Shown: piece after piece, positions 1-64,000 of the stretch
How the letters are laid out: each line of letters begins with the position of its first letter
Numbering within the stretch: the first letter of the stretch is position 1
Assembly: GCA_965204375.1 (NCBI GenBank)
Contig: OZ241986.1
Span: 4,352,001 to 4,416,000, forward strand
Direction: 5' to 3'
Origin: Candidatus Latescibacterota bacterium
Lineage (GTDB): Bacteria > Latescibacterota > UBA2968
Length of the DNA: 64,000 nt
The notes under the pieces: generated by a model
The model's database searches: none
Seen by the model: the letters and a program-made list of their open reading frames with translations, nothing else
Told to the model about the DNA's origin: nothing
Made by a program: the position numbers and the translations under genes

Positions 1-238
1 GTTCGAACTGGATTGGATCGGTTTGCTGCACGACCCGTTTACCTATAGTGTCTGAAGATGGCAGGTGTTTGTTCAGTAATATGAGCAATTTTTCAAGGTG
101 CTCGTAGTGCGTATTGCCAAGTACACGGACGATCTCAAGTTCGCTTCGGCCTGAACACGGTATATTGATCACTCTGCCGATTTCAGGAAAACGCTGTATC
201 GCATCATGAACGTCTTGAGTGATTGGATAGCTTAACAT
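1..238 (-). CDS. hypothetical protein, partial (runs off the left edge)
   Basis: Manual translation: GAGG RBS, then ATG at 238, MLSYPITQDVHDAIQRFPEIGRVINIPC..., open to position 1; not in the ORF track because no stop lies in the window. Confidence 0.6.
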   Translation of the reverse strand, partial: MLSYPITQDVHDAIQRFPEIGRVINIPCSGRSELEIVRVLGNTHYEHLEKLLILLNKHLPSSDTIGKRVVQQTDPIQFE

Positions 239-306
239 TTCTTGACCTCTACGGATATAAACCAATACTGCAAACAGTTTTAGACGTCACCGGGCGGCAC
301 AACTCA

Positions 307-3033
307 TTATCCTTCCTTGCCGAAACTTCTGCCAAAAATCAGAAAATCGCCAAATCCAATCGTGCCATCGCCGTCCAGATCGTATTTCGCATCATACTGC
401 TCATCGCCGCGACTTAAACCAAACTGGCTTGCAAAGAGCAAAAAGTCACTCAAATCAACCTGCCCATCGCCATTAAAGTCTGGCGTAAGAGCCGCAAGCT
501 GTAATGTCACGCTGATATTATTGAGCGTCACCTCCTCACGTTGTCCCCCGCGACCAAGTTCGGCACGCACCAGCCGAAGCATTGTACCCGAAAACGCGCT
601 TGTTGTGCGAAAACGAATACTCCCCACCAGGCCGCTATCGACGGCAGCTTTCCCTCCAAAAGATACCAGACTAATCTCAATAGCAGTTGGATTCTTGTCA
701 GGCAATGAAAGCACCTGAGCATTTGGCAGAACACCGCCCGAATCAAATCCCTCGTAAAGCACTTGCGTCTCATCGTATTCAAAGAGAATGGAAAAGCCCT
801 CCACATCCTGAATATTATTCCCAAAGACCTGAAGAGAAACAACCGATCCTGGCGAAACATCAAGAGATGTGACCGCTTGATCACCTGCTGTGCTATCCCC
901 ATCCAGAGAAAGTGAAAAGGTGGCTTGTGACGATCCTCCCAGCGCCAGTGCAGATATATCCCACAAGCGAATTGTGGCGTCCTCACTCCCACTGGCCAGA
1001 ATGCGACCATCCTGTGAAAACGCAACTGACCGGACGTCTCTCGTATGCCCCGCAAGAGTGGCGATATGTCCTTTTGTTGTCACATCCCAAAGTCTGGTTC
1101 TATCCCCATCTCCAGTAGCGAGCGTTGTACCATCGGGTGAAATTGCAACAGAATGGACTTCACCCGTCTGCTTAAGAGGGGTGTTCCTTCTTGTTGACAC
1201 ATCCCACAACCGAACAGTTCCTGCACTCGCTGAAAGATTTCCACCCCATAACCCTGAAGCGAGCGTCGTGCCATCGGACGAAAACGAAACAGATGTAACC
1301 CAATCCGCATGACCCTCAAAGGTAGCAATATTTGTTCGCGTCGCTACATCCCACAGTTTGACCGTTTTATCCCCCGCCCCTGAAGCGAGCGTTGTACCAT
1401 CAATCGAAAACGAAACGGACGAAACCCAATCCGTATGACCCTCAAAGGTAGCAATATTTTCTTTTTTTACCACGTCCCACAGCTTGACTGTTTTATCCCC
1501 TGATCCCGAAGCGAGGGTTGTGCTATCGGGCGAAAATGCAACAGACGAAACCCAACCCTTATGATCGGAAAACGTGGCAATATTTGTTTGCGTCCCCATG
1601 TCCCATAGTTTGACCGTTTCATCCGCCGATCCCGAAGCGAGCATTGTACCATCGGGTGAAAATGCAACAGACGAAACCCAACCCTTATGTCCCTCAAAGG
1701 TAGCGATATTTTCTTTTTTTATCACGTCCCATAGCTTGATCTTTTCATCATACGCCCCTGAGGCAAGCGTTGTGCCATCGGGTGAAAACGAAACAGAGGC
1801 GACACCATTTGTATGCCCATAAAGCGTGGCGATAAGTTGTGGTGGAATTTCGATCAGTGTAAAAAATGCACTACGAACATTCCCATCAGTATCAACGACC
1901 AAGACATAAATTGAATGTCTAACGGGATTGGAAAGACTTGTGCCGCCATCGGATGGAATAACACCATCATACCCAAATTCAATGATAGCATCTTCTTCAC
2001 CTTCTAATCCACGACACGCCTTCACTTCAAGCAATCCAGCGGCGGAGTGCGGTTCTTGTGTCCTAATGAATAGGAATACCTGATGAAGTCCCTCGGTATC
2101 GCTGACTTTGAGTTGAATAGAGACACTCTTTGAACCTGCTGGATATTCACGCGATGAAATCAGTTCGAAGGGTCCCCCCATTACTCCTTCATTGAGTTCA
2201 CTGAAGCCAACTTCCGATTCTCCTTCAATTGGAATATCGAGATTGAAGTAGGGATGCACTGCTAAAAATCCAGCATGGCACGCAGACAGAGAACTCCGTC
2301 GGTCGCTTCCAAGATCTAAGACATTTTGACGGTAGCCTCCATAAGACATAATGTACATATCATCGTTAAAATCATGCTTCAATCCAAAGGCATGGCCAAG
2401 TTCATGTGCCGCTGTGTGAAAGCTAAAGCCCCCATGAACCAACGCAACTCCGCCATTCTTTTTCGATCTGCTTCCGACACCTCCCGCACGTTGACCACCA
2501 GTACCAATTGCATTTATACTATTGTCAACGACGATGACGTAAATGTTCGCATCACGATCAAACGCCTGTTCAACCTCCTCAAGCACAGTACGAGATGTAT
2601 TGTCAAGATAGTGATTATCGGGGTATTGACCATCCACGCGATGAACCATCGGTTCTCCCTGCGCATCGGTTTCAAAGCGGAAGGTTTTGTTCCCATATCC
2701 ATGCGCCTGCATCTGCTCGGCATAAAAGGTCTGAATCTGGCGAATTTTCACTTTCATCGAATCAACCACTTCTTGACGAAACGGACGGTCATTGGGCAAG
2801 AAGTAGATCATCCGCACGGTGCGGGGTTCACCAACGTTCAAATTAAGCGCGTGCTTTGTAGCAGCGTAGATGCTATCGCGTGCCTGCGTGTCTTCAAGAG
2901 TGAGAGACAGGTAGAAATGCACATCATTTGATGGTTGTGGCGAAGCATATCCGATAGATGTGAGGCAAAGGACCGCGAATATGCACATGCTCAACAGCCT
3001 TAAGGATGGAAAACGAAGAATGGATTTTTTCAT
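307..3033 (-). CDS. secreted metzincin metallopeptidase-WD40 repeat protein with C-terminal cohesin-like and dockerin/EF-hand domains
   Basis: Signal peptide; HELGHAFGLKH zinc motif plus IMSY Met-turn; about 7 GH...WD repeats; two DxDGDG calcium-binding repeats at the C-terminus. Confidence 0.9.
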   Translation of the reverse strand: MKKSILRFPSLRLLSMCIFAVLCLTSIGYASPQPSNDVHFYLSLTLEDTQARDSIYAATKHALNLNVGEPRTVRMIYFLPNDRPFRQEVVDSMKVKIRQIQTFYAEQMQAHGYGNKTFRFETDAQGEPMVHRVDGQYPDNHYLDNTSRTVLEEVEQAFDRDANIYVIVVDNSINAIGTGGQRAGGVGSRSKKNGGVALVHGGFSFHTAAHELGHAFGLKHDFNDDMYIMSYGGYRQNVLDLGSDRRSSLSACHAGFLAVHPYFNLDIPIEGESEVGFSELNEGVMGGPFELISSREYPAGSKSVSIQLKVSDTEGLHQVFLFIRTQEPHSAAGLLEVKACRGLEGEEDAIIEFGYDGVIPSDGGTSLSNPVRHSIYVLVVDTDGNVRSAFFTLIEIPPQLIATLYGHTNGVASVSFSPDGTTLASGAYDEKIKLWDVIKKENIATFEGHKGWVSSVAFSPDGTMLASGSADETVKLWDMGTQTNIATFSDHKGWVSSVAFSPDSTTLASGSGDKTVKLWDVVKKENIATFEGHTDWVSSVSFSIDGTTLASGAGDKTVKLWDVATRTNIATFEGHADWVTSVSFSSDGTTLASGLWGGNLSASAGTVRLWDVSTRRNTPLKQTGEVHSVAISPDGTTLATGDGDRTRLWDVTTKGHIATLAGHTRDVRSVAFSQDGRILASGSEDATIRLWDISALALGGSSQATFSLSLDGDSTAGDQAVTSLDVSPGSVVSLQVFGNNIQDVEGFSILFEYDETQVLYEGFDSGGVLPNAQVLSLPDKNPTAIEISLVSFGGKAAVDSGLVGSIRFRTTSAFSGTMLRLVRAELGRGGQREEVTLNNISVTLQLAALTPDFNGDGQVDLSDFLLFASQFGLSRGDEQYDAKYDLDGDGTIGFGDFLIFGRSFGKEG

Positions 3034-3168
3034 CGGTTTGTGCTCCTTTGATCTACTTTTGCTTTTTGGTTCGCGGGACCATAATTGTTTTTTGCGGAAG
3101 GATAGCTATGATATCGCCAATCACGAGGTCAAAGGCAATCAACACTTAGGGGGCAATGTATCTGGGCT

Positions 3169-3534
3169 TTAGGACGCATCCAGATGAAATAACGCAGCGG
3201 CACGTTTTGCCATAGATTTGACTTCGAGGCTTACCATACTCTGATCGAAGGCTTGAAGTAGCTTTTCTGCAAGCTGATAATTATCCTCAAAACCAGCGTG
3301 CTTATCATAGAGATAGTCAAATCCGCTAACTGCCATGATGGTCTTCCCCAAGACACGATTCATACTGCAAGCAAGTTCTATACGCATTTGGAAATCGCCG
3401 AGCCTTTCAGCTAAATCGCTGACGGACAAATCTTGAGCATCATCAAGCACCTCAGACCACATTTCGACACAATTTTTGTAGATTGGTCCTATTTCTATAG
3501 ACCCCTTCTTGAGTTCCCCTAATATTGCAATCAT
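3169..3534 (-). CDS. hypothetical protein (gene-cassette-like)
   Basis: AGGAG RBS before ATG at 3534 (MIAILGELKK...), 121 aa, lower GC. Confidence 0.65.
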   Translation of the reverse strand: MIAILGELKKGSIEIGPIYKNCVEMWSEVLDDAQDLSVSDLAERLGDFQMRIELACSMNRVLGKTIMAVSGFDYLYDKHAGFEDNYQLAEKLLQAFDQSMVSLEVKSMAKRAAALFHLDAS

Positions 3535-3652
3535 TTTTTCTCCTAACGTTTGATCTAACCGGCATCCCATACGCATAAGCGCGTGAAAGATGTTCAGTTA
3601 GCAGTGTTGGTAGTACCATTCTCACTCAAACAATTACTGCGAGATTTCGTTG

Positions 3653-3955
3653 TCATTTCACCAATCCCTTCTGCCGACCGCGGCGTAGGGAGCGTTTTTG
3701 ATCTGCGGAATTTGAGGGATAGGCGGTGATGACGCGCTCGTTGCGTATTACGACCTTGCGATTTGCAAGGCGGCTCAACGTTTGTATCTCTCGCTTACGC
3801 ATCTCGATCTCGCGGGTGGCATCCCGGTTACGCATAAAATAGGTCTCGTCGTCAATCTGTGTTCCACACGCGAGAATGATCGGAATATCTGACTTGCGAA
3901 TGCCGCGCTGTTGCATGCGGGTCTTGGCGTGTCGGCTATAAATGAGATCGGTCAT
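3653..3955 (-). CDS. DUF4258-family (RelE-like) putative toxin
   Basis: YSRHAKTRMQQRGI N-terminal motif and VITAY; ATGA overlap with the upstream HTH gene. Confidence 0.7.
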   Translation of the reverse strand: MTDLIYSRHAKTRMQQRGIRKSDIPIILACGTQIDDETYFMRNRDATREIEMRKREIQTLSRLANRKVVIRNERVITAYPSNSADQKRSLRRGRQKGLVK

Positions 3956-5004
3956 TGCTCTTTCCCTCCTTTTTTCACTTCGGAATTGTTCTTTCGAGAC
4001 TCCGCTTCCTCCAACACCTTCTTCATTTTGTCGCTCCCCGACGACGTAGCCAAGAACTGTATGAGTATGTGCCTTTCATCCTTCTCCGAAATTTCTTTGA
4101 TGACGTTCAGCAGCTTGTCTTCGAGCCATTTTTCACGCTCCTCACCCGCGTCTTCCGCCATTAGTTCTTCGGGAATCTCAGAGATACGCGCATAGCCGGT
4201 TTCAAGGCATATCCTGGCAGTAGAAGAACCGTTGGCGATGCGGTCAAGTTCGTCGCTACAGATGTCGTAGTGAGGGAACTTGAAATTTGACGCCAAGCTG
4301 AGAACACCACTATCTACATCAACCACGCCGGAGGCAGCGAGTTCTTCTGCTAACTTTCGCAAATAGTGGGTGAAGGGGTTGTTTTTAGAGGCATCAAAGG
4401 GCGTACCCATAAAATCATCATCCAGATGTTCGCCAAATAGATCAGCCTTATCGATGGACTCTCCTTCTCCGCCGGCACCTTCGTCCATGCCGTGCTGAAG
4501 ATATGCGCTGCCCCCACTCCAGAATCCATCAATTTGCATCAAATGATCGTACGCTTCCTCCACCTCTTTCAATTTTTCGCGTCGCCAGGCGAGACTGCCC
4601 TCGGCCAGAAGCACAAAGAAGAGCGGTGCCATGTTGATGATCTCGGTGACACCAACGCCATATCGGCGTTTAATCAGGGCATAGGCGAGTCGGGTCTTCG
4701 GTGCTACCTGCGCGCCGATCTGGACGCGATCGGGGTTGTCGGCAGGTGTCTTATTGGACTCGGGAAGCGGCAACTCACTGGTGAGTACACCCGTTTTGAC
4801 ACCAAGTGCCTGGGCCAAGCTATTAAGAGTGTGCTCTTGGGTTTTTTTGGATTTCTGCGGCTCTTTTTCCAAGCGTTGGATCGTGCGGTCAGAAATTTTA
4901 GATCGTTCAGCAAGTTTGAGGCGTGTCAGTCCTCTCTGTTCTCGTAGGGTGCGAAGGCGTTCAGGATCGATTTTCATGGTGAGACTCCTTGATGAAGTTT
5001 TCAC
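3952..5004 (-). CDS. XRE-family HTH regulator with long C-terminal domain (start probably MKIDPERL near 4977)
   Basis: LRTLREQRGLTRLKLAERSKISDRTIQRLE HTH. Confidence 0.8.
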   Translation of the reverse strand: MKTSSRSLTMKIDPERLRTLREQRGLTRLKLAERSKISDRTIQRLEKEPQKSKKTQEHTLNSLAQALGVKTGVLTSELPLPESNKTPADNPDRVQIGAQVAPKTRLAYALIKRRYGVGVTEIINMAPLFFVLLAEGSLAWRREKLKEVEEAYDHLMQIDGFWSGGSAYLQHGMDEGAGGEGESIDKADLFGEHLDDDFMGTPFDASKNNPFTHYLRKLAEELAASGVVDVDSGVLSLASNFKFPHYDICSDELDRIANGSSTARICLETGYARISEIPEELMAEDAGEEREKWLEDKLLNVIKEISEKDERHILIQFLATSSGSDKMKKVLEEAESRKNNSEVKKGGKEQ

Positions 5005-5112
5005 GGCGAGACTGCTTAAATTTGAGATGCTGTAAATGTAATAAAATTTCTATTACGATACAATAGACAAATATTCTAAAATAATTATTGTATAATAGGA
5101 TATTTAGGGTGT

Positions 5113-5134
5113 AAATGTCCTATTTCGGACATTT
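5113..5134. promoter_or_regulatory. inverted repeat AAATGTCC-N6-GGACATTT, candidate operator
   Basis: Perfect 8-bp arms upstream of the XRE gene, next to an AT-rich promoter region. Confidence 0.4.
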
Positions 5135-5390
5135 CGATCCCGTCCTGACCTTCTGCGGAGGTCGCCTGAAGTTGCCAGCGTCACCAAGAGAGACAAACGC
5201 AGACATCTTGTGTATTGCGCCCTCGACCCTTATCCCGCGGATGTGACATGAGTTTGACCAACGTCGCCAGTTACAAAAAATACCGCCCTCCCGATATTGG
5301 GAGAACGGCGTAGAATAGGCTGGTGCGATGGACCGACACTTGTGTTCTTCGCATTTCAAAACATCTCTTCTACAACCAGAGACATCACGC

Positions 5391-5726
5391 CTAATCCTTT
5401 TGATCAAATTTATGCCACATTTCTTTTCGGACTTCGGCTATGTCTCGAGCGGTTATTGGCGTTGTCCGATCCCATAAGCCTTCGGGATTAAAGAGCTTGC
5501 TTTGATCAAATTCTACCGCTACGGTGCGTTTAGTCGCAATGCCTTCTCGCTCGCGCTTAATGCGCTCAACTTCATGCAGGGTTTGTGCTGTCAAATAGCT
5601 CTCGCCACAATGGGGACAACTCATCACAGGCACACCTTCGATGACAAGAAGAGACGCGCCTTTTCCATAACTTCGTGAAACGAACCGCTGACGCACCCCC
5701 GATTTCCCACATATATCACACACCAT
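5391..5726 (-). CDS. YgiT/MqsA-type zinc-finger antitoxin-like protein with extra C-terminal tail
   Basis: CDIC...LLVIEGVPVMSCPHCGESY motif; GAGGAG RBS. Confidence 0.8.
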   Translation of the reverse strand: MVCDICGKSGVRQRFVSRSYGKGASLLVIEGVPVMSCPHCGESYLTAQTLHEVERIKREREGIATKRTVAVEFDQSKLFNPEGLWDRTTPITARDIAEVRKEMWHKFDQKD

Positions 5727-5792
5727 GGCTTGACTCCTCAGGTTAGCATTTCTATACTTGCTGCATACGTCATTTTGACGTATAATTGGGAA

Positions 5793-6068
5793 ATGGAAAA
5801 AGTTCTATTCGATAAGGTAAGAAAAAATCTGAATCGGTTGCCCATTCATATTGTAAGAAACCTTCAACGATGGGCACTTCAAGTAGAATCTCTGGGTATT
5901 CAAGAAGTTAGAAAAATCCCTGGATATCATGATGAACCTCTTCGAGGTGACCGAAGCGGGCAAAGATCCATCAGGCTATCCAGATCCTATCGCGCCTTCT
6001 ATACTGAAATAGAAGGTGATGAGATTAATGTGATTCAAGTCGAGGAGATCAATAAACATGATTACTAA
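5793..6068 (+). CDS. higB: HigB/RelE-family mRNA interferase toxin
   Basis: GYHDEPLRGDRSGQRSIRLSRSYRAFY; overlaps the downstream HTH gene. Confidence 0.8.
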   Translation: MEKVLFDKVRKNLNRLPIHIVRNLQRWALQVESLGIQEVRKIPGYHDEPLRGDRSGQRSIRLSRSYRAFYTEIEGDEINVIQVEEINKHDY

Positions 6069-6360
6069 AGAACAATATGGAACTTCTGAATTGGAGAGAG
6101 ACTTTGGACGTCTCACATTCGGAAATGCTCTATCCAGCTATCGAATAGGAGAAGAAAAAAGCCAGAGAGCGTTTGCTGATTTGTTGAGCATTTCCCCTCA
6201 AAGTCTTTGTGATATAGAAAAAGAAAGAAGAGTCCCAAGTCCCGGCAGGGCAGCCAAAATTGCCAGACAACTCGGCGAGCCAGAAAGCTTCTGGGTTCAG
6301 CTTGCACTACAAGACATGCTACGAAAAGAAAATTTGAACCTCGTTGTTTCCATCGATTAA
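6058..6360 (+). CDS. higA: HigA-like XRE HTH antitoxin
   Basis: SQRAFADLLSISPQSLCDIEKERR HTH and FWVQL motif; toxin-first order. Confidence 0.8.
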   Translation: MITKEQYGTSELERDFGRLTFGNALSSYRIGEEKSQRAFADLLSISPQSLCDIEKERRVPSPGRAAKIARQLGEPESFWVQLALQDMLRKENLNLVVSID

Positions 6361-6401
6361 TAAAAACTGTAAGTATTGCGTAAAGAGAAAGGAGCCTTCA
6401 A

Positions 6402-6749
6402 ATGGCCGAGCATGCTTCGGTTGAGGAAATGGTCAACGCATTATCCAGTGAATCTTTTGCAACAGAGTTTGCTGAGCAGAATGCAAAAACTCAGCTATCC
6501 CAAGCTTTATCCGCTGCAAGAGTTGCATCCGGGATGACTGAGCGCGAGATTGCTGACCGTCTTGGATGGACCGAAGATGATGTGGTGAGATTTGAGTACC
6601 AGGAAACCGATGAAATCAGTCTTGGAGATTTGGCTTGTTATTTAGGTGCTCTTGGGATAAAAGTGCATTTGTCCTTCCTTCCCTCTGAGCAGAAGGCTCC
6701 TGTTTCGCCCTCCCTAAACGCCCTTCCCGAGCATGATATCGCAGTCTAA
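6402..6749 (+). CDS. XRE-family HTH protein (orphan antitoxin-like)
   Basis: ARVASGMTEREIADRLGW HTH; AAAGGAG RBS. Confidence 0.7.
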   Translation: MAEHASVEEMVNALSSESFATEFAEQNAKTQLSQALSAARVASGMTEREIADRLGWTEDDVVRFEYQETDEISLGDLACYLGALGIKVHLSFLPSEQKAPVSPSLNALPEHDIAV

Positions 6750-6798
6750 ACATCCTGAGCAGCACATTGAACCTCGTCGTTTCCATCGATTAACACCC

Positions 6799-8115
6799 CT
6801 ACCACCCTGGCCCCACATCTGCCGCTGTCAAAGGACCCCCGTCCTCCATCCCCGTCGGGAACTCAACGCAACCAATCGTCTTGCGCTCGCCCCGGGAATG
6901 CCCCAGAGCATCTGTCGCAATCTCTGGATAATCCCCCTCCGCATTGCCAATCAAACCACTGGACTCTCCCGGTGCAACAACCCCATTCGGCAGATAATCC
7001 ACATCAACCCGCCCAATCTTTATCCCATCCCGGTCGGGCATACCCAAATCGCCATCTGTCACATTCCCCTCCCACCTCCAATCCACCGGCTCATCGTCCT
7101 GCACCAGCCGCACAGTCCTATCGGATCTCACAAAAGCATTATTCGCAATCACACAATCCTTAGGCGCTGTACCATTGGGATACCTGCTGTGATTTAAACC
7201 CACAACCATCGCCGGGCTACACCCCACAAACGTATTAAACGCAATCAGCGCGCGCTCCACCCGCACATAGAGCTTATCTGTTGTCCCATCCATCATACCC
7301 ACCCCAAACGCATTGAGCGAATGGAACAAATTATTCACCACAACCTGATCCGTCCCCTGCAAACGCACACCGCCCGCCCGGCGTTCGCCCTCGCCAAAAA
7401 AGAAATTTTCAGACACCACATTGCCATCCCCATGCCGAAGCACCAGCGCGCCCCGGCAATCGCGAAACGTATTCCTGCGAAGAATATTGCCATTGGACTT
7501 CACAGAAATAATCTCCGCCTCCCCACTACAGCGCTCAAAAAGATTGTATTCAATCACCGTCTCACAATCGCCCGACTCCGGATCGTACGGATTCCCCTCT
7601 GTAATCAGTTGAAGCGTCTCGTACCCATTGCTCTCCTTACCATCCGGAACATCCACAAAATAATTGTGGTGAACACGGTGTCTCTCGCCCTGATTCCGAA
7701 CGTAAATCTGCATCAACTGGCAGCCGCGCGTCTCCTCGAGATTATTGGTCTTATTCTCAAACCGACAGCGATCAATCTCAACCTCCCGGCTCTCTGCCCT
7801 CACCCGTATCCACTTGCCAGCCTGCACATCCGTCATCACACAACGGCTTATGCGACACCCCCTCCCCCTGACTTCCACACTCCCCTTCTCCACAAAGTGC
7901 AACCCCACAAAACTGATATAATCTCCCACCAACAACAACGGCGCCTTTATCACCGCCCGCCCCATATTCTCCGCCCGAACAACAATCGGCTGATCTGCGG
8001 TCCCCCTCGCCTCGAGCCTGCACCTCTCACCATCATACACGCCATCGACCAGCGTAATCACATCGCCCGGCTGTGCCTCAGCCACCCGCGCTTCTATTTC
8101 AGACACGGACCTCAT
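6799..8115 (-). CDS. polysaccharide lyase family 6 (chondroitinase B/alginate lyase-like) beta-helix protein
   Basis: PGDVITLVDGVY, NGYET, GEAEIISVKS and LVLRHG PL6 motifs. Confidence 0.9.
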   Translation of the reverse strand: MRSVSEIEARVAEAQPGDVITLVDGVYDGERCRLEARGTADQPIVVRAENMGRAVIKAPLLLVGDYISFVGLHFVEKGSVEVRGRGCRISRCVMTDVQAGKWIRVRAESREVEIDRCRFENKTNNLEETRGCQLMQIYVRNQGERHRVHHNYFVDVPDGKESNGYETLQLITEGNPYDPESGDCETVIEYNLFERCSGEAEIISVKSNGNILRRNTFRDCRGALVLRHGDGNVVSENFFFGEGERRAGGVRLQGTDQVVVNNLFHSLNAFGVGMMDGTTDKLYVRVERALIAFNTFVGCSPAMVVGLNHSRYPNGTAPKDCVIANNAFVRSDRTVRLVQDDEPVDWRWEGNVTDGDLGMPDRDGIKIGRVDVDYLPNGVVAPGESSGLIGNAEGDYPEIATDALGHSRGERKTIGCVEFPTGMEDGGPLTAADVGPGW

Positions 8116-8116
8116 C

Positions 8117-9064
8117 TTATTCTCCCGGTTTTAACACGCGATTAAAAAAAGCTTCACGGGCAGGCTCGGTAAACGCAATATTGCGCTGAAAAGCACCGTG
8201 CCCACTGTCGTCACCCAGAAGAATATAACTGACATTTTTGGCACCGGCTTCTCGCAATGCTCTGACCAACTTATCTGAATGATACACGCCAACCGTGCGA
8301 TCAGAAATTGCATGCACGAGCAAAATAGGCGGTGCATCGGCCGAGGCATAAGTCACAGGAGAAGTTTTGGCGCGAACCTCTTCAGACTCCAGTCTAAGCT
8401 CATTCTTACGAGGCGGACGTGTTCGCTGCTGATTGCGTTGGCGGTCACTCATAGCAGACAGGAAGTCAGTAGGCGTAGCACTCGCGACAACAGCCTGAAC
8501 CATACTGGAATACTCCTGATAAGGCCCATCGCCTTCCAGCCCGGCTGAAGGAGGACACACACCCAGCATAACAGCCAGATGCGCCCCCGCGGAATTTCCA
8601 CTCGCGCCAATCCGCTCCGGATCGATATTGTACTCCTCGGCATGGGCACGCAACCAGCGCACCGCATTCTTCACATCTTCAACACACGCGGTAATAGGTG
8701 CCTCATCGAGCATCCGATAGTTGACCGTCACACAAACATAGCCCTTGGCTGCATAACCGATAGTAGGACGAAGAAAACCTCCCCGGCGTTTATCCCCACC
8801 TCTCCATCCACCCCCGTGGATAAAAACAAGAGCTGGACGGGGCGTCTCACCGCGCTCTATGGGCATCGCGAGATCGAGTTTCCACGCCTCGTTGCCCTCG
8901 CGATACGCAATATCCGGAACAAAAGTCACACCTTCGGGTAATTGCTGCATAATTCGCTCCACGGTAATTGTGCGTTGCTGGCGTCGGTTTTGTTGTTGTG
9001 GTTGCTGAGCACCAACAGATTGAAACAGCAAAACAACGAACAGAAAACAGATGAATTTGGACAT
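8117..9064 (-). CDS. secreted alpha/beta hydrolase (HGGG-type esterase)
   Basis: Signal peptide, HGGGW oxyanion hole, GNSAG nucleophile, D/H near the C-terminus. Confidence 0.9.
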   Translation of the reverse strand: MSKFICFLFVVLLFQSVGAQQPQQQNRRQQRTITVERIMQQLPEGVTFVPDIAYREGNEAWKLDLAMPIERGETPRPALVFIHGGGWRGGDKRRGGFLRPTIGYAAKGYVCVTVNYRMLDEAPITACVEDVKNAVRWLRAHAEEYNIDPERIGASGNSAGAHLAVMLGVCPPSAGLEGDGPYQEYSSMVQAVVASATPTDFLSAMSDRQRNQQRTRPPRKNELRLESEEVRAKTSPVTYASADAPPILLVHAISDRTVGVYHSDKLVRALREAGAKNVSYILLGDDSGHGAFQRNIAFTEPAREAFFNRVLKPGE

Positions 9065-9178
9065 AGGGTCCTCCCTTTTTGAACCTTGTGGCTTTGAACA
9101 AAATAATTGCTGGAACTCAATTCTTTAAACAATTAGCTGACATATTTTTTCGATAAACTGGATTGCGGCTAACACCAT

Positions 9179-9432
9179 GCCGCAATGACGGGCGAGGCCT
9201 GCCTCGCCCCTACAGTTGTTCCCACTCCTCACTTCCCACTTCTCACCTATCTGTGTTCATCTGCGTTCATGCTCGAATTACTCGCCTTCATTCTGCGGAT
9301 CCCAACGACGGGCGAAAAATTTTTCGCCCCTACACATCTGTGTTCATCTGCGTTCATCTGCGGATCCCATTTCTCTTCGCCCCTACACATCTGTGTTCAT
9401 CTGCGTTCATCTGCGGATCCCATTTCTCTTCG
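9179..9432. repeat. REP-like palindrome cluster plus 53-bp tandem duplication
   Basis: GGGCGA-N-TCGCCCCTACA hairpins at 9190-9214 and 9310-9334 (GTAG on the minus strand); 53-bp unit at 9323 and 9376 with (G/C)TTCATCTG sub-repeats. Confidence 0.85.
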
Positions 9433-12306
9433 TATCTGCGCGAGGGCGCGCTTTACCCTTGTAAAATTCGGCCGCAGAGCGAGTGCCTTCTCCAAATAGG
9501 GAACAGCCTCTCGCAACCTCCCCGCCTGTGCCAGAGCCATACCCAGATCGGCATACGTATCGGGCCTATCTGGATGCAAGCGAATCGCCTCCTTATAGTG
9601 CTGAATCGCCTCGTCAACGCGTCCGAGCCTGTGAAGCGCCATAGCAATACCATTTTGCGACAACGCATTGTCCGGATGGTAGCGGATCGCATCCTCGTAA
9701 TGGCGAACCGCCTCTTCAAGCCGTCCCGCGCGGTGAAACGCCACAGCCCGTCCATTCAGCGCGCGCGCATCTGCGGGATCGAGTTCCAAAACCCGCGCAT
9801 AGTGTCTTTCTGCATCCTGCAAGCGCCCCAGTTGCATCATCGCATCGGCAAACATGCGATGCGCATCCACATACTCGGGAAGCCGGCGAATCGCCTCCTC
9901 ACAAAGCGTAGCAATACGCCTGTGTTCGCGCGCGGCAATCAAATCCGACGCCTCACGCACAAAAACGCACGCGGCAATCTCCCTCAAATTCTTATTCTGA
10001 ACATCCGCAATCCGCGCATCAACCTCACCCGGCATCAACGCATCAATAGAATCGCGGTATTTATACAGCATCTCTGCAAACACAAGCCCATCGCTCTCCT
10101 CATTCTGAACCGTCTCGTAGTCCAGAATTGGTCGGTCATCCCAATACGTATCCGCCTCAACCGTCGCAGAAGCCAGACCCTCCGCCCCCATCAAATAACC
10201 GCCCCAAAAAACGTGCGGCTGATTGAGATAATACGCCACCCCGCCCCAGTGACTATATTGAAGATCCGCATGAATCTCCTCATCCATACCCAACAATTTC
10301 CCCTCAGCAATATTAAACGCATCATCCACCGAACCAATAAGCAAAAGCTCAGACGTATTATACCACAAAACGCTCTGCGGAAAAACCGTCAAAAAACTGC
10401 GCACAACACCCCTGAACTGGTCCTCAGTCAGAAAATGCAAAGGCACAAACTGGACCAGATACCCCCCTGGCGCCAGACGCTCTCGGGCGCGCGCATAGAA
10501 ATCAACCGTATAAAAAAACGCCACACCCGGACGGGACACCTCGCCAAGCTCAAGCGAAATAATATCATAAGTCGCCGCCGTATGGCGCAGGAAATTGCGC
10601 CCATCTTCAGAAATAATCTCCACGCGCGGATCGCGCATCCACTCCGTCTCAAAATATTCCCGAATAAAAGGAAAAAGCGCAGGCTCAATATCCACACACG
10701 CCAGATAATCGATGGGATACATCAAAAAACGACTAACCGTCTGCCCTGTACCAGCCCCCACAACAACGACCCGTTTGGGATCGGGATGCAAAAGCATCGG
10801 CACATGTGCCGCCATAATCTGATGGTTCTTCTTACTTCCGCCTTGCCACCAGCGATCGATCTCCAACTCCAGATCATCCTCCCGCCGAACAACCGCCATA
10901 TTCGCGCCATAACCCTCTCGGAACGCCACCAGATCCCGTCCCTCACCAATAAAATCCGCAGGCACCTGCGTCTGCGAAAAATATGGAATCCCCAGATAAA
11001 TCAGAACCGCGACCAGCGCAGCCGCATACTTGAACGCGCGATATCTTCGATCCAGCAAAAACCATGCAGAAATGCCGATAACGAGATTCGCGCCCGTAAT
11101 AAAAAACAGACACTTCTCAAGACCAAAAAAAGGAATCCCCACAAAACCAATCAAAAGAGACCCAAGAATACCTCCAAGCGTATTCACCGCAATCAAATTC
11201 CCAGCCATCCCAGACGTATATTCCGCATTATCAGTTACCAGACGAATCGCAAGCGGAAAAGCCGCGCCACTCAACACAGCAGGAGGCAAAAGCACTGCAA
11301 AATAGATATACAGATCACTGCCCAATCCTCGCCATGTCTCGGGCGAAAGCATCAGAAGCGCCAGCACAACAAGACCCGTCGCAACCTGAAACGCGCCAAA
11401 ATAATACGCCCTTCTCTCTGTCCTATCGGAAAACTGAGCAGCGAGAACACTCCCCAAAACCAGCCCAACCAGCACAACGCACAACGCCAGCGTATAAGTA
11501 TAAACTGTATTATTGATCAAAAGACCCAGATACCGCACCCACAGCACCTCTGCGCCCAGAGCCACAAATCCAATTGCAAAAAACAGAACAAATACAACGC
11601 TACTCTGGGGAAGCCTACCACTCACACCACGGGACGTCCCCGAATCGGGAAACACATCCTCCCGTGCAATAGACAGCGCGCGAACAACAACCCCACTCAA
11701 AATATTACACACAACGCCGATATAGACAGCACCGCGCAGACCCAGATCCGGCAAAAAAACAAACCCCGCAGCCGCGCAACCCAATGCAGCCCCCAGCGTA
11801 TTGACACCGTAGAGAAGACCAACAGCGCGAGCAATTTTACCGCTATTGCGCGAATACTGACGACAAAAAAGAGGAAGGGTACCCCCCATCAGAACAGTAG
11901 GCGGCAAGACGACGAGCGCAACCAGAAGGAGACGGACAGTGAACCGCAGGAAGGGCGCATCGCTCAACATTCTATACGCGATGCCATAGAGAAAATCTGC
12001 AAAATCAAACGCATAGGGACTGATCAGAGCCAGAAGACCCAGACCAATTTCAATATACGCAAAAAGAATAAGCGGTCGGGATGTTCGTTGACCAACGCGC
12101 CCAAAAAGATACGCACCAATAGCCAAACCCAGAAAAAAAACCGCCAGAACCGCGCTCACCGCAAACGTCGTGGACCCAAACAAAAGCGCGGCCTGCCGTA
12201 TCCAGGCAACCTCGTAAACCAGCCCGGCAAAACCCGACAAAAAAAAACATATCAGCGCGGTGATATGCTGCGTGGTTCGCGTCGATTTTCTGGGACGTTT
12301 ATTCAC
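9397..12306 (-). CDS. fused multi-TM membrane domain / spermidine-synthase-like SAM methyltransferase / TPR protein
   Basis: FFLSGFAGLVYEVAW, YGVNTLGA, VVVGAGTG and EDGRNFL motifs; C-terminal TPRs. Confidence 0.9.
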   Translation of the reverse strand: MNKRPRKSTRTTQHITALICFFLSGFAGLVYEVAWIRQAALLFGSTTFAVSAVLAVFFLGLAIGAYLFGRVGQRTSRPLILFAYIEIGLGLLALISPYAFDFADFLYGIAYRMLSDAPFLRFTVRLLLVALVVLPPTVLMGGTLPLFCRQYSRNSGKIARAVGLLYGVNTLGAALGCAAAGFVFLPDLGLRGAVYIGVVCNILSGVVVRALSIAREDVFPDSGTSRGVSGRLPQSSVVFVLFFAIGFVALGAEVLWVRYLGLLINNTVYTYTLALCVVLVGLVLGSVLAAQFSDRTERRAYYFGAFQVATGLVVLALLMLSPETWRGLGSDLYIYFAVLLPPAVLSGAAFPLAIRLVTDNAEYTSGMAGNLIAVNTLGGILGSLLIGFVGIPFFGLEKCLFFITGANLVIGISAWFLLDRRYRAFKYAAALVAVLIYLGIPYFSQTQVPADFIGEGRDLVAFREGYGANMAVVRREDDLELEIDRWWQGGSKKNHQIMAAHVPMLLHPDPKRVVVVGAGTGQTVSRFLMYPIDYLACVDIEPALFPFIREYFETEWMRDPRVEIISEDGRNFLRHTAATYDIISLELGEVSRPGVAFFYTVDFYARARERLAPGGYLVQFVPLHFLTEDQFRGVVRSFLTVFPQSVLWYNTSELLLIGSVDDAFNIAEGKLLGMDEEIHADLQYSHWGGVAYYLNQPHVFWGGYLMGAEGLASATVEADTYWDDRPILDYETVQNEESDGLVFAEMLYKYRDSIDALMPGEVDARIADVQNKNLREIAACVFVREASDLIAAREHRRIATLCEEAIRRLPEYVDAHRMFADAMMQLGRLQDAERHYARVLELDPADARALNGRAVAFHRAGRLEEAVRHYEDAIRYHPDNALSQNGIAMALHRLGRVDEAIQHYKEAIRLHPDRPDTYADLGMALAQAGRLREAVPYLEKALALRPNFTRVKRALAQIRREMGSADERR

Positions 12307-12312
12307 ATGAGA

Positions 12313-12957
12313 TCATACTTTCAATTCACGACGTTTCTGTAAAACCTCTTCCAATTGAGAGGCAAGACCGTGTTTTCCAACAGATCTTAACTGGTCCGGT
12401 AGTTCAGGACGGGATGCGGGATAAATACCTGACCTGATTAAACAGGCACGCGCCATTTGTGTCAACATCGCGATGAATTGTTCCTCTGCTGCATCCTCGT
12501 CACCAATCACTTTAATATCCTCAAAAAGTTTCTTGGCTCTTTCGGCACGTTTATCCGCTATTCTTGCAGAGGGCAAGGGAAGATGATTTTTCCATTTGTC
12601 ACACAGGGTTGTCCAATACTTATCTCTTTCGTAAAGAACCTTTCCAAAGCGAATTGTCCACCCCAAAACCTCGTGTCCCTCTGTAATAAGAGATTCAATA
12701 TCCCCTCGACAATATAACCTGATATCAACATCGAGAGGTGGATTCGCAAAACTTGGCCTGTCATTCTCATAAATAATCAGCAAATCAACATCTAGGCTGT
12801 ATTTGGCATTGCGCCGAATAACGGAACCAAAAATCACAATCGCCCAAATATCGGATTGCTTACACAATCTGGGTACAAAATTTTCGACCCATTCTTTCGC
12901 ATGGGTACTGGGCCATTTATCAATTCCGTGAAAAACCGATCCTTTGCATTTCATCAA
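12313..12957 (-). CDS. minimal nucleotidyltransferase (MNT) with helical C-terminal domain
   Basis: FGSVIR...DVDLLII motif; 4-bp overlap with the upstream gene. Confidence 0.75.
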   Translation of the reverse strand: MMKCKGSVFHGIDKWPSTHAKEWVENFVPRLCKQSDIWAIVIFGSVIRRNAKYSLDVDLLIIYENDRPSFANPPLDVDIRLYCRGDIESLITEGHEVLGWTIRFGKVLYERDKYWTTLCDKWKNHLPLPSARIADKRAERAKKLFEDIKVIGDEDAAEEQFIAMLTQMARACLIRSGIYPASRPELPDQLRSVGKHGLASQLEEVLQKRRELKV

Positions 12958-13847
12958 TCCACTTCCAGATCTTCGGAATCCAGTTGATGCCAGAACACAT
13001 CTCCCGCTTCAATACGACTCTGTATCCTGTTATCCCTATCCAGGCCAGCCACTGCCGCATAAGCAGGCTTGCCCGTGAACTGTGTCAAAAATTTGGCGTT
13101 GCGAATCGCCCTGTGCGTATCCCGTTCATCTACAGTGAAGGAAATTTCGACAGCGATGTAACAAACTTCCTCTAACCCATTCACCACTTCCATAATCAGG
13201 TCAGCCCTCACGAAACTCTGCAATTCGTTTTTGGAAATCTCCTGGGCATTTTGCGATCGGGCCAAAGAGATGATTTCCCGTTGAGACATTGTTCGCACCA
13301 AATCGAATCCCATGCTATCGGCAATCAAAGCCGTGTCTCTGAGCGCGGCACCTCTCGCATGACCGCCTTTGAGCACCCCAAGGCTATTGTCTATCCTTCT
13401 TAAGTGCTTATCGTGTCCGCCCAAATGTTCATCAATCCCATCCAGACGACCATCTATCCTTCTGAAGTGCTTATCGTGCTCGTCCAGATGGCCATCTATC
13501 CTTCTGAAGTGCTTATCGTGCTCGTCCAGACGGCCATCTATCCCGTCCAAACGACCATCAATTCCGTCCAAACGACCATCAATTCCGTCCAAACGACCAT
13601 CAACCCCGTCCAAACGACCATCAATCTCGTCCAAACGACCATCAACCCCGTCCAGACGACCATCAATCCCATCCAGACGTTTTTCAATAGCTTCAAACCG
13701 CTTATCCGTGGTTTTGACAAACGCGGCAAACACCTGAGGCAGTTCGAGGAGTTCGCGCGTGAGCAAACGCGCACGCACAGCTTCCAGTATCCTGGGATTT
13801 TCATCCAGAGCCTGGAACAAGTCATCTATGGTGTTGATGGGAAACAT
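12954..13847 (-). CDS. heptad-repeat coiled-coil protein with PD-(D/E)xK-like C-terminal domain
   Basis: Start MFPINTIDD at 13847; RLDGIDG heptads; RADLI...AVEIS motif. Confidence 0.75.
   Translation of the reverse strand: MFPINTIDDLFQALDENPRILEAVRARLLTRELLELPQVFAAFVKTTDKRFEAIEKRLDGIDGRLDGVDGRLDEIDGRLDGVDGRLDGIDGRLDGIDGRLDGIDGRLDEHDKHFRRIDGHLDEHDKHFRRIDGRLDGIDEHLGGHDKHLRRIDNSLGVLKGGHARGAALRDTALIADSMGFDLVRTMSQREIISLARSQNAQEISKNELQSFVRADLIMEVVNGLEEVCYIAVEISFTVDERDTHRAIRNAKFLTQFTGKPAYAAVAGLDRDNRIQSRIEAGDVFWHQLDSEDLEVD
13395..13682. repeat. coding 21-bp/42-bp tandem repeats
   Basis: GTCCAAACGACCATCAAT(T/C)CC-like 21-mers (about 7) and three 42-bp units encoding DEHDKHFRRIDG-like repeats. Confidence 0.85.
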
Positions 13848-14019
13848 TATGATTCTTCCCGCGGTAAAAAAATAGAAACCTGAACGCACCAAAACTACCC
13901 ATTTACCACTATTTTGGCAACCCCCATACTTTTCCAGAAATATAAACCATCTGATTGACGAATAAAATTGAAAATTGATCTTTGTCTTATAGCTCTTCCT
14001 GGCCTGACCGTGAAAGCGA

Positions 14020-15651
14020 TCACCTATCCTCCAACCCTGCAGCGTGACGCCCCGCTTTGGGATCGCCTGCCGCGTAATATCTGCCCTCTTCCCGATCCAC
14101 ATAAACCATAACAGGCGTCGCAATATTAGATGATTTCGCCTCGACCTGATGTCCCCGCGAGGCGAGATCGTCCTGCACATCCCGGCTTATCGCATCGTTC
14201 AGCGTCAACGACCCGGCCTGTTTGAACGTCTGCTCGCGAATGGGATTGGGATCAAAAGAATCGAGATGATGTGCCGTCGCAAAACGGGGCGCAATAACAG
14301 CCTCCTCTGGCATAATCCCAAACTCGACAAAATCCAGCAACAGATTCAAAGTCGTCTGATCTTGCAAATCCCCACCCGCAACACTAATCCCGAGAATGGG
14401 CCGCCCATCTTTCAGCACCAGCGTAGGCGTCAGCGTAATACGCGGGCGCTTCCCCGGCTGGATGCAATTCGGATGCCCCGCTGTCGTATTCAGACTGCGC
14501 AGGCGATTCCCATACGTAACCCCCGTACTCCCCCCATCAATCGTGGGACGATGCACATTGGCGCTCGGCGTCGCAGCGACCACATTGCCCCAGCGGTCCG
14601 CCACCACACAGGTCGTCGTCCCCCCCGTACCCGGACGGAACACACCGCCTTCTTTAACTGGCTGCATCAGATACGGATCGCCCGGACGCGCTTCCAGAGA
14701 AGCCGAATGCATATCGATAAGCGGCACGCGCAAATCCGTGTACGCATCGGAAAGCAACGCCCCCAAAGGCACACCTGAAAAATCGGGATCGGCATAATAC
14801 GCATCGCGGTCTGCCATCGCCAGCTTGATCGCTTCCGTAACTACATGAACATAATCCGCCGAAAGATGGCCCATCGCTTTGACATCGAACTTCTCGAGCA
14901 AACGCAACGCCTGACACAAATAAGGACCCTGTGTCCACGGCCCGCACTTGCAAACCGTGTACCCCCGATAAGAAACCGCAACTGGATCTTCAATCGTCGT
15001 AACATGCGTCGCCAGATCTTCTCGCCGCAAGAACCCTCCCTTTGCGACATAAAAAGCCTCAAGCTCCTCGGCAATATCATTGCGATACTTATTCCGCCCG
15101 TAAAAGCGATCCGCAGCAGCTTGCAATTTCTCCTCCCGACTCCCCGACGTAAGATGCTCCTCCTCAACCAGTTTTCGCAACGTCCTCGCAAGATTGGGAT
15201 GCCAGTCATCCTCCCCCGCATCCAACAAAGCAAGCACAGGAGCAATAATTTCCTCAAAAGACATCGTACCATATCGTCTGAGCGTCGTAATACACAAATC
15301 CACAACCGAAGGCACGGGTGCCATCTTCATATCCCCATCGCCCGGAATACCATTTTCCATATACCAATCAATCGCCTCCTGAGAACGCGGAGCCCGCCCC
15401 TGTCCGCTCAGTGCCTTCACCTCCGAAGTCTCAGCATCATAAATAAGAAGCGGAACCTCCCCGCCAATCGAACACGCGCCGTGATCCGTAACATTCAGCG
15501 CAAAAATAGTCGCAGCAGCAGCATCGGCTGCATTGCCCCCCCTATCCAAAATCTCAATCCCCGCTGCCACAGCACCTGCACCCCCCGCTGCCACAACACC
15601 CGTCTTGCTCTCGGCCTTCCATCCGATCTGTCCCACATCTATACCCGACAT
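14020..15651 (-). CDS. ggt: gamma-glutamyltransferase family protein
   Basis: GGNAADAA, GTTTCVVADRWGN nucleophile, PGKRPRITLTP, GGDLQDQ. Confidence 0.92.
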   Translation of the reverse strand: MSGIDVGQIGWKAESKTGVVAAGGAGAVAAGIEILDRGGNAADAAAATIFALNVTDHGACSIGGEVPLLIYDAETSEVKALSGQGRAPRSQEAIDWYMENGIPGDGDMKMAPVPSVVDLCITTLRRYGTMSFEEIIAPVLALLDAGEDDWHPNLARTLRKLVEEEHLTSGSREEKLQAAADRFYGRNKYRNDIAEELEAFYVAKGGFLRREDLATHVTTIEDPVAVSYRGYTVCKCGPWTQGPYLCQALRLLEKFDVKAMGHLSADYVHVVTEAIKLAMADRDAYYADPDFSGVPLGALLSDAYTDLRVPLIDMHSASLEARPGDPYLMQPVKEGGVFRPGTGGTTTCVVADRWGNVVAATPSANVHRPTIDGGSTGVTYGNRLRSLNTTAGHPNCIQPGKRPRITLTPTLVLKDGRPILGISVAGGDLQDQTTLNLLLDFVEFGIMPEEAVIAPRFATAHHLDSFDPNPIREQTFKQAGSLTLNDAISRDVQDDLASRGHQVEAKSSNIATPVMVYVDREEGRYYAAGDPKAGRHAAGLEDR

Positions 15652-15744
15652 GATTTTCTCCTTTTTCACCCTTGACGCCACGCAAAACTCTGGCTTTATT
15701 TTCAATAACAACGATTTTGTCGCAGCCTTCAAGGAGACATCATC

Positions 15745-15993
15745 ATGATTCTCGATTTAGACCAACTGATTGCGCCATACTTCGACAAATATCCCAATGA
15801 ATGGTTATTATTCGAGGTTACAGATACGGACGAGCACGATTGGCCCACCAAAGTGCAATTTGTCGCCCATGACCCGAGTCGTCAAGTGATTGCAAATATC
15901 GCCATTGAAAAAGATATAGATCATACCCTTGTTCGTTTCGCCGGCGACGTGTTGCCTAAAGGATGGCATGCAGCGTTGTCGAACGCATTATAG
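15745..15993 (+). CDS. small hypothetical protein (antitoxin-like, DUF5678-like)
   Basis: AAGGAG RBS; KYPNEWLL...VAHDP pattern. Confidence 0.55.
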   Translation: MILDLDQLIAPYFDKYPNEWLLFEVTDTDEHDWPTKVQFVAHDPSRQVIANIAIEKDIDHTLVRFAGDVLPKGWHAALSNAL

Positions 15994-16063
15994 CATGATC
16001 TTTTTATGAAGACAAAACAATCTGTGTTCCCTCAAGACGTTTTTATTTTTTTGGAAAAAGTTA

Positions 16064-16309
16064 ATGAAATTATCAGAACCCATCACTGATGTCGAGCAAC
16101 TGACGCCTGCGCTCCTAACGGATCGATTTAGCCGCAACGGATTCCTGAAATCGGGTTCGGTCACATCCATCAAAAAAACGGACTCATTCGGATCATCGTG
16201 CGCGGAATGGGACAGGCTATCGCTGACATTCAGTGAAGACTACATAGGTGATATTCCAAATGCGATTGTGTTAAAGGTCTATCGAAAGGGATGGTTCGGA
16301 ATGCGATAA
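16064..16309 (+). pseudogene. truncated N-terminus of an APH/choline-kinase-like phosphotransferase
   Basis: QLTPALLT...G.V...IVLK resembles a kinase N-lobe start but stops at 81 aa. Confidence 0.5.
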
Positions 16310-16344
16310 AAGCATATCAGGATTGGGATTGTGGTACGCTACTC

Positions 16345-16445
16345 GGATAGCTTCATCCAAAATTTGATAAAATAGACAGGATACCTCCTGTCCTAAAGAA
16401 CGGGTATCAAACACGCCCTCTGTGCGATGCAGAGGGCTTTTTTTT
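16345..16445 (+). promoter_or_regulatory. structured 5' leader ending in an intrinsic terminator (riboswitch/attenuator candidate)
   Basis: Stems TTTGATA/TATCAAA and GACAGGA/TCCTGTC; terminator GCCCTCTG-N7-CAGAGGGC-T8 about 60 nt before the SDR start. Confidence 0.5.
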
Positions 16446-16502
16446 ATGCTACATTTTGACCCAACAAACAGAAAGTCTCTCACCCTTACAGGAGGATTCA
16501 AC

Positions 16503-17330
16503 ATGTCCACACAAACAGCTCTCATCACCGGCGCATCTCGCGGCCTGGGCCTGGCACTCGCGCGTGAACTCGCACAGCAAAACTGGCGACTGATCATCAA
16601 CGCAAGAGGCGAAGACGCACTCGAAGACGCGCGTGAAGAACTGGCCAAATGGACCGAAGTCATCGCCATTGCAGGAGACGTAACAGACCCCCAACATCGG
16701 AAAGCGCTAAGGAATGCAGCAAAAGAACTGGGTGGATTGGACGCCGTAATCAACAACGCGGGCATATTGGGACCGAGTCCCCAGCCCGAACTGCTCAATT
16801 ACCCGCTCGATACTTTGGCAGACGTCTATCGCGCCAACGTCATCGCGCCCCTGGGCGTGCTCCAGGCACTACAACACACATTAAAATCAGGTGCCCGCGT
16901 AATCAACATCACCAGCGATGCCGCCCGCGAAGCGTACCCGGGATGGGGCGGATACGGCTCTTCGAAAGCCGCACTTGAACAACTCTCAAACGTACTCGCA
17001 GCAGAACATCCCGACTGGCGCATCTACTGGGTGGATCCCGGCGACATGCGAACGCAAATGCACCGCGAAGCATTTCCCTTTGAAGACATCAGCGACCGCC
17101 CCTTGCCAGAAACCAGTGTACAAGGATGGACCTCCCTGATAATCTCACCCGACCACACCATGGGGATTGTAGATAGCTTACTCACAGGAATGCACGAACC
17201 GAGCGCCACCCACCTATCCATGCTGCAGGCATTGGCGGGATTAGACCACCTGAAACTGACTTATGAAGCCGCACTCAAAAAAAATTATTTGTGGCACGAA
17301 TTCGGCGATCTACATTTGATTTTGCCCTGA
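16503..17330 (+). CDS. short-chain dehydrogenase/reductase fused to a QueA-like C-terminal fragment
   Basis: TGASRGLG, NNAG and YGSSK SDR motifs; tail LLTGMHEP...YLWHEFGDLHLILP matches QueA-like C-termini. Confidence 0.8.
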   Translation: MSTQTALITGASRGLGLALARELAQQNWRLIINARGEDALEDAREELAKWTEVIAIAGDVTDPQHRKALRNAAKELGGLDAVINNAGILGPSPQPELLNYPLDTLADVYRANVIAPLGVLQALQHTLKSGARVINITSDAAREAYPGWGGYGSSKAALEQLSNVLAAEHPDWRIYWVDPGDMRTQMHREAFPFEDISDRPLPETSVQGWTSLIISPDHTMGIVDSLLTGMHEPSATHLSMLQALAGLDHLKLTYEAALKKNYLWHEFGDLHLILP

Positions 17331-17386
17331 ACACGCGGTATATTGAACCACTACCGATAAGGAAAACCGTCAAAATAGGAAAACAA

Positions 17387-18475
17387 ATGTTCATAATTCA
17401 CGAAATAGACGACAACATCCGCAGCGCTTATGGCATGACAGTCGCCGACGTCACAGACAACGGACACCTGGACATCGTAGCCGGTTCTATGGGAACCTCA
17501 ATGATCGCCCTGTACGAAGGACCCCATTTTGAAAAACAAATCATATCAGAAGCGCACCCCGGCACCATCTCACTATCGGTATTCGACATCACGGGCAACG
17601 GTCGCAAAGACGTGATTGCGGCCAGCGGATTTGGGCGAAGACAGCGGATCCCACCGGAGTATCTCCACTGGTTTCAAACACCTGAACACGGCGACATCTG
17701 GACACAGCACTTCATCGACTGGGTACCCTATTTACACCGCATAGCAATGGTAGAAGTCAACAATCAACCCCTGCTATTTGTCGCAACACTACAAGGACCG
17801 GGAAGCCATATCAACGACTTTGATGCGCCGGGTGAATTGTGGTGTTATCGCATACCGCAAGACCCGGTAAATGAACCGTGGGAAAAGCGATTAATCGACC
17901 GGCAATTGAGACTCAATCACGGCCTGAGCGTATGCGACGTAGATGGCGATGGCCGCATGGACTTATTGCTCGGCACGCGCGACGGCCTGATCTGGTTTGA
18001 GCCGCCCAATGGGGATGGATTCGCGGAAAAATGGAACCGATGGACCATAAGTCCCCGCGAAAGCAGCGAAACCTTTGCCGTAGATATGGATGGCGATGGC
18101 ATCAATGAAATACTCTCCATCGAACCCTGGCACGGCAATGAACTCGCCTGGTACAAAGCCACCGGCGACATCCGAACAGGCGCGTGGGAACGGCACCTGA
18201 TCAGCGACAAACTCAACCGCGGACATTCCCTGTGGTGTGGCGACATAGACAGCGACAACGCACTGGAAGTCGTCGCCGGATACAACGGACCCGGCACAGC
18301 CCTCCACATCTATCGCCCACAGAACTTAGAAACGGACACATGGAGCATTGAACAAATCGACAACGGCATAGGCATGGGGCAAATGGCAGTCGTAGATCTC
18401 ACCGGCAATGGCAAATTGGACATCGCCGCAAGCGGTATGTCAACGGGCAATGTGCGGTGGTATGAACAGATTTAA
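17387..18475 (+). CDS. FG-GAP/VCBS repeat beta-propeller protein
   Basis: Repeated DxxGDGxxD motifs; EPWHGNE. Confidence 0.8.
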   Translation: MFIIHEIDDNIRSAYGMTVADVTDNGHLDIVAGSMGTSMIALYEGPHFEKQIISEAHPGTISLSVFDITGNGRKDVIAASGFGRRQRIPPEYLHWFQTPEHGDIWTQHFIDWVPYLHRIAMVEVNNQPLLFVATLQGPGSHINDFDAPGELWCYRIPQDPVNEPWEKRLIDRQLRLNHGLSVCDVDGDGRMDLLLGTRDGLIWFEPPNGDGFAEKWNRWTISPRESSETFAVDMDGDGINEILSIEPWHGNELAWYKATGDIRTGAWERHLISDKLNRGHSLWCGDIDSDNALEVVAGYNGPGTALHIYRPQNLETDTWSIEQIDNGIGMGQMAVVDLTGNGKLDIAASGMSTGNVRWYEQI

Positions 18476-18515
18476 ACCCCACCCATTACAACACTCAACT
18501 CACAAAGGAGAAAAT

Positions 18516-18836
18516 ATGTTTTTCGAATTACGTCAATATCGCACCCAACCGGGCAAACGAGAAGAATGGGTTGCATTTATGGAGAGTGAAATCATCCCAT
18601 TTCAAATATCAAAAGGCATGGTCGTTATCGGCAGCTTTGTCGGCGAAGAGGAAGACGACCTCTATGTGTGGATTCGCCGATTTGAGAGCGAGGAACAAAG
18701 AGAACAACTCTACAAAGCCGTCTATGAAGACCCGTATTGGACCGATACACTGAGCGATCAAGTGGGTGCATTGATCGACCGGGAGCGCATCGTCGTAACG
18801 CGCCTCAACGCAACGCCGAGATCTGTGATCCAATAG
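18516..18836 (+). CDS. NIPSNAP family protein
   Basis: FFELRQYRTQPGKREEW...YVWIRRF; AAGGAG RBS. Confidence 0.9.
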   Translation: MFFELRQYRTQPGKREEWVAFMESEIIPFQISKGMVVIGSFVGEEEDDLYVWIRRFESEEQREQLYKAVYEDPYWTDTLSDQVGALIDRERIVVTRLNATPRSVIQ

Positions 18837-19400
18837 ATGGACAACTTTGCCCGTCACAATATTCACCTGAAAACGGAACGCTTGAGGCTTCGGCCATTTG
18901 AAGAAACTGATTTTGATCTCGCGGTACCTTTTTATCGAGATCCAGATTTCCTGAATGCAATGGAAGGGGACCCACCAGACGAACCCGTGACAGGTGACTA
19001 TCTCAGACGCGCAGGCAAACACATGGCAAAACAGGGATTCCTATTTGCAATTGAGGAAAAAGCGAGCGGACGAACCATTGGCGAAGCGTGTTTGCAGTGG
19101 ATGAATTTGGAACGGGCAAAAATCGAGGGTGAGAAGGTCATGCGCTTGCCCATTGGGATATGGGACAAAACCCTCTGGGGCAAAGGCTATGGAAAAGAAG
19201 TGGTGCGACGCCTGATGGCGTACGCATTTGAGGAATTGGAAATCGACCGATTCTGCGCGATGGATGTGCGTACAGACAATGAGCGTTCAAAAGCCTTGTG
19301 GCGATCATGTGGATTGACCATCTCAAGAGAAATGGACAACGGAAAGATACTGGACTTTGAGATCACGCGATCAGAATACAGGAGATTAAGTCTTGGCTAA
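18837..19400 (+). CDS. RimJ/RimL-type GNAT acetyltransferase
   Basis: LKTERLRLRPF, WGKGYGKE, NERS. Confidence 0.88.
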   Translation: MDNFARHNIHLKTERLRLRPFEETDFDLAVPFYRDPDFLNAMEGDPPDEPVTGDYLRRAGKHMAKQGFLFAIEEKASGRTIGEACLQWMNLERAKIEGEKVMRLPIGIWDKTLWGKGYGKEVVRRLMAYAFEELEIDRFCAMDVRTDNERSKALWRSCGLTISREMDNGKILDFEITRSEYRRLSLG

Positions 19401-19683
19401 TATGGAAAAGGAATTGACGATCAAGTTGCCTGAGTCACTCGTCGAAATACTCGGTGGTGCTCAAAAAGCAACAAAAGAGGCCACTCGGGCAACCGTTTTA
19501 GATTTGGTGCGTACAGGAAAAATCAGTGTGGGAAAGGGTGCAGAGTTGCTTAACCTGTCCCGGCATGACTTTTTAGATCTCATGAATGATCATCATGTGC
19601 CTGCGATTGATTACTCTCCCGAAAATTTCGAATATGAGCTTCGTGGACTGCGCGAAAAATTTGGAAAGACGTCTTCGTCATGA
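19393..19683 (+). CDS. UPF0175-family antitoxin
   Basis: GKISVGKGAELLNLSRHDFLDLM; overlaps the PIN gene. Confidence 0.85.
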   Translation: MANMEKELTIKLPESLVEILGGAQKATKEATRATVLDLVRTGKISVGKGAELLNLSRHDFLDLMNDHHVPAIDYSPENFEYELRGLREKFGKTSSS

Positions 19684-20165
19684 TCGCAGTTGTAGATGCC
19701 AATATTCTTATTCTTTTTGCGCGTGCCAACTTTTTTCATTTATTAACAGAAGTTTTTGATTCTATTCTGATTACGTCAGATATTTATGAAGAAGTGGTCC
19801 TAAAAAGTGCTGGTCGTCCAGGTGCTGATGAAGTTCAGAAGGCTCAAAATATCGTACAGCAATCCCTCAAGCAACCAGAATGGTTGACAGAGCTAACCGG
19901 GTATAATATTGATTCTGCCGACGCGTCAATTGTTCAACTGGCATCCGAATGCCAGCCGGATTTTTTACTGAGCGATGATCGACGAGTGAGAGAAATTGCT
20001 CAACGTCTTGACATACCAATTATGGGCAGTGGAGGCTTGCTGATTGCGGCAAAGAGTCGGGGATTGATTCCTGAAGTTACATCTCGGCTCAATCAATTGA
20101 GATTACACGGGGCGAGGATAAGTGAGAGGACTTATAGCGATATTCTGAGAGCTGCTGGCGAATAA
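19680..20165 (+). CDS. DUF3368 PIN-domain toxin
   Basis: VVDANILI, LLSDDRRVR, GSGGLLIAAKSRGLI. Confidence 0.85.
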   Translation: MIAVVDANILILFARANFFHLLTEVFDSILITSDIYEEVVLKSAGRPGADEVQKAQNIVQQSLKQPEWLTELTGYNIDSADASIVQLASECQPDFLLSDDRRVREIAQRLDIPIMGSGGLLIAAKSRGLIPEVTSRLNQLRLHGARISERTYSDILRAAGE

Positions 20166-20201
20166 GTCGTTTGAGTTTGCGATTTTCCCTTGGCGTTTTA
20201 C

Positions 20202-21983
20202 CTACCAAAAACTGACAAACCCCGTGAGTTCAAGACGGCGTTTCACGCGCTGGAGTTTATGTGTTGTGCGGGGATAGGTGGAATCACAAAAAGCGATCAG
20301 CGCGTCCAGCAAACCGGCGAGTTCATCTCCCGCGCCGGACAGGCGTGGGAGAATTTTTTGTAAAATCTGATAATCAAAAGCATCTCGGGGTGTAAACGCC
20401 GGCGCATTTGATGGAAGCCCCTCAATCAAATCGAGCGCATACGCCATATAAATGAGAACCTCATCGCGAATGCGATAGCCAAAATGCAAATCCGCCTCCG
20501 CGAGCACCGCGTTAATCTCCTCCAACGGCTCATTCCACGCAACAACCTCATCGCGGTGGCGGACATCCTCCAACTGGCGATAGGGCCGATCAATCAGCGC
20601 AGCACCCAGCGCGCGCAGAGCCGTCGAATCAATCTGCACCTCGGGATCATAATCCGACAACCCCAGATCAACGCGATCAAAAGCAACCGTATTCGCCCTA
20701 TCCAGCACCTTGGGACTAAACGCATAAGTCGTCTCATCCATATTGACCGTACCTGCCACAAACAAATTGGGTGGAATGGGCAAACGCGAAGGCACATCTC
20801 CCATCTCATCCGTTGACACCACATCCCCACCCTGCGCCAATTCAATCGGATCTGTCGTCCACGCCCCATCGGGCGTGCGCCTCGCCGTCTCCATAACACT
20901 CAAAAAATCGGCAAAATAGTGTTCTACGCGAGCGAGATTCATCTCGTCCAAACACACAAAATAGGGACGGTCCGGATCGCCCTGTGCCTCGCACATCGCC
21001 TGAAGCAACGCACCCGGGCGAAACACCCCCGTGAGCAAATTTTCAAACCCGAGCAAATCGCGCACATCGTTCCAATCCGGGCGCACGGGAATCAGGCGAT
21101 ACCCTCTCGCTCGCCCCTCATCGAGACCATTGATCGCCTCGGCCAAAAGCCGAATCACCGTACTCTTCCCAGTCCCGGATATCCCCGCCAGAATAAGAAA
21201 AGGTTTGGTCTTCAAACACAGATAGAGATTGAACAACATCCCCGCTTCAATATGGAAATTCTTCAGCGCCGTAAACCTGTAAAGATCGCACAACAGCTCT
21301 GCCTCCACAGGCACGAGCGCATCTCGCACAACACCGGCTTCTGCGGGATCGGGCATATTATATACAATGCTGCTTTTAGAGGTCTGGTATCTCGCTCTTG
21401 TAAACACCGCATACAGCGCGTAGAGATCCCCCAGCACCGTCTTAATATCCTCAACAAGAGTCGGCACCGCAGCTTCATCCGGCATAAGAATCGAACCGAC
21501 AAACAGCGAGCGATCAACCCCGTCAAGCCTGGATGGCGACCACGGCACGGAACGACCTGGTGACGCCACAATAATATCACCCGCCAAACAGCGATACCCT
21601 TTGCGCGGCACCACACCGCGAAACTTCTTGCGATCCGCAATCGCCTTTTGCATCGCCTCGGATGTCCACCAGCCAGAGTAAAAGCCAATAGCGACGGCAT
21701 TGTGGTGCAAATAAATACCCAATTGAGGCAACCGGGGAAACGCGCTCTTCTTCAGCTTGCGATCCACAAAATAAAGACACGCGTGATCCCGAGGCCGATC
21801 GGGATTGGAGCGAAAATTAGTCGTCGCGTAAACAGGTGAAATAACAGCCGTGAGGTCTGGATGCTGTTTCGTCAGGACGGGTTCGATCTCATCGCGCAGG
21901 ACTTGCATACGCCCATGCAGATGCTCAGCACCGATGCGCGTGCCATTACAGGCGAGAAAATCGTTGGGAGAGAAAGAGAACAT
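20202..21983 (-). CDS. McrB-like AAA+ GTPase
   Basis: Walker A GISGTGKS, VRPDW, LDEMNLARVEHYFADFLS, TVNMDE, KVLDRA, QKILPRL. Confidence 0.88.
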   Translation of the reverse strand: MFSFSPNDFLACNGTRIGAEHLHGRMQVLRDEIEPVLTKQHPDLTAVISPVYATTNFRSNPDRPRDHACLYFVDRKLKKSAFPRLPQLGIYLHHNAVAIGFYSGWWTSEAMQKAIADRKKFRGVVPRKGYRCLAGDIIVASPGRSVPWSPSRLDGVDRSLFVGSILMPDEAAVPTLVEDIKTVLGDLYALYAVFTRARYQTSKSSIVYNMPDPAEAGVVRDALVPVEAELLCDLYRFTALKNFHIEAGMLFNLYLCLKTKPFLILAGISGTGKSTVIRLLAEAINGLDEGRARGYRLIPVRPDWNDVRDLLGFENLLTGVFRPGALLQAMCEAQGDPDRPYFVCLDEMNLARVEHYFADFLSVMETARRTPDGAWTTDPIELAQGGDVVSTDEMGDVPSRLPIPPNLFVAGTVNMDETTYAFSPKVLDRANTVAFDRVDLGLSDYDPEVQIDSTALRALGAALIDRPYRQLEDVRHRDEVVAWNEPLEEINAVLAEADLHFGYRIRDEVLIYMAYALDLIEGLPSNAPAFTPRDAFDYQILQKILPRLSGAGDELAGLLDALIAFCDSTYPRTTHKLQRVKRRLELTGFVSFW

Positions 21984-22141
21984 AAACGTTGTCAATAGCC
22001 ATTAATCAAAAGTTGCGCCTGAGCACACCCAATTTATTTTGCAATAGAAAAATCGGGTCGCCTTTCTCGGCGTGTACCAATGTTAATTTCATAACCCAAT
22101 GTAGTAAGAATCTTAAATTGTATTCCGATGTGGTGGACACC

Positions 22142-23155
22142 ATGCGACAAGAGGTGGGATGGGCTTTTCAGTCGTTCTTTCAAAAGCACAAGCACGACAA
22201 GAAGGCACGGCCTCCAGGGTTCAGGAAGAAGACGCGACTCTCTCCGCTGCGCTATTCCCACCCCAACAATGGATCCATCAAGGTAATTCACAAGTGCGGA
22301 ATGACATATCTTCGCATTTCCCTTGGCACCACCCGAAAGGACGGTGTGCGCCGCCTCGTCTTTCGTCTCCACACTCGCCCAGATGTTGACCTTTCCCAGT
22401 TGAAGAACGTCCAGATCATCTACGATACGCACACACGGGTTTTCCAAGCCCGTCTGGTGGTCGAAATGGATGTTCCTGATAAGCCGGGAGAGGCCACCGT
22501 TGGTGTAGATATAGGCGAAGACTGGCTCATCGCCGCAGATTTCTGTGACGACACGCGGTATCTGGTTTGTGGACGGATGCTCAAGGCCACACGCCGATAC
22601 TGGCAGAAGGTCAGAGCAAAGGTCAAACCGCCCAGCCAGGACCATCCTGTGATGTCGAGACGCTATCGCCAGATTGCCCGAAAAGAAGCCCGACAAATCA
22701 CACATGCCCTCCATATCGCCAGCAGACGGTTTGTAGATGTGTGTGCCGATAAGGGTGTAGGACTTATCATTTTGGGAAACCTCACCGGCATCCGATCTGG
22801 CATCGCCTATGGCAAAAGGATGAATCAACGTCTGCACGCCTGGCCATATAATAGGCTCAGGACGATGATTGAATACAAGGCCGCACTGCTTGGCATAAAG
22901 GTCAAAGTCGTCTCGGAAAAATATACTTCGCAGACTTGCCCGCAATGTAATATAAGAAAGAAATCCAATCGCAAACATCGTGGTTGGTACTCCTGCCTAT
23001 GTGGCTTTGAAGGTCAAGCGGACCTGGTAGGTGCTTTCAATATCCACCGGCAGGTATCTGGGGTTCCCAGTAGTGGGCGTTCGGCGCGCCCCGTGGTCTT
23101 GGTGTTTGATCACCATACGGTCCACGAAGCTGCAAGTTCTCGGGAGGCCGCCTGA
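22142..23155 (+). CDS. tnpB: IS200/IS605-family TnpB (RNA-guided nuclease), N-terminally truncated
   Basis: PPGFRKK, RuvC-I VGVDIG, SEKYTSQTCPQC...CLCG zinc finger, RuvC-III ADLVGAFNI. Confidence 0.85.
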   Translation: MRQEVGWAFQSFFQKHKHDKKARPPGFRKKTRLSPLRYSHPNNGSIKVIHKCGMTYLRISLGTTRKDGVRRLVFRLHTRPDVDLSQLKNVQIIYDTHTRVFQARLVVEMDVPDKPGEATVGVDIGEDWLIAADFCDDTRYLVCGRMLKATRRYWQKVRAKVKPPSQDHPVMSRRYRQIARKEARQITHALHIASRRFVDVCADKGVGLIILGNLTGIRSGIAYGKRMNQRLHAWPYNRLRTMIEYKAALLGIKVKVVSEKYTSQTCPQCNIRKKSNRKHRGWYSCLCGFEGQADLVGAFNIHRQVSGVPSSGRSARPVVLVFDHHTVHEAASSREAA

Positions 23156-23225
23156 TAAAGGATGACCCCCGGAATCCTTTGACTTCAGTCGAGGGAGCAC
23201 GTCGATAATCCGTCTTAAAATTACT
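23050..23225 (+). ncRNA. putative TnpB omega-RNA / IS right end
   Basis: GGAATCCTTTGACTTCAGTCGAGGGAGCACGTC hairpin at 23171-23203 resembles IS200/605 right ends; boundaries approximate. Confidence 0.55.
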
Positions 23226-23419
23226 CGCCTATCCTTATTAGGATTCTCAAAATATAACCTCCAGATTATATTTATCAAGTCAAAGTTTGGATTGCTTCCT
23301 GATGTTACACAGATTTTTGGAAGCATGGAAGAGATTTTTGACTCTTGTATAAAAAAACCCCATTTAATATCCCTATAAGTTTAACTTGATTTCAAAAAAA
23401 ATTAAATTATATTGGAAAT

Positions 23420-23535
23420 TTATTACTATTGTAGTCATTGCGACGACTGGCAATTGATGGTGAAGAATATTTAAGACTGCAAGGAAGCAATGCTTTAAGC
23501 GCAGAGAACGATGCTGTTCTTTGCGCTTTATATTT
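23420..23535 (+). ncRNA. candidate ~110-nt sRNA
   Basis: TTGATT...TATATT promoter-like site near 23386-23413; nested stems TTGTAGTC/GACTGCAA and ATTGC/GCAAT; terminal hairpin 23497-23529; no ORF. Confidence 0.4.
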
Positions 23536-23849
23536 CATAACAACATACTGTGTAAAAAAGTTATTTACCCCCTATAGTGTATCCCGCAAACTGTGTTTTT
23601 TTGACTCTGGTCTATGAATCCACAGGGACGGGAGAGAATTTTTTTTTCTGAGCGAGTGGGAATTATCTTGACACTGCTACTTTGTTTACATTCTTTAACA
23701 TAAGAAATACTACATTCATAAATAAGAAAAAGGGAAATATTCTCACCTTTTTCATGACGGGGATGGTGCATCTTGTAGCATTCCGTCGGTAACCGTTGCG
23801 GCTGCGTAATAGCGCAAACCGTGACACAACCACATTCTGGGAGGTAGAA

Positions 23850-24176
23850 ATGGCAAGCAGAACTATTATTGTCCTGGTCATTATCCTCGCGATTGTGCAG
23901 GCCCTGGCGCCCGACGCAATCCCTGGGGGACTTGTGCCACTCGCACTGGTGATACTGGGACTACTCTACGCGATAGTGGCGATCGACGCTGAGGACTCGA
24001 CAGCCTACCTGGTCGTTGCGATTGCAGTCGGTGCTGCTGCAGGTGCGGATGTGTTGAGCAACATCCCGGGGATAGGTGCCCACCTGGACGCCATCGTCGA
24101 TCCGATCGCCACCGCCTTGTATGCCGGTGTCATAGCCATACTCGTGGAGAGGGGAGTAAACCGCATCAAGAGTTAA
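23850..24176 (+). CDS. small hydrophobic membrane protein, paralog 1 (108 aa)
   Basis: GGGAGG RBS; about 4 hydrophobic helices; highly similar to the next two ORFs. Confidence 0.85.
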   Translation: MASRTIIVLVIILAIVQALAPDAIPGGLVPLALVILGLLYAIVAIDAEDSTAYLVVAIAVGAAAGADVLSNIPGIGAHLDAIVDPIATALYAGVIAILVERGVNRIKS

Positions 24177-24246
24177 AGATGACTGGCGGATCAGCGACCT
24201 GTAGCCACAGGTCGTGACACACCAACCTATTCTGGGAGGAAGAAAT

Positions 24247-24573
24247 ATGGCAAGCAGGATTATTGTTAGCCTGATCGCCGCTCTGGCGATTATTCAGGGC
24301 CTGACGCCCGACGCGATCCCTGCGGGACTTGTGTCCCTCGCGCTGGTGATACTGGGTCTGGCCTACGCGGTGGTGGCGGTCACCGCTGATGACGAAACAA
24401 CCTACCTGATCGTTGCGCTTGCGGTCGGCGCTGCTGCAGGTGCGGATGCGTTGAGCGGCATCCCGCAGCTTGGTGCCCACCTGGACGCCATCGTCGATCC
24501 AATCAGCACCGCTTTGTATGCCGGCGTCATAACCATACTCGTGAAGGGGATAATGAATCACCTCAAGGGTTAA
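24247..24573 (+). CDS. small hydrophobic membrane protein, paralog 2 (108 aa)
   Basis: Shared AVGAAAGAD.LS.IP..GAHLDAIVDPI..ALYAGVI motif. Confidence 0.85.
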   Translation: MASRIIVSLIAALAIIQGLTPDAIPAGLVSLALVILGLAYAVVAVTADDETTYLIVALAVGAAAGADALSGIPQLGAHLDAIVDPISTALYAGVITILVKGIMNHLKG

Positions 24574-24617
24574 AACGTCTATGTCATAACACAACCAACT
24601 TATTCTGGGAGGATGAA

Positions 24618-24986
24618 ATGGTAGTCAGAATTATTGTTGCCCTGATCGTCATTCTGGCGATTATTCAGGGTTTGGCGGCCGGCGCGATTCCTGAAAATAT
24701 TGTGTCGATCGCGCTGGTGATTCTGGGCCTGGTGTACGGGGGGATGGCGCTCGACGCTGAAGATGCGACATCCTTCCTGGTCGTTGCGATTGCGGTCGGT
24801 GCTGCTGCAGGTGCGGACGTATTGAGCAACATACAGGTAATAGGCGAGAAACTGGACGCCATCGTCGATCCGATCACTATCGCTCTGTATGCCGGCGTCA
24901 TAACCGTATTCGCAAAGAGGGTATTAAATCGCGTCCTATCGTCTGATGATGGTGGCGGTGAAAGTGCTGGCGGCGGTGAAGAATAG
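24618..24986 (+). CDS. small hydrophobic membrane protein, paralog 3 (122 aa, acidic Gly-rich tail)
   Basis: Same motif; ends SSDDGGGESAGGGEE. Confidence 0.85.
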   Translation: MVVRIIVALIVILAIIQGLAAGAIPENIVSIALVILGLVYGGMALDAEDATSFLVVAIAVGAAAGADVLSNIQVIGEKLDAIVDPITIALYAGVITVFAKRVLNRVLSSDDGGGESAGGGEE

Positions 24987-25018
24987 TTAAAAGTTGCACA
25001 GAATTTTGTTATATTACA

Positions 25019-25051
25019 AAGCGCAGAGAGCAATGCCGTTCTCTGCGCTTT
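25019..25051 (+). terminator. hairpin after the paralog cluster; near copy of 23497-23529
   Basis: AAGCGCAGAGA...TCTCTGCGCTTT, 29/33 identical to the upstream copy. Confidence 0.6.
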
Positions 25052-25069
25052 CTTCATACAGGAGATTTT

Positions 25070-25603
25070 ATGGGTATAGATAATCTGCGGTCGGCAATGC
25101 CCGACTATGCGCGGGACATTCGGTTGAACCTGGGATCGGTCATATCTGCGTCGAGCCTCGACCCGGCAATGGCCTGGGGATCGGCACTCACCGCAGCACT
25201 GGTATCCAAAAATGAACAGGTGATTCAGAACATCATCGAAGACGCACAGGCCGTTATGGACGAGCAACACATAAAAGCCGTGAAATCCGCCGCTGCCATG
25301 ATGAGCATGACCAATGTATGGTATAAATTCACCGACCTCATTCGAGATAACGACGTGAAGAAACAGCCGCCCAAATTGCGAATGAATGCCGTGTTGACCC
25401 ACGGCGGTGTCGATCGCGCATTGTTCGAAGCGTGGAGCCTCTCGGCGAGTGTGGTAAACGCATGTGGTATCTGCGTCAACGCACACGCATCGCAATTGAA
25501 CAAACTGGGCATTGACGCACAACAAATCGCAGACATCGCCCGCATCGCCACCGTAATAAAATCAGTGGCCGATACACTGTCCTTCGAAGCGCTATCCAGT
25601 TGA
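25070..25603 (+). CDS. ahpD: alkyl hydroperoxide reductase AhpD (CMD family)
   Basis: PDYARDIRLNL, MSMTNVWY, LRMN, FEAWSLSASVVNACGICVNAH. Confidence 0.9.
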   Translation: MGIDNLRSAMPDYARDIRLNLGSVISASSLDPAMAWGSALTAALVSKNEQVIQNIIEDAQAVMDEQHIKAVKSAAAMMSMTNVWYKFTDLIRDNDVKKQPPKLRMNAVLTHGGVDRALFEAWSLSASVVNACGICVNAHASQLNKLGIDAQQIADIARIATVIKSVADTLSFEALSS

Positions 25604-25709
25604 CAGTACAACGCTTCGCATTTCTCGAAAGGAGGTCACAGGGATTGATGCTATTGCATTTGAAAAATCTCTTTAACACATTAATACATCGTCGAGAAAG
25701 GAGTTTTGG

Positions 25710-26408
25710 TTGAAAAAATTACTCTTGATTTTATGCGTTGCGGCCCTGTTGCCAAACGCGCAGGCAACCGCAGGAGAAGGAGCTTTCGGCGCTGGCGGCT
25801 TTTTTGACTTCTACATTCCCCTCTTCAACTTCAAAGACATGTACGACAGCGGTACCAAATTTGGAGGCACAGCGCACTATATCTATCACAAGCGCAAGAT
25901 GGTCGAGGTGGAATTTCACCACGCCCGCTTCAACGACGGCAGCCTTGAAACGCGCACCTTTAGCTTCAGCGACGGCAAAGAATACACCAGTCCACAGGCC
26001 GAAGCCAACATGACCATCAACAGCATCCATGCCAACTGGCTATTTGCAATACAAGAAAAAGGATTCGGACAGGGCACAACGACCTATCTCACATTTGGCG
26101 CGGGCCTGCACGATTACGCCAGCAAAGTCAGCGGTCTGATCTTTGCCGGTCAAACGCCTTCGGGTGCCGGCGCGCCTCCCGATCCAAACATCCTCCTGGA
26201 ACCCATCAACGACACGCGTACATCTTTCAGTGCCAGCTTTGGCGGCGGGATTCAAATCGGCCTGGGAGACAAAGCCGCGTTAGATGTGCGCGCGCGCTAC
26301 AATATCGTGATGGGAGAATTGCGTCCCTTTCTCATTTGGGGCATAGAAAAAACATATCCCTTTAACCTCATCGATATCGGTGCCGGTATCAAATTCAACC
26401 TCAATTAA
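25710..26408 (+). CDS. outer-membrane beta-barrel protein
   Basis: Signal peptide, amphipathic strands, terminal GIKFNLN; AAAGGAG RBS with TTG start. Confidence 0.8.
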   Translation: MKKLLLILCVAALLPNAQATAGEGAFGAGGFFDFYIPLFNFKDMYDSGTKFGGTAHYIYHKRKMVEVEFHHARFNDGSLETRTFSFSDGKEYTSPQAEANMTINSIHANWLFAIQEKGFGQGTTTYLTFGAGLHDYASKVSGLIFAGQTPSGAGAPPDPNILLEPINDTRTSFSASFGGGIQIGLGDKAALDVRARYNIVMGELRPFLIWGIEKTYPFNLIDIGAGIKFNLN

Positions 26409-26422
26409 AAGGAGACCCGCGA

Positions 26423-29400
26423 ATGAAACGAATAGCTATGGTATGCGTACTTCTGTGTTTTGCCTCTCATCTCTATGCGGGCACCACGGGTAAAATCGCC
26501 GGTGTCATCAAAGACGACCAGGGCAATCCGCTTCCCGGCGCCAATGTGATCGTGGAAGGCACGCGACTCGGCGCTGTGGCAGATGCCGATGGCAGCTATT
26601 TTATCATCAATATCCTGCCGGGGCGACACGCGCTCACGGCTTCACTCATCGGATATACCAATCAAACCCAGAGCGATGTATCGGTCAAAACCGACTTCAC
26701 CACGCCTCTTGACTTTCAACTCAAAGAAACCACCGTCGAATTGGCCGAACTCACGGTCGTGGCCGAACGCCCACCCGTGGAAAGAGACAAAACCACGAGC
26801 AAATACATCATGGGTGGTGATACGATAGATCGCCTATCTACAGCGGCAAACACCTCAGAACTCATGAGCCTTCAGGCAGGCGTCTCTCTCGACAACAACG
26901 AACCCGCCATTCGCGGCAGCTACCAGGGCAACCGCGGCAACACGGAAACACTCGTCTATGTAGATGGCGTTGTCATGGATGCGGGCACTGCCCGGGGCGA
27001 TGTTCAATTTGTCGGAGTCAACAGCGACGCCGTGCAAGAAATCACCGTCATCACTGGCGGGATGGAAGCCGAATACGGCAATGCCACATCTGGCGCCATC
27101 CACATCATCACCCGAGAAGGCGGCAAAAATTTTCACGGCAAAGGCGGCTTCACGTATATCCCACCGGGCAAAAAACACTGGGGCGGCAATGTCTATGACA
27201 GCCCCATCCACAAAGGCAGAATGAAATGGGGCGATGCGACATGGGAAAATGAAACATACACAGATCCCGGCCCAGACCGCCAGATGGGAACGGGCGACGA
27301 CATCACTCGTCTGGCCCACGAGCGCACGGACTATACGGGCATTCACGGTTATGAAGTCGATGGGTCACTCTCGGGTCCATTGCTGGGAAATGCTTCCTTT
27401 TTTGTCACGGCACAGCACGAGGGACAAGCCTCGCATTTTCCCTCCCCTACCAAACGCGGCATCTTCCATCAGGCCGTCTCAACATCACCACAAACCGCCC
27501 GCTGGATCGAATCGCCCTACAACATCAAAGGCACCTACAAACTGTCCTGGGATGTGCAATCCAACATAAAAGTTAAAGTCGGCGGCATCTATGCGCGCCA
27601 CGAAGCCTATCAGGTCGGCGAGGGCGAAAGCTGGGTACAGGGCGTCAAGCGCACCGTTGGTCGAGAACTCCAGGGCATCGACATCTTTCTTCCCGCAGGC
27701 GAAGCCGGTGCAGGCATCGCCAACGTCAAACACGACCTGGCATACATATCCCTCACGCACACCCTGAGCAACAAAACCTTTTACGAAGCCCGGCTATCCT
27801 ATTACCGCGACGCCACAGATACCACCAATGTGCCGGGTGTCACCAGCCAATTTGGGGGCGGCATTACAGAACCGCTCAGAAAAGATCAGGACGGGGTATT
27901 CACCATTGGCCCCAGACGGGTCTCCATCTGGATCAACGACCACCGCGCCCGCCTCAACTTCAAACTCGATTATTCCAGCCAGATCAACAAGAACCACTTT
28001 ATCAAAACCGGCATTGATCTGACGCGGCACACCTACTGGTGGAACCAGATCAACTGGCCGCAGGCTGGAAAATCGCGCTATCAACTCGCGGGCGTACCCT
28101 ACGAAATGGGCGAACCCATTAACCCCATCCAATCCGCCTTTTACCTCCAGGACAAAATGGAATTTGAAGGCATCATCGTCAATCTGGGCATCCGCTACGA
28201 CAGACACGACCACAATGGCGATTTTTACTCCCCACTTGCCAACAATGCCTGGGGCGGAGCACCCATGACCAACTCGTGGTCCCGGCAACGCAAATTTATG
28301 CCGCGCACCACGGTATCCACCAAATCGGCCTGGAGTCCTCGCCTGGGCGTTTCGCACCCCATTACGGCCAATGCCATCATTCGATTTTCCTACGGCATCT
28401 TTCATCAGATGCCCGGGTTCTGGCACCTCTATTCCTACGAATGGCGCGGCGTTGCGCCCCCCGAAGACTTCAACAACAACGGCCAAATCGACGATACCGA
28501 ATGGCTCAATAAAAACAACCAGCGAGCCACCACGGGCAATCCCCATCTCGACTACAAACGCTCCACCAATTTCGAGGTGGGCACAGACTGGAACTTCTAT
28601 CAGGACTACGTCCTGAGCTTCACCACTTATCAGCAAAGCGTTGACGGTCAAGTTCGATTCGGCAATGCCCTGTGGCGAGATCCCAGTCGCAAAAGTCAGG
28701 TGGGACGCAACACACCGCTGGGTTATGTCTTTACAGACAATCGGGGATTTGAAATGAGTCTGCGAAAGGACTTCAGCCAGAACTTCTCCTTCCAGGTGGC
28801 CTACAACCACCAGTGGCAGTCGGGAGGCAATGCGGGAATCAACCGGATTATTTACTTCCCCAACTCGCAATTTATCGCGTCCGATCTCTATTTCATCCAG
28901 CACACCAAAGACACCAATGGCGATGGCGTAGTCGATGCCAGCGACGACGGCTCAGAAGCAAAAGTACCGCTTACATCGCAGCAGATTCAGGATATCGGCG
29001 CCGAAGCAGACCGCTATATCCAGACCATTCGAGAGGGCACCAACCCCGACTGGAACCCGCTGACCGACAGCGAAATGCAAGAAGTGGAAAATCTGCCGGG
29101 TGTCTTTTACTTCACCCGCAACACCACCTCTGATCGCAGTGCGGGGCGCGGTGGTGCCGCAGAAACCGCTGGTTTTGGCGATCGACGTGGCACCATGAAA
29201 ATCGCATTTACGTATGAAACGCCCATGCATTACGGTCCAGCCCTCGGCGGTTTCAGGCTCAATGTAATCAACACCCTGAAAACGGGACGCCGAATCAACA
29301 TTCCGCATCCCACACAGGGCAATGTCGAGCGATTTGGCCCTATGGAAACCAAGACCAATCTGTCTCTGGAAAAACGCTTTCGCACAGGTCGAACAGAGGC

Positions 29401-29644
29401 CGTTCTGTTTATGAACGTGTACAACTTCTTCAACCAGCGCGACCCCGCCACCGAATATTTCTGGCGCGGTCCCTGGTTTGATCGACACAGACAGGGACCA
29501 CAGGCCGAACTCTGGTATCTCTACGGCATGGACATGCCCAAACCCACGGACAAGAATTATATCAACTTTGGCGATACCAAAGAATACCACCGCTGGGCAG
29601 GACGCCCTCGAGAGATCAGCATAGGTCTCCAACTCGGATTTTAA
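26423..29644 (+). CDS. TonB-dependent receptor with N-terminal carboxypeptidase-regulatory-like domain
   Basis: GTTGKIAG...PLPGANV, IRG plug, GGMEAEYGNATSG, SPRLG, terminal Phe. Confidence 0.92.
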   Translation: MKRIAMVCVLLCFASHLYAGTTGKIAGVIKDDQGNPLPGANVIVEGTRLGAVADADGSYFIINILPGRHALTASLIGYTNQTQSDVSVKTDFTTPLDFQLKETTVELAELTVVAERPPVERDKTTSKYIMGGDTIDRLSTAANTSELMSLQAGVSLDNNEPAIRGSYQGNRGNTETLVYVDGVVMDAGTARGDVQFVGVNSDAVQEITVITGGMEAEYGNATSGAIHIITREGGKNFHGKGGFTYIPPGKKHWGGNVYDSPIHKGRMKWGDATWENETYTDPGPDRQMGTGDDITRLAHERTDYTGIHGYEVDGSLSGPLLGNASFFVTAQHEGQASHFPSPTKRGIFHQAVSTSPQTARWIESPYNIKGTYKLSWDVQSNIKVKVGGIYARHEAYQVGEGESWVQGVKRTVGRELQGIDIFLPAGEAGAGIANVKHDLAYISLTHTLSNKTFYEARLSYYRDATDTTNVPGVTSQFGGGITEPLRKDQDGVFTIGPRRVSIWINDHRARLNFKLDYSSQINKNHFIKTGIDLTRHTYWWNQINWPQAGKSRYQLAGVPYEMGEPINPIQSAFYLQDKMEFEGIIVNLGIRYDRHDHNGDFYSPLANNAWGGAPMTNSWSRQRKFMPRTTVSTKSAWSPRLGVSHPITANAIIRFSYGIFHQMPGFWHLYSYEWRGVAPPEDFNNNGQIDDTEWLNKNNQRATTGNPHLDYKRSTNFEVGTDWNFYQDYVLSFTTYQQSVDGQVRFGNALWRDPSRKSQVGRNTPLGYVFTDNRGFEMSLRKDFSQNFSFQVAYNHQWQSGGNAGINRIIYFPNSQFIASDLYFIQHTKDTNGDGVVDASDDGSEAKVPLTSQQIQDIGAEADRYIQTIREGTNPDWNPLTDSEMQEVENLPGVFYFTRNTTSDRSAGRGGAAETAGFGDRRGTMKIAFTYETPMHYGPALGGFRLNVINTLKTGRRINIPHPTQGNVERFGPMETKTNLSLEKRFRTGRTEAVLFMNVYNFFNQRDPATEYFWRGPWFDRHRQGPQAELWYLYGMDMPKPTDKNYINFGDTKEYHRWAGRPREISIGLQLGF

Positions 29645-29670
29645 TTTTATTATCCTAAAGGAGTAATAAC

Positions 29671-31980
29671 ATGTATCCACTGAAATACATCGGATGGATT
29701 GGGGTTCTATCTGTGCTGGTATTTGCATCCGAAATCTATGCCCAGCAACCCGAACTTCAACGCCACCTGACCCGGGGCAAGCTCTGGGCCACCTTTCGCA
29801 ATACCGGCACCCAGGGCCTGCGCGACGACAGCCGCCTGGGTGCAGATGCTGGCTTGATGTATCCCGGCTGGGGCATTGGCGAGCGCGACTTCAGGGAATA
29901 CTGGATTATTGGACAGGACGCCGACCACCGCTATCACACCAGCCAGGGTGAGGGTTTTTGGGTTTTTACCAAAGAAGGAGGGTCATACAATGTATCCACC
30001 TCCAACCCGCGCTACAATACCGACGACATCTTTGAAATGATCTACGATGCCGCTTCGGGACCAGAGCGCGATCTGGGCGTTGAAACCCGATCGCCCCTCA
30101 CGGGCAATACCACGGCCAATTACTGGCCCGGAGCACCTGCACTGGTGGCCGACGAACCCATCGAAATCCACAACTACGATTACGGACGTTACATTCCCAA
30201 CGACAACGAGGCCGAAGAAATCATCATCTCCAAATGGACGACAGAACGCGGCCTCACCATCACCCGCAAAGCCAGAGCGTGGAGCTATCCGGACTACGAC
30301 GACTTCATTATTCTCGAAGTCATCATCGAAAATACCGGAGATAACAACGGAGACGGCATACCCGATGCTGGGCTGCCCGTTGATCACAAGGACGTCTATT
30401 TCGCCTTTGTGAATAATCTGGCCCCGTCGTGGGCTGGACACCGATGGCAGAACCAGACCGTACCGTGGGCGTATTCCGATCCGATCATCCTGGACGATTG
30501 GTACAAATACAGCGAAGCGTCCAACTTCGATGGCCTGCCCGCACTTCGGGGGAAAAAAATCTCTTATGTCTATGACAGCGATTTGCTCTCTTCTGCCGGA
30601 GACGACACGGGCCAGCCTTTCGATAAAAACAACGCCCAGTCAGCCTATATCAACCGGGGTCAGCTCAACCACGGCGAACTCATGGCTTTCCAGTACATCG
30701 GCCTGGCACCCCTCGATTACGACCCCATCGACGGATTCACCAACGACAACGAGACCTACGTGGCCCCAAAAACAATGGATCAGCCCGCCTTCGCCAACTG
30801 GTGGGAGATCTACGGGCGCTTCGATTGGGACACGCCAGACATTACCAACCTGAATAGCGACGAGAATCTCTACAATGAATTCATTGGTTTAGGCAGGGTT
30901 CCAGCCATCCAGGACAATCCCTCCAAAGTCAGCCGCGTAACCTTCGCACACACCTACGGTCCTTACGATCTGGCTCCCGGTGAAAAAGCCAAAGTCGTGG
31001 TCGCCTGGGTCGCCGGATCGGGTGCCGAATTTGCCGGTCCCGGCGGCAGTCCGATGGATGTTTACGAATGGGCGCGCCAGGGCAACCAGAGTCAGGTAGC
31101 CGACGGCGAACGCGCGATGGCACAGCATCTGGAACGGGCGCAATTTGCCTATGACAATGGCTATGATCTGCCCGACGCGCCGCCCGATGTTGCCGTATTC
31201 GTAGATAGCGATGAAAATGGGAACAACGCCATCACATGGTCTGATCGAGCCGAAAAGTCCCCCGATCCGGATTACACGGGCGACGAAGCTCTGGATCTAC
31301 AGGGCTACCGGGTCTATCGCACCCAGAACAACCACCTGGGGCCCTGGGAACTCGTGGCCGATATCCCCAAAGGAACGACCCCGACCAATACGGAGTATGA
31401 CCCCGGCACCCCCTGGACTTCTCCCACAATCTCCTACGCCGAAGGAGGAACCTACACTTATCGAGACGTAGAATCAGTGCCTGGTTTCAGGTACTGGTAC
31501 TCGGTGCGCACGTACGATTCTGGACACAGCGATTGGAACGGCACGGGACAATCCATTCCATCTTTGGAATCCGGACATAGCGCACCCGAACAGCGCATGA
31601 ATGTTTCGAGAAGCCCCATCGTGATTGCAACCCCTGAAAAAGACGCACTGGCCGAACAGGTGCGCGTGGTACCCAACCCCTTTCGGGACGACCCGGGAGA
31701 TGCCGACCACCGGTATCCACCTGCCAGCAACAATATTCGCTTTGTCAACATACCCCGAAAAGCAAAAATCTCCATCTTTTCAATCTCTGGAGATTTGATC
31801 GCCGTCATCAACCACCCGCAGCGCACCACCGATCCCGATAGGGGCGAAGCCACCTGGGATCAACGCACGCGCACATTTTCCGGGCGCGTCGCCGCCGGAC
31901 GCTACTACTACGTGGTAGAATCTCTGGTTGCTGGCGAAACGGGCAAAAAGCAGACCGGGATGTTTATGATCATCAAATAG
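29671..31980 (+). CDS. secreted protein with FN3-like region and T9SS-type C-terminal sorting-like domain
   Basis: Signal peptide; GYRVYR...YWYSVRTYD; VRVVPNPF...IRFVNIP...I(F)SISGDL...GRYYYVV. Confidence 0.8.
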   Translation: MYPLKYIGWIGVLSVLVFASEIYAQQPELQRHLTRGKLWATFRNTGTQGLRDDSRLGADAGLMYPGWGIGERDFREYWIIGQDADHRYHTSQGEGFWVFTKEGGSYNVSTSNPRYNTDDIFEMIYDAASGPERDLGVETRSPLTGNTTANYWPGAPALVADEPIEIHNYDYGRYIPNDNEAEEIIISKWTTERGLTITRKARAWSYPDYDDFIILEVIIENTGDNNGDGIPDAGLPVDHKDVYFAFVNNLAPSWAGHRWQNQTVPWAYSDPIILDDWYKYSEASNFDGLPALRGKKISYVYDSDLLSSAGDDTGQPFDKNNAQSAYINRGQLNHGELMAFQYIGLAPLDYDPIDGFTNDNETYVAPKTMDQPAFANWWEIYGRFDWDTPDITNLNSDENLYNEFIGLGRVPAIQDNPSKVSRVTFAHTYGPYDLAPGEKAKVVVAWVAGSGAEFAGPGGSPMDVYEWARQGNQSQVADGERAMAQHLERAQFAYDNGYDLPDAPPDVAVFVDSDENGNNAITWSDRAEKSPDPDYTGDEALDLQGYRVYRTQNNHLGPWELVADIPKGTTPTNTEYDPGTPWTSPTISYAEGGTYTYRDVESVPGFRYWYSVRTYDSGHSDWNGTGQSIPSLESGHSAPEQRMNVSRSPIVIATPEKDALAEQVRVVPNPFRDDPGDADHRYPPASNNIRFVNIPRKAKISIFSISGDLIAVINHPQRTTDPDRGEATWDQRTRTFSGRVAAGRYYYVVESLVAGETGKKQTGMFMIIK

Positions 31981-31996
31981 TGCAAAGGAGGAACAC

Positions 31997-32938
31997 GTGA
32001 AACGCTTACAAACAACACTCGTCCTGGTCTTCACTGCCTTTGCCCTATCGGCAACAGGCGCAGAGGCCGGGCTCAAAAAACTCGGCAATGCCGGATTCAC
32101 CTTTCTCAAAGTCTCCCAAAGCGCGCGCGCAGTTGCCATGGGCGATGCGTACACCGCAGTGGGCACGGGTATCGATGCCATGTTCTGGAATCCAGCGGGC
32201 ATCACGCAAATCGATCGCGCCGCTTTTAGCCTGGGATACAACAAGTGGATGGTCAATTCCAAATTTTATTCGGGGGCTTTTGCCTACAACCTGGGCACGC
32301 AGACCATAGGCATCACGGTCTTGTCTTTCACACCCGATGAATTTGAAGAAACCACCATTTTCCAACCCAATGGCACGGGCAATATCATTAAAGACAGCGA
32401 CTTTGCCATTGGCCTGACTTATGCCATCAAATTCACCGACCGATTGTCATTTGGCGCCCAGGGCCGGTATATTCAAGAGACGCTCTATACCGATGTCAAC
32501 AGCGGTCTGGATATCTCCATAGGCACGCTCTTTTACACCGGATTCCGGTCTTTGCGTTTGGCCATGACGCTGAGGAATTTCGGACAGGATATCGTCATCA
32601 TCGACGATACGGCCTTCCGCCCCCTCATCTACAGCATCGCGGCTTCAATGGAACTCTACGGCAATCTGGGCGACCCGGTTTCGCTTACCGTATCTGCGGA
32701 AAATGCCTTCTTTGTCGATTTTGAAGGCCGTATTCACGCGGGCGCCGAACTCTGGTTGCACAATATTCTCGCACTGCGCGGTGGCTGGAAATTCAATAAC
32801 GACACCGAGAGTTTTGCACTCGGTTTTGGCCTCAAATACTCGGTCAATGAGCGCCCCTTCACCCTGGACTTTGCGTATAGCGACATGGGCGAGTTATTGG
32901 ATCCCACCTATCGGATAAATATCGGCGGTTCCTTCTGA
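31997..32938 (+). CDS. PorV/PorQ-family outer-membrane protein
   Basis: FLKVSQSARAVAMGDA...FWNPAG; terminal Phe. Confidence 0.88.
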   Translation: MKRLQTTLVLVFTAFALSATGAEAGLKKLGNAGFTFLKVSQSARAVAMGDAYTAVGTGIDAMFWNPAGITQIDRAAFSLGYNKWMVNSKFYSGAFAYNLGTQTIGITVLSFTPDEFEETTIFQPNGTGNIIKDSDFAIGLTYAIKFTDRLSFGAQGRYIQETLYTDVNSGLDISIGTLFYTGFRSLRLAMTLRNFGQDIVIIDDTAFRPLIYSIAASMELYGNLGDPVSLTVSAENAFFVDFEGRIHAGAELWLHNILALRGGWKFNNDTESFALGFGLKYSVNERPFTLDFAYSDMGELLDPTYRINIGGSF

Positions 32939-32946
32939 GTTGCGAT

Positions 32947-34317
32947 ATGAAATATATCCTTTTGTCGCTGTGTCTCGCACAGGCTCTCCTCGCGCCAATT
33001 TCGGGAGAAGATATTCCCGTCATGGCGCGAGGCGCCATTCCATTTTGGATCGACAGAGCGGGTTTTGATACGCCAGACAGCCTGAACTACGGCGAACTGT
33101 ATCTCCAGTGCCCGTGCCGGCACCTCACCTTCAGTGAATTGAACGACCACCAGCGGGCTGCCTATCGCGTAGAAGCCACCTTTTTTTCCAGGCGCGATAG
33201 CATGCCTTTCAAATGGGAAAAACAGATCGTCACAGACGCGGGAACAGACCTGCGCGATCAAATGATTACAGAGGCATTGAGCTTCAGAATTTCGCCCGGC
33301 ACCTACAGCGTTCACATTCGCCTGAAAGATTTGCAGGCCAATGCCGAAGGCACCTGTGAACTCGCCTTCACAATGCCCGAATTTGACAACACCGCCCCGA
33401 CCATAAGCGACATCCAGTTTGCCCATCGGATTGACGCCGCAAACACACAGACCACCAGAAATCTGGTCAAGAACGGGTTCAAAATCGTTCCCAACGCGCG
33501 CAGGTCAATCGCAACGACCTTAAACATCTACTTTGAACTCTATGGCCTTGCCACAGGCGAGGGACGCGCTGCAACTTTCGACCTCGCCTATGCCCTCATA
33601 GATACCGCGGGACAGCGGATCAAAAACTTTCCCTCGGCGCGCTACCGCAAACCCGGCGCAACCACAATCAAAACCGAATCCCTCGACATTGAGGGCATAA
33701 TGCCAGGGCAGTATGTACTGAAAATCACTGCCCGCGATAACGGCACGGGCAAAATGACCACGCGCCAACGGGCTTTTTCTATACAAAAACCCGCACTGGC
33801 AACAGACCCCGCCTCCTTAAAGCGCTATTACAAACAAATCCGCTACATCGCCACAAAAACCGAACGCGAAACTTATGCCTCCTTAAGCGCCGCCGAGAAA
33901 GTAGAATTTATCCTCACCTTCTGGAAAAAACGCGATCCAACGCCTCTAACGCCTGAAAATGAATTTGCCACAGAACATTTCAAGCGCATTCGCTATGCAG
34001 ACGAACACTTCTCTGCGCGTCCCGGACAAAAAGGGTCGGATACCGATCAAGGGCGCATCCACATCAAATACGGCTTGCCGACAGACATCGAGCGCAACCC
34101 ATTCAGTGCCACGGGCAAAGCCTTTGAAATCTGGACCTACGAACATCTCAACTACTGCGAGTTTGTATTTCTGGATCGCCTTGGAGACGGTGTTTATGAA
34201 ATGATCCACGCCACCATGCCAGGAGAACGCTACAATCCCAACTGGCGAGATCAACAAGCTATCGGCGATCAGACCGATCCGACATCGCTGCCAGCTGAGG
34301 CATTTTCTCCGCCATAA
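32947..34317 (+). CDS. GWxTD-domain protein (motif here GSDTDQG)
   Basis: FWKKRDPTPLTPENE...RIRYADEHF...TDQGRIHIKYGLP. Confidence 0.85.
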   Translation: MKYILLSLCLAQALLAPISGEDIPVMARGAIPFWIDRAGFDTPDSLNYGELYLQCPCRHLTFSELNDHQRAAYRVEATFFSRRDSMPFKWEKQIVTDAGTDLRDQMITEALSFRISPGTYSVHIRLKDLQANAEGTCELAFTMPEFDNTAPTISDIQFAHRIDAANTQTTRNLVKNGFKIVPNARRSIATTLNIYFELYGLATGEGRAATFDLAYALIDTAGQRIKNFPSARYRKPGATTIKTESLDIEGIMPGQYVLKITARDNGTGKMTTRQRAFSIQKPALATDPASLKRYYKQIRYIATKTERETYASLSAAEKVEFILTFWKKRDPTPLTPENEFATEHFKRIRYADEHFSARPGQKGSDTDQGRIHIKYGLPTDIERNPFSATGKAFEIWTYEHLNYCEFVFLDRLGDGVYEMIHATMPGERYNPNWRDQQAIGDQTDPTSLPAEAFSPP

Positions 34318-34338
34318 GCTGCGAGAAGCGACCAGACT

Positions 34339-36324
34339 ATGGCAAAAACGCCAGCCCCACAAAACAGGTCAGAATCCCTGTCCGAGTACCTGACAAGTGG
34401 CGTGAGTCTTCGCGCCGTTGTATTGGGTCTCGCGCTCGTTGTTCTGATCAACCTCTGGATACCCTATTCAGAATATATCGTGCGGGCTTCGCGCATGAAC
34501 CTCAGCCATTTTCCCGTTGCTGTATTCATCCTCTTTCTCCTCATCCGCTACCTGCTCAACCCCCTGCTGTCAACCCTGAACCCCGCCTTCTCTTTAACCC
34601 CCTCTGAACAACTGGTCATTATCGCAATGGGGCTTGCAGGCGGCGTGGTACCCGGCTCAGGCGTGCTCGGTTTTCTCCTGGGAACCATTGCCACACCCTA
34701 TTATTTTGCCACGCCAGAAAACCGCTGGGCCGAATTCTTCCACGCCCACCTTCCCACCTACCTGGTACCACCCAATACCGGCGGCGCAATGCGCGATTTT
34801 TACGAAGGCACACTGCCCGGCACGCCAATTCCATGGTCTATATGGGTTGCCCCCCTTTTCTGGTGGCTTGTGTTCATCGTTGCCATTGTCTTTGTCTCGG
34901 CCTGTATTGCAGTCATCTTGCGCCGCCAGTGGTCTGAAAATGAACGCCTGACATTTCCCCTATTGAGTCCGGCACTGCATATCGTTTCCGAAGAACCCGC
35001 ACGCGATAAAACCCTTCAATACAGGGGTCTGTACTGGGCGGGATTCGCGCTGTCATCCGGCATCCTCTCCTATAATATCCTCCATTTCTTCTTTCCTCTT
35101 GTACCCGATATTAAGCTGACACTTCCCTTTTTCTATTTTGCCAAAGGCTATCCTCCCATCTTTCCCCGATTCAATATCTATATCATGGGCTTTGCCTATT
35201 TTGCCAACCTCGATGTGCTATTCAGCATGTGGTTCTTCCATCTCCTTTTTTACCAAATTCCAGGTGGCCTCTTAAATCGCATCGGATTTGATATGCCCGG
35301 CCGCGGCGACCCCTATGGCGCGCTTCACTTTTCCGGCGCGGGCTGGTTGTGTTTTGGCGCGCTGTGTTTTTTCGTTTTTTGGGGATTGTACATCTCTCGC
35401 CACCACCTCAAAGCCGTCTTCCTCAAAGCCGTAAATCCGCAATACCCCATCGACGACAGCGGGGAACTCATGTCTTATCGCAACGCTATTTTGGGCCTGT
35501 TTTTCGGAACGCTTTTTATTATTATCTGGTTATACCAATCCGGCATGGCCTTTTCAGCGATCGCCTTTTACACTGCGGCTACCTTTGTCATTTACATAGG
35601 CGTAGCGCGTGTCGTTGCTCAAACCGGCATCCTCTTTGTTCAGGCCCCGATCAGCGCACAGATTTTCACCATTTACTCTCTGGGCGCACACGCCCTTTCA
35701 ACGCCCACAATGACATCGATCGCCCTCTCCTACGCGCTCACCAACTATATTCGCGGCCTGTTTATGCCCGCGCTGATCCACATTGCCAAATTGTCTGAAT
35801 GGATCAAAACCGACCATCGCAAACTCCTCAGCGCAGTCTTTTTGGGATTGCTCGTCGGCTGTCTAACATTTATTTTTTATGTGATTCCCCTGAGTTATGA
35901 AAGAGGGGCCTTCAATTTCAACGACATTCCCCTCAAATCGGGAACCAACCGAATCTATCCGGTCATCCTCAGCAAAATTGTCAATCCCTTTGGTCCCGAC
36001 TGGCAAAGAATGGGATTTTTTGGCGGCGGTGCAGCGCTGATGGGACTGCTCACATTCTTGCAATATCGCTTCTCATGGTGGCCTTTGCATCCCATTGGTC
36101 TGACGGTTTGCAGCACCAATGTCGCCCGCAGCAATCAGGTCTCAATTTTTATTATTTGGGCTTTCAAATTGTTCGTACTGCACTTCGGCGGTGTTTCTGC
36201 TTACCGCCGTTTTCAGCCCTTCTTCATCGGTTTGCTCACCGGCTATGGCCTGGGGGTCGCGCTGTCGTTCGCGGTTGATGCCCTGTGGTTTTCCGGGCAG
36301 GGACATTACGTACACAGGTGGTAA
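34339..36324 (+). CDS. polytopic inner-membrane protein, putative transporter (DUF6785/OPT-like)
   Basis: YFATPENRW, RRQWSENERLTFPL, WWPLHPIG; many TM segments. Confidence 0.75.
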   Translation: MAKTPAPQNRSESLSEYLTSGVSLRAVVLGLALVVLINLWIPYSEYIVRASRMNLSHFPVAVFILFLLIRYLLNPLLSTLNPAFSLTPSEQLVIIAMGLAGGVVPGSGVLGFLLGTIATPYYFATPENRWAEFFHAHLPTYLVPPNTGGAMRDFYEGTLPGTPIPWSIWVAPLFWWLVFIVAIVFVSACIAVILRRQWSENERLTFPLLSPALHIVSEEPARDKTLQYRGLYWAGFALSSGILSYNILHFFFPLVPDIKLTLPFFYFAKGYPPIFPRFNIYIMGFAYFANLDVLFSMWFFHLLFYQIPGGLLNRIGFDMPGRGDPYGALHFSGAGWLCFGALCFFVFWGLYISRHHLKAVFLKAVNPQYPIDDSGELMSYRNAILGLFFGTLFIIIWLYQSGMAFSAIAFYTAATFVIYIGVARVVAQTGILFVQAPISAQIFTIYSLGAHALSTPTMTSIALSYALTNYIRGLFMPALIHIAKLSEWIKTDHRKLLSAVFLGLLVGCLTFIFYVIPLSYERGAFNFNDIPLKSGTNRIYPVILSKIVNPFGPDWQRMGFFGGGAALMGLLTFLQYRFSWWPLHPIGLTVCSTNVARSNQVSIFIIWAFKLFVLHFGGVSAYRRFQPFFIGLLTGYGLGVALSFAVDALWFSGQGHYVHRW

Positions 36325-36325
36325 C

Positions 36326-37570
36326 ATGTCTATACAAGAACGCGCAAAATACGGTGCCGAAGTATTTGAAGGAATCGCGGGCAACCTGCCCCAACCCTTT
36401 CCGCGCACCATGGGTCCAAACTGCCTGACATACCTCCAGGAAGTCGTCTCATCGGGCCTGCAATGCGACATGATTCGGAGATTTGAAGCCGCTTTCGAAA
36501 GCGAAATGGGCATCAAACACTGCATCGGCACACCCGGATGCACCGCAGCCCTCAACATACTCGCAGCCGCGCTCAATCTCGAACCCGGCGATGAAATCAT
36601 CGTATCGCCCATCACCGACTACGGCACAGTCATGGGCCTGCTCAAAGAAAACTACATCCCGGTCTTCCCCGACACCGAACCCGGCACACCGCTCATCAGC
36701 GCCCAAACCATCGCACCCTGTATTACCAACCGCACGCGAGCCATTCTCGCCGTCCACATAACCGGCCTCATCTGCGACATGGACCCCATCCACGCTCTGG
36801 CAAAAAAACACGGCCTGACCGTCATTGAAGACGTATGCCAGGCCGTATTTGGCACGTACAAAGGCCGCCTTGCAGGCACCCTCGGCGACGTCGCTGCCTT
36901 CTCATTCGACTCCGAAAAAACACTCGGCTCCGACGTCGGCGGCTGTGTCATTACAAATGACGATAAACTCGCCGAACAAATTCGGTTCGTCGGTCAAAGC
37001 AGAGGCGGGCAAATGGTTGAAGGACTGGGGCGCGTACACGCCGTAAATGGATACGCGCTTCGCATGACCCAATCGACCGCCGCCATCACCCTTGCGCAAC
37101 TCGAAATCATCCGCCCGGCCGTTGCACATATCGACCGCATGATTCGCCTCATCACCGACAAACTCGCCGAAATACCCGGCATCATCCCACTATCCATACC
37201 GGATTACATGGAAACCTATTCCTGCTGGATGGCCGGATTCAGCATCGACCCCAATGCCTTTACATGCGACGCCGAATCCTTTGCACAGCAAGTCGCCGAA
37301 GCAGGACTCACCGGAGCCGGACTCGGCAAATACTATCTCATGCCCGCTGCACTGCCCTTTTTAACGGACAAAGCCAAAAAACACCTCTATCCCTTCTCCA
37401 AACCCCCGGCATCCCACACCTATACTTACGGCGCAAACACCTGTCCCAATGCCCGGGACTTTCTCGACAATTTCATCCGCTGGACCACCATCTGCGAAAA
37501 ATATCAACCCGAACACTGCGACCTCGTCGCCCAAATAGTCGCCACCGTCGCCGACCAGAATCGAGTCTGA
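36326..37570 (+). CDS. DegT/DnrJ/EryC1/StrS PLP aminotransferase
   Basis: PGDEIIV, IEDVCQA, FSFDSEK PLP lysine. Confidence 0.9.
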   Translation: MSIQERAKYGAEVFEGIAGNLPQPFPRTMGPNCLTYLQEVVSSGLQCDMIRRFEAAFESEMGIKHCIGTPGCTAALNILAAALNLEPGDEIIVSPITDYGTVMGLLKENYIPVFPDTEPGTPLISAQTIAPCITNRTRAILAVHITGLICDMDPIHALAKKHGLTVIEDVCQAVFGTYKGRLAGTLGDVAAFSFDSEKTLGSDVGGCVITNDDKLAEQIRFVGQSRGGQMVEGLGRVHAVNGYALRMTQSTAAITLAQLEIIRPAVAHIDRMIRLITDKLAEIPGIIPLSIPDYMETYSCWMAGFSIDPNAFTCDAESFAQQVAEAGLTGAGLGKYYLMPAALPFLTDKAKKHLYPFSKPPASHTYTYGANTCPNARDFLDNFIRWTTICEKYQPEHCDLVAQIVATVADQNRV

Positions 37571-37577
37571 GAAAAAC

Positions 37578-38579
37578 ATGGCCCTCACAATATGCCCGTG
37601 GAAATACAACAAAACCTGGGTCTATTCCATCACCTATGACGAAGCCCTCGTTGACCTGCACCAATTCGCAATCCCCATCCACGGAGAATACGGCATTCCG
37701 GGACATGTAGAAGTCGTCGTCGGACAACTGGGCGAAACGCGCAATATCGGCAACTCCAGCTACAATGGCTATCGCCACATGAACGCCGACGAACTCAAAG
37801 ACATGCTCGCCCGGGGCTGGGGAATTGGCAATCACTCCTATAGCCATGAACTCATACAACCCGACATGGTTGACCTGGAAATCGGCCGCGCCAAAGACGT
37901 ACTCGAAACCGCCATTGACGCACCCGTCGATCTCTACTGCGCGCCCGGCAACAATTCCAACATGTCGGACCACGTCCTCAAAGCCTGCCGCAAATACGGC
38001 TACCTCGGCGCAATGAGCCTGACCGATGCCCTCAACCGTCCAAACACCCCGCTCTTCTGGATCAACCGCACGGCATTGCATGAACAGTATTACGCCCCAT
38101 TCTTCAGCGAATACGACCCATTCCGCAACATCCGCCATGCACAAGCACAAAACGGCTGGATCATCGACTACTGCCATTGCCCATTGGAAAAACCCATCCA
38201 CCCCAACAAAGACTGCTCGCATCCACAACTCAGAAAAAGATTTGAAACCATCCTCGCAGAAGGCGGAGACAAAGTCTGGTGCGCCGTACCCGAAGAAGTA
38301 ATCTTCTACCACCAGACCAGACGCCACACACAAATCGAAACCATCTCCGACACAAAAACCCAAAAGCACTACCGCCTCCACCTCAACAACCTGAGCGACC
38401 GCGTCACCTGCCGCACGCTCACCCTCCACGCCGACGTACCCGCCCCCTATTGTCGCCATCCCAGCGTATGGATCGACGGACAACCCCACCTCGCACACCT
38501 GATAGAACCGAGAAAATTGCAAATCACGATCACCGTCACAGACGGCATGGAACTCGTCTTTCAAGACCCGGGCACCTGA
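37578..38579 (+). CDS. polysaccharide deacetylase (CE4-like)
   Basis: SITYDE, GWGIGNHSYSH. Confidence 0.8.
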   Translation: MALTICPWKYNKTWVYSITYDEALVDLHQFAIPIHGEYGIPGHVEVVVGQLGETRNIGNSSYNGYRHMNADELKDMLARGWGIGNHSYSHELIQPDMVDLEIGRAKDVLETAIDAPVDLYCAPGNNSNMSDHVLKACRKYGYLGAMSLTDALNRPNTPLFWINRTALHEQYYAPFFSEYDPFRNIRHAQAQNGWIIDYCHCPLEKPIHPNKDCSHPQLRKRFETILAEGGDKVWCAVPEEVIFYHQTRRHTQIETISDTKTQKHYRLHLNNLSDRVTCRTLTLHADVPAPYCRHPSVWIDGQPHLAHLIEPRKLQITITVTDGMELVFQDPGT

Positions 38580-38585
38580 GCGACC

Positions 38586-39446
38586 TCAGTTATTCAGCCT
38601 CACCCTGACCCCTCTCTCCTGAAGCACCGGAACATGCTTATTAATCGAAACATCGCTCAGGGGATTATCCCTCAAATCGATCAAACTGTTTTCGCCACGC
38701 AATTCCGCATTCGCCACCAGAGGCGATAAATCCGAAACATCGCAATCCCAACCATGCACCCTTCGCAGCCTGGGCAAACCCGACAGCGGCGAAAGATCCG
38801 AGACCGCATTGTTATTCAGAGCCAATCCCCCCAACGCAGTCAAAGTCGATAGTGGAGAAATATCCCAGATGAGATTATTACTCACATCCAGCCACCTCAA
38901 CTCGGTCATACCCGACAGCGGCGAAAGATCCGAAACATCGTTGGTATAGAGATGCAGCGTTCTCATCTCCGTCAAACCCGCCAGCGGAGAGAGATCCGAG
39001 ATATAAGAATTCCCACTAATATCCAGTACTCTCAGTTCTGTCAAATTCGACAGCGGCGATATATCCGCTATTGTATTGCGAAAAAGATTCAACTCTGTCA
39101 GCTTGATCAAACCCGACAGCGGCGAAAGATCCGAAATACTATTGCTATTGACGCGACCGCCATTCGTCAATACATAGCCGAGATTCAGCACCGTCAGTTC
39201 GGTCGCGTACTCAATCCCCGCCAAATCGCGAACCCTTGAATTCGGAGCTTCAAGACGCGTCAACGTCGCCATCTCAGCCGCAGTAATCGCCTCTCCCTTC
39301 GCCTTGTTCAAAGAATCCTCAATCACCGCGCGCAGGTGAACATCCGGAATATTTACACCCTCGCCCTTCTTATGAGCGTCTGCGTCGCATTCGCCATAAA
39401 AGGCGAGACAGACACCGAGAATGATCAAGAGGTATCGGTAGATCAT
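38586..39446 (-). CDS. secreted internalin-like leucine-rich repeat protein, copy 1
   Basis: IPDVHLRAVI cap; 22-aa NxISDLSPLSGL repeats. Confidence 0.9.
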   Translation of the reverse strand: MIYRYLLIILGVCLAFYGECDADAHKKGEGVNIPDVHLRAVIEDSLNKAKGEAITAAEMATLTRLEAPNSRVRDLAGIEYATELTVLNLGYVLTNGGRVNSNSISDLSPLSGLIKLTELNLFRNTIADISPLSNLTELRVLDISGNSYISDLSPLAGLTEMRTLHLYTNDVSDLSPLSGMTELRWLDVSNNLIWDISPLSTLTALGGLALNNNAVSDLSPLSGLPRLRRVHGWDCDVSDLSPLVANAELRGENSLIDLRDNPLSDVSINKHVPVLQERGVRVRLNN

Positions 39447-39462
39447 AGGAACTGTCCTCCAA

Positions 39463-40323
39463 TCAGTTATCCAGCCTCACCCTGACCCCTCTCTCCCGAA
39501 GCGCAGGAATATGCGTATTAATTGAGACATCACTCAGAGGATTATCCCTCACATCGATATAATCCTTTTCCCCACGCAATCCCGCGTTCTCCACCAGAGG
39601 CGATAAATCCGTAATATCGCAATCCTGAATATTCAGCCTCTCCATATGGATCATACCCGACAGAAGAGAAATATCCGAGACAGCATTGACATTGAGAGCC
39701 AACCCCCTCAAATTGGTCAAACCCGACAGATGAGAAATATCCCAGATCAGATTATTACTCAAACTCAGCCATCTCAAATTGGTCAAACCCGACAGCGGCG
39801 AAAGATCCGAAATTTCATTGGTGTAAAGATTCAGCATCCTCAGCCTGGTCATACCCGACAACGGAGAAATGTCCGAAATACGAAAATTCGCACTAACATC
39901 CAGTGTTTCCAGCGCCGTTAAATTCGCCAGCGGCGAGATATCATATATCATATTGCGATGGAGGTACAACTCCGTCAGCTTAACTAAACCCGACAACGGA
40001 GAAAGATCCGTAATCTCATTGCTATTGATATGGTTGCCATTTATAAATACAGCGCCGAGATTCAGCACCGTCAGTTCGGTCGCGTACTCAATCCCCGTCA
40101 AATCGCGAACCCTTGAATTCGGTGCTTCAAGGCGCGTCAACGTCGCCATCTCAACCGCAGTAATCGCCTCACCCCTCGCCTTGTTCAAAGAATCCTCAAT
40201 CACCGCACGCAGGTGGACATCCGGAATCGTTATTTCCCCACCCTTCTCATGAGCACCCGCGTCGCATTCGCCATAAATGGCAAGACAAACACTGAGAATG
40301 ATCAAGAGATACCGGTAGATCAT
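39463..40323 (-). CDS. secreted internalin-like leucine-rich repeat protein, copy 2
   Basis: Same 861-nt length and near-identical N-terminus MIYRYLLIIL. Confidence 0.9.
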   Translation of the reverse strand: MIYRYLLIILSVCLAIYGECDAGAHEKGGEITIPDVHLRAVIEDSLNKARGEAITAVEMATLTRLEAPNSRVRDLTGIEYATELTVLNLGAVFINGNHINSNEITDLSPLSGLVKLTELYLHRNMIYDISPLANLTALETLDVSANFRISDISPLSGMTRLRMLNLYTNEISDLSPLSGLTNLRWLSLSNNLIWDISHLSGLTNLRGLALNVNAVSDISLLSGMIHMERLNIQDCDITDLSPLVENAGLRGEKDYIDVRDNPLSDVSINTHIPALRERGVRVRLDN

Positions 40324-40345
40324 GGAAACAGTTCTCCAATAAGCG

Positions 40346-42175
40346 TCATATAACCCCATACAACGGCCCACCCGACGCCCCGAGAGCCTCTACTTTTTTA
40401 GTAATATTGGGATCCTCAACAAGCGGGGGCGCGTGGTGGGGCTTGTGGCGCGCATCAATAATCAGCGACCCGTTGCAACCCCAGTGTTTGTATTCAATAA
40501 AACTATCAACACCATAAACATCATGCGAGGGATTGGAGCGCGTGAACGCGACCCAGAGAAAATTGTTGAGCGTACGCGAACAAAACGCGCTATCATCGAC
40601 AATCAGAATAAGCGGCAACCCATCGAGAGACTGTGACGCGAGCGCCTCGGCAAGACGAACTGCATCCTTACCCCCCTGATCTGCATCTCTAAAGTCGGGA
40701 CCCTCAATAGCCGCGACACCGGGCAGGGCAATCGCGGGATTCTTAAATCCATCAGACAAGATGAGATCGCCCGGAATCTCGCGCCACAGATCGCGTCTCT
40801 TCGCACCGGCTGCGGCAATCACAACCTTGGAACCCTCATTAAACCCCGTACCCGAATAATCCAGCGTATCCATCGTCGTACGCGTTTGAAAGTGGAGATC
40901 GCGTCGCCAATCCACCCGCTCGAGAACGTGGATAAAATAAGCGCCGATATCGTGCGTATTCAGATGGGGATTATCTTCCCCCGCAGAAATAAAAAGGTAT
41001 TTCGCCAAAGAGCATGCGCCAAAACCGAGCAATGCATTGGCCAGCGAGAGAATCTCCTGCGGTTGTCGCTCTCGGTAAGGCACATAGCGCTCCGAACCAA
41101 TGGCAATAAGCAAAGGATGAACGCCCGCTGCATCCACAGCGTTAATAGACTTGAGACCGGGAATCTCAACGGGAACCATCGGACCAGTAATCTCGTGAAT
41201 AAGCAAACCAAATGCCGTATCTTCCTGCGGGGGGCGACCCACAACAGTAAAGGGATAAATAGCGTCTCTCCTGTGCCAAACATCTTCGACGTGGAGAACG
41301 GGAAAATCATGCGCCAGGCTATAATACCCCAGATGATCGCCAAACGGACCCTCGGGTTTGGTTTCACCTGGATGCACGGTACCCGTAATAACAAAATCGG
41401 CCTCAGTAGAAATAACACAGGCATTCCTGCGTGCATAGCGAAACCGACGCCCGGCCAGACCCCCGGCAAAAATAATTTCGGACAACCCCTCGGGCAAAGG
41501 CATAACAGCAGAAAACGTATGCGCGGGCGGTCCCCCGATAAAAATACTCACGCGCAAAGGCTCTCCGCGCCTGAGCGCATTCGCATGGTGGATCCCAATA
41601 TCGCGGCGGATCTGGTAGTGCAGACCAACTTCTTCGTTCTGTATGTACTCATTACCTGAAAGCTGGATGCGATACATACCCAAATTGGCATTCATAATAC
41701 CCGGCCGGTCGGGATCCTCAGTATAAACCTGGGGCAAAAGAACAAAAGGACCGCCGTCGTCGGGCCAACATTGAATCTGAGGAAGCTGATCAATACGCGT
41801 ACTGTTTTTGAGCACCGCGCCAAAACGCACCCTTCTCGGCAACGTATTAAATGCAATCCTCGCAATCCCCATTGCGCGCCAGGGCGCGCGAAGAAACGCA
41901 ACCGGATCAGCCTTGGCCTCGACAAGGCGTTGTACCCATCCCAGAGTTGACCGAAAAAGAAAACGCGAGCGATCGAGCGTACCAAAAAGATTGGAAACCG
42001 CTGGAAACGGACTATCTTTCACATTCGCATAGAAAATCGCCGGACCATTGGCCTGAAAAACGCGGCGATGGATCTCCGCCATCTCCAGATAGGGATCCAC
42101 CTCCTGTTCAATACGGATGAGATGGCCGTTGCGCTCGAGATCGTCAACGCATTGTTTGAGGGACTTGTATCGCAT
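40346..42175 (-). CDS. UbiD-family prFMN-dependent decarboxylase
   Basis: NLGMYR, EGPFGDHLGYYS, VGRPPQED, DTLDYS. Confidence 0.92.
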   Translation of the reverse strand: MRYKSLKQCVDDLERNGHLIRIEQEVDPYLEMAEIHRRVFQANGPAIFYANVKDSPFPAVSNLFGTLDRSRFLFRSTLGWVQRLVEAKADPVAFLRAPWRAMGIARIAFNTLPRRVRFGAVLKNSTRIDQLPQIQCWPDDGGPFVLLPQVYTEDPDRPGIMNANLGMYRIQLSGNEYIQNEEVGLHYQIRRDIGIHHANALRRGEPLRVSIFIGGPPAHTFSAVMPLPEGLSEIIFAGGLAGRRFRYARRNACVISTEADFVITGTVHPGETKPEGPFGDHLGYYSLAHDFPVLHVEDVWHRRDAIYPFTVVGRPPQEDTAFGLLIHEITGPMVPVEIPGLKSINAVDAAGVHPLLIAIGSERYVPYRERQPQEILSLANALLGFGACSLAKYLFISAGEDNPHLNTHDIGAYFIHVLERVDWRRDLHFQTRTTMDTLDYSGTGFNEGSKVVIAAAGAKRRDLWREIPGDLILSDGFKNPAIALPGVAAIEGPDFRDADQGGKDAVRLAEALASQSLDGLPLILIVDDSAFCSRTLNNFLWVAFTRSNPSHDVYGVDSFIEYKHWGCNGSLIIDARHKPHHAPPLVEDPNITKKVEALGASGGPLYGVI

Positions 42176-42275
42176 TGCAGTATATTGTTAGAGGTTAGAG
42201 TTTTGATGTGTAATATAGTGTACTGAATACCACATTGAGAGACAATTTTTAAGTTATAGTAAGGAGGAAAGCACA

Positions 42276-43262
42276 ATGACATCATTTCGAGCGCTGGTCG
42301 TACGCGAATCAGAGAGCCAGTTTTTAAGATCCGTAGAAAACCGACAAATAGATGAACTCCCCGAAGGCGAAGTATTGATACGGGTGCGCTATTCCTCGCT
42401 AAATTACAAAGACGCCCTATCTGCAACCGGGCACCGCGGCGTAACGCAGGCGTACCCGCACACACCGGGAATAGATGCAGCAGGAGAAATCGTCGAAAGC
42501 TCTGTCGCCGACTTTGAACCTGGCGACAGCGTATTGGTCACGGGCTACGATTTGGGAATGAATACGCCGGGCGGATTCGGACAATACATCAGAATACCCG
42601 CCCATTGGCTGGTCAGACTCCCCGAAGAATTGACCACAAAAGAAAGCATGGGATATGGAACAGCGGGATTTACAGCAGCACTATCAGTCCATCACATCAT
42701 CGAAACAGGTATAAAGCCAGACCAGGGCGACATCGCAGTAACCGGCGCAACCGGCGGCGTGGGCAGTCTCGCAGTGGCAATACTGGCCAAAAACGGCTTT
42801 CGAGTCGTAGCAGCCACGGGAAAAGCGTCAGAAACGGACTTCCTGAAAGAACTCGGCGCTTATGAAGTCATAGACCGACGCACATTGGACGACGACACTG
42901 GACGGCCCATCCTATCGGGCCGTTGGGCAGCGGCAATAGATACCGTTGGCGGAAACATCCTGTCAACACTCATCAAAACAACGCAATACCACGGCGTAAT
43001 AACCTGTTGTGGCCTGGTATCCTCCCCCGAACTGCACACCACAGTATATCCATTTATCCTCCGCGGTGTCAAACTAATCGGCATCGACTCCGTCTTATGC
43101 CCCATGGACCTCAGACTAAAAATCTGGCAACATCTCGCTACAGACTGGAAAATCAACACCCTGAACAACATAATCGCAGAATGCGACCTGGAAGACCTGA
43201 ATGCCCAAATAGATCGCATCCTATCTGGACAAATGCGCGGACGGATCGTGGTCAAACTGTAA
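42276..43262 (+). CDS. YhdH/AcuI-family NADPH-dependent oxidoreductase
   Basis: YSSLNYKD, GTAGFTAAL, TGATGGVGS, PFILRGVKLIGIDSV. Confidence 0.9.
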   Translation: MTSFRALVVRESESQFLRSVENRQIDELPEGEVLIRVRYSSLNYKDALSATGHRGVTQAYPHTPGIDAAGEIVESSVADFEPGDSVLVTGYDLGMNTPGGFGQYIRIPAHWLVRLPEELTTKESMGYGTAGFTAALSVHHIIETGIKPDQGDIAVTGATGGVGSLAVAILAKNGFRVVAATGKASETDFLKELGAYEVIDRRTLDDDTGRPILSGRWAAAIDTVGGNILSTLIKTTQYHGVITCCGLVSSPELHTTVYPFILRGVKLIGIDSVLCPMDLRLKIWQHLATDWKINTLNNIIAECDLEDLNAQIDRILSGQMRGRIVVKL

Positions 43263-43267
43263 AAGCA

Positions 43268-43428
43268 AGTAAGAAGTTAGAAGTTAGAAGGCCCGCCCCA
43301 ACCACCCAAAGGCTGGTACTTCTCCCTTCACCCTTCACCCTTCACCCTTCACCCTTCTCCCTTCACACTTCTCCCTTCACACTTCACACTTCTCCCTTCA
43401 CACTTCACACTTCTCCCTTCACACTTCT
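43268..43428. repeat. heptamer tandem repeat C(A/C)CTTC(A/T), about 15 copies, facing an inverted AGAAGTT tract
   Basis: Direct reading; lies between convergent genes and supplies the last codons of the 43405 CDS. Confidence 0.85.
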
Positions 43429-44163
43429 AACAATCCTCCGACTCCTCTTCAGTGCATCGAGAGGATCTGGAATATCCGACTTCAGTTCCAGACTCATATT
43501 CCCGGCATATTTGACCGAAAGAAGCGCGGCAAATGTAGATCGCAGCACCTCCCGCGTAAGCACCCCATCGCACAGACCCAGGTGCAGATCCTCCTCCCCA
43601 TCATTATCATCGAGATGAACATAACCCAGCCGGTCTCCTGCCAGCGCGATCATATCCGCGGGATCTTCATTCGCCATCTGTGCGTGACCGATATCAAAAA
43701 GCAGATACAGATTGGGGTGACCAATCTCCTCGAGATAAGTGAGCGTAAACGGCACCGTCGGCAAAAACGTACCCGGAAAGTGTTCAACAGCGAGCTTGAC
43801 ACCCGCATCCTGCGCCTGATCAGCCAGCACACTCAAAGACTCGGCAAACAGATCGGCATCATCGCCCTGGGGCACCAGGTACGCCGTCGTTGCACCGAGC
43901 CGAGCACCGTGTTCAAACGCCCGATTTATATGATCGCGTGCGGATTGTGGATTATCTCCTGTCAGAGACATCCCCTCGGGCATATCGGCAGAAGCGGCAA
44001 TACACGAAACAGCGAGACCGAGATCCTTCGCCCGTTGTTGAAGATCGGCAGTCTGAAGCCAACCCGGACGAATATCAATATGGGTAAACCCCGCATCGGC
44101 AACCTGTTCTAAAGCGAGTTCCTCGGCACAGGTCAGTGCCCATATACATGCAGCGAGAGACAT
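43405..44163 (-). CDS. sugar-phosphate isomerase/epimerase (TIM barrel)
   Basis: AVEH, FDIGH, VHLDDNDG, SLELK metal ligands. Confidence 0.85.
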   Translation of the reverse strand: MSLAACIWALTCAEELALEQVADAGFTHIDIRPGWLQTADLQQRAKDLGLAVSCIAASADMPEGMSLTGDNPQSARDHINRAFEHGARLGATTAYLVPQGDDADLFAESLSVLADQAQDAGVKLAVEHFPGTFLPTVPFTLTYLEEIGHPNLYLLFDIGHAQMANEDPADMIALAGDRLGYVHLDDNDGEEDLHLGLCDGVLTREVLRSTFAALLSVKYAGNMSLELKSDIPDPLDALKRSRRIVRSVKGEV

Positions 44164-44189
44164 GGTGGCTCCTTTGAAAAATAAAACCG

Positions 44190-44217
44190 AACCCCAGGCG
44201 ATTTTTCGTCTGGGGTT
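44190..44217. terminator. intrinsic terminator-like hairpin
   Basis: AACCCCAGGCG...CGTCTGGGGTT. Confidence 0.55.
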
Positions 44218-44253
44218 TAGTGTGAAATAAATGGGAGAAGAGGATAGAGCCGG

Positions 44254-44634
44254 TTAGTTATCAGCGGGTTCGACCACAGAGGCACCCTTTGGTTTGCGGT
44301 GCATTCGTGCGTAGGTCTCCGCCAGAAGATCGCGCAATTCCTCGGCAATCTCTGGATGAGGATTACCGGCGAGAGCTTTGCAGGCCAGTTGCTCGGCTAA
44401 ACGGAACTGGTTGCTATTAAACGCCATCCACCCGGCACTGCGGTGCAGCACGGACCACGTTGGCTCGGCGTGGTCGCCGCGCTCATCCAATTCCCTAATG
44501 GCAGCAAGCTCCAATTCCAACGCTTCGGCATAAAGCTGGATAGCCTTTTCCTTGTGACCGCGTGTTCGTTCCAGAATAGCTGTTTCCACGAGGTCCATGG
44601 CCTGGTTGTGAGGGTTGGTCGTAGTGGCACTCAT
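44254..44634 (-). CDS. small helical (TPR-like) hypothetical protein
   Basis: 126-aa ORF directly after the Rpn gene; SVLHRSAG...EIAEELRDLL. Confidence 0.7.
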   Translation of the reverse strand: MSATTTNPHNQAMDLVETAILERTRGHKEKAIQLYAEALELELAAIRELDERGDHAEPTWSVLHRSAGWMAFNSNQFRLAEQLACKALAGNPHPEIAEELRDLLAETYARMHRKPKGASVVEPADN

Positions 44635-44646
44635 TGGAAAATCAGA

Positions 44647-44907
44647 TCACGCATCTAACACGCGCTCAAATGCCTCAAGGCTGGACGCTTGAATCGCCGC
44701 ACGGTGCAACTGCTTCAGACGTTGCAAATCTTCAATAGCGGCAATGCGCGTGGATAGAGGGTGCGCTTCGCTCAGGTCAAATCGAATCTCCAACACTTCG
44801 AGAATATCTTCGAGCGTGCTTTTTCTTTCGCCTTGCTCAATACCCTGCTCAATACCCAATTGCTTAATGTATTGTGCAAACGATGACTCGCGCATAATGG
44901 CGTCCAT
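44647..44907 (-). CDS. putative intragenic small C-terminal Rpn product (RpnS-like), 86 aa
   Basis: In-frame ATG at 44907 preceded by AGGAGG at 5-nt spacing. Confidence 0.55.
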   Translation of the reverse strand: MDAIMRESSFAQYIKQLGIEQGIEQGERKSTLEDILEVLEIRFDLSEAHPLSTRIAAIEDLQRLKQLHRAAIQASSLEAFERVLDA

Positions 44908-45540
44908 AAGACCCTCCTGTAATAGAATACGATTGATCAGGCTCGGATCATACTCTAACCCACTCAATATCATCAACCTGCCCAAAAAGTCAACCTTTAT
45001 TGATTCATCCACCCGCAGAGCATTCGTCGCGTCAACACAGTGATGTAACCACGCTTCTGAATCTATTCCAACAGGACGTTTCATCAACGATGCAAATGGA
45101 AACAAGCCCGAAGGTCCGTCATCAAGAATATCCTGTCCCTCTATCTCACTGAGCCGAATCACTGTGTATTTGATCACAACAAGATGGCCGGATATTTCCT
45201 GAACAAAGTGCCCCGGATCGCGCCGACCCGCACTGCGCCGCAAATAGATCACGCTGGAATAAATCGGCAGGCCATGCTGCTCAATCGCACGTATAATGTA
45301 GCCCGCCATGCGGATCGGCATAGATGGATCGTCAGTCGTTTGAAACTCGTGATGGATCAATGTCTCCTTGCCCGCAATGTGGACGCGGATGAGGCTGTCA
45401 GTGTGTCGTGTTTCAACTGTCTTTTGCTCTGTGTCGAGTATGTCGAGGACTTCTACATCGTCCTGTTCAAGTGTGAGTCGGATGAAGTCTTTGGGATAGG
45501 TCTGGATGAGATGTTTGGAGATGGTGTCATATTCGGCCAT
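44647..45540 (-). CDS. Rpn/YhgA-like PD-(D/E)xK nuclease
   Basis: YDTISKHL, RHTDSL...HHEFQ, MPIRMAGY, EQGIEQG repeats. Confidence 0.85.
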   Translation of the reverse strand: MAEYDTISKHLIQTYPKDFIRLTLEQDDVEVLDILDTEQKTVETRHTDSLIRVHIAGKETLIHHEFQTTDDPSMPIRMAGYIIRAIEQHGLPIYSSVIYLRRSAGRRDPGHFVQEISGHLVVIKYTVIRLSEIEGQDILDDGPSGLFPFASLMKRPVGIDSEAWLHHCVDATNALRVDESIKVDFLGRLMILSGLEYDPSLINRILLQEGLMDAIMRESSFAQYIKQLGIEQGIEQGERKSTLEDILEVLEIRFDLSEAHPLSTRIAAIEDLQRLKQLHRAAIQASSLEAFERVLDA

Positions 45541-45827
45541 GTGGAATGCCCTGAGTCTGATGGGTGAATTCTATTTTAAAACACACGCAACAGTCAGACC
45601 CGAAGCAAATATCAAGCCAACGTCACAGAGATTGAGCGATAAATTGTATAGACAGAAGCTCAAGTACCCTCATCATGCTTTTAATATGCTGTATTGCGCT
45701 CTTAACTTGAATATAAAGATCGCCTTGGGAAGCACATACAAACCGAACACGCCGGGATGTAAAAGTGTACGTTTTGAGCCATGAATGGGCGGTCATGTGA
45801 AAGATATGTACCGCTACCTCTCGCGCC

Positions 45828-46526
45828 TCACAACCCCTGATTCTTTTCTCTCAACGACCATGATCTATCCGGATTGTGATACAACCACTGCTCCATATTT
45901 TCTTTAATCCGGGACCATTCCGTATCCAGCATGGAAAACCACGTCGTATCCCGGTTGCGGTCCTTAACAATCAGATGCTGGCGAAAAAGCCCTTCATACG
46001 TGAACCCCAGGCGGAGCGCAGCAGACCGCGAGCGTTCATTGAGCGCATCGCATTTCCACTCCACACGGCGATAACGCATACAATCAAAAGCCTCGCAAAG
46101 CATGAGATACGCCGCCTCGGTATTCGCACACGTATTTTGTGCCTCGGGACCATACCAGATATTTCCAAGCTCCAACCGACGCGCATCGGGTGCAATATTC
46201 AAAAAACTCACCATACCAATAGGCCGACCAGATAATTTATCCCGAACACAAAAAAAGAGCGGATCCTCCGAACGCTCAATCCCCTCAAGCCACGCCTGCA
46301 TGTCCGACACATCTTCAAAAGGCCCATACGCCATATACGTCCACAACTGCTCCACGAGTTCCGTCCCATGCGAACATGCAAACAATCCGGGTGCATCCTT
46401 TTCCGGATCGAGCGGCGACAGCGCAATATACTCACCTTCATAATCCACTCGTCGCGGGACACGCACTTCAGACACAGACGGAACAAAATCGCCAACGGGA
46501 AGAGACAGCATCGAGTTTATCTCCAT
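45828..46526 (-). CDS. RimL-like GNAT acetyltransferase
   Basis: YRRVEWKCDALNERSRSAALRLGFTYEGLFRQH...NRDTTWFS. Confidence 0.9.
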   Translation of the reverse strand: MEINSMLSLPVGDFVPSVSEVRVPRRVDYEGEYIALSPLDPEKDAPGLFACSHGTELVEQLWTYMAYGPFEDVSDMQAWLEGIERSEDPLFFCVRDKLSGRPIGMVSFLNIAPDARRLELGNIWYGPEAQNTCANTEAAYLMLCEAFDCMRYRRVEWKCDALNERSRSAALRLGFTYEGLFRQHLIVKDRNRDTTWFSMLDTEWSRIKENMEQWLYHNPDRSWSLREKNQGL

Positions 46527-46675
46527 AAGCTATAGTTAGTGTAATATTCTGAATATATTCGGCATATTCTTTGACAAAACCAAAAAAATTAAGGTTTCCC
46601 CAAAATGGGGATTATGTAGTTGAGTAGCATGATCGCTCCTCCTTTCAGTTTCAATTTAGAAAATATGAATATTCA

Positions 46676-46704
46676 TTGACATTGTAAAAGGGATTCGATA
46701 GATT
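46676..46704 (+). promoter_or_regulatory. sigma70-like promoter of passenger ORF 46813
   Basis: TTGACA-17-TAGATT. Confidence 0.6.
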
Positions 46705-46812
46705 ATCAGCATCTGTCAAATTACTGATATTTTTGTCTTACATTACGAATATACGTTTTAGCCCTGACGGACAAACTCACGGAAGCCCTGACGGCATCCA
46801 AAGGAGAGTTCC

Positions 46813-47268
46813 ATGGATATACAGAGACTCATTAAAGAAGAGTACAAGGAGCATGAACCTTTCTATTGCAAGGAACACGCTTTGGCAATATCGAAAAGGA
46901 ACGTACTCGAAAGAATTGTGCGCGAGCGTTCTGGAGAGCCTGAGGTAGTCCCCTCGATCTGGGATAACAAGCGGGCACCTACTCCGATTGTGGTGCCAGG
47001 GGGATCTGGTGGCGAAGCCATAGGTGTTGCTTTAGTCGCTTTGCTCATCGGCGGCGGCTATGCGCTATACAAATGGCTATCCAGTGACGATGCCCAAACG
47101 TCGTCCAATGACACTTCTGGCAACTCTGGTGCCCCTTCTGTGAATGAGCAACTCAACCGCATCGAGGAAAGGCTCGACGGACTCGACGCGAAACACGCCG
47201 ACATTGAAAGGGCGCAAGATAGAGCGAAAGCCATCCTGGACCGCCTTAAAGTTCCCGAAGCGGCTTAA
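46813..47268 (+). CDS. passenger protein with one TM helix and C-terminal coiled coil
   Basis: AAGGAG RBS; AIGVALVALLIGGGYALYKW; LNRIEERLDGLD. Confidence 0.7.
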   Translation: MDIQRLIKEEYKEHEPFYCKEHALAISKRNVLERIVRERSGEPEVVPSIWDNKRAPTPIVVPGGSGGEAIGVALVALLIGGGYALYKWLSSDDAQTSSNDTSGNSGAPSVNEQLNRIEERLDGLDAKHADIERAQDRAKAILDRLKVPEAA

Positions 47269-47280
47269 CCATATTACATG

Positions 47281-47365
47281 AAAAAAGCCCTGGCGGTATC
47301 GAGTCAAACTGCTGATAGCATTAGAGCATTCAAGTTTGTCCGTCAGGGCCATGAGAGCTAATTTC
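47281..47365 (-). ncRNA. candidate antisense RNA A, convergent with ORF 46813
   Basis: GCCCTGGCGG/CCGTCAGGGC stem with U-tract on the minus strand; complementary to the 46813 leader; weak upstream promoter (TTGCGA-19-TAAAAT). Confidence 0.45.
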
Positions 47366-47437
47366 CTGTCATAATTTTATGCCAGAAAAAGGGAGATTTC
47401 GCAACTAAAATACTGCCCACTTGGGCAGTAAAAACAC

Positions 47438-47466
47438 TTGCATTTCAGAGGTTACGATGTTATCTT
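47438..47466 (+). promoter_or_regulatory. transposase promoter, overlapped by inverted repeat GGTTACGAT/ATCGTAACC
   Basis: TTGCAT-17-TATCTT with a TGn extended -10. Confidence 0.55.
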
Positions 47467-47504
47467 TATATCAAATCGTAACCCCTTATTTTTTGGGTAG
47501 ATAT

Positions 47505-47588
47505 AAAAAGGGCGAGACCTATGTTCGCGCATAGGTCTCGCCCGACTGCCCTCCATCAAGCTAAACAAAGTGACATTGCCTTAGCTTG
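47505..47588 (-). ncRNA. candidate antisense RNA B, opposite the transposase leader
   Basis: Minus-strand TTGCAA-17-TATTTT (47622-47594); CAAGCTAA/TTAGCTTG hairpin; perfect 14-bp terminator stem 47510-47543 plus U-tract. Confidence 0.55.
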
Positions 47589-47641
47589 AACAAAAAATAA
47601 CGGGTAGCCACACAAATTGCAAGAGAAAAGTGAGGTGTGCT

Positions 47642-48607
47642 ATGGCTACCAATGCCCCTGGCATGCATTTCCGTGAGGGCATGTCTCTGATTCAGTTGTT
47701 CCAGATGTTTCCTGATGATGAGGCTGCCGAGAAGTGGTTTGTTCACACGCGCTGGCCGGATGGGATGGCCTGTCCGCACTGTGGGAGTACGAATGTCAAC
47801 GAAAAGGCCACACACCCTACGATGTCCTTCAGATGCCGAGAATGTGTCAAATACTTCTCGCCAAAGACGGGCACCATCATGGCACGATCTAAGCTCGGAT
47901 ACCAGATATGGCTTATTGCCATCTATCTCTACACCACACACCTTAAAGGCGTGTCCTCTATGAAGCTACACAGAGACCTCGACATCACACAGAGAACCGC
48001 CTGGTTCTTACTCCATCGCATCAGGCACGCCATGTCTGAGGAGGAACAGACCCTCTTTGAGGGCACAGTAGAAGTCGATGAGACGTATATCGGTGGGAAG
48101 GAAGGGAACAAACACGCCAAAGACAAACTGCGTACTGGCAGAGGCACAGCAGGCAAAGTCCCTGTGGCCGGTGTCAAGAACAGAGACACAAAGCAAGTGC
48201 AGGCAATCGTGATCGACGAGGCCGATGAGGACACGTTGAAAGTGTTTATTGAGGATACTGTGGCGCGTGGGGCCACTGTCTATACGGACGGCTCACACGT
48301 CTATAACAGTCTGGAGGGGTATGAACACGAAAAGGTGATTCACTCGCGGGGCGAATACGTCCGGGGGGATGTGTGGACAAACGGCATCGAATCATTCTGG
48401 TCAGGGATCAAACGCGGCATTATGGGCGTGTACCACAAGATCAGCCCAAAGCACCTGTGGCGATATGTCACAGAGTTTGTGGCACGCCAGAACATGCGGA
48501 TGCGAGACACCATCGACCAGATGACGCTCATTGTGCGGAGGTTCGAGGGAAAACGGCTAAGGTATGCAGACTTGACGGCACTGTATCCATCGCTGGAATT
48601 ACGTTGA
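47642..48607 (+). CDS. IS1595-family DDE transposase
   Basis: RWPDGMACPHCGS...CREC zinc ribbon; VEVDETYIGG, YTDG, TNGIESFW. Confidence 0.95.
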   Translation: MATNAPGMHFREGMSLIQLFQMFPDDEAAEKWFVHTRWPDGMACPHCGSTNVNEKATHPTMSFRCRECVKYFSPKTGTIMARSKLGYQIWLIAIYLYTTHLKGVSSMKLHRDLDITQRTAWFLLHRIRHAMSEEEQTLFEGTVEVDETYIGGKEGNKHAKDKLRTGRGTAGKVPVAGVKNRDTKQVQAIVIDEADEDTLKVFIEDTVARGATVYTDGSHVYNSLEGYEHEKVIHSRGEYVRGDVWTNGIESFWSGIKRGIMGVYHKISPKHLWRYVTEFVARQNMRMRDTIDQMTLIVRRFEGKRLRYADLTALYPSLELR

Positions 48608-48773
48608 CAGGCACGGCGATATGATGTATAACTAAACTGTGCAGAACGCACAAATGGAAATGACTCACCCCGTAGAAGGTGAGCCATTCCAAACACTAAA
48701 ATTCATCGCCGACAGATGATGCCTAAACTTACATCACTTGGGGGCATCTGTCAAGGCGGAAAGGAAGCATGCT

Positions 48774-48947
48774 ATGCCCTTCAATAAAGAAGAAGCCTTG
48801 CAGGAGATGGAGGCAGAGCGGGTAGCATTAGAGGTCTATCTGCGCCGGAACGGAGAGACGCCACAATCCATCCAACGGCGCATACCGAAGGCGCCACCAC
48901 CCATAGAATCAAAGCCGATCATGCCGACAGTGCCACCACCCATTTGA
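48774..48947 (+). CDS. passenger microprotein (57 aa, Pro-rich tail)
   Basis: AAAGGA RBS; downstream of a TTGACA-17-TATAAC promoter (48604-48632). Confidence 0.5.
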   Translation: MPFNKEEALQEMEAERVALEVYLRRNGETPQSIQRRIPKAPPPIESKPIMPTVPPPI

Positions 48948-48960
48948 ACGGAGGGTAGTC

Positions 48961-49170
48961 ATGAATCAGCCAGTACTTATTGAACCTGAGAGTGTAGTAG
49001 TGGACCGTAGCCCTATGCCAATTCCTCGTCCGGTGACACTTGCTATTCATTATCGCACCTCAGATGGTGCATTGTCTGTCATAGTGTTCGGATTGACCGT
49101 ACCACAGGCAGATAAATTGGAGTCGGATTTACGTCTAAAGAGGGGAGAAGCCTCAACATCAGGAATATGA
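48961..49170 (+). CDS. passenger microprotein (69 aa)
   Basis: GGAGG RBS. Confidence 0.5.
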   Translation: MNQPVLIEPESVVVDRSPMPIPRPVTLAIHYRTSDGALSVIVFGLTVPQADKLESDLRLKRGEASTSGI

Positions 49171-49277
49171 AGCATAAACATACATCCATCTGGTATCTCT
49201 AACGACGCCTGAAACTTCGCCATTTCTTCCCAGTTTATTTCGTAATCGCTGGCTTTTTGCTGTTCTGAAGTAGCCAT
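49050..49277 (-). CDS. passenger microprotein (75 aa), overlapping the previous ORF antisense
   Basis: Very strong AAGGAGGTG RBS before ATG at 49277. Confidence 0.45.
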   Translation of the reverse strand: MATSEQQKASDYEINWEEMAKFQASLEIPDGCMFMLHIPDVEASPLFRRKSDSNLSACGTVNPNTMTDNAPSEVR

Positions 49278-49323
49278 CTCTCTCACCTCCTTCTGAGATT
49301 AAAATATCAGGTTGGAAAATCAC

Positions 49324-49941
49324 ATGCAAATATACACCCCAGGTGGATTGACAATCAAGTTACATGCAGACCGGGTTGAGCGTGTATTAAAACCTGTCCG
49401 TCATCTCATAAACATCGAAGATGCTTTCGTTGATATTCAATTATGGGCAAACTTCCCCGGTAATATGTTGTCAATTTTAGCTATTATTACTGCTCTAACC
49501 ACACAGTCATGGACTTCGGTATTGATTGTGGGTGTTCTTGGCTTTGTTTTGGTCGATCTCTACCAACAATTTTTTTACTCACGTTTTCTCAAGGTGTTAT
49601 TTCCTTTTGTATTAGGGGCGTTCTACGTCACACTGCCAGCCTCATTGATCACCATTTATATTTTATATCAAGAAGGTGCTATTATAGCTGGAATCACTCA
49701 GTTTGTTATGGTTCTTATGGACATTACAGGCATTGCCGATTTGATTTTATTTTTTTCTACGCCTATTAGGTTTTCTGTCCGATGCCTCTTTGGCAAAAGA
49801 GCAAAGGAAGGTGCGATTGAAGAGGCCTTTATTAAAATCTTGAATCACAAAGCAAGACAAGTTGGCGTAATTCTCGATTGGCAAAGCTACAATCGCCGAG
49901 AAACTGATACCTCTTTCTTTTTTGGGGATCATGTGAGATAA
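49324..49941 (+). CDS. passenger polytopic membrane protein
   Basis: Low-GC ORF with about 4 hydrophobic segments. Confidence 0.7.
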   Translation: MQIYTPGGLTIKLHADRVERVLKPVRHLINIEDAFVDIQLWANFPGNMLSILAIITALTTQSWTSVLIVGVLGFVLVDLYQQFFYSRFLKVLFPFVLGAFYVTLPASLITIYILYQEGAIIAGITQFVMVLMDITGIADLILFFSTPIRFSVRCLFGKRAKEGAIEEAFIKILNHKARQVGVILDWQSYNRRETDTSFFFGDHVR

Positions 49942-50046
49942 TGCTGCCAGCACACGCATCACTTGCCTCCTTTCGCTCTGCTACTCAGCTACATAATCCC
50001 CCCCAAAATACCCCATTCGCGAACCCAAAACATCGTCCTCTGGAAC

Positions 50047-50076
50047 AAAAAAGCCCGTCCTTTTGGACAGGCTTTT
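50047..50076 (-). terminator. purA terminator
   Basis: AAAAGCCCGTCC-TTTT-GGACAGGCTTTT hairpin with U-tract on the minus strand. Confidence 0.65.
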
Positions 50077-50104
50077 CTCATCTCCACATTTTGATCCACA
50101 TCAT

Positions 50105-51382
50105 CTACATCTCAATAATATCCTCTCGCCTTGGTCCCACGGAAATCCACTTCACCGGAACCTCGAGCCACTCTTCGATATGCTCGACATAACGCTGTGC
50201 ATTAGCTGGTAAATCCGAAAACTCGCGCACCGAAGAAATATCTGTTCTCCACCCCGGCAACTTCTCCAGAACAGGTGTCGCCCGGTCGAGCAACGACGGA
50301 ACCGGAAAAATCTCCGTCTTCTCCCCATCGATCTCATAAGCTGTACAAACGGGAATCTCATCCAAATAACCCAACACATCGAGCAGCGACAACGCAACCG
50401 CCGTCGCCCCTTGCATGCGACACCCATAGCGCGTAGCAACCGCATCGAACCAGCCCATCCTGCGGGGCCGACCCGTCGTCGCACCGTACTCCCCTGCATC
50501 GCCGCCCCGCTCGCGAAGCTCCTCCGCCTCCTCGCCAAAAATCTCAGAAATAAAAGGACCTGCCCCCACGCAAGAAGAATACGCCTTCGCAACAGCGACA
50601 ACCTGCGTAATCGAATGAGGCGGAATACCCGCCCCAATCGACGCAAACCCCGCCAAAGTAGAAGAAGACGTCGGATAGGGATAAATACCGTGATCCGGAT
50701 CGCGCAAAGCACCCAACTGTCCCTCCACCAGAATCTTCTTATTCTCCTTCAACGCATTGTGAAGCAGCAACGACGTATCGCAAACATAAGGCTCAATCTG
50801 CTCTCCCGCCGCCATCAAATCGGGCACAACCTCCTCCAGAGACATCAGCGGCTTGTGATACAAATGCTCAAAAAGCACATTCTTCACCTCCAGCGCGCGC
50901 GCGACGCGATCCCGCAAGCGGCCCTCATCGTACAAATCGGCAACCTGAACCCCCACCTTCAAATACTTATCCGAATAAAACGGCGCAATACCAGACTTGG
51001 TCGAACCGTATTTTCGATCCCCCAACCGCTCCTCCTCGTACACATCCATAAGCAGATGATAGGGAAGCAACACCTGCGCGCGCTCAGAAATACACAGATT
51101 TGGCTTCGGCACGCCGCGGGCAATCAGCTCATCCACCTCCTCTATAAAAGCCGGAATATTCAACGCGATCCCCGTGCCGAGAATATTCGTCGTATGCGGA
51201 TAAAACACGCCCGAAGGCAAAAGGTGAAGGGCAAATTTCCCATACTCATTAATAATCGTATGCCCGGCATTATTGCCACCCTGAAACCGAATAACAAAAT
51301 CGGAATCCCGAGCCAGAACATCCGTCATCTTGCCCTTGCCTTCATCACCCCAATTTGCACCTACAATAGCTGAAACAGACAT
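50105..51382 (-). CDS. purA: adenylosuccinate synthetase
   Basis: GANWGDEGKGK, FQGGNNAGHT, EYGATTGRPRR. Confidence 0.98.
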   Translation of the reverse strand: MSVSAIVGANWGDEGKGKMTDVLARDSDFVIRFQGGNNAGHTIINEYGKFALHLLPSGVFYPHTTNILGTGIALNIPAFIEEVDELIARGVPKPNLCISERAQVLLPYHLLMDVYEEERLGDRKYGSTKSGIAPFYSDKYLKVGVQVADLYDEGRLRDRVARALEVKNVLFEHLYHKPLMSLEEVVPDLMAAGEQIEPYVCDTSLLLHNALKENKKILVEGQLGALRDPDHGIYPYPTSSSTLAGFASIGAGIPPHSITQVVAVAKAYSSCVGAGPFISEIFGEEAEELRERGGDAGEYGATTGRPRRMGWFDAVATRYGCRMQGATAVALSLLDVLGYLDEIPVCTAYEIDGEKTEIFPVPSLLDRATPVLEKLPGWRTDISSVREFSDLPANAQRYVEHIEEWLEVPVKWISVGPRREDIIEM

Positions 51383-51410
51383 TTTGCTCCCTTTTTTATG
51401 TAAGCCATCA

Positions 51411-51476
51411 GCCGCGATGACGGGCGAAAAATTTTTCGCCCCTACACATCTGCGTTCATCTGCGGATCACACTTCT
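51411..51476. repeat. REP-like element, same family as 9179-9432
   Basis: GGGCGAAAAATTTTTCGCCCCTACACATCTG identical to 9310-9340. Confidence 0.85.
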
Positions 51477-53062
51477 TATAGCTTCACCTGCTTAACCCAG
51501 TTCACAAACTCCTGAGACACGATATCGGCCAGCACCTCATCCTGCACCGGCGTATCGATATTAAAAACCATAATCGCCTCGCCGCCCTGGCTCCTGCGCC
51601 CCAGCGCCATATCGGAAATATTGATCCCATTTACCGCAAACAAATTGCCCATATGCCCCACCACACCGGGTACATCCCGATTGCCCAAAACAATCATATT
51701 CCCCTCGAGCTTTGCCTTCACCTCAATATCATCTATGCGCACCAACCGCAAATCCCGGCGCCCAAAAACCGTCGCCGAAATCGAAGTCGTCTCTTCTGAA
51801 GTCTCGACATCTATCGTAATCAAATTGCTATAATCCGCGTGACTGCTCTTAGACTCTTCAACCTGAATGCTGCGCGCCTTAGCCCATAAAGGCGCGTTGA
51901 CCAGCGTCACTGGCTCCTCAGCCTGATATTCAAAAATACCTTTCAAAACCGCAGCCGTAAGCGGCGCCGTAGCGTATTCCTGAATCACACCCTGATATCG
52001 ATTAATCACCCTGTGCAAATGCCCGCCCATAAGTTGCGCGTGCAGCGCCCCCACCTTTTCTGCCAGCGACAAATAAGGACTGATCGCATCGAGATATTCC
52101 GGATCAATCGGCGGCAAATTGATACCACTCTGAACGGGCTTACCCTGCAGTGCATCGCGCAAATCCATGGCAATCTGCCGTGCCACATTTTCCTGTGCCT
52201 CAAATGTCGAAGCCCCCAGATGCGGCGTAGAAACCACCTCTGGCCTTTTAATCAGCGGATGATCAACCGCAGGCGGCTCTTCTCCAAACACATCCAATGC
52301 AGCCCCTGCGACCTTACCCGCTTCAATCGCCTTATCAAGTGCCTCCTCATCCACAAGCTCACCACGGGCACAATTGATAATACGCACCCCATCTTTGCAC
52401 CTTGCAAGCGCAGATTCAGAAATGAGATGATGGGTCTGATCCGTAAACGCTGCGTGCAACGTAATATAATCCGACCTATCAAAAATCTCATCGTAAGAAG
52501 CCTGCTGTATATGCAACTGCCGCGCCAGATCATCCGACAAAAAAGGATCGGCACCCAACAACGTCATACCAAACGCATGCGCGCGTCGCGCCACCTGCTG
52601 ACCAACGCGCCCCACGCCAATAATACCCAAAGTTTTGCCGTATAATTCAACACCCGTGTATTTGCCGCGCTCCCATTCGCCAGCTTTAAGCGAAGCGGTC
52701 GCCTGGGGGATATTGCGCGACAGCGCCATCATCATCGCCATCGCGTATTCAGCGGCAGAAATCGTATTGCCGCCCGGTGCATTCATCACCACAATCCCCC
52801 GCTCAGTCGCGGCTTCCACATCGATATTATCCACACCAGCACCCGCCCGACCAATCGCGCGAAGATTCACACCCGCATCAATCACCCGTCGCGTAACCTC
52901 CGTTGCACTGCGCACAATCAGCCCGACATAATCGCCAATAATCTCACACAACGCATCTTCAGACAGACCCGTATTCACATCGACTTCTATATCTGAAGAA
53001 ACAAAAACATTCTGCCAGCCATCGGCCAGTGAATCGCCGATCAGAACCTTTTCCATTTTCAC
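51476..53062 (-). CDS. serA: D-3-phosphoglycerate dehydrogenase (long form with ACT domain)
   Basis: RAGAGVDNID, GVGRVG, INCARG, TPHLGAST; alternative ATG at 53056. Confidence 0.97.
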   Translation of the reverse strand: MKMEKVLIGDSLADGWQNVFVSSDIEVDVNTGLSEDALCEIIGDYVGLIVRSATEVTRRVIDAGVNLRAIGRAGAGVDNIDVEAATERGIVVMNAPGGNTISAAEYAMAMMMALSRNIPQATASLKAGEWERGKYTGVELYGKTLGIIGVGRVGQQVARRAHAFGMTLLGADPFLSDDLARQLHIQQASYDEIFDRSDYITLHAAFTDQTHHLISESALARCKDGVRIINCARGELVDEEALDKAIEAGKVAGAALDVFGEEPPAVDHPLIKRPEVVSTPHLGASTFEAQENVARQIAMDLRDALQGKPVQSGINLPPIDPEYLDAISPYLSLAEKVGALHAQLMGGHLHRVINRYQGVIQEYATAPLTAAVLKGIFEYQAEEPVTLVNAPLWAKARSIQVEESKSSHADYSNLITIDVETSEETTSISATVFGRRDLRLVRIDDIEVKAKLEGNMIVLGNRDVPGVVGHMGNLFAVNGINISDMALGRRSQGGEAIMVFNIDTPVQDEVLADIVSQEFVNWVKQVKL

Positions 53063-54163
53063 TCAATGCCCTCTCGCATCCACGGCCCATGTCTCTACAA
53101 ACATCCCGCCTTCATCAATCACACACACCTCATCCCACAAATTCACGGTCGTACACACATGGCGCGGCACCAGATAAAATTGATCGCCCACACGCGGTCG
53201 CGGTGTACCCTCCGGCAGTTGCAACAACTGGTGTTCCTCATTGCGCCGCACAAACGCAATCTCATCTGACAACCCCAACGCTCGAAAATGGGGCGCAGGC
53301 GTATCGGGCGCAACCGACTTGCTGCCTGCATCCAGTGTAACGAGATCTGCGCGGGTCGTACTGATCACACTGGACAAAATTAGTGCTGCCCATTCAAAGG
53401 GACTCTGCAACTTGTCACCATATCCGGTATCCCAAAAAATCCACGTACCGGGCGAAACCTCATCCACCCCATCCACCCGTTGCGTATGCTCAAAACCCGG
53501 CGACCCCGAAGCCACCAATTTCTCGACCTCAATGCCGGACCGTTCTATCAGGCACCGGGTCTCAACAGCCCGCTCAATCGACTCAACCGCCGTCTTTTGA
53601 CGCATATCCGCATCGAAATCACCCACATGTCCATCATACACATGCAAACCCGCAAAATGCAAACCCGACGCTTGTGCAATCTGCTGCGCCAGAGCAAGCG
53701 AAGGCGCACCGGGCAATGCCCCCGTGCGATCCATCCCCGTATTGACATCCACCATAACACCCAGACTCACACCCGCCGATGTGCAGGCATCGGACAACGC
53801 CTGAATCGCGTCCCCATCATCCGCAATAACTTTCAAATCGGTATCGGGATACAACCGCTTCAAATCCACCACGCGCCCAATATTTGCCCCCACGATATGA
53901 TAAGAAATCAACACATCGGTCGCGCCAATCGCAGCGAGCATCGCCGCCTCTTTGGGCGTCGCACACTTAAACTTATCAATCCCCTCATCCATCTCCATAC
54001 GCGCAATCTGCGACATCTTATGCGTCTTAATATGCGGACGCAGGCGCGCATACCCGCCCATCATATCCCCAATCGCGCGAATATTATGCGCCACCGCCTC
54101 CTTGTAAACCAACAGCGCAGGCGTGGGAATCTCCTCGGCATTCTTTACCCGATAGTCAAACAT
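53063..54163 (-). CDS. D-threonine aldolase-like PLP enzyme (alanine racemase fold)
   Basis: RPHIKTHK, YDGH, NEEH, PRHVCTTVNL. Confidence 0.9.
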   Translation of the reverse strand: MFDYRVKNAEEIPTPALLVYKEAVAHNIRAIGDMMGGYARLRPHIKTHKMSQIARMEMDEGIDKFKCATPKEAAMLAAIGATDVLISYHIVGANIGRVVDLKRLYPDTDLKVIADDGDAIQALSDACTSAGVSLGVMVDVNTGMDRTGALPGAPSLALAQQIAQASGLHFAGLHVYDGHVGDFDADMRQKTAVESIERAVETRCLIERSGIEVEKLVASGSPGFEHTQRVDGVDEVSPGTWIFWDTGYGDKLQSPFEWAALILSSVISTTRADLVTLDAGSKSVAPDTPAPHFRALGLSDEIAFVRRNEEHQLLQLPEGTPRPRVGDQFYLVPRHVCTTVNLWDEVCVIDEGGMFVETWAVDARGH

Positions 54164-54743
54164 TCAGCACCTCTCCAATCCACCGCCAAACCGCATCCTT
54201 GCCGCGCCCCGTCGTCGCGGAAAACGGCACAAGGTCAAAATCGCCGTGCAAAGCGAGCATCCGACGGGTTTGATCCAATCGATTTTTGAGTTTATGACCC
54301 GACAATTTATCAGCCTTGGTAGCAACCACCACAAACGGCTTGTTGCCGTGTACCAGCCAGTCAATCATCTGCAAATCATCTCGGCTTGGATCGTGCCTCG
54401 CATCGATCAACTGAACAAAACCCCTGATTGAAGGCCGATCCTGCACATACCCCTCAATCAGCTTTCCCCACGCCTGACGCTCTTCCCAACTGCGCTTTGC
54501 ATAGCCATAACCGGGCAAATCGACAAAATAATACGCGTGATTTACGCGGTAAAAATTCAGCGTCCGCGTCTTGCCGGGCGTACTGCTGGTCTTCGCCAAA
54601 TTTTTCCGATTGAACAGCCGATTGAGCAACGACGACTTGCCCACATTGGAACGCCCCGCAAATGCAATCTCGGCCATCCCATCGCGGGGCAACTGCCTCA
54701 AAAAGCCAACACTCGTAACAAATTCGGCAGAATGGAATTGCAT
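54156..54743 (-). CDS. engB: ribosome biogenesis GTPase EngB/YihA
   Basis: GRSNVGKSS, DLPGYG, TKADK; follows clpX. Confidence 0.96.
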   Translation of the reverse strand: MQFHSAEFVTSVGFLRQLPRDGMAEIAFAGRSNVGKSSLLNRLFNRKNLAKTSSTPGKTRTLNFYRVNHAYYFVDLPGYGYAKRSWEERQAWGKLIEGYVQDRPSIRGFVQLIDARHDPSRDDLQMIDWLVHGNKPFVVVATKADKLSGHKLKNRLDQTRRMLALHGDFDLVPFSATTGRGKDAVWRWIGEVLNV

Positions 54744-54819
54744 GACCGCCCTTTCACACAAACGAAAACCGGGGTCCAATTCGGCCCCGGTTCCCCATCT
54801 GTGGGAAATATCTATCTCT

Positions 54820-56067
54820 TTAAGCGCGTTTTTGTGTGGATTCGAGAACTTCCATACGCGGCTTGTTGCGGTTTTGAACCATATCGCAGGTCACCGTGAC
54901 CTCGGTTATATCCTCACTGGAGGGAATATCGTACATCAAATCCGTCATAACAGCTTCGAGAACCGACCGCAACCCGCGCGCGCCTGTACCCTTTTCCTGT
55001 GTAATGCGAACAACCTCGCGCAACGCGTCATCTTCAAAAGTCAGCTCAACCCCATCGAGCTCGAACAACTTCTGATACTGCTTGGTAATTGCATTTTGCG
55101 GTTCCGTCAAAATCTGCAACAAAGCGGTCTCGTCCAGTTCGCCCAACGCACACATCACGGGCATCCGCCCAACCAGTTCTGGAATCAAACCGTATTTGAT
55201 CAAATCTTCTGGCTCGGCATGCTGGAAAATCTCACCGGTACTTTGCTCATCCAAATCGTTCGAATCAGCTCCAAAACCAATGGTCTTCTTGCCGATGCGG
55301 GTGCTAATAACGCTTTCCAAACCATCAAATGCACCGCCACAGATAAACAGAATATTTTTGGTATTGAGCTGAATCAGAGGTTGTTCGGGATGCTTGCGCC
55401 CCCCCTTGGGCGGAATACTCGCCACTGTACCTTCCAGAATTTTCAACAACGCCTGCTGAACACCTTCCCCAGACACATCGCGCGTAATAGATGGATTGGC
55501 CGACTTTCGAGAAATTTTATCGACCTCGTCCAAATACAAAATACCCATCTCTGCCTGCGCCACATCGTAATCCGCTGCCTGAAGTAGGCGCACCAGAATA
55601 TTCTCAACATCTTCGCCAACATATCCTGCTTCGGTCAAAATAGTGGCATCGGCAATCGAAAATGGAACCTGCAAAATGCGCGCCAGCGTCTGTGCCAAAA
55701 GCGTCTTGCCAGTACCCGTGGGTCCCATAAGCAAAATATTGCTCTTATCGAGTTCGACATCATCCGCAGACTGATTGGACCGAATGCGCTTGTAGTGATT
55801 ATACACCGCAACCGAAAGAACGCGCTTGGCGCGCTCCTGACCAATCACATAATCGTCGAGACGAGTCTTAATTTCCTGCGGCTTGGGCAACCCTTTGTGA
55901 AGTGTCACGGGCTTTTTGAGATCGTCCTCTCGCAAAACCTCATTGCACAGCTTGATACACTCACTGCAAATATTCACGCTCGGGCCAGTGACGATCTTAT
56001 CGACCTGATCGGCACTCTTGCCACAAAAAGAACAGCGAATTTCTGCTCTGGATGTCCGTCGCTTCAT
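54820..56067 (-). CDS. clpX: ATP-dependent Clp protease ATPase subunit
   Basis: CSFCGK zinc finger, [22 protein letters not shown]. Confidence 0.98.
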
Positions 56068-56081
56068 AACGCCCTACTTCC

Positions 56082-56696
56082 TCATGACAAAGCTTCGTCG
56101 ATATCGGGGGTGGAACTCTCGGGACTGAGCACTTCGTCAATCAGGCCATATTCCTTTGACTCATCAGCCGACATAAAGAAATCGCGGTCTGCATCCCTTT
56201 CTATGCGCTCAATAGGCTGACCCGTGCATTCGGATAAAATGGCGTTCAAGCGGTCGCGATATTGCAAAATCTCTTCGGCGTGTCGTTCGATATCCGAAGC
56301 CTGACCGCCTGCACCGCCAATGGGTTGATGCAGCAAAATGCGCGAATTTGGCAATGCGCGGCGCTGCCCCTTCGTGCCCCCTGCAAGAAGCACGGCACCC
56401 AGTGAAAAAGCCTGACCCACACAAAGCGTTTCAACATCATTGGGCACGTATTGCATCGTATCGTAAATAGCCAAACCCGCCGTAATACTGCCGCCGGGAG
56501 AATTGATATACAGCCGAATCGGCTTCTCGGGCGTTTCAGATGTGCAAAACAACATCTGGGCAATCACCAGATTGGCAATCGTATCATTGATCGGCGTACC
56601 AATAAAAATAATATTATCGCGCAACAGCCGCGAAAAAATGTCATAAGCGCGCTCGCCACGCCCTGTTTGTTCAAGAACTGTAGGAACCAGAGCCAT
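56082..56696 (-). CDS. clpP: Clp protease proteolytic subunit
   Basis: [18 protein letters not shown]. Confidence 0.97.
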
Positions 56697-56737
56697 ATTA
56701 AACTCCGTTTTGTTGTTTAAATGAAAAAACCATTCAT

Positions 56738-58045
56738 CTATTCGTCTTCAACTTCCTCAACATCTTCGACATCTGCATTATCGATGAGAAAATCAAACGT
56801 CTTCTGCGTTTTAATCTCCGACTCAATCTGATCGAGCTGTTCGGTTCGGCTCAAAATCTGACGCAGACGCGGCCCTTCGATATTGTGCCGTTGCGACATC
56901 TCTTCGAGATGCTTGTCCAGATCGTCATCGGTCACCTCGATATTTTCCTGATCGGCAACAGCATCCAGCAACAAAAAGCGTTTGACACCGCGTTCGGCTT
57001 GATCGCGCCCTTCCTCGCGAAGCGCATCTTCGTCAATCCCTTGATCGTGACCCGCTTGCTCCCGCTTGTATGACTCAATCATACCATCGAGATAGTTTTC
57101 GACCATGCTAGCGGGAACCTCAAAAGGATTCTCCTCGATCAGCGCATCCATCAAATTTTCCTCAACGCGCTGGCGAATAGCCTGATCGTACTGCGCCTGC
57201 ATCTCATTGCGAATTTGCGTCTTGAGTTCATCCAGCGTCTCCACGCCGCCGACATCCTGAGCCAACTCGTCATCCAACTCGGGCAACTCGCGCTCGCGTA
57301 TTTCTTTCGCCATCACGCGAAACATCACAGTCTCTTCTTTCGGCCCTTCGTCTTGATCCTCCTGATCGTGCTCATCCTGAACGGGCCGCGTAATTGTAAC
57401 CTCACGGGCCTCACCGGCCGAAATACCCATCAATTGCTCTGCCAAATCAGTCGGCTTATCGTCTTCCGTCTTAAACAGCCGGATCGATTGATCTTCTGAC
57501 CTGTGATCGGCCACGGGGCTGCCGCCCTCATCGAGCTCTTCGACATCGGCAAAAACCACATCGTCGAGATCGGCAGCGCGCTCCACGACCTGCTCGGTCG
57601 CACTCTCCTCTTGAATATACCGCAGCCGACTGTCAACATGCTCGTCTTCAACCGCAAACACGGGCCGCGTCACCTTCAGCTCCTTATAGGTCTCCACGGT
57701 TATCTCTGGACGGACATCGACAGAAGCCTTGAACACCAGAGGTTGTCCCTCTTCAAAATTGATATCGTCAATACTCGCCTGAGAAACGGGTTGAATACCT
57801 TCGGCTTCACTCGCCTCCCGGTAAAACTCCTCCACCATCTCCTGTACAACCTCACCCTGGATGGCCGGCCCAAATTGCCGTTTGACAACACTCAGGGGAA
57901 TTTTACCCTTGCGAAACCCCGGCAAATTAAGGGTCTTGCTATATTTCCTGTAAGCGTCATTGAGACGCTTATCCACATCCTCAGCCGGGGCCTCAATCTC
58001 CAATGTTCGACGCCACGTCCCCGACTCGGTCACCTGCACATTCAT
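56738..58045 (-). CDS. tig: trigger factor
   Basis: PGFRKGKIP; tig-clpP-clpX synteny. Confidence 0.96.
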
Positions 58046-58160
58046 CGCGTTGGATAATCCTTTCTTTGTAATACTTCACTCACTAACGGGACCAACGTGC
58101 AATAATAAACAAATGAAAACGCTTTGTCAATGGCGTTGGGGCTACTGTTTGCCCTTCACC

Positions 58161-58883
58161 TCACCCATACCCCAACACCTTCAAATACGCCTTCACCGTA
58201 TTCTCCAACCCCATAAAAACAGTATCTGCGATCAGCGCGTGGCCAATAGACACCTCGAGAATCCCGGGAATCGTCACAAATTCCCCCAGATTATCGAGAT
58301 TGAGATCGTGCCCCGCATTAACCCCCAGCCCGGCATCTTGTGCCGCGCGAGCCGAATCCGCGTACTGTCGAAAAACAGGCCCCACATCGCCTCCATCAAA
58401 CGCAGAAGCATAAGACTCCGTATAAAGCTCAACGCGATCTGCACCCAGAGCCTTTGCCAGAACCATATCCGCCGGCACCGGATCCATAAACAGAGAAACC
58501 CGAATCCCCAGACCTTTCAACTCCGCAATAATCGGCACAAGCCGCTCGCCATCCCGCCTCAAATCCCAACCGTGATCGGACGTACTCTGATCCGGTTCAT
58601 CGGGCACCAGCGTACACTGATCTGGCACCACATCCCGCACCATATCCATAAAATCGGGAAAGGGATTGCCCTCAATATTGTACTCCACCCCCGAAATCAC
58701 CTCTCTCAACTCATAAACATCCGTCCTGCGAATATGCCGCTCATCGGGCCGGGGATGCACCGTAATCCCATGCGCTCCCGCATCTATACACACCTGCGCC
58801 GCCCTTGTCACACTGGGAAAAGTAAGCGGCCTACTATTCCGCAACAGCGCCACCCGATTCAAATTCACACTGAGTTTGGTCAT
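58161..58883 (-). CDS. pdxJ: pyridoxine 5'-phosphate synthase
   Basis: ITVHPRPDERHI, NAGHDL, EVSIGHAL. Confidence 0.97.
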   Translation of the reverse strand: MTKLSVNLNRVALLRNSRPLTFPSVTRAAQVCIDAGAHGITVHPRPDERHIRRTDVYELREVISGVEYNIEGNPFPDFMDMVRDVVPDQCTLVPDEPDQSTSDHGWDLRRDGERLVPIIAELKGLGIRVSLFMDPVPADMVLAKALGADRVELYTESYASAFDGGDVGPVFRQYADSARAAQDAGLGVNAGHDLNLDNLGEFVTIPGILEVSIGHALIADTVFMGLENTVKAYLKVLGYG

Positions 58884-58935
58884 TGAAATTCCTATTAAAA
58901 AAGGTGAGACGGGACACCCGCCTTAGGGTTGCGTT

Positions 58936-58976
58936 GGGGGCGGTCTTCTCACTTCACACTTCTCACTTCCTACTTC
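58936..58976. repeat. short CACTTC(T/A/C) heptamer tract
   Basis: Same unit as 43320-43428. Confidence 0.6.
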
Positions 58977-59558
58977 TTAAGGTGCCAGCAAAGCGCGCTT
59001 CCACGCGCCATCACCTTGCCGAACATACAAAAACCGATCGTGCAACCGATCATCCCTATTTACCCAAAATTCAAACCGATCGGGAACCACCCGATAGCCC
59101 CCCCAAAAATCCGGCAACGGCACATCATCTTCCGGATATTTCCGATCCAACTCTGCCACGCGACCTTCCAAAAACGCCCGATCGGGAATCGCCTCGCTTT
59201 GAGGTGACGCCCAGGCACTCAAGCGACTACCCCGAGGACGCGAATCAAAATACGCCTTAGACACCTCATCCGAAACAGCCTCAACCCGTCCCTCAATACG
59301 CACCTGCCTGACCAGCGACTTCCAGTGAAATAGCAAAGCGGCTCTGGGATTCTCCGCCAACTCATCGGCCTTGCGACTCTCCAGATTCGTAAAAAACACA
59401 AACCCCTCTCGATCGCACTGCTTCGCCAGCACCATACGCACCGAAGGCTTTCCATCGCGCGTCGCCGTTGCCAGAGCCACGGCCTCGGGCAGCGTCGGCT
59501 CCGAAGCCCTCGCCTCCTCAAACCACATATCAAACTGAACAAAAGGATCTGGATTCAT
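58977..59558 (-). CDS. pdxH: pyridoxamine 5'-phosphate oxidase
   Basis: RQVRIEG, YFDSRP, AWASPQS, WGGY, RLHDR. Confidence 0.97.
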   Translation of the reverse strand: MNPDPFVQFDMWFEEARASEPTLPEAVALATATRDGKPSVRMVLAKQCDREGFVFFTNLESRKADELAENPRAALLFHWKSLVRQVRIEGRVEAVSDEVSKAYFDSRPRGSRLSAWASPQSEAIPDRAFLEGRVAELDRKYPEDDVPLPDFWGGYRVVPDRFEFWVNRDDRLHDRFLYVRQGDGAWKRALLAP

Positions 59559-60063
59559 TTTTCTCCCTGAGTGACTTAATCAAATAAACGCGCGTCTCTC
59601 GCCAGTTACTCTGCCCGCCATTGGCATCAATATAAACACCCCGTGCCAAATACGGTTCCCATCCCGCATCTCTGTACCCGCGGCGTGCGTACAAATTCAG
59701 CGCAGGATGATTCTTCACGTAAACACACAGACCAATATTCTCATAGCCCCGCTGAAAAGTAATCCGCTCACACACATCTAACAACCGCGAAGCAATACCC
59801 CTCCGCCGATAATCTGGATGCACAAAAAGCGACGACACCTCGGGCCAGGGTCGCACCTGAGGCGGCACGCCAGCAGCATCGCCACCTTCCCAATTGAGCA
59901 ACACCTGAGCCACCGGCCAATTGCCCCGCCATGCCACGAAAAAAATGAGCCTGCCGGATTCCTGTAGCATAAACCGCCGCCGCTGCGTTTCTTTACGGGA
60001 AAACGGCAAATACTGAAGCCGAAACACCTCAGACGATTTAAGAGACCGAATATCAATTTTCAT
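59530..60063 (-). CDS. GNAT acetyltransferase
   Basis: LFVHPDYRRRGIA, NHPALNLYARRGY. Confidence 0.85.
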   Translation of the reverse strand: MKIDIRSLKSSEVFRLQYLPFSRKETQRRRFMLQESGRLIFFVAWRGNWPVAQVLLNWEGGDAAGVPPQVRPWPEVSSLFVHPDYRRRGIASRLLDVCERITFQRGYENIGLCVYVKNHPALNLYARRGYRDAGWEPYLARGVYIDANGGQSNWRETRVYLIKSLREKNESRSFCSV

Positions 60064-60171
60064 AAAAGTAAATTATACCGAACACCGCCCCAATCCGCAA
60101 GACACCGCGACGTACTATTTTCATCTGCTCAGTCTAAGTCATATATGCCAACCCATAACCGGAGCATTGTC

Positions 60172-60735
60172 ATGAACCACCTCATCTTAATCAAACACGC
60201 TCTGCCTCAAATTGACGAAACAAAATCCGCCCCAGACTGGCACCTATCGGACAGCGGACGCGCAAGTTGCACCTCGCTCGCCGAGGCATTGCGCCCTTAC
60301 AAACCAGACCTCATCATCACAAGCGCAGAACCCAAAGCCCACGAAACGGGTCAACTCGTCGCCGACGCCCTTCAAATCCCCTACTCATCAGCACCCAACC
60401 TTCACGAACACGACCGCAAAGGCGTCCCCTTTATCCCCCAGGAAACCTGGCACACCACCGTAAAAACCTTCTTCGCACGCCCCAACGACCTGATCTTTGG
60501 CAATGAAACCGCTAATCAGGCCCGCCTGCGATTCACCCGAGCCATTGAAAAAGCAGTAAAAACACATCCTCACAAAACCATAGCCATCGCCACCCACGGC
60601 ACAGTCATCTCTTTATTCACCACACAAAAAACCCGGACAAATGGCTTCGACCTTTGGCAACAACTGAAACTGCCATCTTATGTGGTACTCGACCTGCCGG
60701 ATTATAAATTGAACACCATTGTAACGGAAATATGA
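60172..60735 (+). CDS. histidine phosphatase (PGM) family protein
   Basis: LIKHA, SAEPKAHET, ATHG. Confidence 0.85.
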   Translation: MNHLILIKHALPQIDETKSAPDWHLSDSGRASCTSLAEALRPYKPDLIITSAEPKAHETGQLVADALQIPYSSAPNLHEHDRKGVPFIPQETWHTTVKTFFARPNDLIFGNETANQARLRFTRAIEKAVKTHPHKTIAIATHGTVISLFTTQKTRTNGFDLWQQLKLPSYVVLDLPDYKLNTIVTEI

Positions 60736-60767
60736 GGGTCAAAATCTGACCGTCAGAGAGTCTCAAA

Positions 60768-60837
60768 AATTAAAGCCGCTTCTCAAACTGGGAAGCGGCT
60801 TTTTATTTAAAACTCATGCCGAATATGCAGGACATTG
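60768..60837 (+). repeat. ~70-bp direct repeat copy 1 (contains a bidirectional terminator)
   Basis: AATTAAAGCCGCTTC...GAAGCGGCTTTTT...AAAACTCATGC.GAATATGCAG.ACATTG. Confidence 0.85.
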
Positions 60838-60985
60838 ACCTACTTTTTGTCTGCGACTATCAATAGTATCCGGGCTGCACTCGATGGACAGCGGCGGCCC
60901 TACTCCCTATACCGCGACGTACAATTTTCACTGGCGCAGTCTAACATGAATAATCTCGACAACAACCGTCCGGGAGATATCTGCA

Positions 60986-61819
60986 ATGAGGGAAGAAATC
61001 CGTTTCAGTCCAGAAGATCAACAATTCATTGATTGCGCCATAGATTTTTGCCAACACATGGGTGAACGTGCTGTCCTCATGTTGATTGGAAGTCGCGCCG
61101 CTAACTTTGCCGATGAATGGTCAGATCTCGACCTTTGTATTATCGGCGATAAGCGGCGCCTTGCCGCTGAAGACCGGAGGACTTATGAACAAAGCTGGCA
61201 ACTCTTCGTCGATCGAGGCGATTACGAAGCCCACTGGTCGTTTTACGATGAAGATGACTTGCGGGCGTGGTTGGAGACCTACCCGGACGAAATGATGTGG
61301 GTTATTGCCACTTCGCGGACGCTCTACGGTTCTTCACGTACCGCTAAAGAACTGAAGCACCGCTATTCCCTGTATCCGCCAGCAGTCGCGGAGAGCAAGT
61401 TGAAGTGGCTATTCGGCAAGTATCATTACTCGCAACGCGGACCACTGGCTATGGCAGCTCGAAATAAGGTGGAAACGGCGTTTGTTGCGGTTGGCAACGT
61501 CATAGAGTACCTCTGCAAAATGTGCTGCGTTGCTCACAGACAGCCGTTTCCCTACGATAAATGGCTGGTTGAAGCGGCCAAACAGACACAACTGGGCGCA
61601 ATGGTATATCCATCGATTCAACGGGCAGTAGGTGGCATTGGAGACTTTCTCAACCAGCCAGCCGACCGTCGCTGGCGTGACTGGGTGCCCGTGAAAGAAT
61701 TGCGGGCGACATTGCCGATTGTTCAAAGCGGACTAAAGGAACTGGGCTGGATTGGCGATTGGATTGACAATCCGGAGGCAACTTACTTTGAGGAGACAGT
61801 ACGACGACCTGCGCCCTGA
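60986..61819 (+). CDS. nucleotidyltransferase-superfamily protein (DUF4037-like)
   Basis: IGSRAANFADEWSDLDL; PFPYDKW. Confidence 0.75.
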   Translation: MREEIRFSPEDQQFIDCAIDFCQHMGERAVLMLIGSRAANFADEWSDLDLCIIGDKRRLAAEDRRTYEQSWQLFVDRGDYEAHWSFYDEDDLRAWLETYPDEMMWVIATSRTLYGSSRTAKELKHRYSLYPPAVAESKLKWLFGKYHYSQRGPLAMAARNKVETAFVAVGNVIEYLCKMCCVAHRQPFPYDKWLVEAAKQTQLGAMVYPSIQRAVGGIGDFLNQPADRRWRDWVPVKELRATLPIVQSGLKELGWIGDWIDNPEATYFEETVRRPAP

Positions 61820-61837
61820 ACTAAAATGTAATAGATG

Positions 61838-61910
61838 AATTAAAGCCGCTTCTTCCAAACCGGGAAGCGGCTTTTTTAATTAAAACTCATGCTGAATATG
61901 CAGAACATTG
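61838..61910 (+). repeat. ~70-bp direct repeat copy 2
   Basis: Near-identical to 60768-60837. Confidence 0.85.
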
Positions 61911-61977
61911 TACCCTATCTTGGAAAACAATGAACAGGTCAATTGGGGATCAACTCAATATGGTCAGTTGCTCGTGG

Positions 61978-62259
61978 TTATGTACTCTTTTTTTCGGGCT
62001 GAGAGGCCAAAAAACCTAACGGATGAACAGCCATATCCAGTTTACTGTCGGCTGTCCTGAGTAAACGATAAATTTGGAGATACGTGGTTGTAAGATTTGT
62101 ATTATCTGATTGCACAATATCGTTGTAACACGCCTCAAATTCTTTACCAATATCAATGAGTTTCGCACGCAGGCTAACTATTTCGTGCAACGTCTTTTCA
62201 AATGTTGCTTTCGCTTCGGAAGTAATCAGGCTACTCTCCTTTGAAAGGATAAAGGGCAC
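61978..62259 (-). CDS. hypothetical helical protein
   Basis: 93-aa ORF, low GC, no motif recognised. Confidence 0.45.
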   Translation of the reverse strand: MPFILSKESSLITSEAKATFEKTLHEIVSLRAKLIDIGKEFEACYNDIVQSDNTNLTTTYLQIYRLLRTADSKLDMAVHPLGFLASQPEKKST

Positions 62260-62405
62260 GAGTAATCTCTAAACGTATAAAAGCATAATAAACGATTTTA
62301 CTCTGTTCAAGCAAAAAACGATTTGTTTGCCAGTCATTGTTGTCTTATTTTACCGTTCAGGTACGTCATTAGACTATATAAGATTATTTCAAGGAGAACA
62401 ACCAA

Positions 62406-63095
62406 ATGGCAGCCACATTGTCGCCAACACACCGAGCAATCTCACCTTTTGACAATTATTTTTCTGAGAGTTATAAGAGATTAAAGGATAGTAAAAACGT
62501 CAGGTCTGACCTCACACCTGCTGAGACGTTCATACCGACACTGGAAGTGCCTCAGTTCAAAGAACACAAGACGACCCAAGTTGCTGCGATACTCGCAACT
62601 TATTGTGGCGGTAAAATTGATGTACATAAACTGGTCAAGTTAATTTATCTCATTGATAGAGAGTCTTTGAAACGCCGGGGAAGCCCAATAACTTATGACC
62701 GTCCATATAACATGCCGTTAGGTCCAACACCAGGTAACACATATCGTCTCATTAACAATCCGTGGACAGGGGAATATTGGTCTCAATTTTTTTCTCCTCC
62801 TGAATCCCCACATGTCATTAAGTTACTTAGAGATGATACAGGTGAAGGCAAACTATCTCGATTTGAAGTTGATTTGATACGCGAAGTATTTGAAAAATTT
62901 GGAAAAAAATCATTTGATGAATTACAGAGATTTATGCATTCTTTACCAGAATTTGATGACCCTGGCAGATCGTCTTCTCCAATAGATTGGGATACCTTAC
63001 TCAAAGCTGTGGGATGGTGTGGTGATAATTTAATAGCGATTAAACAAAAACTCAGTGGGAGGGCAATGTTTGAACGCAGGATTGCACATAGCTGA
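62406..63095 (+). CDS. Panacea (DUF4065/SocA-like) antitoxin-domain protein
   Basis: KLVKLIYLIDRESL...PITYD...MPLGP...LQRFMH..PE; AAGGAG RBS. Confidence 0.85.
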   Translation: MAATLSPTHRAISPFDNYFSESYKRLKDSKNVRSDLTPAETFIPTLEVPQFKEHKTTQVAAILATYCGGKIDVHKLVKLIYLIDRESLKRRGSPITYDRPYNMPLGPTPGNTYRLINNPWTGEYWSQFFSPPESPHVIKLLRDDTGEGKLSRFEVDLIREVFEKFGKKSFDELQRFMHSLPEFDDPGRSSSPIDWDTLLKAVGWCGDNLIAIKQKLSGRAMFERRIAHS

Positions 63096-63164
63096 GATTA
63101 TTTTTTTAAAAATGCCCAGGAATCTGTCAGGTATTGAGATTCGGGCTATTGTATATAGTCTCGC

Positions 63165-63204
63165 AAAAAGGGGATGCAAACAATCTTGCATCCCTTTTCT
63201 TTTT
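63165..63204. terminator. bidirectional terminator
   Basis: AAAAAGGGGATGCAA...TTGCATCCCTTTT. Confidence 0.6.
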
Positions 63205-63330
63205 TGGAGTTACCCCGTTTTATGTGAGCCTTAAAGATGCGATTTCAAGACCGTGCAAGACCTTGATAAAACAAATCCTGCCATCTATCTCACACATCAA
63301 GGCCATATTGGACTTGATTATGCACACCCC

Positions 63331-64000
63331 TCATTTAAATTGTTCAAAATAGTGGTCCATTTCAGATCTCAATTCTATACCCGCTATCTCAAAGGCATCC
63401 AATAATGCATCATAGCTGCCTTCCCCACCGATAAAATCCCAGAGTTCTTCTGCAATCAAAATTTCATCTTGTAGATCAAGCATTCCTCTTATCGTCCATC
63501 GATTATAAGGCTCTGGTTCGTATGGATTATACGGAATTCCTACCATTGTGTTTACAACAGCATCTGGATTTCGTGCGAGTTCGGCAGCCACCCACTCTAA
63601 AAGTGTTCGTTTATATTCCTTAAAAGAACCAATGTTGGGCTTTACTGTCTTCATATCGATGAGAAATAATTCACCATCATAATTTTCGAGCCAAATATCT
63701 ACCTTAGTCAATTTTACTTCGTTTATGCTGCCCACTCGGCAGACTTTTCTAATTTTTTCGATTTCAACAGATTTATTGGGATCTTCGTTCGCTGTAGTGA
63801 GATCAGTCATGATGGTTTGAATTTGCCTCTGGGCTTCACTACTGATTCTATCAAATGTCCTGACTTGTGTTTTTGCTACCTTAAATTTTTCTTTTGCCAA
63901 GGCAATGGCGACGGGTTCATAAATTGATGTACCAAAAGTTGTATTCAAAGATTGAATAAAAGAAAATAAAGCCATCCTATCTCTGCCGAGCAAGCGATAG
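63331..64000 (-). CDS. TdeIII-like type II restriction endonuclease, 5' end outside the window
   Basis: SLNTTFGTSIYE, DMKTVKPN, IPYNPY, EELWDFIGG. Confidence 0.8.
   Translation of the reverse strand, partial: YRLLGRDRMALFSFIQSLNTTFGTSIYEPVAIALAKEKFKVAKTQVRTFDRISSEAQRQIQTIMTDLTTANEDPNKSVEIEKIRKVCRVGSINEVKLTKVDIWLENYDGELFLIDMKTVKPNIGSFKEYKRTLLEWVAAELARNPDAVVNTMVGIPYNPYEPEPYNRWTIRGMLDLQDEILIAEELWDFIGGEGSYDALLDAFEIAGIELRSEMDHYFEQFK

Follow-up and report, generated by a model that had tools for sequence, protein, structure and literature searches.

The 3395 bp element at positions 46607–50001 of the window (the whole 64-kb stretch of DNA analyzed, from Candidatus Latescibacterota bacterium, genome G000) is very probably a transporter IS (tIS) of the IS1595 family, autonomous and with recent activity, which has its own structured leader and carries a mosaic of passenger genes. 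Judged by its sequence this copy, termed copy B, is a tIS of a kind already described for IS1595, with its passengers inside the terminal repeats.

Element boundaries and transposase

The ends of the element and its transposase gene are located as follows.

46599–46606, unstranded: left copy of the 8 bp target-site duplication, CCCAAAAT, read directly; in single copy in the uninterrupted site of relatives
46607–46629, plus strand: left terminal repeat (IRL), 23 nt, GGGGATTATGTAGTTGAGTAGCA, read directly; the same 23 nt delimit copy A, element C and the G002 element
47642–48607, plus strand: IS1595-family transposase, 321 aa, intact, assigned from Pfam, NCBIfam and invariant residues
49979–50001, minus strand: right terminal repeat (IRR), 23 nt, 22/23 complementary to IRL
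50002–50009, unstranded: right copy of the duplication, CCCAAAAT, an exact match to the left copy

Both the terminal repeats, which the earlier note described as inverse with one mismatch, and the exact flanking duplication are found at these positions. When up to three mismatches are allowed, the IRL pattern occurs at only two places in the 64-kb window, which are the two ends, and 100 shuffles of the sequence gave 0 matches.

The transposase is encoded by one ORF with no frameshift. It displays a DDE_Tnp_IS1595 domain (PF12762, 1.5e-38, profile positions 3–153 of 153) and an N-terminal zinc ribbon (Zn_ribbon_IS1595, PF12760, 6.1e-09) in Pfam, and a transpos_IS1595 match in NCBIfam (NF033547, 6.5e-58, positions 1–215 of 215). 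These full-length domain matches bear out the description of an intact IS1595 element that has passengers to either side of its transposase gene. Residues C44, C47, C65 and C68 of the zinc ribbon, as well as D146, D216, E250, K257, E278 and R282, are invariant in five relatives. None of the other ORFs of the element matches any transposase model in Pfam or NCBIfam. The features of the IS1595 family are all present, i.e. the DDE domain, the zinc ribbon, the 8 bp duplication with terminal repeats and the single transposase gene.

An ISNwi1 subgroup of IS1595 with passenger-carrying members was reportedly set out by Siguier, Gagnevin and Chandler in 2009, and also in ISfinder. We take its criteria to be the end consensus ggnnatTAT and the motif DDEK plus ER4, and the length range of its passenger-carrying members to be 1750–4750 bp. 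The ends of the present element, GGGGATTAT (also given as GGGGATTATG), match this consensus; D..D..E..K(+7) is found as E250/K257 and E..R(+4) as E278/R282; the duplication is of 8 bp and the length of 3395 bp is inside this range. By its ends, motifs, duplication and length the element looks like a putative member of the ISNwi1 subgroup. In PMC8101967, a zinc-finger or zinc-ribbon N-terminus is attributed to all IS1595 groups except IS1016, the family is given a single transposase gene, and ISNwi does not come out as monophyletic in the tree.

Second copy and empty sites

Copy A is found at G000:C1:3520770–3524164 and is identical to copy B, with 0 mismatches in 3395 bases. It is flanked by its own 8 bp duplication, TAAAACCG, which differs from that of copy B. 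The two copies are not a segmental duplication, as they share no flanks, and the passengers travel with the element, i.e. all 3395 bases are identical while sites and duplications differ.

The flanks of copy B abut in 13 of 20 genomes of the same genus; in 12 they overlap by a few bases and in G006 there is a 26 nt gap. The target of copy B is in single copy in 7 of the 11 relatives' loci examined (six exact, one with one mismatch), and contigs from metagenome runs X4 and X7 join across the site with the element absent. The empty site of copy A is present in G010. On the sequence evidence the element moves as a whole unit and its insertion is recent, since the second copy is identical at 3395/3395 bases and has a different 8 bp duplication. 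A recent insertion had been proposed in the earlier note, which looked to a genome search for the terminal repeat and to empty-site alleles; the former gave copy A and also element C, which has the same ends, and the latter are those given above. On this evidence the single zinc-ribbon/DDE transposase recognizes the 23 nt repeats, inserts the 3395 bp unit and duplicates an 8 bp A-rich target.

Sibling elements and known systems

Sibling elements with clean 8 bp duplications carry other cargo, i.e. element D (GAAAAAAT) and the elements of G016 (TAACTGTC) and G009 (AAGGATAT). Element C, of 1965 bp (genome G000, locus L040), shares its terminal repeats with copy B and has no more than a 56 aa transposase remnant, and carries as cargo a type II restriction-modification pair (MTase_II 5.7e-53 and REase_II 1.3e-10). 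It has no clean target duplication, thus its mobilization in trans is only putative. The G002 element, which has the same ends, also carries a type II restriction-modification pair (BglII-type REase 4.5e-75 and an N6_N4 MTase). The comparison of cargo among copies suggested in the earlier note has two outcomes: cargo is identical in copies A and B and is different in the sibling elements.

The tIS is defined, and known for IS1595, in 10.1101/2021.05.26.445724. PMC5704250 describes tISCpe8 and MTnSag1 as IS1595-family tIS of Firmicutes, with lincomycin resistance and a mobilization function as cargo. These sources agree with the statement in the earlier note that some IS1595 members carry passengers and make 8 bp duplications. 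The element is similar to tISCpe8 and MTnSag1, as given in PMC5704250, in its IS1595-type DDE transposase, its terminal repeats of ~25 bp, its 8 bp duplications, and its passenger genes that lie between the repeats and are moved along with them. Unlike theirs, its cargo consists of orphan ORFs, for membrane and small proteins, that flank the transposase gene; the element is chromosomal in a sponge-associated MAG lineage and shows no oriT or relaxase match. A likeness to non-autonomous IS derivatives such as mobile insertion cassettes (MICs), a concept found in PMC3129680, belongs to element C with its same repeats, transposase remnant and cargo, and not to copy B.

Left subterminal region and transposase leader

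The non-coding features of the left half of the element are as follows.

46658–46793, plus strand: conserved left subterminal region, with 88–89% identical stretches in the G002 element, G012:C82 and element D
46676–46704, plus strand: inward promoter-like site TTGACA-17-TAGATT, from a consensus scan only
47285–47349, plus strand: hairpin 3′ of ORF1, whose 3′ arm (47333–47349) is a perfect 17 nt inverse of 46761–46777
47411–47641, plus strand: conserved leader of the transposase gene, ~230 nt, from an alignment of five elements

On its minus strand the left subterminal region also has two promoter-like sites that face outward (again from the consensus scan only), and it holds GCCCTGACGG repeats at 46761–46777 and 46784–46794. 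The 3′ arm of the hairpin is the inverse of the first of these, thus ORF1 is bracketed by inverted repeats. The palindromic module that flanks ORF1 is found in element D as well, there without an ORF.

The leader displays a hairpin at 47447–47486 that is followed by a T run and is terminator-like on the plus strand, and a second hairpin at 47510–47543 followed by a minus-strand T run (both consensus matches in a terminator scan). The first is poorly kept in two of the five aligned elements. Positions 47605–47612 pair with 47643–47650 in a fold-back across the transposase start codon, which is broken in one of the five. Compensatory changes, where both sides are altered and the pair is kept, are seen in 4 of 25 predicted pairs of the five-element alignment, and the leader fold has a z-score of −6.86. 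Together, the back-to-back terminator-like hairpins and the fold-back across the start codon would most likely insulate the transposase gene against transcription originating in ORF1 or outside, and hold down its translation.

This structured, RNA-like DNA was regarded as cargo in the earlier note. The structure is upheld by the z-score; its status as cargo is not, because four other elements have the same stretch conserved ahead of their transposase genes, and it is thus part of the IS backbone.

No Rfam match at gathering score is found across the whole window. Three sub-threshold Rfam matches lie outside the element at 50044–50162, in a stretch that, by eye, looks like the purA terminator. 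Direct repeats of 25 nt at 48716, 49167 and 49941 (72% identity) were considered as cassette junctions; they are absent from a relaxed self-BLAST and thus probably arose by chance.

Passenger ORFs

Five passenger ORFs were analyzed.

46813–47268, plus strand: ORF1, 151 aa, with a soluble N-terminal part, one membrane segment, a Ser/Asp-rich linker and a coiled-coil tail
48774–48947, plus strand: m1, 57 aa from ATG (69 aa from TTG at 48738), one helix and then a proline-rich tail
48961–49170, plus strand: m2, 69 aa, with two homologue clusters
49050–49286, minus strand: m3, 78 aa (75 aa from ATG at 49277), doubtful, antisense to m2
49324–49941, plus strand: 4-TM protein, 205 aa, a four-helix membrane protein of a rare unnamed family

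The cargo occupies two slots, the first between IRL and the leader (ORF1) and the second between the transposase gene and IRR (m1, m2 and the 4-TM gene). ORF1, with a single hydrophobic segment near residues 59–87 and a coiled-coil-like C-terminal tail, and the 205 aa four-helix protein are in accord with the TM/coiled-coil ORF and the 4-TM protein first noticed in the sequence.

ORF1 and the transposase gene have a host-like GC content of 52–53%. Among 5.8 billion proteins ORF1 is represented by six clusters, i.e. the window's own and five homologues at 44–75% identity, and the membrane segment and an LSxDDxQTSS motif are kept in all five homologues. It is present in 2 of the 168 genomes of the phylum. 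ORF1 is found without the 4-TM gene in the G002 element, where it is truncated, and in run X7. The ESM Atlas gave no usable match to ORF1, and metagenome contigs searched with its alignment gave none. Two identities were tried and rejected: XhlA (Pfam, 19.6 bits versus a cut-off of 34.7, the coiled coil alone being covered) and holin (a weak PHROG holin match, E 0.017).

It is extremely improbable that ORF1 is an accessory factor encoded by the IS, e.g. a membrane-tethered regulator of transposition, and not cargo. Its location between IRL and the transposase gene with its own promoter-like site, the IS-backbone sequence on both of its sides, and its recurrence in truncated form on the same backbone in the G002 element are consistent with such a role. 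However, the siblings with clean duplications (D, G016 and G009) have no ORF1, the IS1595 family is described with a single transposase gene in PMC8101967, and a periplasm-facing coiled coil would be an odd transposition factor.

Of the small ORFs, m1 is a candidate by its open frame and ribosome-binding-like site. The two homologue clusters of m2 are both of 69 aa (91% and 79% identity); m2 is intact and solo in G016, and the length of 69 aa is kept in three contexts. Its dN/dS is 0.51, compared with 0.65–1.04 in the other five frames, over the small number of 204 sites. The m3 ORF is preceded by a strong Shine-Dalgarno-like AAGGAGGTGA. It is doubtful because it overlaps m2 on the opposite strand and its frame has a stop codon in the G016 copy, the one related copy seen. 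Thus of three proposed microproteins m1 and m2 are credible and m3 is not. Neither m1 nor m3 has relatives or family matches (Pfam, PADLOC, NCBIfam, PHROGs).

The 4-TM family comprises 54 representative clusters in a profile search, down to about 25% identity and with conserved motifs. AlphaFold2 gives a model with pLDDT 93 and pTM 0.85 when 34 sequences are used; with four sequences pLDDT is 42, too poor for use. Foldseek found no counterpart of the model in the PDB or BFVD (0 matches, E up to 0.001), and in a wide VIA-align search the best Z was 5.5, over 81 residues, which is in the noise range for helical proteins. The protein thus has a confident predicted fold without a solved look-alike in these fold searches, i.e. 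the structure prediction envisaged in the earlier note succeeded for the fold and gave no look-alike. Prediction of a two-copy complex yielded no call either way (score 0.00).

The 4-TM gene has a GC content of 39.2%, compared with 50.8% for the genome and 52–53% for the transposase gene and ORF1, and it is present in 1 of the 168 genomes of the phylum, which is G000 itself. A tblastn search of 50,697 phage records and 72,556 plasmid records showed no match. Likewise there was no match to the family profile in five genomes holding related transposases, to the 4-TM alignment in genome contigs, or to a narrower alignment in viral contigs; the 4-TM alignment matched one 1127 bp metagenome contig. 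ESM Atlas scores were low (best 0.83). One other context was seen for a 4-TM homologue (45% identity), the short metagenome contig L033, where a borderline ribbon-helix-helix ORF is directly upstream (RHH_3, 21.4 bits versus a cut-off of 21.6). The open frame just before that ORF resembles an integrase fragment on inspection by eye, but Pfam gives no match to it. In run X4 a contig is 99% identical to 49274–50001 with a different flank, and a joint of 49266 to 49953 lacks the 4-TM gene, its shorter side of 22 letters being below the level of trust. Contigs 258 kb and 7.1 Mb long are among those that carry metagenomic homologues.

The passengers could be functionless hitch-hikers or spurious ORFs, and the element an IS swollen by junk DNA. 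The orphan status of m1 and m3, the mild constraint on m2 and the rarity of every passenger are in line with this. Such a reading is nevertheless quite unlikely, given the breadth and conserved motifs of the 4-TM family, co-variation sufficient for the confident model with 34 sequences, the features kept in the ORF1 homologues and the constant length of m2. The passengers are more probably a mosaic of cassettes, each acquired independently and carried along by the element, the low-GC 4-TM gene being a later, foreign addition.

Possible role of the cargo

The earlier note saw in the cargo a self-contained regulated module, possibly for addiction or anti-phage defense. The passengers would then be membrane abortive-infection effectors, or a small antitoxin set against a membrane toxin. 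This is very unlikely for copy B. In the defense-gene screen, PADLOC-DB 2.0 (systems to 2023) matched none of the five passengers at E < 0.01, the best being PDC-M38B (E 0.028) to the 4-TM protein. None has a significant NCBIfam or PHROGs match or reaches the Pfam curated cut-off, and no toxin, antitoxin or regulator domain is found in these three databases. The passengers are not co-distributed and are 13 GC points apart, the 4-TM gene being foreign in GC, and the 4-TM protein is absent from the phage and plasmid records searched. On the other side are the borderline RHH_3 ORF of L033 and the complete restriction-modification pairs of element C and the G002 element, which have the same terminal repeats. 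By sequence, the spirit of the defense idea appears to fit these siblings only.

Under the preferred reading of the cargo as a mosaic, the favored suggestion is a role of the two membrane proteins at the cell envelope, e.g. in exclusion or immunity, that is of some benefit to the carrier; taken by itself it is rather unlikely. It is unlikely, too, that the IS lineage ferries cassettes for envelope-level immunity and defense among sponge symbionts. In that case copies A and B would supply transposase in trans to element C, and in the 4-TM protein mobile elements would carry a new type of exclusion or immunity factor.

The element reveals neither a new kind of mobile element nor a new defense system. 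It is a natural IS1595 tIS caught soon after moving: its two copies are identical, its ends are intact, relatives have the site empty, and the same genome holds a transposase-less sibling, element C, with the same ends and a restriction-modification pair. The clean copies, the empty sites and element C thus make this a convenient system for the study of cargo pick-up by IS1595 elements and of mobilization in trans. In addition, its four-helix membrane protein draws attention to a small family that has no name and would merit functional study.

Ends and coding sequences of the element

The 3395-bp element at positions 46607–50001 is an active transporter IS of the IS1595 family. Its ends were read in the sequence, and the terminal repeats, flanking duplication and open reading frames agree with what the earlier note had claimed.

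Features of the window element
46599–46606 and 50002–50009, target duplication CCCAAAAT, exact, two flanking copies
46607–46629, left terminal inverted repeat (IRL), GGGGATTATGTAGTTGAGTAGCA
46813–47268, ORF1
47642–48607, transposase, 321 aa
48774–48947, m1
48961–49170, m2
49050–49286, m3, antisense
49324–49941, membrane protein with four transmembrane segments (4-TM)
49979–50001, right terminal inverted repeat, inverse of GGGGATTATGTAGTTGAGTAGCA with one mismatch

The 23-mer end, at three or fewer mismatches, is found at two places only in the 64-kb window and these are both element ends; no match arose in 100 dinucleotide-preserving shuffles. Outward-facing promoter-like sites are located just inside the IRL, at 46709–46681 and 46688–46660 on the minus strand.

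Insertion sites and recent movement

The window is part of one 6.34-Mb contig, and a second copy of the element (copy A) is present in the same genome at G000:C1:3520770–3524164. Copy A is the same as the window copy at 3395 of 3395 positions and has its own flanking duplication, TAAAACCG. Since the identical full-length copy is at a second site with its own duplication, the passenger open reading frames travel with the transposase.

Empty sites are found in related genomes. The flanks of the window copy abut without the element in 13 of 20 same-genus genomes, with an overlap of a few bases in 12 of these and a 26-nt gap in the remaining one (G006). The empty-site junction reads ...GGTTTCCCCAAAAT/ACCCCATTCG..., with the target in single copy, in seven of 11 fetched loci (six exact, one with a mismatch), the other four being outside the search pattern used. 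Contigs from two metagenome runs of other studies (X4 and X7) join position 46597/8 to 50001/2 and thus skip 3403 bases. The copy A site is uninterrupted in the related genome G010, and comparison with it shows that the insertion in G000 hits the last codons of an acetyltransferase-like open reading frame. The earlier note proposed that the insertion is recent and asked for a search for the empty site; the identical copy A with its own duplication and the uninterrupted targets in same-genus genomes, X4 and X7 bear this out.

GNAT-type acetyltransferase genes adjoin both copies (window 45828–46526; L042:817–1221 and 4631–5107 at the copy A locus). The window copy lies upstream of such a gene at a distance of 73 bp; copy A, besides the gene hit in its last codons, is 36 bp upstream of a second one. 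This adjacency may be due to chance. Between a PD-(D/E)XK/Rpn-like open reading frame and the acetyltransferase gene of the window is a repeat stretch of about 210 bp (45603–45815), which is present in many copies in every same-genus genome at 70%–92% identity. As RNA this stretch displays no notable structure (z = −0.40).

Transposase and family

Besides the Zn_ribbon_IS1595 domain (6.1e-09), the transposase displays the DDE_Tnp_IS1595 domain at full length (1.5e-38); its NCBIfam match is transpos_IS1595 (6.5e-58). Alignment with four relatives of 57%–79% identity shows residues C44, C47, C65, C68, D146, D216, E250, K257, E278 and R282 to be invariant. By its ends (ggnnatTAT), its DDEK plus ER4 motif and its size, the element presumably fits the passenger-carrying members of the ISNwi1 subgroup as set out in the ISfinder table and, reportedly, by Siguier et al. 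in 2009.

PMC8101967 outlines the family by a single transposase gene, whose product begins with a zinc finger region and has its DDE domain toward the C-terminal end, and by target duplications of 8 bp; the window element has all of these features. The term transporter IS stands for IS-like elements that carry passenger genes; a passage of the TnCentral preprint (10.1101/2021.05.26.445724) describes them as confined to two families, IS1595 and IS66. The examples tISCpe8 and MTnSag1 have, in the account of them in PMC5704250, 25-bp repeats and 8-bp duplications.

Region upstream of the transposase gene

In four other elements the region 5′ of the transposase gene can be aligned with positions 47411–47641. 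No Rfam match was found in this region, which contains the following.

47447–47486, hairpin with a plus-strand T run after it
47510–47543, hairpin with a minus-strand T run after it
47605–47612 with 47643–47650, possible fold-back over the start codon

When folded as RNA, the region is much more strongly structured than shuffled sequences (z = −6.86; not one of 200 shuffles equaled it). Of the 25 pairs in the consensus fold, four are changed on both sides yet still paired, and pairing in the 47510–47543 hairpin is kept despite differing sequences. The 47447–47486 hairpin is poorly preserved in two of the five elements and the start-codon fold-back is broken in one of the five. We infer that 47411–47641 is the regulatory leader of the IS, which would insulate the transposase gene.

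Passenger open reading frames

No passenger gave a meaningful match to a named family in Pfam, PADLOC, NCBIfam or PHROGs.

ORF1 has a single hydrophobic segment and a coiled-coil-like tail at its C-terminal end. Assignment to XhlA was rejected (score 19.6 bits, cut-off 34.7, with coverage of the coiled coil only), as was assignment to holins, where PHROG matches are confined to the coiled coil. A search of 5.8 billion proteins gave six clusters, one of which is the window's own protein; in the five homologues both the membrane segment and an LSxDDxQTSS motif are conserved. Among 168 genomes of the phylum ORF1 is found in two, the source genome and, truncated, G002. It is bracketed by a perfect 17-nt inverted repeat (46761–46777 and 47333–47349), and in a sibling element of the source genome, element D, the GCCCTGACGG-type palindrome is a simple hairpin with no open reading frame inside. 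This suggests a subterminal palindromic module that contains ORF1 or into which ORF1 was inserted.

The small open reading frames differ in their support. m1 has its open frame alone in its favor. m2 has two homologue clusters, each of 69 aa, and its dN/dS is 0.51 versus 0.65–1.04 in the other five frames, a comparison based on few sites. The homologue in the related genome G016 (L020:3736–3945) is intact, 69 aa long and 79% identical. It is a solo copy, with a sulfatase-like gene on one side and a leucine-rich-repeat gene on the other, and its surroundings gave no sign of IS sequence. The m3 frame is interrupted by a stop in the G016 copy.

The 205 aa 4-TM protein gave four homologue clusters by word-based search and 54 representative clusters by profile search. 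An AlphaFold2 model from 34 sequences (pLDDT 93, pTM 0.85) displays an N-terminal beta-hairpin, a membrane-helix bundle and a C-terminal helix; neither Foldseek (PDB, BFVD) nor VIA-align gave a convincing look-alike. The gene is present in one of the 168 phylum genomes, the source genome itself, and searches of phage and plasmid records with the protein gave no match. Its GC content is 39.2%, versus 50.8% for the genome and 52%–53% for the transposase gene and ORF1. An X4 contig has 99% identity across 49274–50001 and then a different flank. A second X4 join, 49266 to 49953 with four other letters between, would represent an element form without the 4-TM gene, and is weak since its shorter side is just 22 letters. 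The sole other context seen is a 1127-bp metagenome contig (L033), where a homologue of 45% identity (positions 444–1126) has a borderline ribbon-helix-helix open reading frame directly upstream; at the contig start is an open frame that gave no Pfam match and was taken by eye for an integrase fragment.

The cargo is not a co-evolved module but a mosaic, its cassettes having been acquired separately. The proposal in the earlier note of a possible defense or addiction module is not upheld, as no marker of either is found in the cargo. For the two membrane proteins an envelope-level role, e.g. exclusion or immunity, was chosen as the likeliest, although we consider it doubtful; the main alternative is that they are neutral hitch-hikers.

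Sibling elements

Elements related to the window element
Element D, L039:1–4717 (G000:C1:1314625–1319341), 4717 bp, duplication GAAAAAAT
Element C, L040:1–1965 (G000:C1:4045388–4047352), 1965 bp
G002 element, L019:1783–6242 (G002:C1:1549782–1554241), 4460 bp, 23-nt ends identical
G016 element, 4940 bp, duplication TAACTGTC, other small open reading frames
G009 element, 2462 bp, duplication AAGGATAT, other small open reading frames

The element D transposase has 77% protein identity to that of the window, and its passenger is a leishmanolysin-like metalloprotease. A further copy of the end lies internally, at about 3750–3772 (L039), and the outer end was used in the last move. This hints at capture of cargo through use of a more distant end.

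One end of element C is identical to the terminal repeats of the window element (23/23) and the other is similar (20/23), and the transposase is reduced to a 56-aa remnant. Its cargo is a type II methyltransferase (5.7e-53) and a restriction enzyme (1.3e-10). It is missing at the corresponding locus of G003, a locus that is variable in relatives; its borders are not clean and no exact duplication was found. Element C is a candidate non-autonomous cassette, which the two intact copies could mobilize. The G002 element, for which no target duplication was found, carries a BglII-type restriction enzyme and an N6/N4 methylase, an ORF1 truncated to 68 aa, a broken transposase gene and three further open reading frames without family matches. 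Because these siblings ferry restriction-modification pairs, the defense idea suits the family better than the window copy, which shows no such sign.

Closest to the window transposase (76%–82% identity) are those of MAGs labeled Candidatus Latescibacterota and Poribacteria, and relatives at 54%–60% identity are in MAGs labeled Caldilineaceae, Phototrophicaceae and Cenarchaeum. In the Cenarchaeum-labeled MAG (L031:4947–5384) a similar end (GGGAATTATATAC...) precedes the N-terminal 130 residues of a related transposase, at 54% identity. A Nitrosopumilaceae MAG (L032) has a 21-residue transposase match of 62% identity. In sponge communities this IS lineage seems to pass between bacteria and archaea.

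What the first reader, a model, noticed from the sequence alone, without database searches (positions are those of the whole stretch)
46676..47404. Type-I-TA / phage C4-like antisense circuit around passenger ORF 46813
Seen: the predicted leader has AGCCCTGACGG twice (46760, 46784) just before the RBS. GCCCTGACGGACAAACT (46761-46777) has a perfect 17-nt reverse complement after the stop (47333-47349). A variant copy at 47286 forms an alternative local hairpin with a minus-strand U-tract. Leader GTCAAATTACTGATA (46715-46729) matches 47303-47317 at 13/15. Inference: the mRNA 3' end can fold back onto its 5' leader, and a convergent ~80-nt RNA could pair with both the 3' UTR and the leader. This resembles hok/AapA fold-back control and P1 C4/P4 CI repeats, but for a 151-aa membrane-anchored protein inside an IS.
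Basis: partly seen in the sequence, partly recalled or inferred. Interest (0 to 1): 0.85.

Follow-up and report, generated by a model that had tools for sequence, protein, structure and literature searches.

The report
Split leader-RNA module around transposon gene
The repeats flanking this small membrane-protein gene are real, but they are two halves of a conserved promoter-plus-terminator RNA module that sits in a mobile element, so the match between the gene's two ends comes from shared ancestry and is not shown to be a toxin-antitoxin circuit.

Summary
All the reported motifs are present at the stated coordinates. The 17-nt inverted repeat exceeds chance: the longest in 300 shuffles was 12.

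The region is a passenger cassette, about 46630-47410, just inside the left end of a 3395-bp IS1595-family transposon (46607-50001). The transposon has 23-bp terminal repeats, 8-bp target duplications and two identical genome copies.

The motifs belong to an RNA module with no Rfam match. It consists of a sigma-70-like promoter, a variable 5' segment 'a', an invariant arm 'b-c', a loop carrying a', then b' and a U-tract. I found 13 complete copies, all in one Latescibacterota genus. In 9 of 13 copies the nascent RNA folds a:a'; in 10 of 13 the full RNA folds as a terminator. This points to an attenuator.

In the window, the 5' half of one module is fused at 46794-46798 to the ORF. A second module's terminator half lies inverted after the stop codon, behind a weak minus-strand promoter.

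A 5'-3' fold-back and an ~87-nt antisense RNA are physically plausible, but neither is shown. Type I TA features are not met. No RNA data were available.

The parts
46599..46606 (.). Left copy of the 8-bp target-site duplication (CCCAAAAT); the right copy is at 50002-50009
   Evidence: Flanks printed. The second genome copy has its own 8-bp duplication (TAAAACCG).
46607..46629 (+). Left terminal inverted repeat of the IS1595-family transposon (46607-50001)
   Evidence: A 3395-bp block is 100% identical between two genome places. Its 23-bp ends are 95.7% complementary.
46676..46704 (+). Sigma-70-like promoter TTGACA-17-TAGATT of the module and ORF; the start near 46711 is predicted, not measured
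   Evidence: Best site of the scan, 10 of 12. An equivalent TTGACA or TTGACC hexamer is read by eye upstream of the printed module copies, except the truncated G012 copy and the short variants L134 and L137.
46715..46729 (+). Segment 'a', the variable 5' segment that pairs with a' in complete modules (antiterminator arm)
   Evidence: Alignments. It is the hot spot of divergence against the closest module copy (run X1 record 4).
46760..46777 (+). First b motif plus c (AGCCCTGACGGACAAACT), the invariant 5' arm of the module's terminator hairpin; also the left arm of the 17-nt inverted repeat
46784..46794 (+). Second b motif (b2), as in A-type modules; homology to the module family ends here, at the fusion point 46794-46798
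   Evidence: BLAST to module A stops at 46793. The X4 contig with an ORF homologue starts matching at 46798, after unrelated sequence.
46801..46806 (+). Ribosome-binding site AAGGAG, 6 nt before the ATG
   Evidence: Read.
46813..47268 (+). Passenger ORF of 151 aa: two N-terminal helices, one transmembrane helix (about 68-94), a Ser/Asp-rich linker and a C-terminal coiled coil; function unknown
   Evidence: There are only 11 cluster representatives at E<=0.001 among 1.84 billion.
47281..47349 (-). Terminator half of a second (B-type) module on the minus strand: b-c, loop with a', b', then U6 (47286-47281)
   Evidence: The covariance model matches 47281-47396 on the minus strand at 57.7 bits. 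Alignments; folds.
47303..47317 (-). a' (TATCAGCAGTTTGAC on the minus strand): complementary to the leader's 'a' at 13 of 15 plus one G-U, and a perfect complement of 'a' of module B elsewhere in the genome
47333..47349 (+). Right arm of the 17-nt inverted repeat (c'b' on the plus strand)
   Evidence: repeat I1.
47374..47404 (-). Candidate minus-strand promoter TTGCGA-19-TAAAAT; it would start an ~87-nt RNA near 47367 that ends at 47281
   Evidence: Read by eye. The hexamers are kept in G002 (TTGCGA-19-TACTAT) while 7 of 19 spacer bases differ, and the 17 nt after the -10 are identical. The 16-18-nt spacer scan did not list it.
47411..47430 (-). Second minus-strand terminator-like hairpin, at the cassette / IS-core junction
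47510..47543 (-). Third minus-strand terminator-like hairpin (14 pairs plus a T-run) in the IS left subterminal region
   Evidence: The region 47410-47533 is homologous to the left end of a simple IS copy (L009).
47630..48607 (+). IS1595-family transposase
   Evidence: Pfam DDE_Tnp_IS1595 at 1.6e-38 and Zn_ribbon_IS1595 at 6.1e-09.
49979..50001 (-). Right terminal inverted repeat

Best explanation
The finding is a mosaic built from two partial copies of one RNA module family, with no Rfam match, placed around a passenger gene of an IS1595-family transposon.

The complete module is a small transcription unit. It has a strong sigma-70-like promoter, a variable 5' segment 'a', a linker, a nearly invariant arm b-c (AGCCCTGRCGGACAAAC), a loop carrying a', then b' and a U-tract. 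While it is being transcribed, 'a' pairs with a' over 9-19 bp. Once b' is made, the more stable b:b' + c:a' intrinsic terminator can form. The module is therefore most likely a kinetic antiterminator/terminator switch (an attenuator) in front of accessory genes. This step is inferred from folding and covariation.

In the window, the 5' half of an A-type module (promoter, a, b-c, b2) was fused at 46794-46798 to the ribosome-binding site of a 151-aa membrane-protein ORF. The leader has therefore lost its terminator, and the promoter should drive the ORF without attenuation. This is inferred.

Directly after the stop codon lies the terminator half of a second, B-type module in the opposite orientation. 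It sits behind weak minus-strand promoter hexamers. It should either end or constitute an ~87-nt RNA antisense to the ORF's 3' UTR. This too is inferred.

The perfect 17-nt complementarity between leader and 3' UTR exists because both carry the invariant b-c arm in opposite orientation. It would let a full-length mRNA fold back on itself, but I found no evidence that this pairing is selected or controls translation.
For: Transposon:
- Two 100% identical 3395-bp copies, 23-bp terminal repeats and 8-bp duplications.
- Transposase domains.

Cassette:
- A simple IS copy has its left end followed directly by the homologue of 47410-47533. So about 46630-47410 is an insert.

Module family:
- The window leader aligns at 88% with module A elsewhere in the genome up to 46793. 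The 3' element aligns in reverse orientation at 80-82% with the terminator part of modules A and B.
- A covariance model built from 6 copies finds 13 complete copies. They lie in 7 of the 8 genomes that match, out of 31 genomes of the family searched; the eighth, G002, holds only the truncated leader. All 8 are in one genus.
- The model also finds both window pieces, at 57.7 and 41.6 bits.
- The terminator helix is paired in 92.5% of cells, and 4 pairs change on both sides; 1 of 500 shuffles reaches that (the alignment is fitted to the model).

a:a' pairing:
- Cognate duplexes are -27.8 to -36.4 kcal/mol, with 0 of 500 shuffles as good, in 4 of 6 tested modules. The fifth gives 4 of 500 and the sixth 172 of 500.
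- The sequences differ between types, and cognate pairs are the best or near-best in the cross matrix.
- Before b' is made, the MFE holds a:a' in 9 of 13 modules. The full-length MFE is the terminator without a:a' in 10 of 13.

Breakpoints:
- A contig of run X4 with an ORF homologue has a different leader before 46798.
- A contig of run X5 has a variant ORF end followed by the hairpin and 47350-47383 (14 differences, 5 gaps).
- Contigs of X5 and X6 show the same left end followed by a complete module (all).

Minus-strand promoter:
- The hexamers are conserved in G002 although 7 of 19 spacer bases differ.

Fold-back:
- The 17 long-range pairs have mean probability 0.99 in a 655-nt mRNA. In that MFE the RBS pairs only locally.
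Against: - There are no transcript data of any kind. Promoters, starts and ends are all predictions.
- The minus-strand promoter has a 19-nt spacer and was not listed by the promoter scan.
- The hairpin is better on the plus strand (G-U; z -2.74) than on the minus strand (A-C mismatch; z -1.66). This fits a plus-strand role at least as well as a minus-strand one.
- Two bases of the 17-mer (47333, 47343) differ from the relatives in runs X5 and X6. In both cases the window's version is the one that complements its own leader. That could mean selection or gene conversion for the fold-back, not mere descent.
- a' is conserved in the ORF-linked element although it has no cis partner. This hints at a function I do not explain.
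- The attenuator reading rests on thermodynamic folds. Three short family members lack a and a' altogether.
- The family was found with a pattern and a model built from the conserved arm, so the invariance of b-c is partly ascertainment.
Confidence: 0.6

Rival explanations
1. The ORF encodes a harmful membrane protein. Its mRNA is kept inert by a 5'-3' fold-back and is silenced or destabilised by a convergent ~87-nt antisense RNA that also touches the leader. This would be a type I toxin-antitoxin or C4/CI-like module that stabilises the transposon.
For: - Convergent architecture: a minus-strand terminator right after the stop codon and promoter-like hexamers kept in G002.
- The ORF-hairpin link is kept in a diverged contig of run X5.
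- The fold-back is favoured at equilibrium.
- a' is complementary to the leader's 'a' at 13 of 15 plus a G-U. The duplex is -16.8 kcal/mol, and 4 of 500 shuffles are as good.
- The ORF has a transmembrane helix.
Against: - The ORF is 151 aa with soluble domains, not a short hydrophobic peptide.
- No Rfam family matches at E<=1. There are no PADLOC or PHROG hits.
- The fold-back does not occlude the RBS.
- Leader-a' pairing is no better than non-cognate pairs.
- An ORF homologue exists with an unrelated leader (X4).
- The G002 copy has lost half the ORF and has no hairpin, yet keeps the leader and the minus promoter.
Confidence: 0.13
2. Trans-acting decoy or immunity RNA. The minus-strand RNA from the cassette carries a free a'. 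It acts on other modules of the genome by binding their 'a' segment, which prevents antitermination and shuts off their downstream genes. This would be cross-regulation between mobile elements in the manner of P4 CI RNA or plasmid countertranscripts.
For: - The window's a' is a perfect 15-nt complement of 'a' of module B at genome position 1318819. The cross-duplex is -27.7 kcal/mol, the strongest partner of this a'.
- a' is unchanged while the neighbouring loop and spacer differ from module B.
- The nascent-transcript folds make 'a' the decisive segment.
Against: - The perfect match follows from descent of the element from a B-type module.
- There is no expression data.
- In the predicted hairpin a' is partly paired with c.
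- Module B lies in a nested, partly disrupted element.
Confidence: 0.1
3. Invertible switch. The 17-nt inverted repeats are recombination sites. Inverting 46778-47332 would rebuild a complete module (promoter, a, b-c, loop, a', b', U6) and turn the ORF away from the promoter, giving ON/OFF phase variation.
For: Working, the inverted arrangement reproduces the canonical order of module parts exactly. The repeats are perfect.
Against: - Both genome copies are in the same orientation and 100% identical.
- The transposon encodes no recombinase other than the DDE transposase.
- The leader keeps its own A-type b2 after b-c, while the 3' element is B-type. The present state therefore looks parental, not recombinant.
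- G002 has the same orientation without the right repeat.
Confidence: 0.04
4. DNA-level sites. The a-type segments, with their weak TCA-N6-TGA palindromes just after the promoter, and the b motifs are binding sites of a repressor or of the transposase, not RNA elements.
For: - Segment 'a' overlaps the predicted start region of the promoter and is partly palindromic.
- The sequence of b-c, not only its pairing, is conserved.
Against: - a:a' complementarity extends over 14-17 bp with G-U pairs that would be A-C on the other strand.
- The helices are followed by U-tracts on the sense strand in all 13 complete copies.
- The hairpin has G-U and compensatory changes.
- No regulator gene travels with the module.
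Confidence: 0.05

Closest known systems
Countertranscript-driven transcriptional attenuators of plasmids pT181, pIP501 and pAMbeta1 (recalled from the literature; no paper read here)
   Same: - A leader in which an upstream 'preemptor' segment pairs with part of a downstream intrinsic terminator and so prevents termination.
- The choice is made during transcription.
- A variable pairing segment acts as the specificity determinant.
- The canonical modules show this layout in silico.
   Different: - No countertranscript promoter was found opposite the leader in the canonical modules.
- The context is IS passenger cassettes and accessory ORFs of unknown function, not replication genes.
- In the window the leader has lost its terminator, so there is nothing left to attenuate.
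P4 CI RNA (seqA/seqB/seqC) and P1/P7 c4 antisense RNA (a, b motifs) immunity systems (recalled)
   Same: Short complementary motifs are repeated along one leader. A small RNA is made from the leader region itself, and premature termination is the likely output.
   Different: - No Rfam family matched 44000-50000 at E<=1; Rfam's holdings of C4-type RNAs are recalled, not checked here.
- There are no phage genes: 0 PHROG hits for 5 ORFs.
- The motifs here form one terminator hairpin plus one antiterminator helix, not loop-target pairs at a ribosome-binding site.
Type I toxin-antitoxin pairs with 3'-overlapping antisense RNA (bsrG/SR4, txpA/RatA) and the hok mRNA fold-back (fbi) (recalled)
   Same: A convergent small RNA would overlap the 3' UTR. 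The two mRNA ends are complementary. The location is in a mobile element.
   Different: - The ORF is 151 aa with soluble domains.
- The antisense RNA would not reach the coding region.
- The fold-back does not mask the RBS.
- There is no homology to any known family.
IS1595-family insertion sequences carrying passenger genes (ISfinder classification recalled; one search gave only a search listing of papers that mention both terms, none read)
   Same: A DDE transposase with an N-terminal zinc ribbon, short terminal inverted repeats, 8-bp duplications, and extra genes inside the ends.
   Different: Here the passenger comes with its own promoter-leader module and an inverted terminator. I did not find this described in that listing.
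Antisense control of transposases (IS10 RNA-OUT, IS200 art200) (recalled)
   Same: Small minus-strand RNAs or terminators lie between the IS end and the transposase gene. This IS has three minus-strand terminator-like hairpins at 47281-47543.
   Different: The element studied overlaps the passenger gene's 3' UTR, not the transposase start.

Membership tests
IS1595 family transposon | DDE transposase of the ISXO2/IS1595 type with an N-terminal zinc ribbon | tested here: met
   PF12762 at 1.6e-38 and PF12760 at 6.1e-09 for 47630-48604.
IS1595 family transposon | Terminal inverted repeats and an 8-bp target duplication; more than one copy | tested here: met
   23-bp ends, 95.7% complementary. Duplications CCCAAAAT and TAAAACCG at the two copies. 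Two 100% identical copies.
Type I toxin-antitoxin system | Small (usually under 60 aa) hydrophobic toxin peptide | tested here: not met
   The ORF is 151 aa with one transmembrane helix plus helical soluble parts.
Type I toxin-antitoxin system | Antisense RNA transcribed opposite the toxin mRNA | tested here: inconclusive
   A minus-strand terminator is present. The promoter-like hexamers have a 19-nt spacer; they are kept in G002 but were not listed by the scan. No transcript data.
Type I toxin-antitoxin system | Toxicity of the protein, relieved by the RNA | not testable with these tools
   Needs expression in a laboratory host.
Type I toxin-antitoxin system | Similarity to a curated toxin or antitoxin family | tested here: not met
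   Rfam gave 0 matches at E<=1 in 44000-50000. Pfam gave only a sub-threshold XhlA hit (19.6 bits against a cut-off of 34.7) on the coiled coil. PADLOC gave 0.
P1 c4 / P4 CI antisense immunity RNA | Match to the curated RNA family and a phage or satellite context | tested here: not met
   No Rfam match. 0 PHROG hits for 5 ORFs of the element. That Rfam holds a C4 family is recalled.
P1 c4 / P4 CI antisense immunity RNA | Repeated short motifs in one leader that are complementary to a small RNA made from the same region | tested here: inconclusive
   The motif layout a, b, c, a', b' exists. Processing and trans action are unknown.
Rho-independent (intrinsic) terminator | G+C-rich hairpin directly followed by a U-tract on the transcribed strand | tested here: met
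   On the minus strand: hairpin 47349-47287, then U6 at 47286-47281. On the plus strand no U-tract follows. The simple scan missed it because its loop limit is 8 nt.
Transcriptional attenuator (antiterminator/terminator leader) | Mutually exclusive antiterminator and terminator helices, conserved across homologues | tested here: met
   This holds for the complete modules only. a:a' is in the nascent MFE in 9 of 13; the terminator is the full-length MFE in 10 of 13. Cognate a:a' gave 0 of 500 shuffles in 4 of 6. All in silico.
Transcriptional attenuator (antiterminator/terminator leader) | A terminator present in the leader of the gene in question | tested here: not met
   The window's leader ends at b2 (46794) and runs into the RBS. 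a', b' and the U-tract are missing on the plus strand.

The most novel reading that the evidence does not exclude
The motifs mark a new class of mobile leader-RNA switch in Latescibacterota. It has an invariant terminator arm (b-c) and a freely evolving 'address' helix (a:a') that decides co-transcriptionally between read-through and termination.

The window's transposon carries a dismantled pair of these switches. One half serves as a constitutive promoter-leader for a membrane protein. The other half serves as a small antisense RNA whose exposed a' can bind the 'a' address of another element's switch (it is a perfect match to module B) as well as the ORF's own leader.

This would be RNA-based cross-talk or immunity between insertion elements, comparable to P4 CI or plasmid countertranscripts but carried by an IS.
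Probability: 0.15. Interest if true: 0.7.

Novelty: new variant of a known kind. Interest (0 to 1): 0.42.

Why it matters
If the module is an attenuator with an exchangeable address helix, it would be a compact, mobile way of putting accessory genes under RNA control in an uncultivated phylum for which I know of no described RNA regulator (not searched for).

It would also show how transposons can break such switches apart and reuse the halves, one as a promoter and the other as an antisense RNA or terminator.

For the scan, the lesson is that striking 5'-3' complementarity around a gene can be a by-product of two copies of one repeated RNA element in opposite orientation. On its own it is not evidence for a toxin-antitoxin circuit.

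Tried and rejected
- **Rfam.** The window 44000-50000 gave 0 matches. Loci L007, L004 and L017 gave only a chance HepC_CRE hit at E 0.54.
- **Protein homologue loci.**
  - Genome contigs gave 1 locus, the G002-like record.
  - Metagenome contigs gave 0 of 138 pattern stretches confirmed.
  - Viral contigs gave 0 of 56.
- **Metagenome scan with the 18-nt b-c pattern.**
  - It returned 76 stretches.
  - None has an exact b' downstream.
  - Four have a b'-like 10-mer at up to 2 substitutions, but in G+C-rich coding-like sequence without a U-tract.
  - I treat all 76 as chance.
- **Phylum pattern scan.** 11 of 168 genomes matched. By eye, the 4 matches outside the genus are coding-like chance hits.
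- **RNA evidence.** No RNA holder was listed, so expression could not be examined.
- **Inversion.** The contigs of four runs showed no joints. Contigs drop rare variants, so this says nothing either way.
- **Structure of the ORF product.** Mean pLDDT was 53.9 and pTM 0.19. That is too poor for a fold search, so none was run.
- **Other protein searches.** The Atlas gave no usable hit. PHROGs and PADLOC gave 0 hits.
- **Leader peptide across b-c.** Rejected, because a 1-nt length difference in the linker between A-type copies shifts the frame.
- **Minus-strand ORF 47352-47077 (91 aa).** It starts at the b motif. I regard it as spurious because it runs antisense to the conserved ORF; this was not tested further.
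- **Co-evolution of the window's 'a' toward its a'.** Rejected on the energy matrix.
- **First shuffle control.** One search counted self-overlapping palindromes and was replaced.
- **Genes downstream of other modules.** 5 of 7 tested have no Pfam family. One is an integrase-like protein and one has a zinc ribbon, so they give no functional clue.
- **Literature.**
  - Two full-text searches were seen as listings only.
  - No paper was read, and nothing on such a module appeared in those listings.
  - Supplements were not consulted.
Full report
**Observation**

- AGCCCTGACGG lies at 46760 and 46784, with the variant AGCCCTGGCGG at 47286.
- A perfect 17-nt inverted repeat joins 46761-46777 and 47333-47349.
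- A 13-of-15 direct match joins 46715-46729 and 47303-47317.
- The hairpin 47287-47349 is preceded on the plus strand by A6, which is U6 on the minus strand.

With arms at least 50 nt apart, the longest inverted repeat in 300 dinucleotide shuffles of 46676-47404 was 12 nt, against 17 observed. The number of 10-mer matches in the 64-kb window is not in itself unusual: 7 against a mean of 3.96, and 11 of 100 shuffles reach 7. In the 6.34-Mb genome the 17-mer occurs at 6 places only.

**Context**

A 3395-bp block, window 46607-50001, is present twice in the genome at 100% identity. It ends in 23-bp inverted repeats and is flanked at each place by a different 8-bp direct duplication. It encodes an IS1595-type DDE transposase with its zinc ribbon at 47630-48607. 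The ORF is therefore a passenger of a recently active IS1595-family transposon.

A simpler relative in the same genome has its left end followed at once by the homologue of window 47410-47533. So about 46630-47410 is a cassette inserted just inside the left end. It comprises the promoter, leader, ORF and 3' element.

A record of the same genus is titled as a Candidatus Latescibacterota MAG.

**The ORF**

- It has a good ribosome-binding site: AAGGAG, 6 nt before the ATG.
- It has 5 homologues in the 5.8-billion-sequence collection.
- It has 11 cluster representatives at E<=0.001 among 1.84 billion.
- The homologues share an N-terminal helical part, one transmembrane helix, an acidic Ser-rich linker and a coiled coil.
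- Pfam gives only a sub-threshold XhlA hit on the coiled coil.
- PHROGs, PADLOC and the Atlas give nothing.

Its function is unknown.

**The motifs belong to a module family**

At another mobile-element locus of the same genome (locus L007), the leader sequence recurs at 88% identity. There it continues into a hairpin and a U-tract instead of an ORF. The window's 3' element matches that hairpin part in the opposite orientation.

Searches by DNA, by pattern and then by a covariance model built from six copies gave 13 complete modules:
- They lie in 7 of the 8 genomes that match, out of 31 genomes of the family searched; the eighth, G002, holds only the truncated leader.
- All 8 genomes are in one genus.
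- Both window pieces were also found. The minus strand 47281-47396 scored 57.7 bits and the plus strand 46709-46834 scored 41.6 bits.

None of the 76 metagenome stretches that contain the 18-nt b-c pattern looks like the module. Rfam has no match.

A complete module reads, in order:
- a promoter, TTGACA-17-TAnnnT;
- a variable segment 'a';
- a linker;
- AGCCCTGRCGG ('b') followed by ACAAAC ('c');
- a loop ending in a';
- b';
- U5-8.

The b:b' plus c:a' hairpin is paired in 92.5% of cells, and four pairs change on both sides (the alignment is fitted to the model).

The genes behind the modules differ, and most have no known family.

**What the module probably does**

Segment 'a' is complementary to a' over 14-17 bp in the long copies, with different sequences in different types and with G-U pairs.
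- Cognate duplex energies are -27.8 to -36.4 kcal/mol.
- No shuffle of 500 was as good in 4 of 6 tested modules. The fifth gave 4 of 500 and the sixth 172 of 500.
- In the cross matrix, cognate partners are the best or near-best.

Because a' lies only 4-6 nt before b', the a:a' and b:b' helices can hardly coexist. This is my inference from the geometry.

Folding the transcript as it exists just before b' is made gives a:a' as the minimum-energy structure in 9 of 13 modules. The full-length minimum is the terminator without a:a' in 10 of 13. The terminator is 3-10 kcal/mol more stable than the forced a:a' form in the four copies computed.

This is the layout of a kinetic antiterminator/terminator switch. 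It resembles the preemptor logic of plasmid countertranscript attenuators, which I recall from the literature and did not read here. It rests on folding and covariation alone.

**How the window maps onto the module**

The leader carries the promoter, a, the linker, b-c and a second b (b2, as in A-type copies). Homology then stops at 46793-46794.

A contig of run X4 with an ORF homologue begins to match at 46798, after unrelated sequence. The junction between module and ORF cassette therefore lies at 46794-46798. The leader has no a', no b' and no U-tract.

After the stop codon comes the terminator half of a B-type module on the minus strand: b-c, loop, a', b', U6.

A contig of run X5 has a variant ORF end followed by this hairpin and by 47350-47383, with 14 differences and 5 gaps. 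The hairpin therefore travels with the ORF in at least one diverged relative.

In genome G002 a decayed copy of the same transposon shows the following:
- It keeps the leader.
- It has lost the first half of the ORF, between two GAAGCC words.
- It has a different 21 nt in place of the hairpin.
- The sequences on both sides of the hairpin are kept. Among them are the hexamers TTGCGA and TAnnAT of a possible minus-strand promoter, whose 19-nt spacer differs at 7 of 19 bases.

1. *Fold-back.* In an equilibrium fold of 46711-47365 the 17 long-range pairs have mean probability 0.99 and displace the local hairpin. In that MFE the RBS and start codon pair only locally, among themselves. So the pairing is physically likely in a free full-length RNA, but it offers no obvious translational control.
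2. *Antisense RNA.* The terminator is there. However, it is weaker on the minus strand (A-C mismatch, z -1.66) than the same hairpin is on the plus strand (G-U, z -2.74). The promoter has an unusual spacer, and the scan did not list it.
3. *Pairing of that RNA with the leader.* The duplex is -16.8 kcal/mol (4 of 500 shuffles), which is no better than non-cognate family pairs. The same a' pairs better with the 'a' of G012 (-20.8) and of module B (-27.7), of which it is a perfect complement.
4. *Conservation.* The leader-hairpin combination is seen only in this transposon among the few relatives I could examine.
5. *Toxin-antitoxin membership.* The size and family criteria fail. Toxicity is untestable here.

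Two details keep the functional reading alive:
- At 47333 and 47343 the window differs from the X5 and X6 relatives. In both cases the window carries the base that complements its own leader.
- a' is conserved although it has no partner in cis.

**Inversion**

Exchanging the segment between the 17-nt repeats would recreate a complete module. This is my working. Against it:
- Both genome copies have the same orientation.
- There is no recombinase gene in the element.
- The A-type b2 still follows the A-type leader.

So the present order looks original.

**Verdict**

The best explanation, however, is a mosaic of two halves of an attenuator-like RNA module family with no Rfam match, in which the 17-nt match comes from shared descent.

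The type I TA reading is unlikely (about 0.13). A trans-acting address-RNA reading is the most novel one that is not excluded (about 0.1-0.15).

**Limits**
- All RNA ends are predicted.
- There are no expression data.
- The family is small and confined to one genus.
- The flanks of most ORF homologues could not be fetched.

Noticed in passing
L125:1270-1500 (minus), L125:1765-1994 (minus), L126:1270-1500 (minus); partly L124:854-1080: Behind the A-type, B-type and G016-type modules lies a conserved structured RNA of about 200 nt. It has its own terminator, and its 5' arm can also form a local hairpin, which looks riboswitch-like. A small ORF follows. It has no Rfam match. RNAalifold predicts 33 pairs, 8 of them with compensatory changes in 4 sequences.
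   Followed up: partly
window 47411-47430 and 47510-47543 (minus strand); 47594-47622: Two further minus-strand terminator-like hairpins lie between the cassette and the transposase gene. By eye, a weak minus-strand promoter (TTGCAA-17-TATTTT) before the stronger one would give an ~85-nt RNA next to the transposase start. It may be an antisense or insulator RNA of the IS core.
   Followed up: no
L017:1351-2700 (genome G002): This is a decayed copy of the same transposon. The first half of the ORF is deleted between two GAAGCC words, the transposase reading frame is broken into pieces, and the 3' hairpin is replaced by a different 21 nt.
   Followed up: partly
own genome C1:1314625-1319341 (loci L004, L007): A 4.7-kb IS1595-type element with an 8-bp duplication (GAAAAAAT) carries module B. 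A second IS end at 1318397 is nested inside it. That end carries module A and cuts the small ORF behind module B.
   Followed up: partly
L111, L134, L137 (60 nt upstream of the short module variants): The three short family members (G008, G015b, G016c) lack a and a'. They share another conserved upstream element that contains a CGGCAC...GTGCCG hairpin. Its nature is unknown.
   Followed up: no
window 43319-43427: A tandem array of a 7-nt unit (CTTCACC, 15.6 copies, 84% matches) lies between two convergent genes.
   Followed up: no
window 48738-49941: There are further passenger ORFs of the transposon: 69 aa, 69 aa, and a 209-aa multi-pass membrane protein with a sub-threshold ThrE hit. None has PHROG or PADLOC matches.
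   Followed up: partly
window 46543-46568: A 26-bp AT-rich palindrome lies just outside the left end of the transposon, upstream of the divergent GNAT acetyltransferase gene (repeat I6).
   Followed up: no
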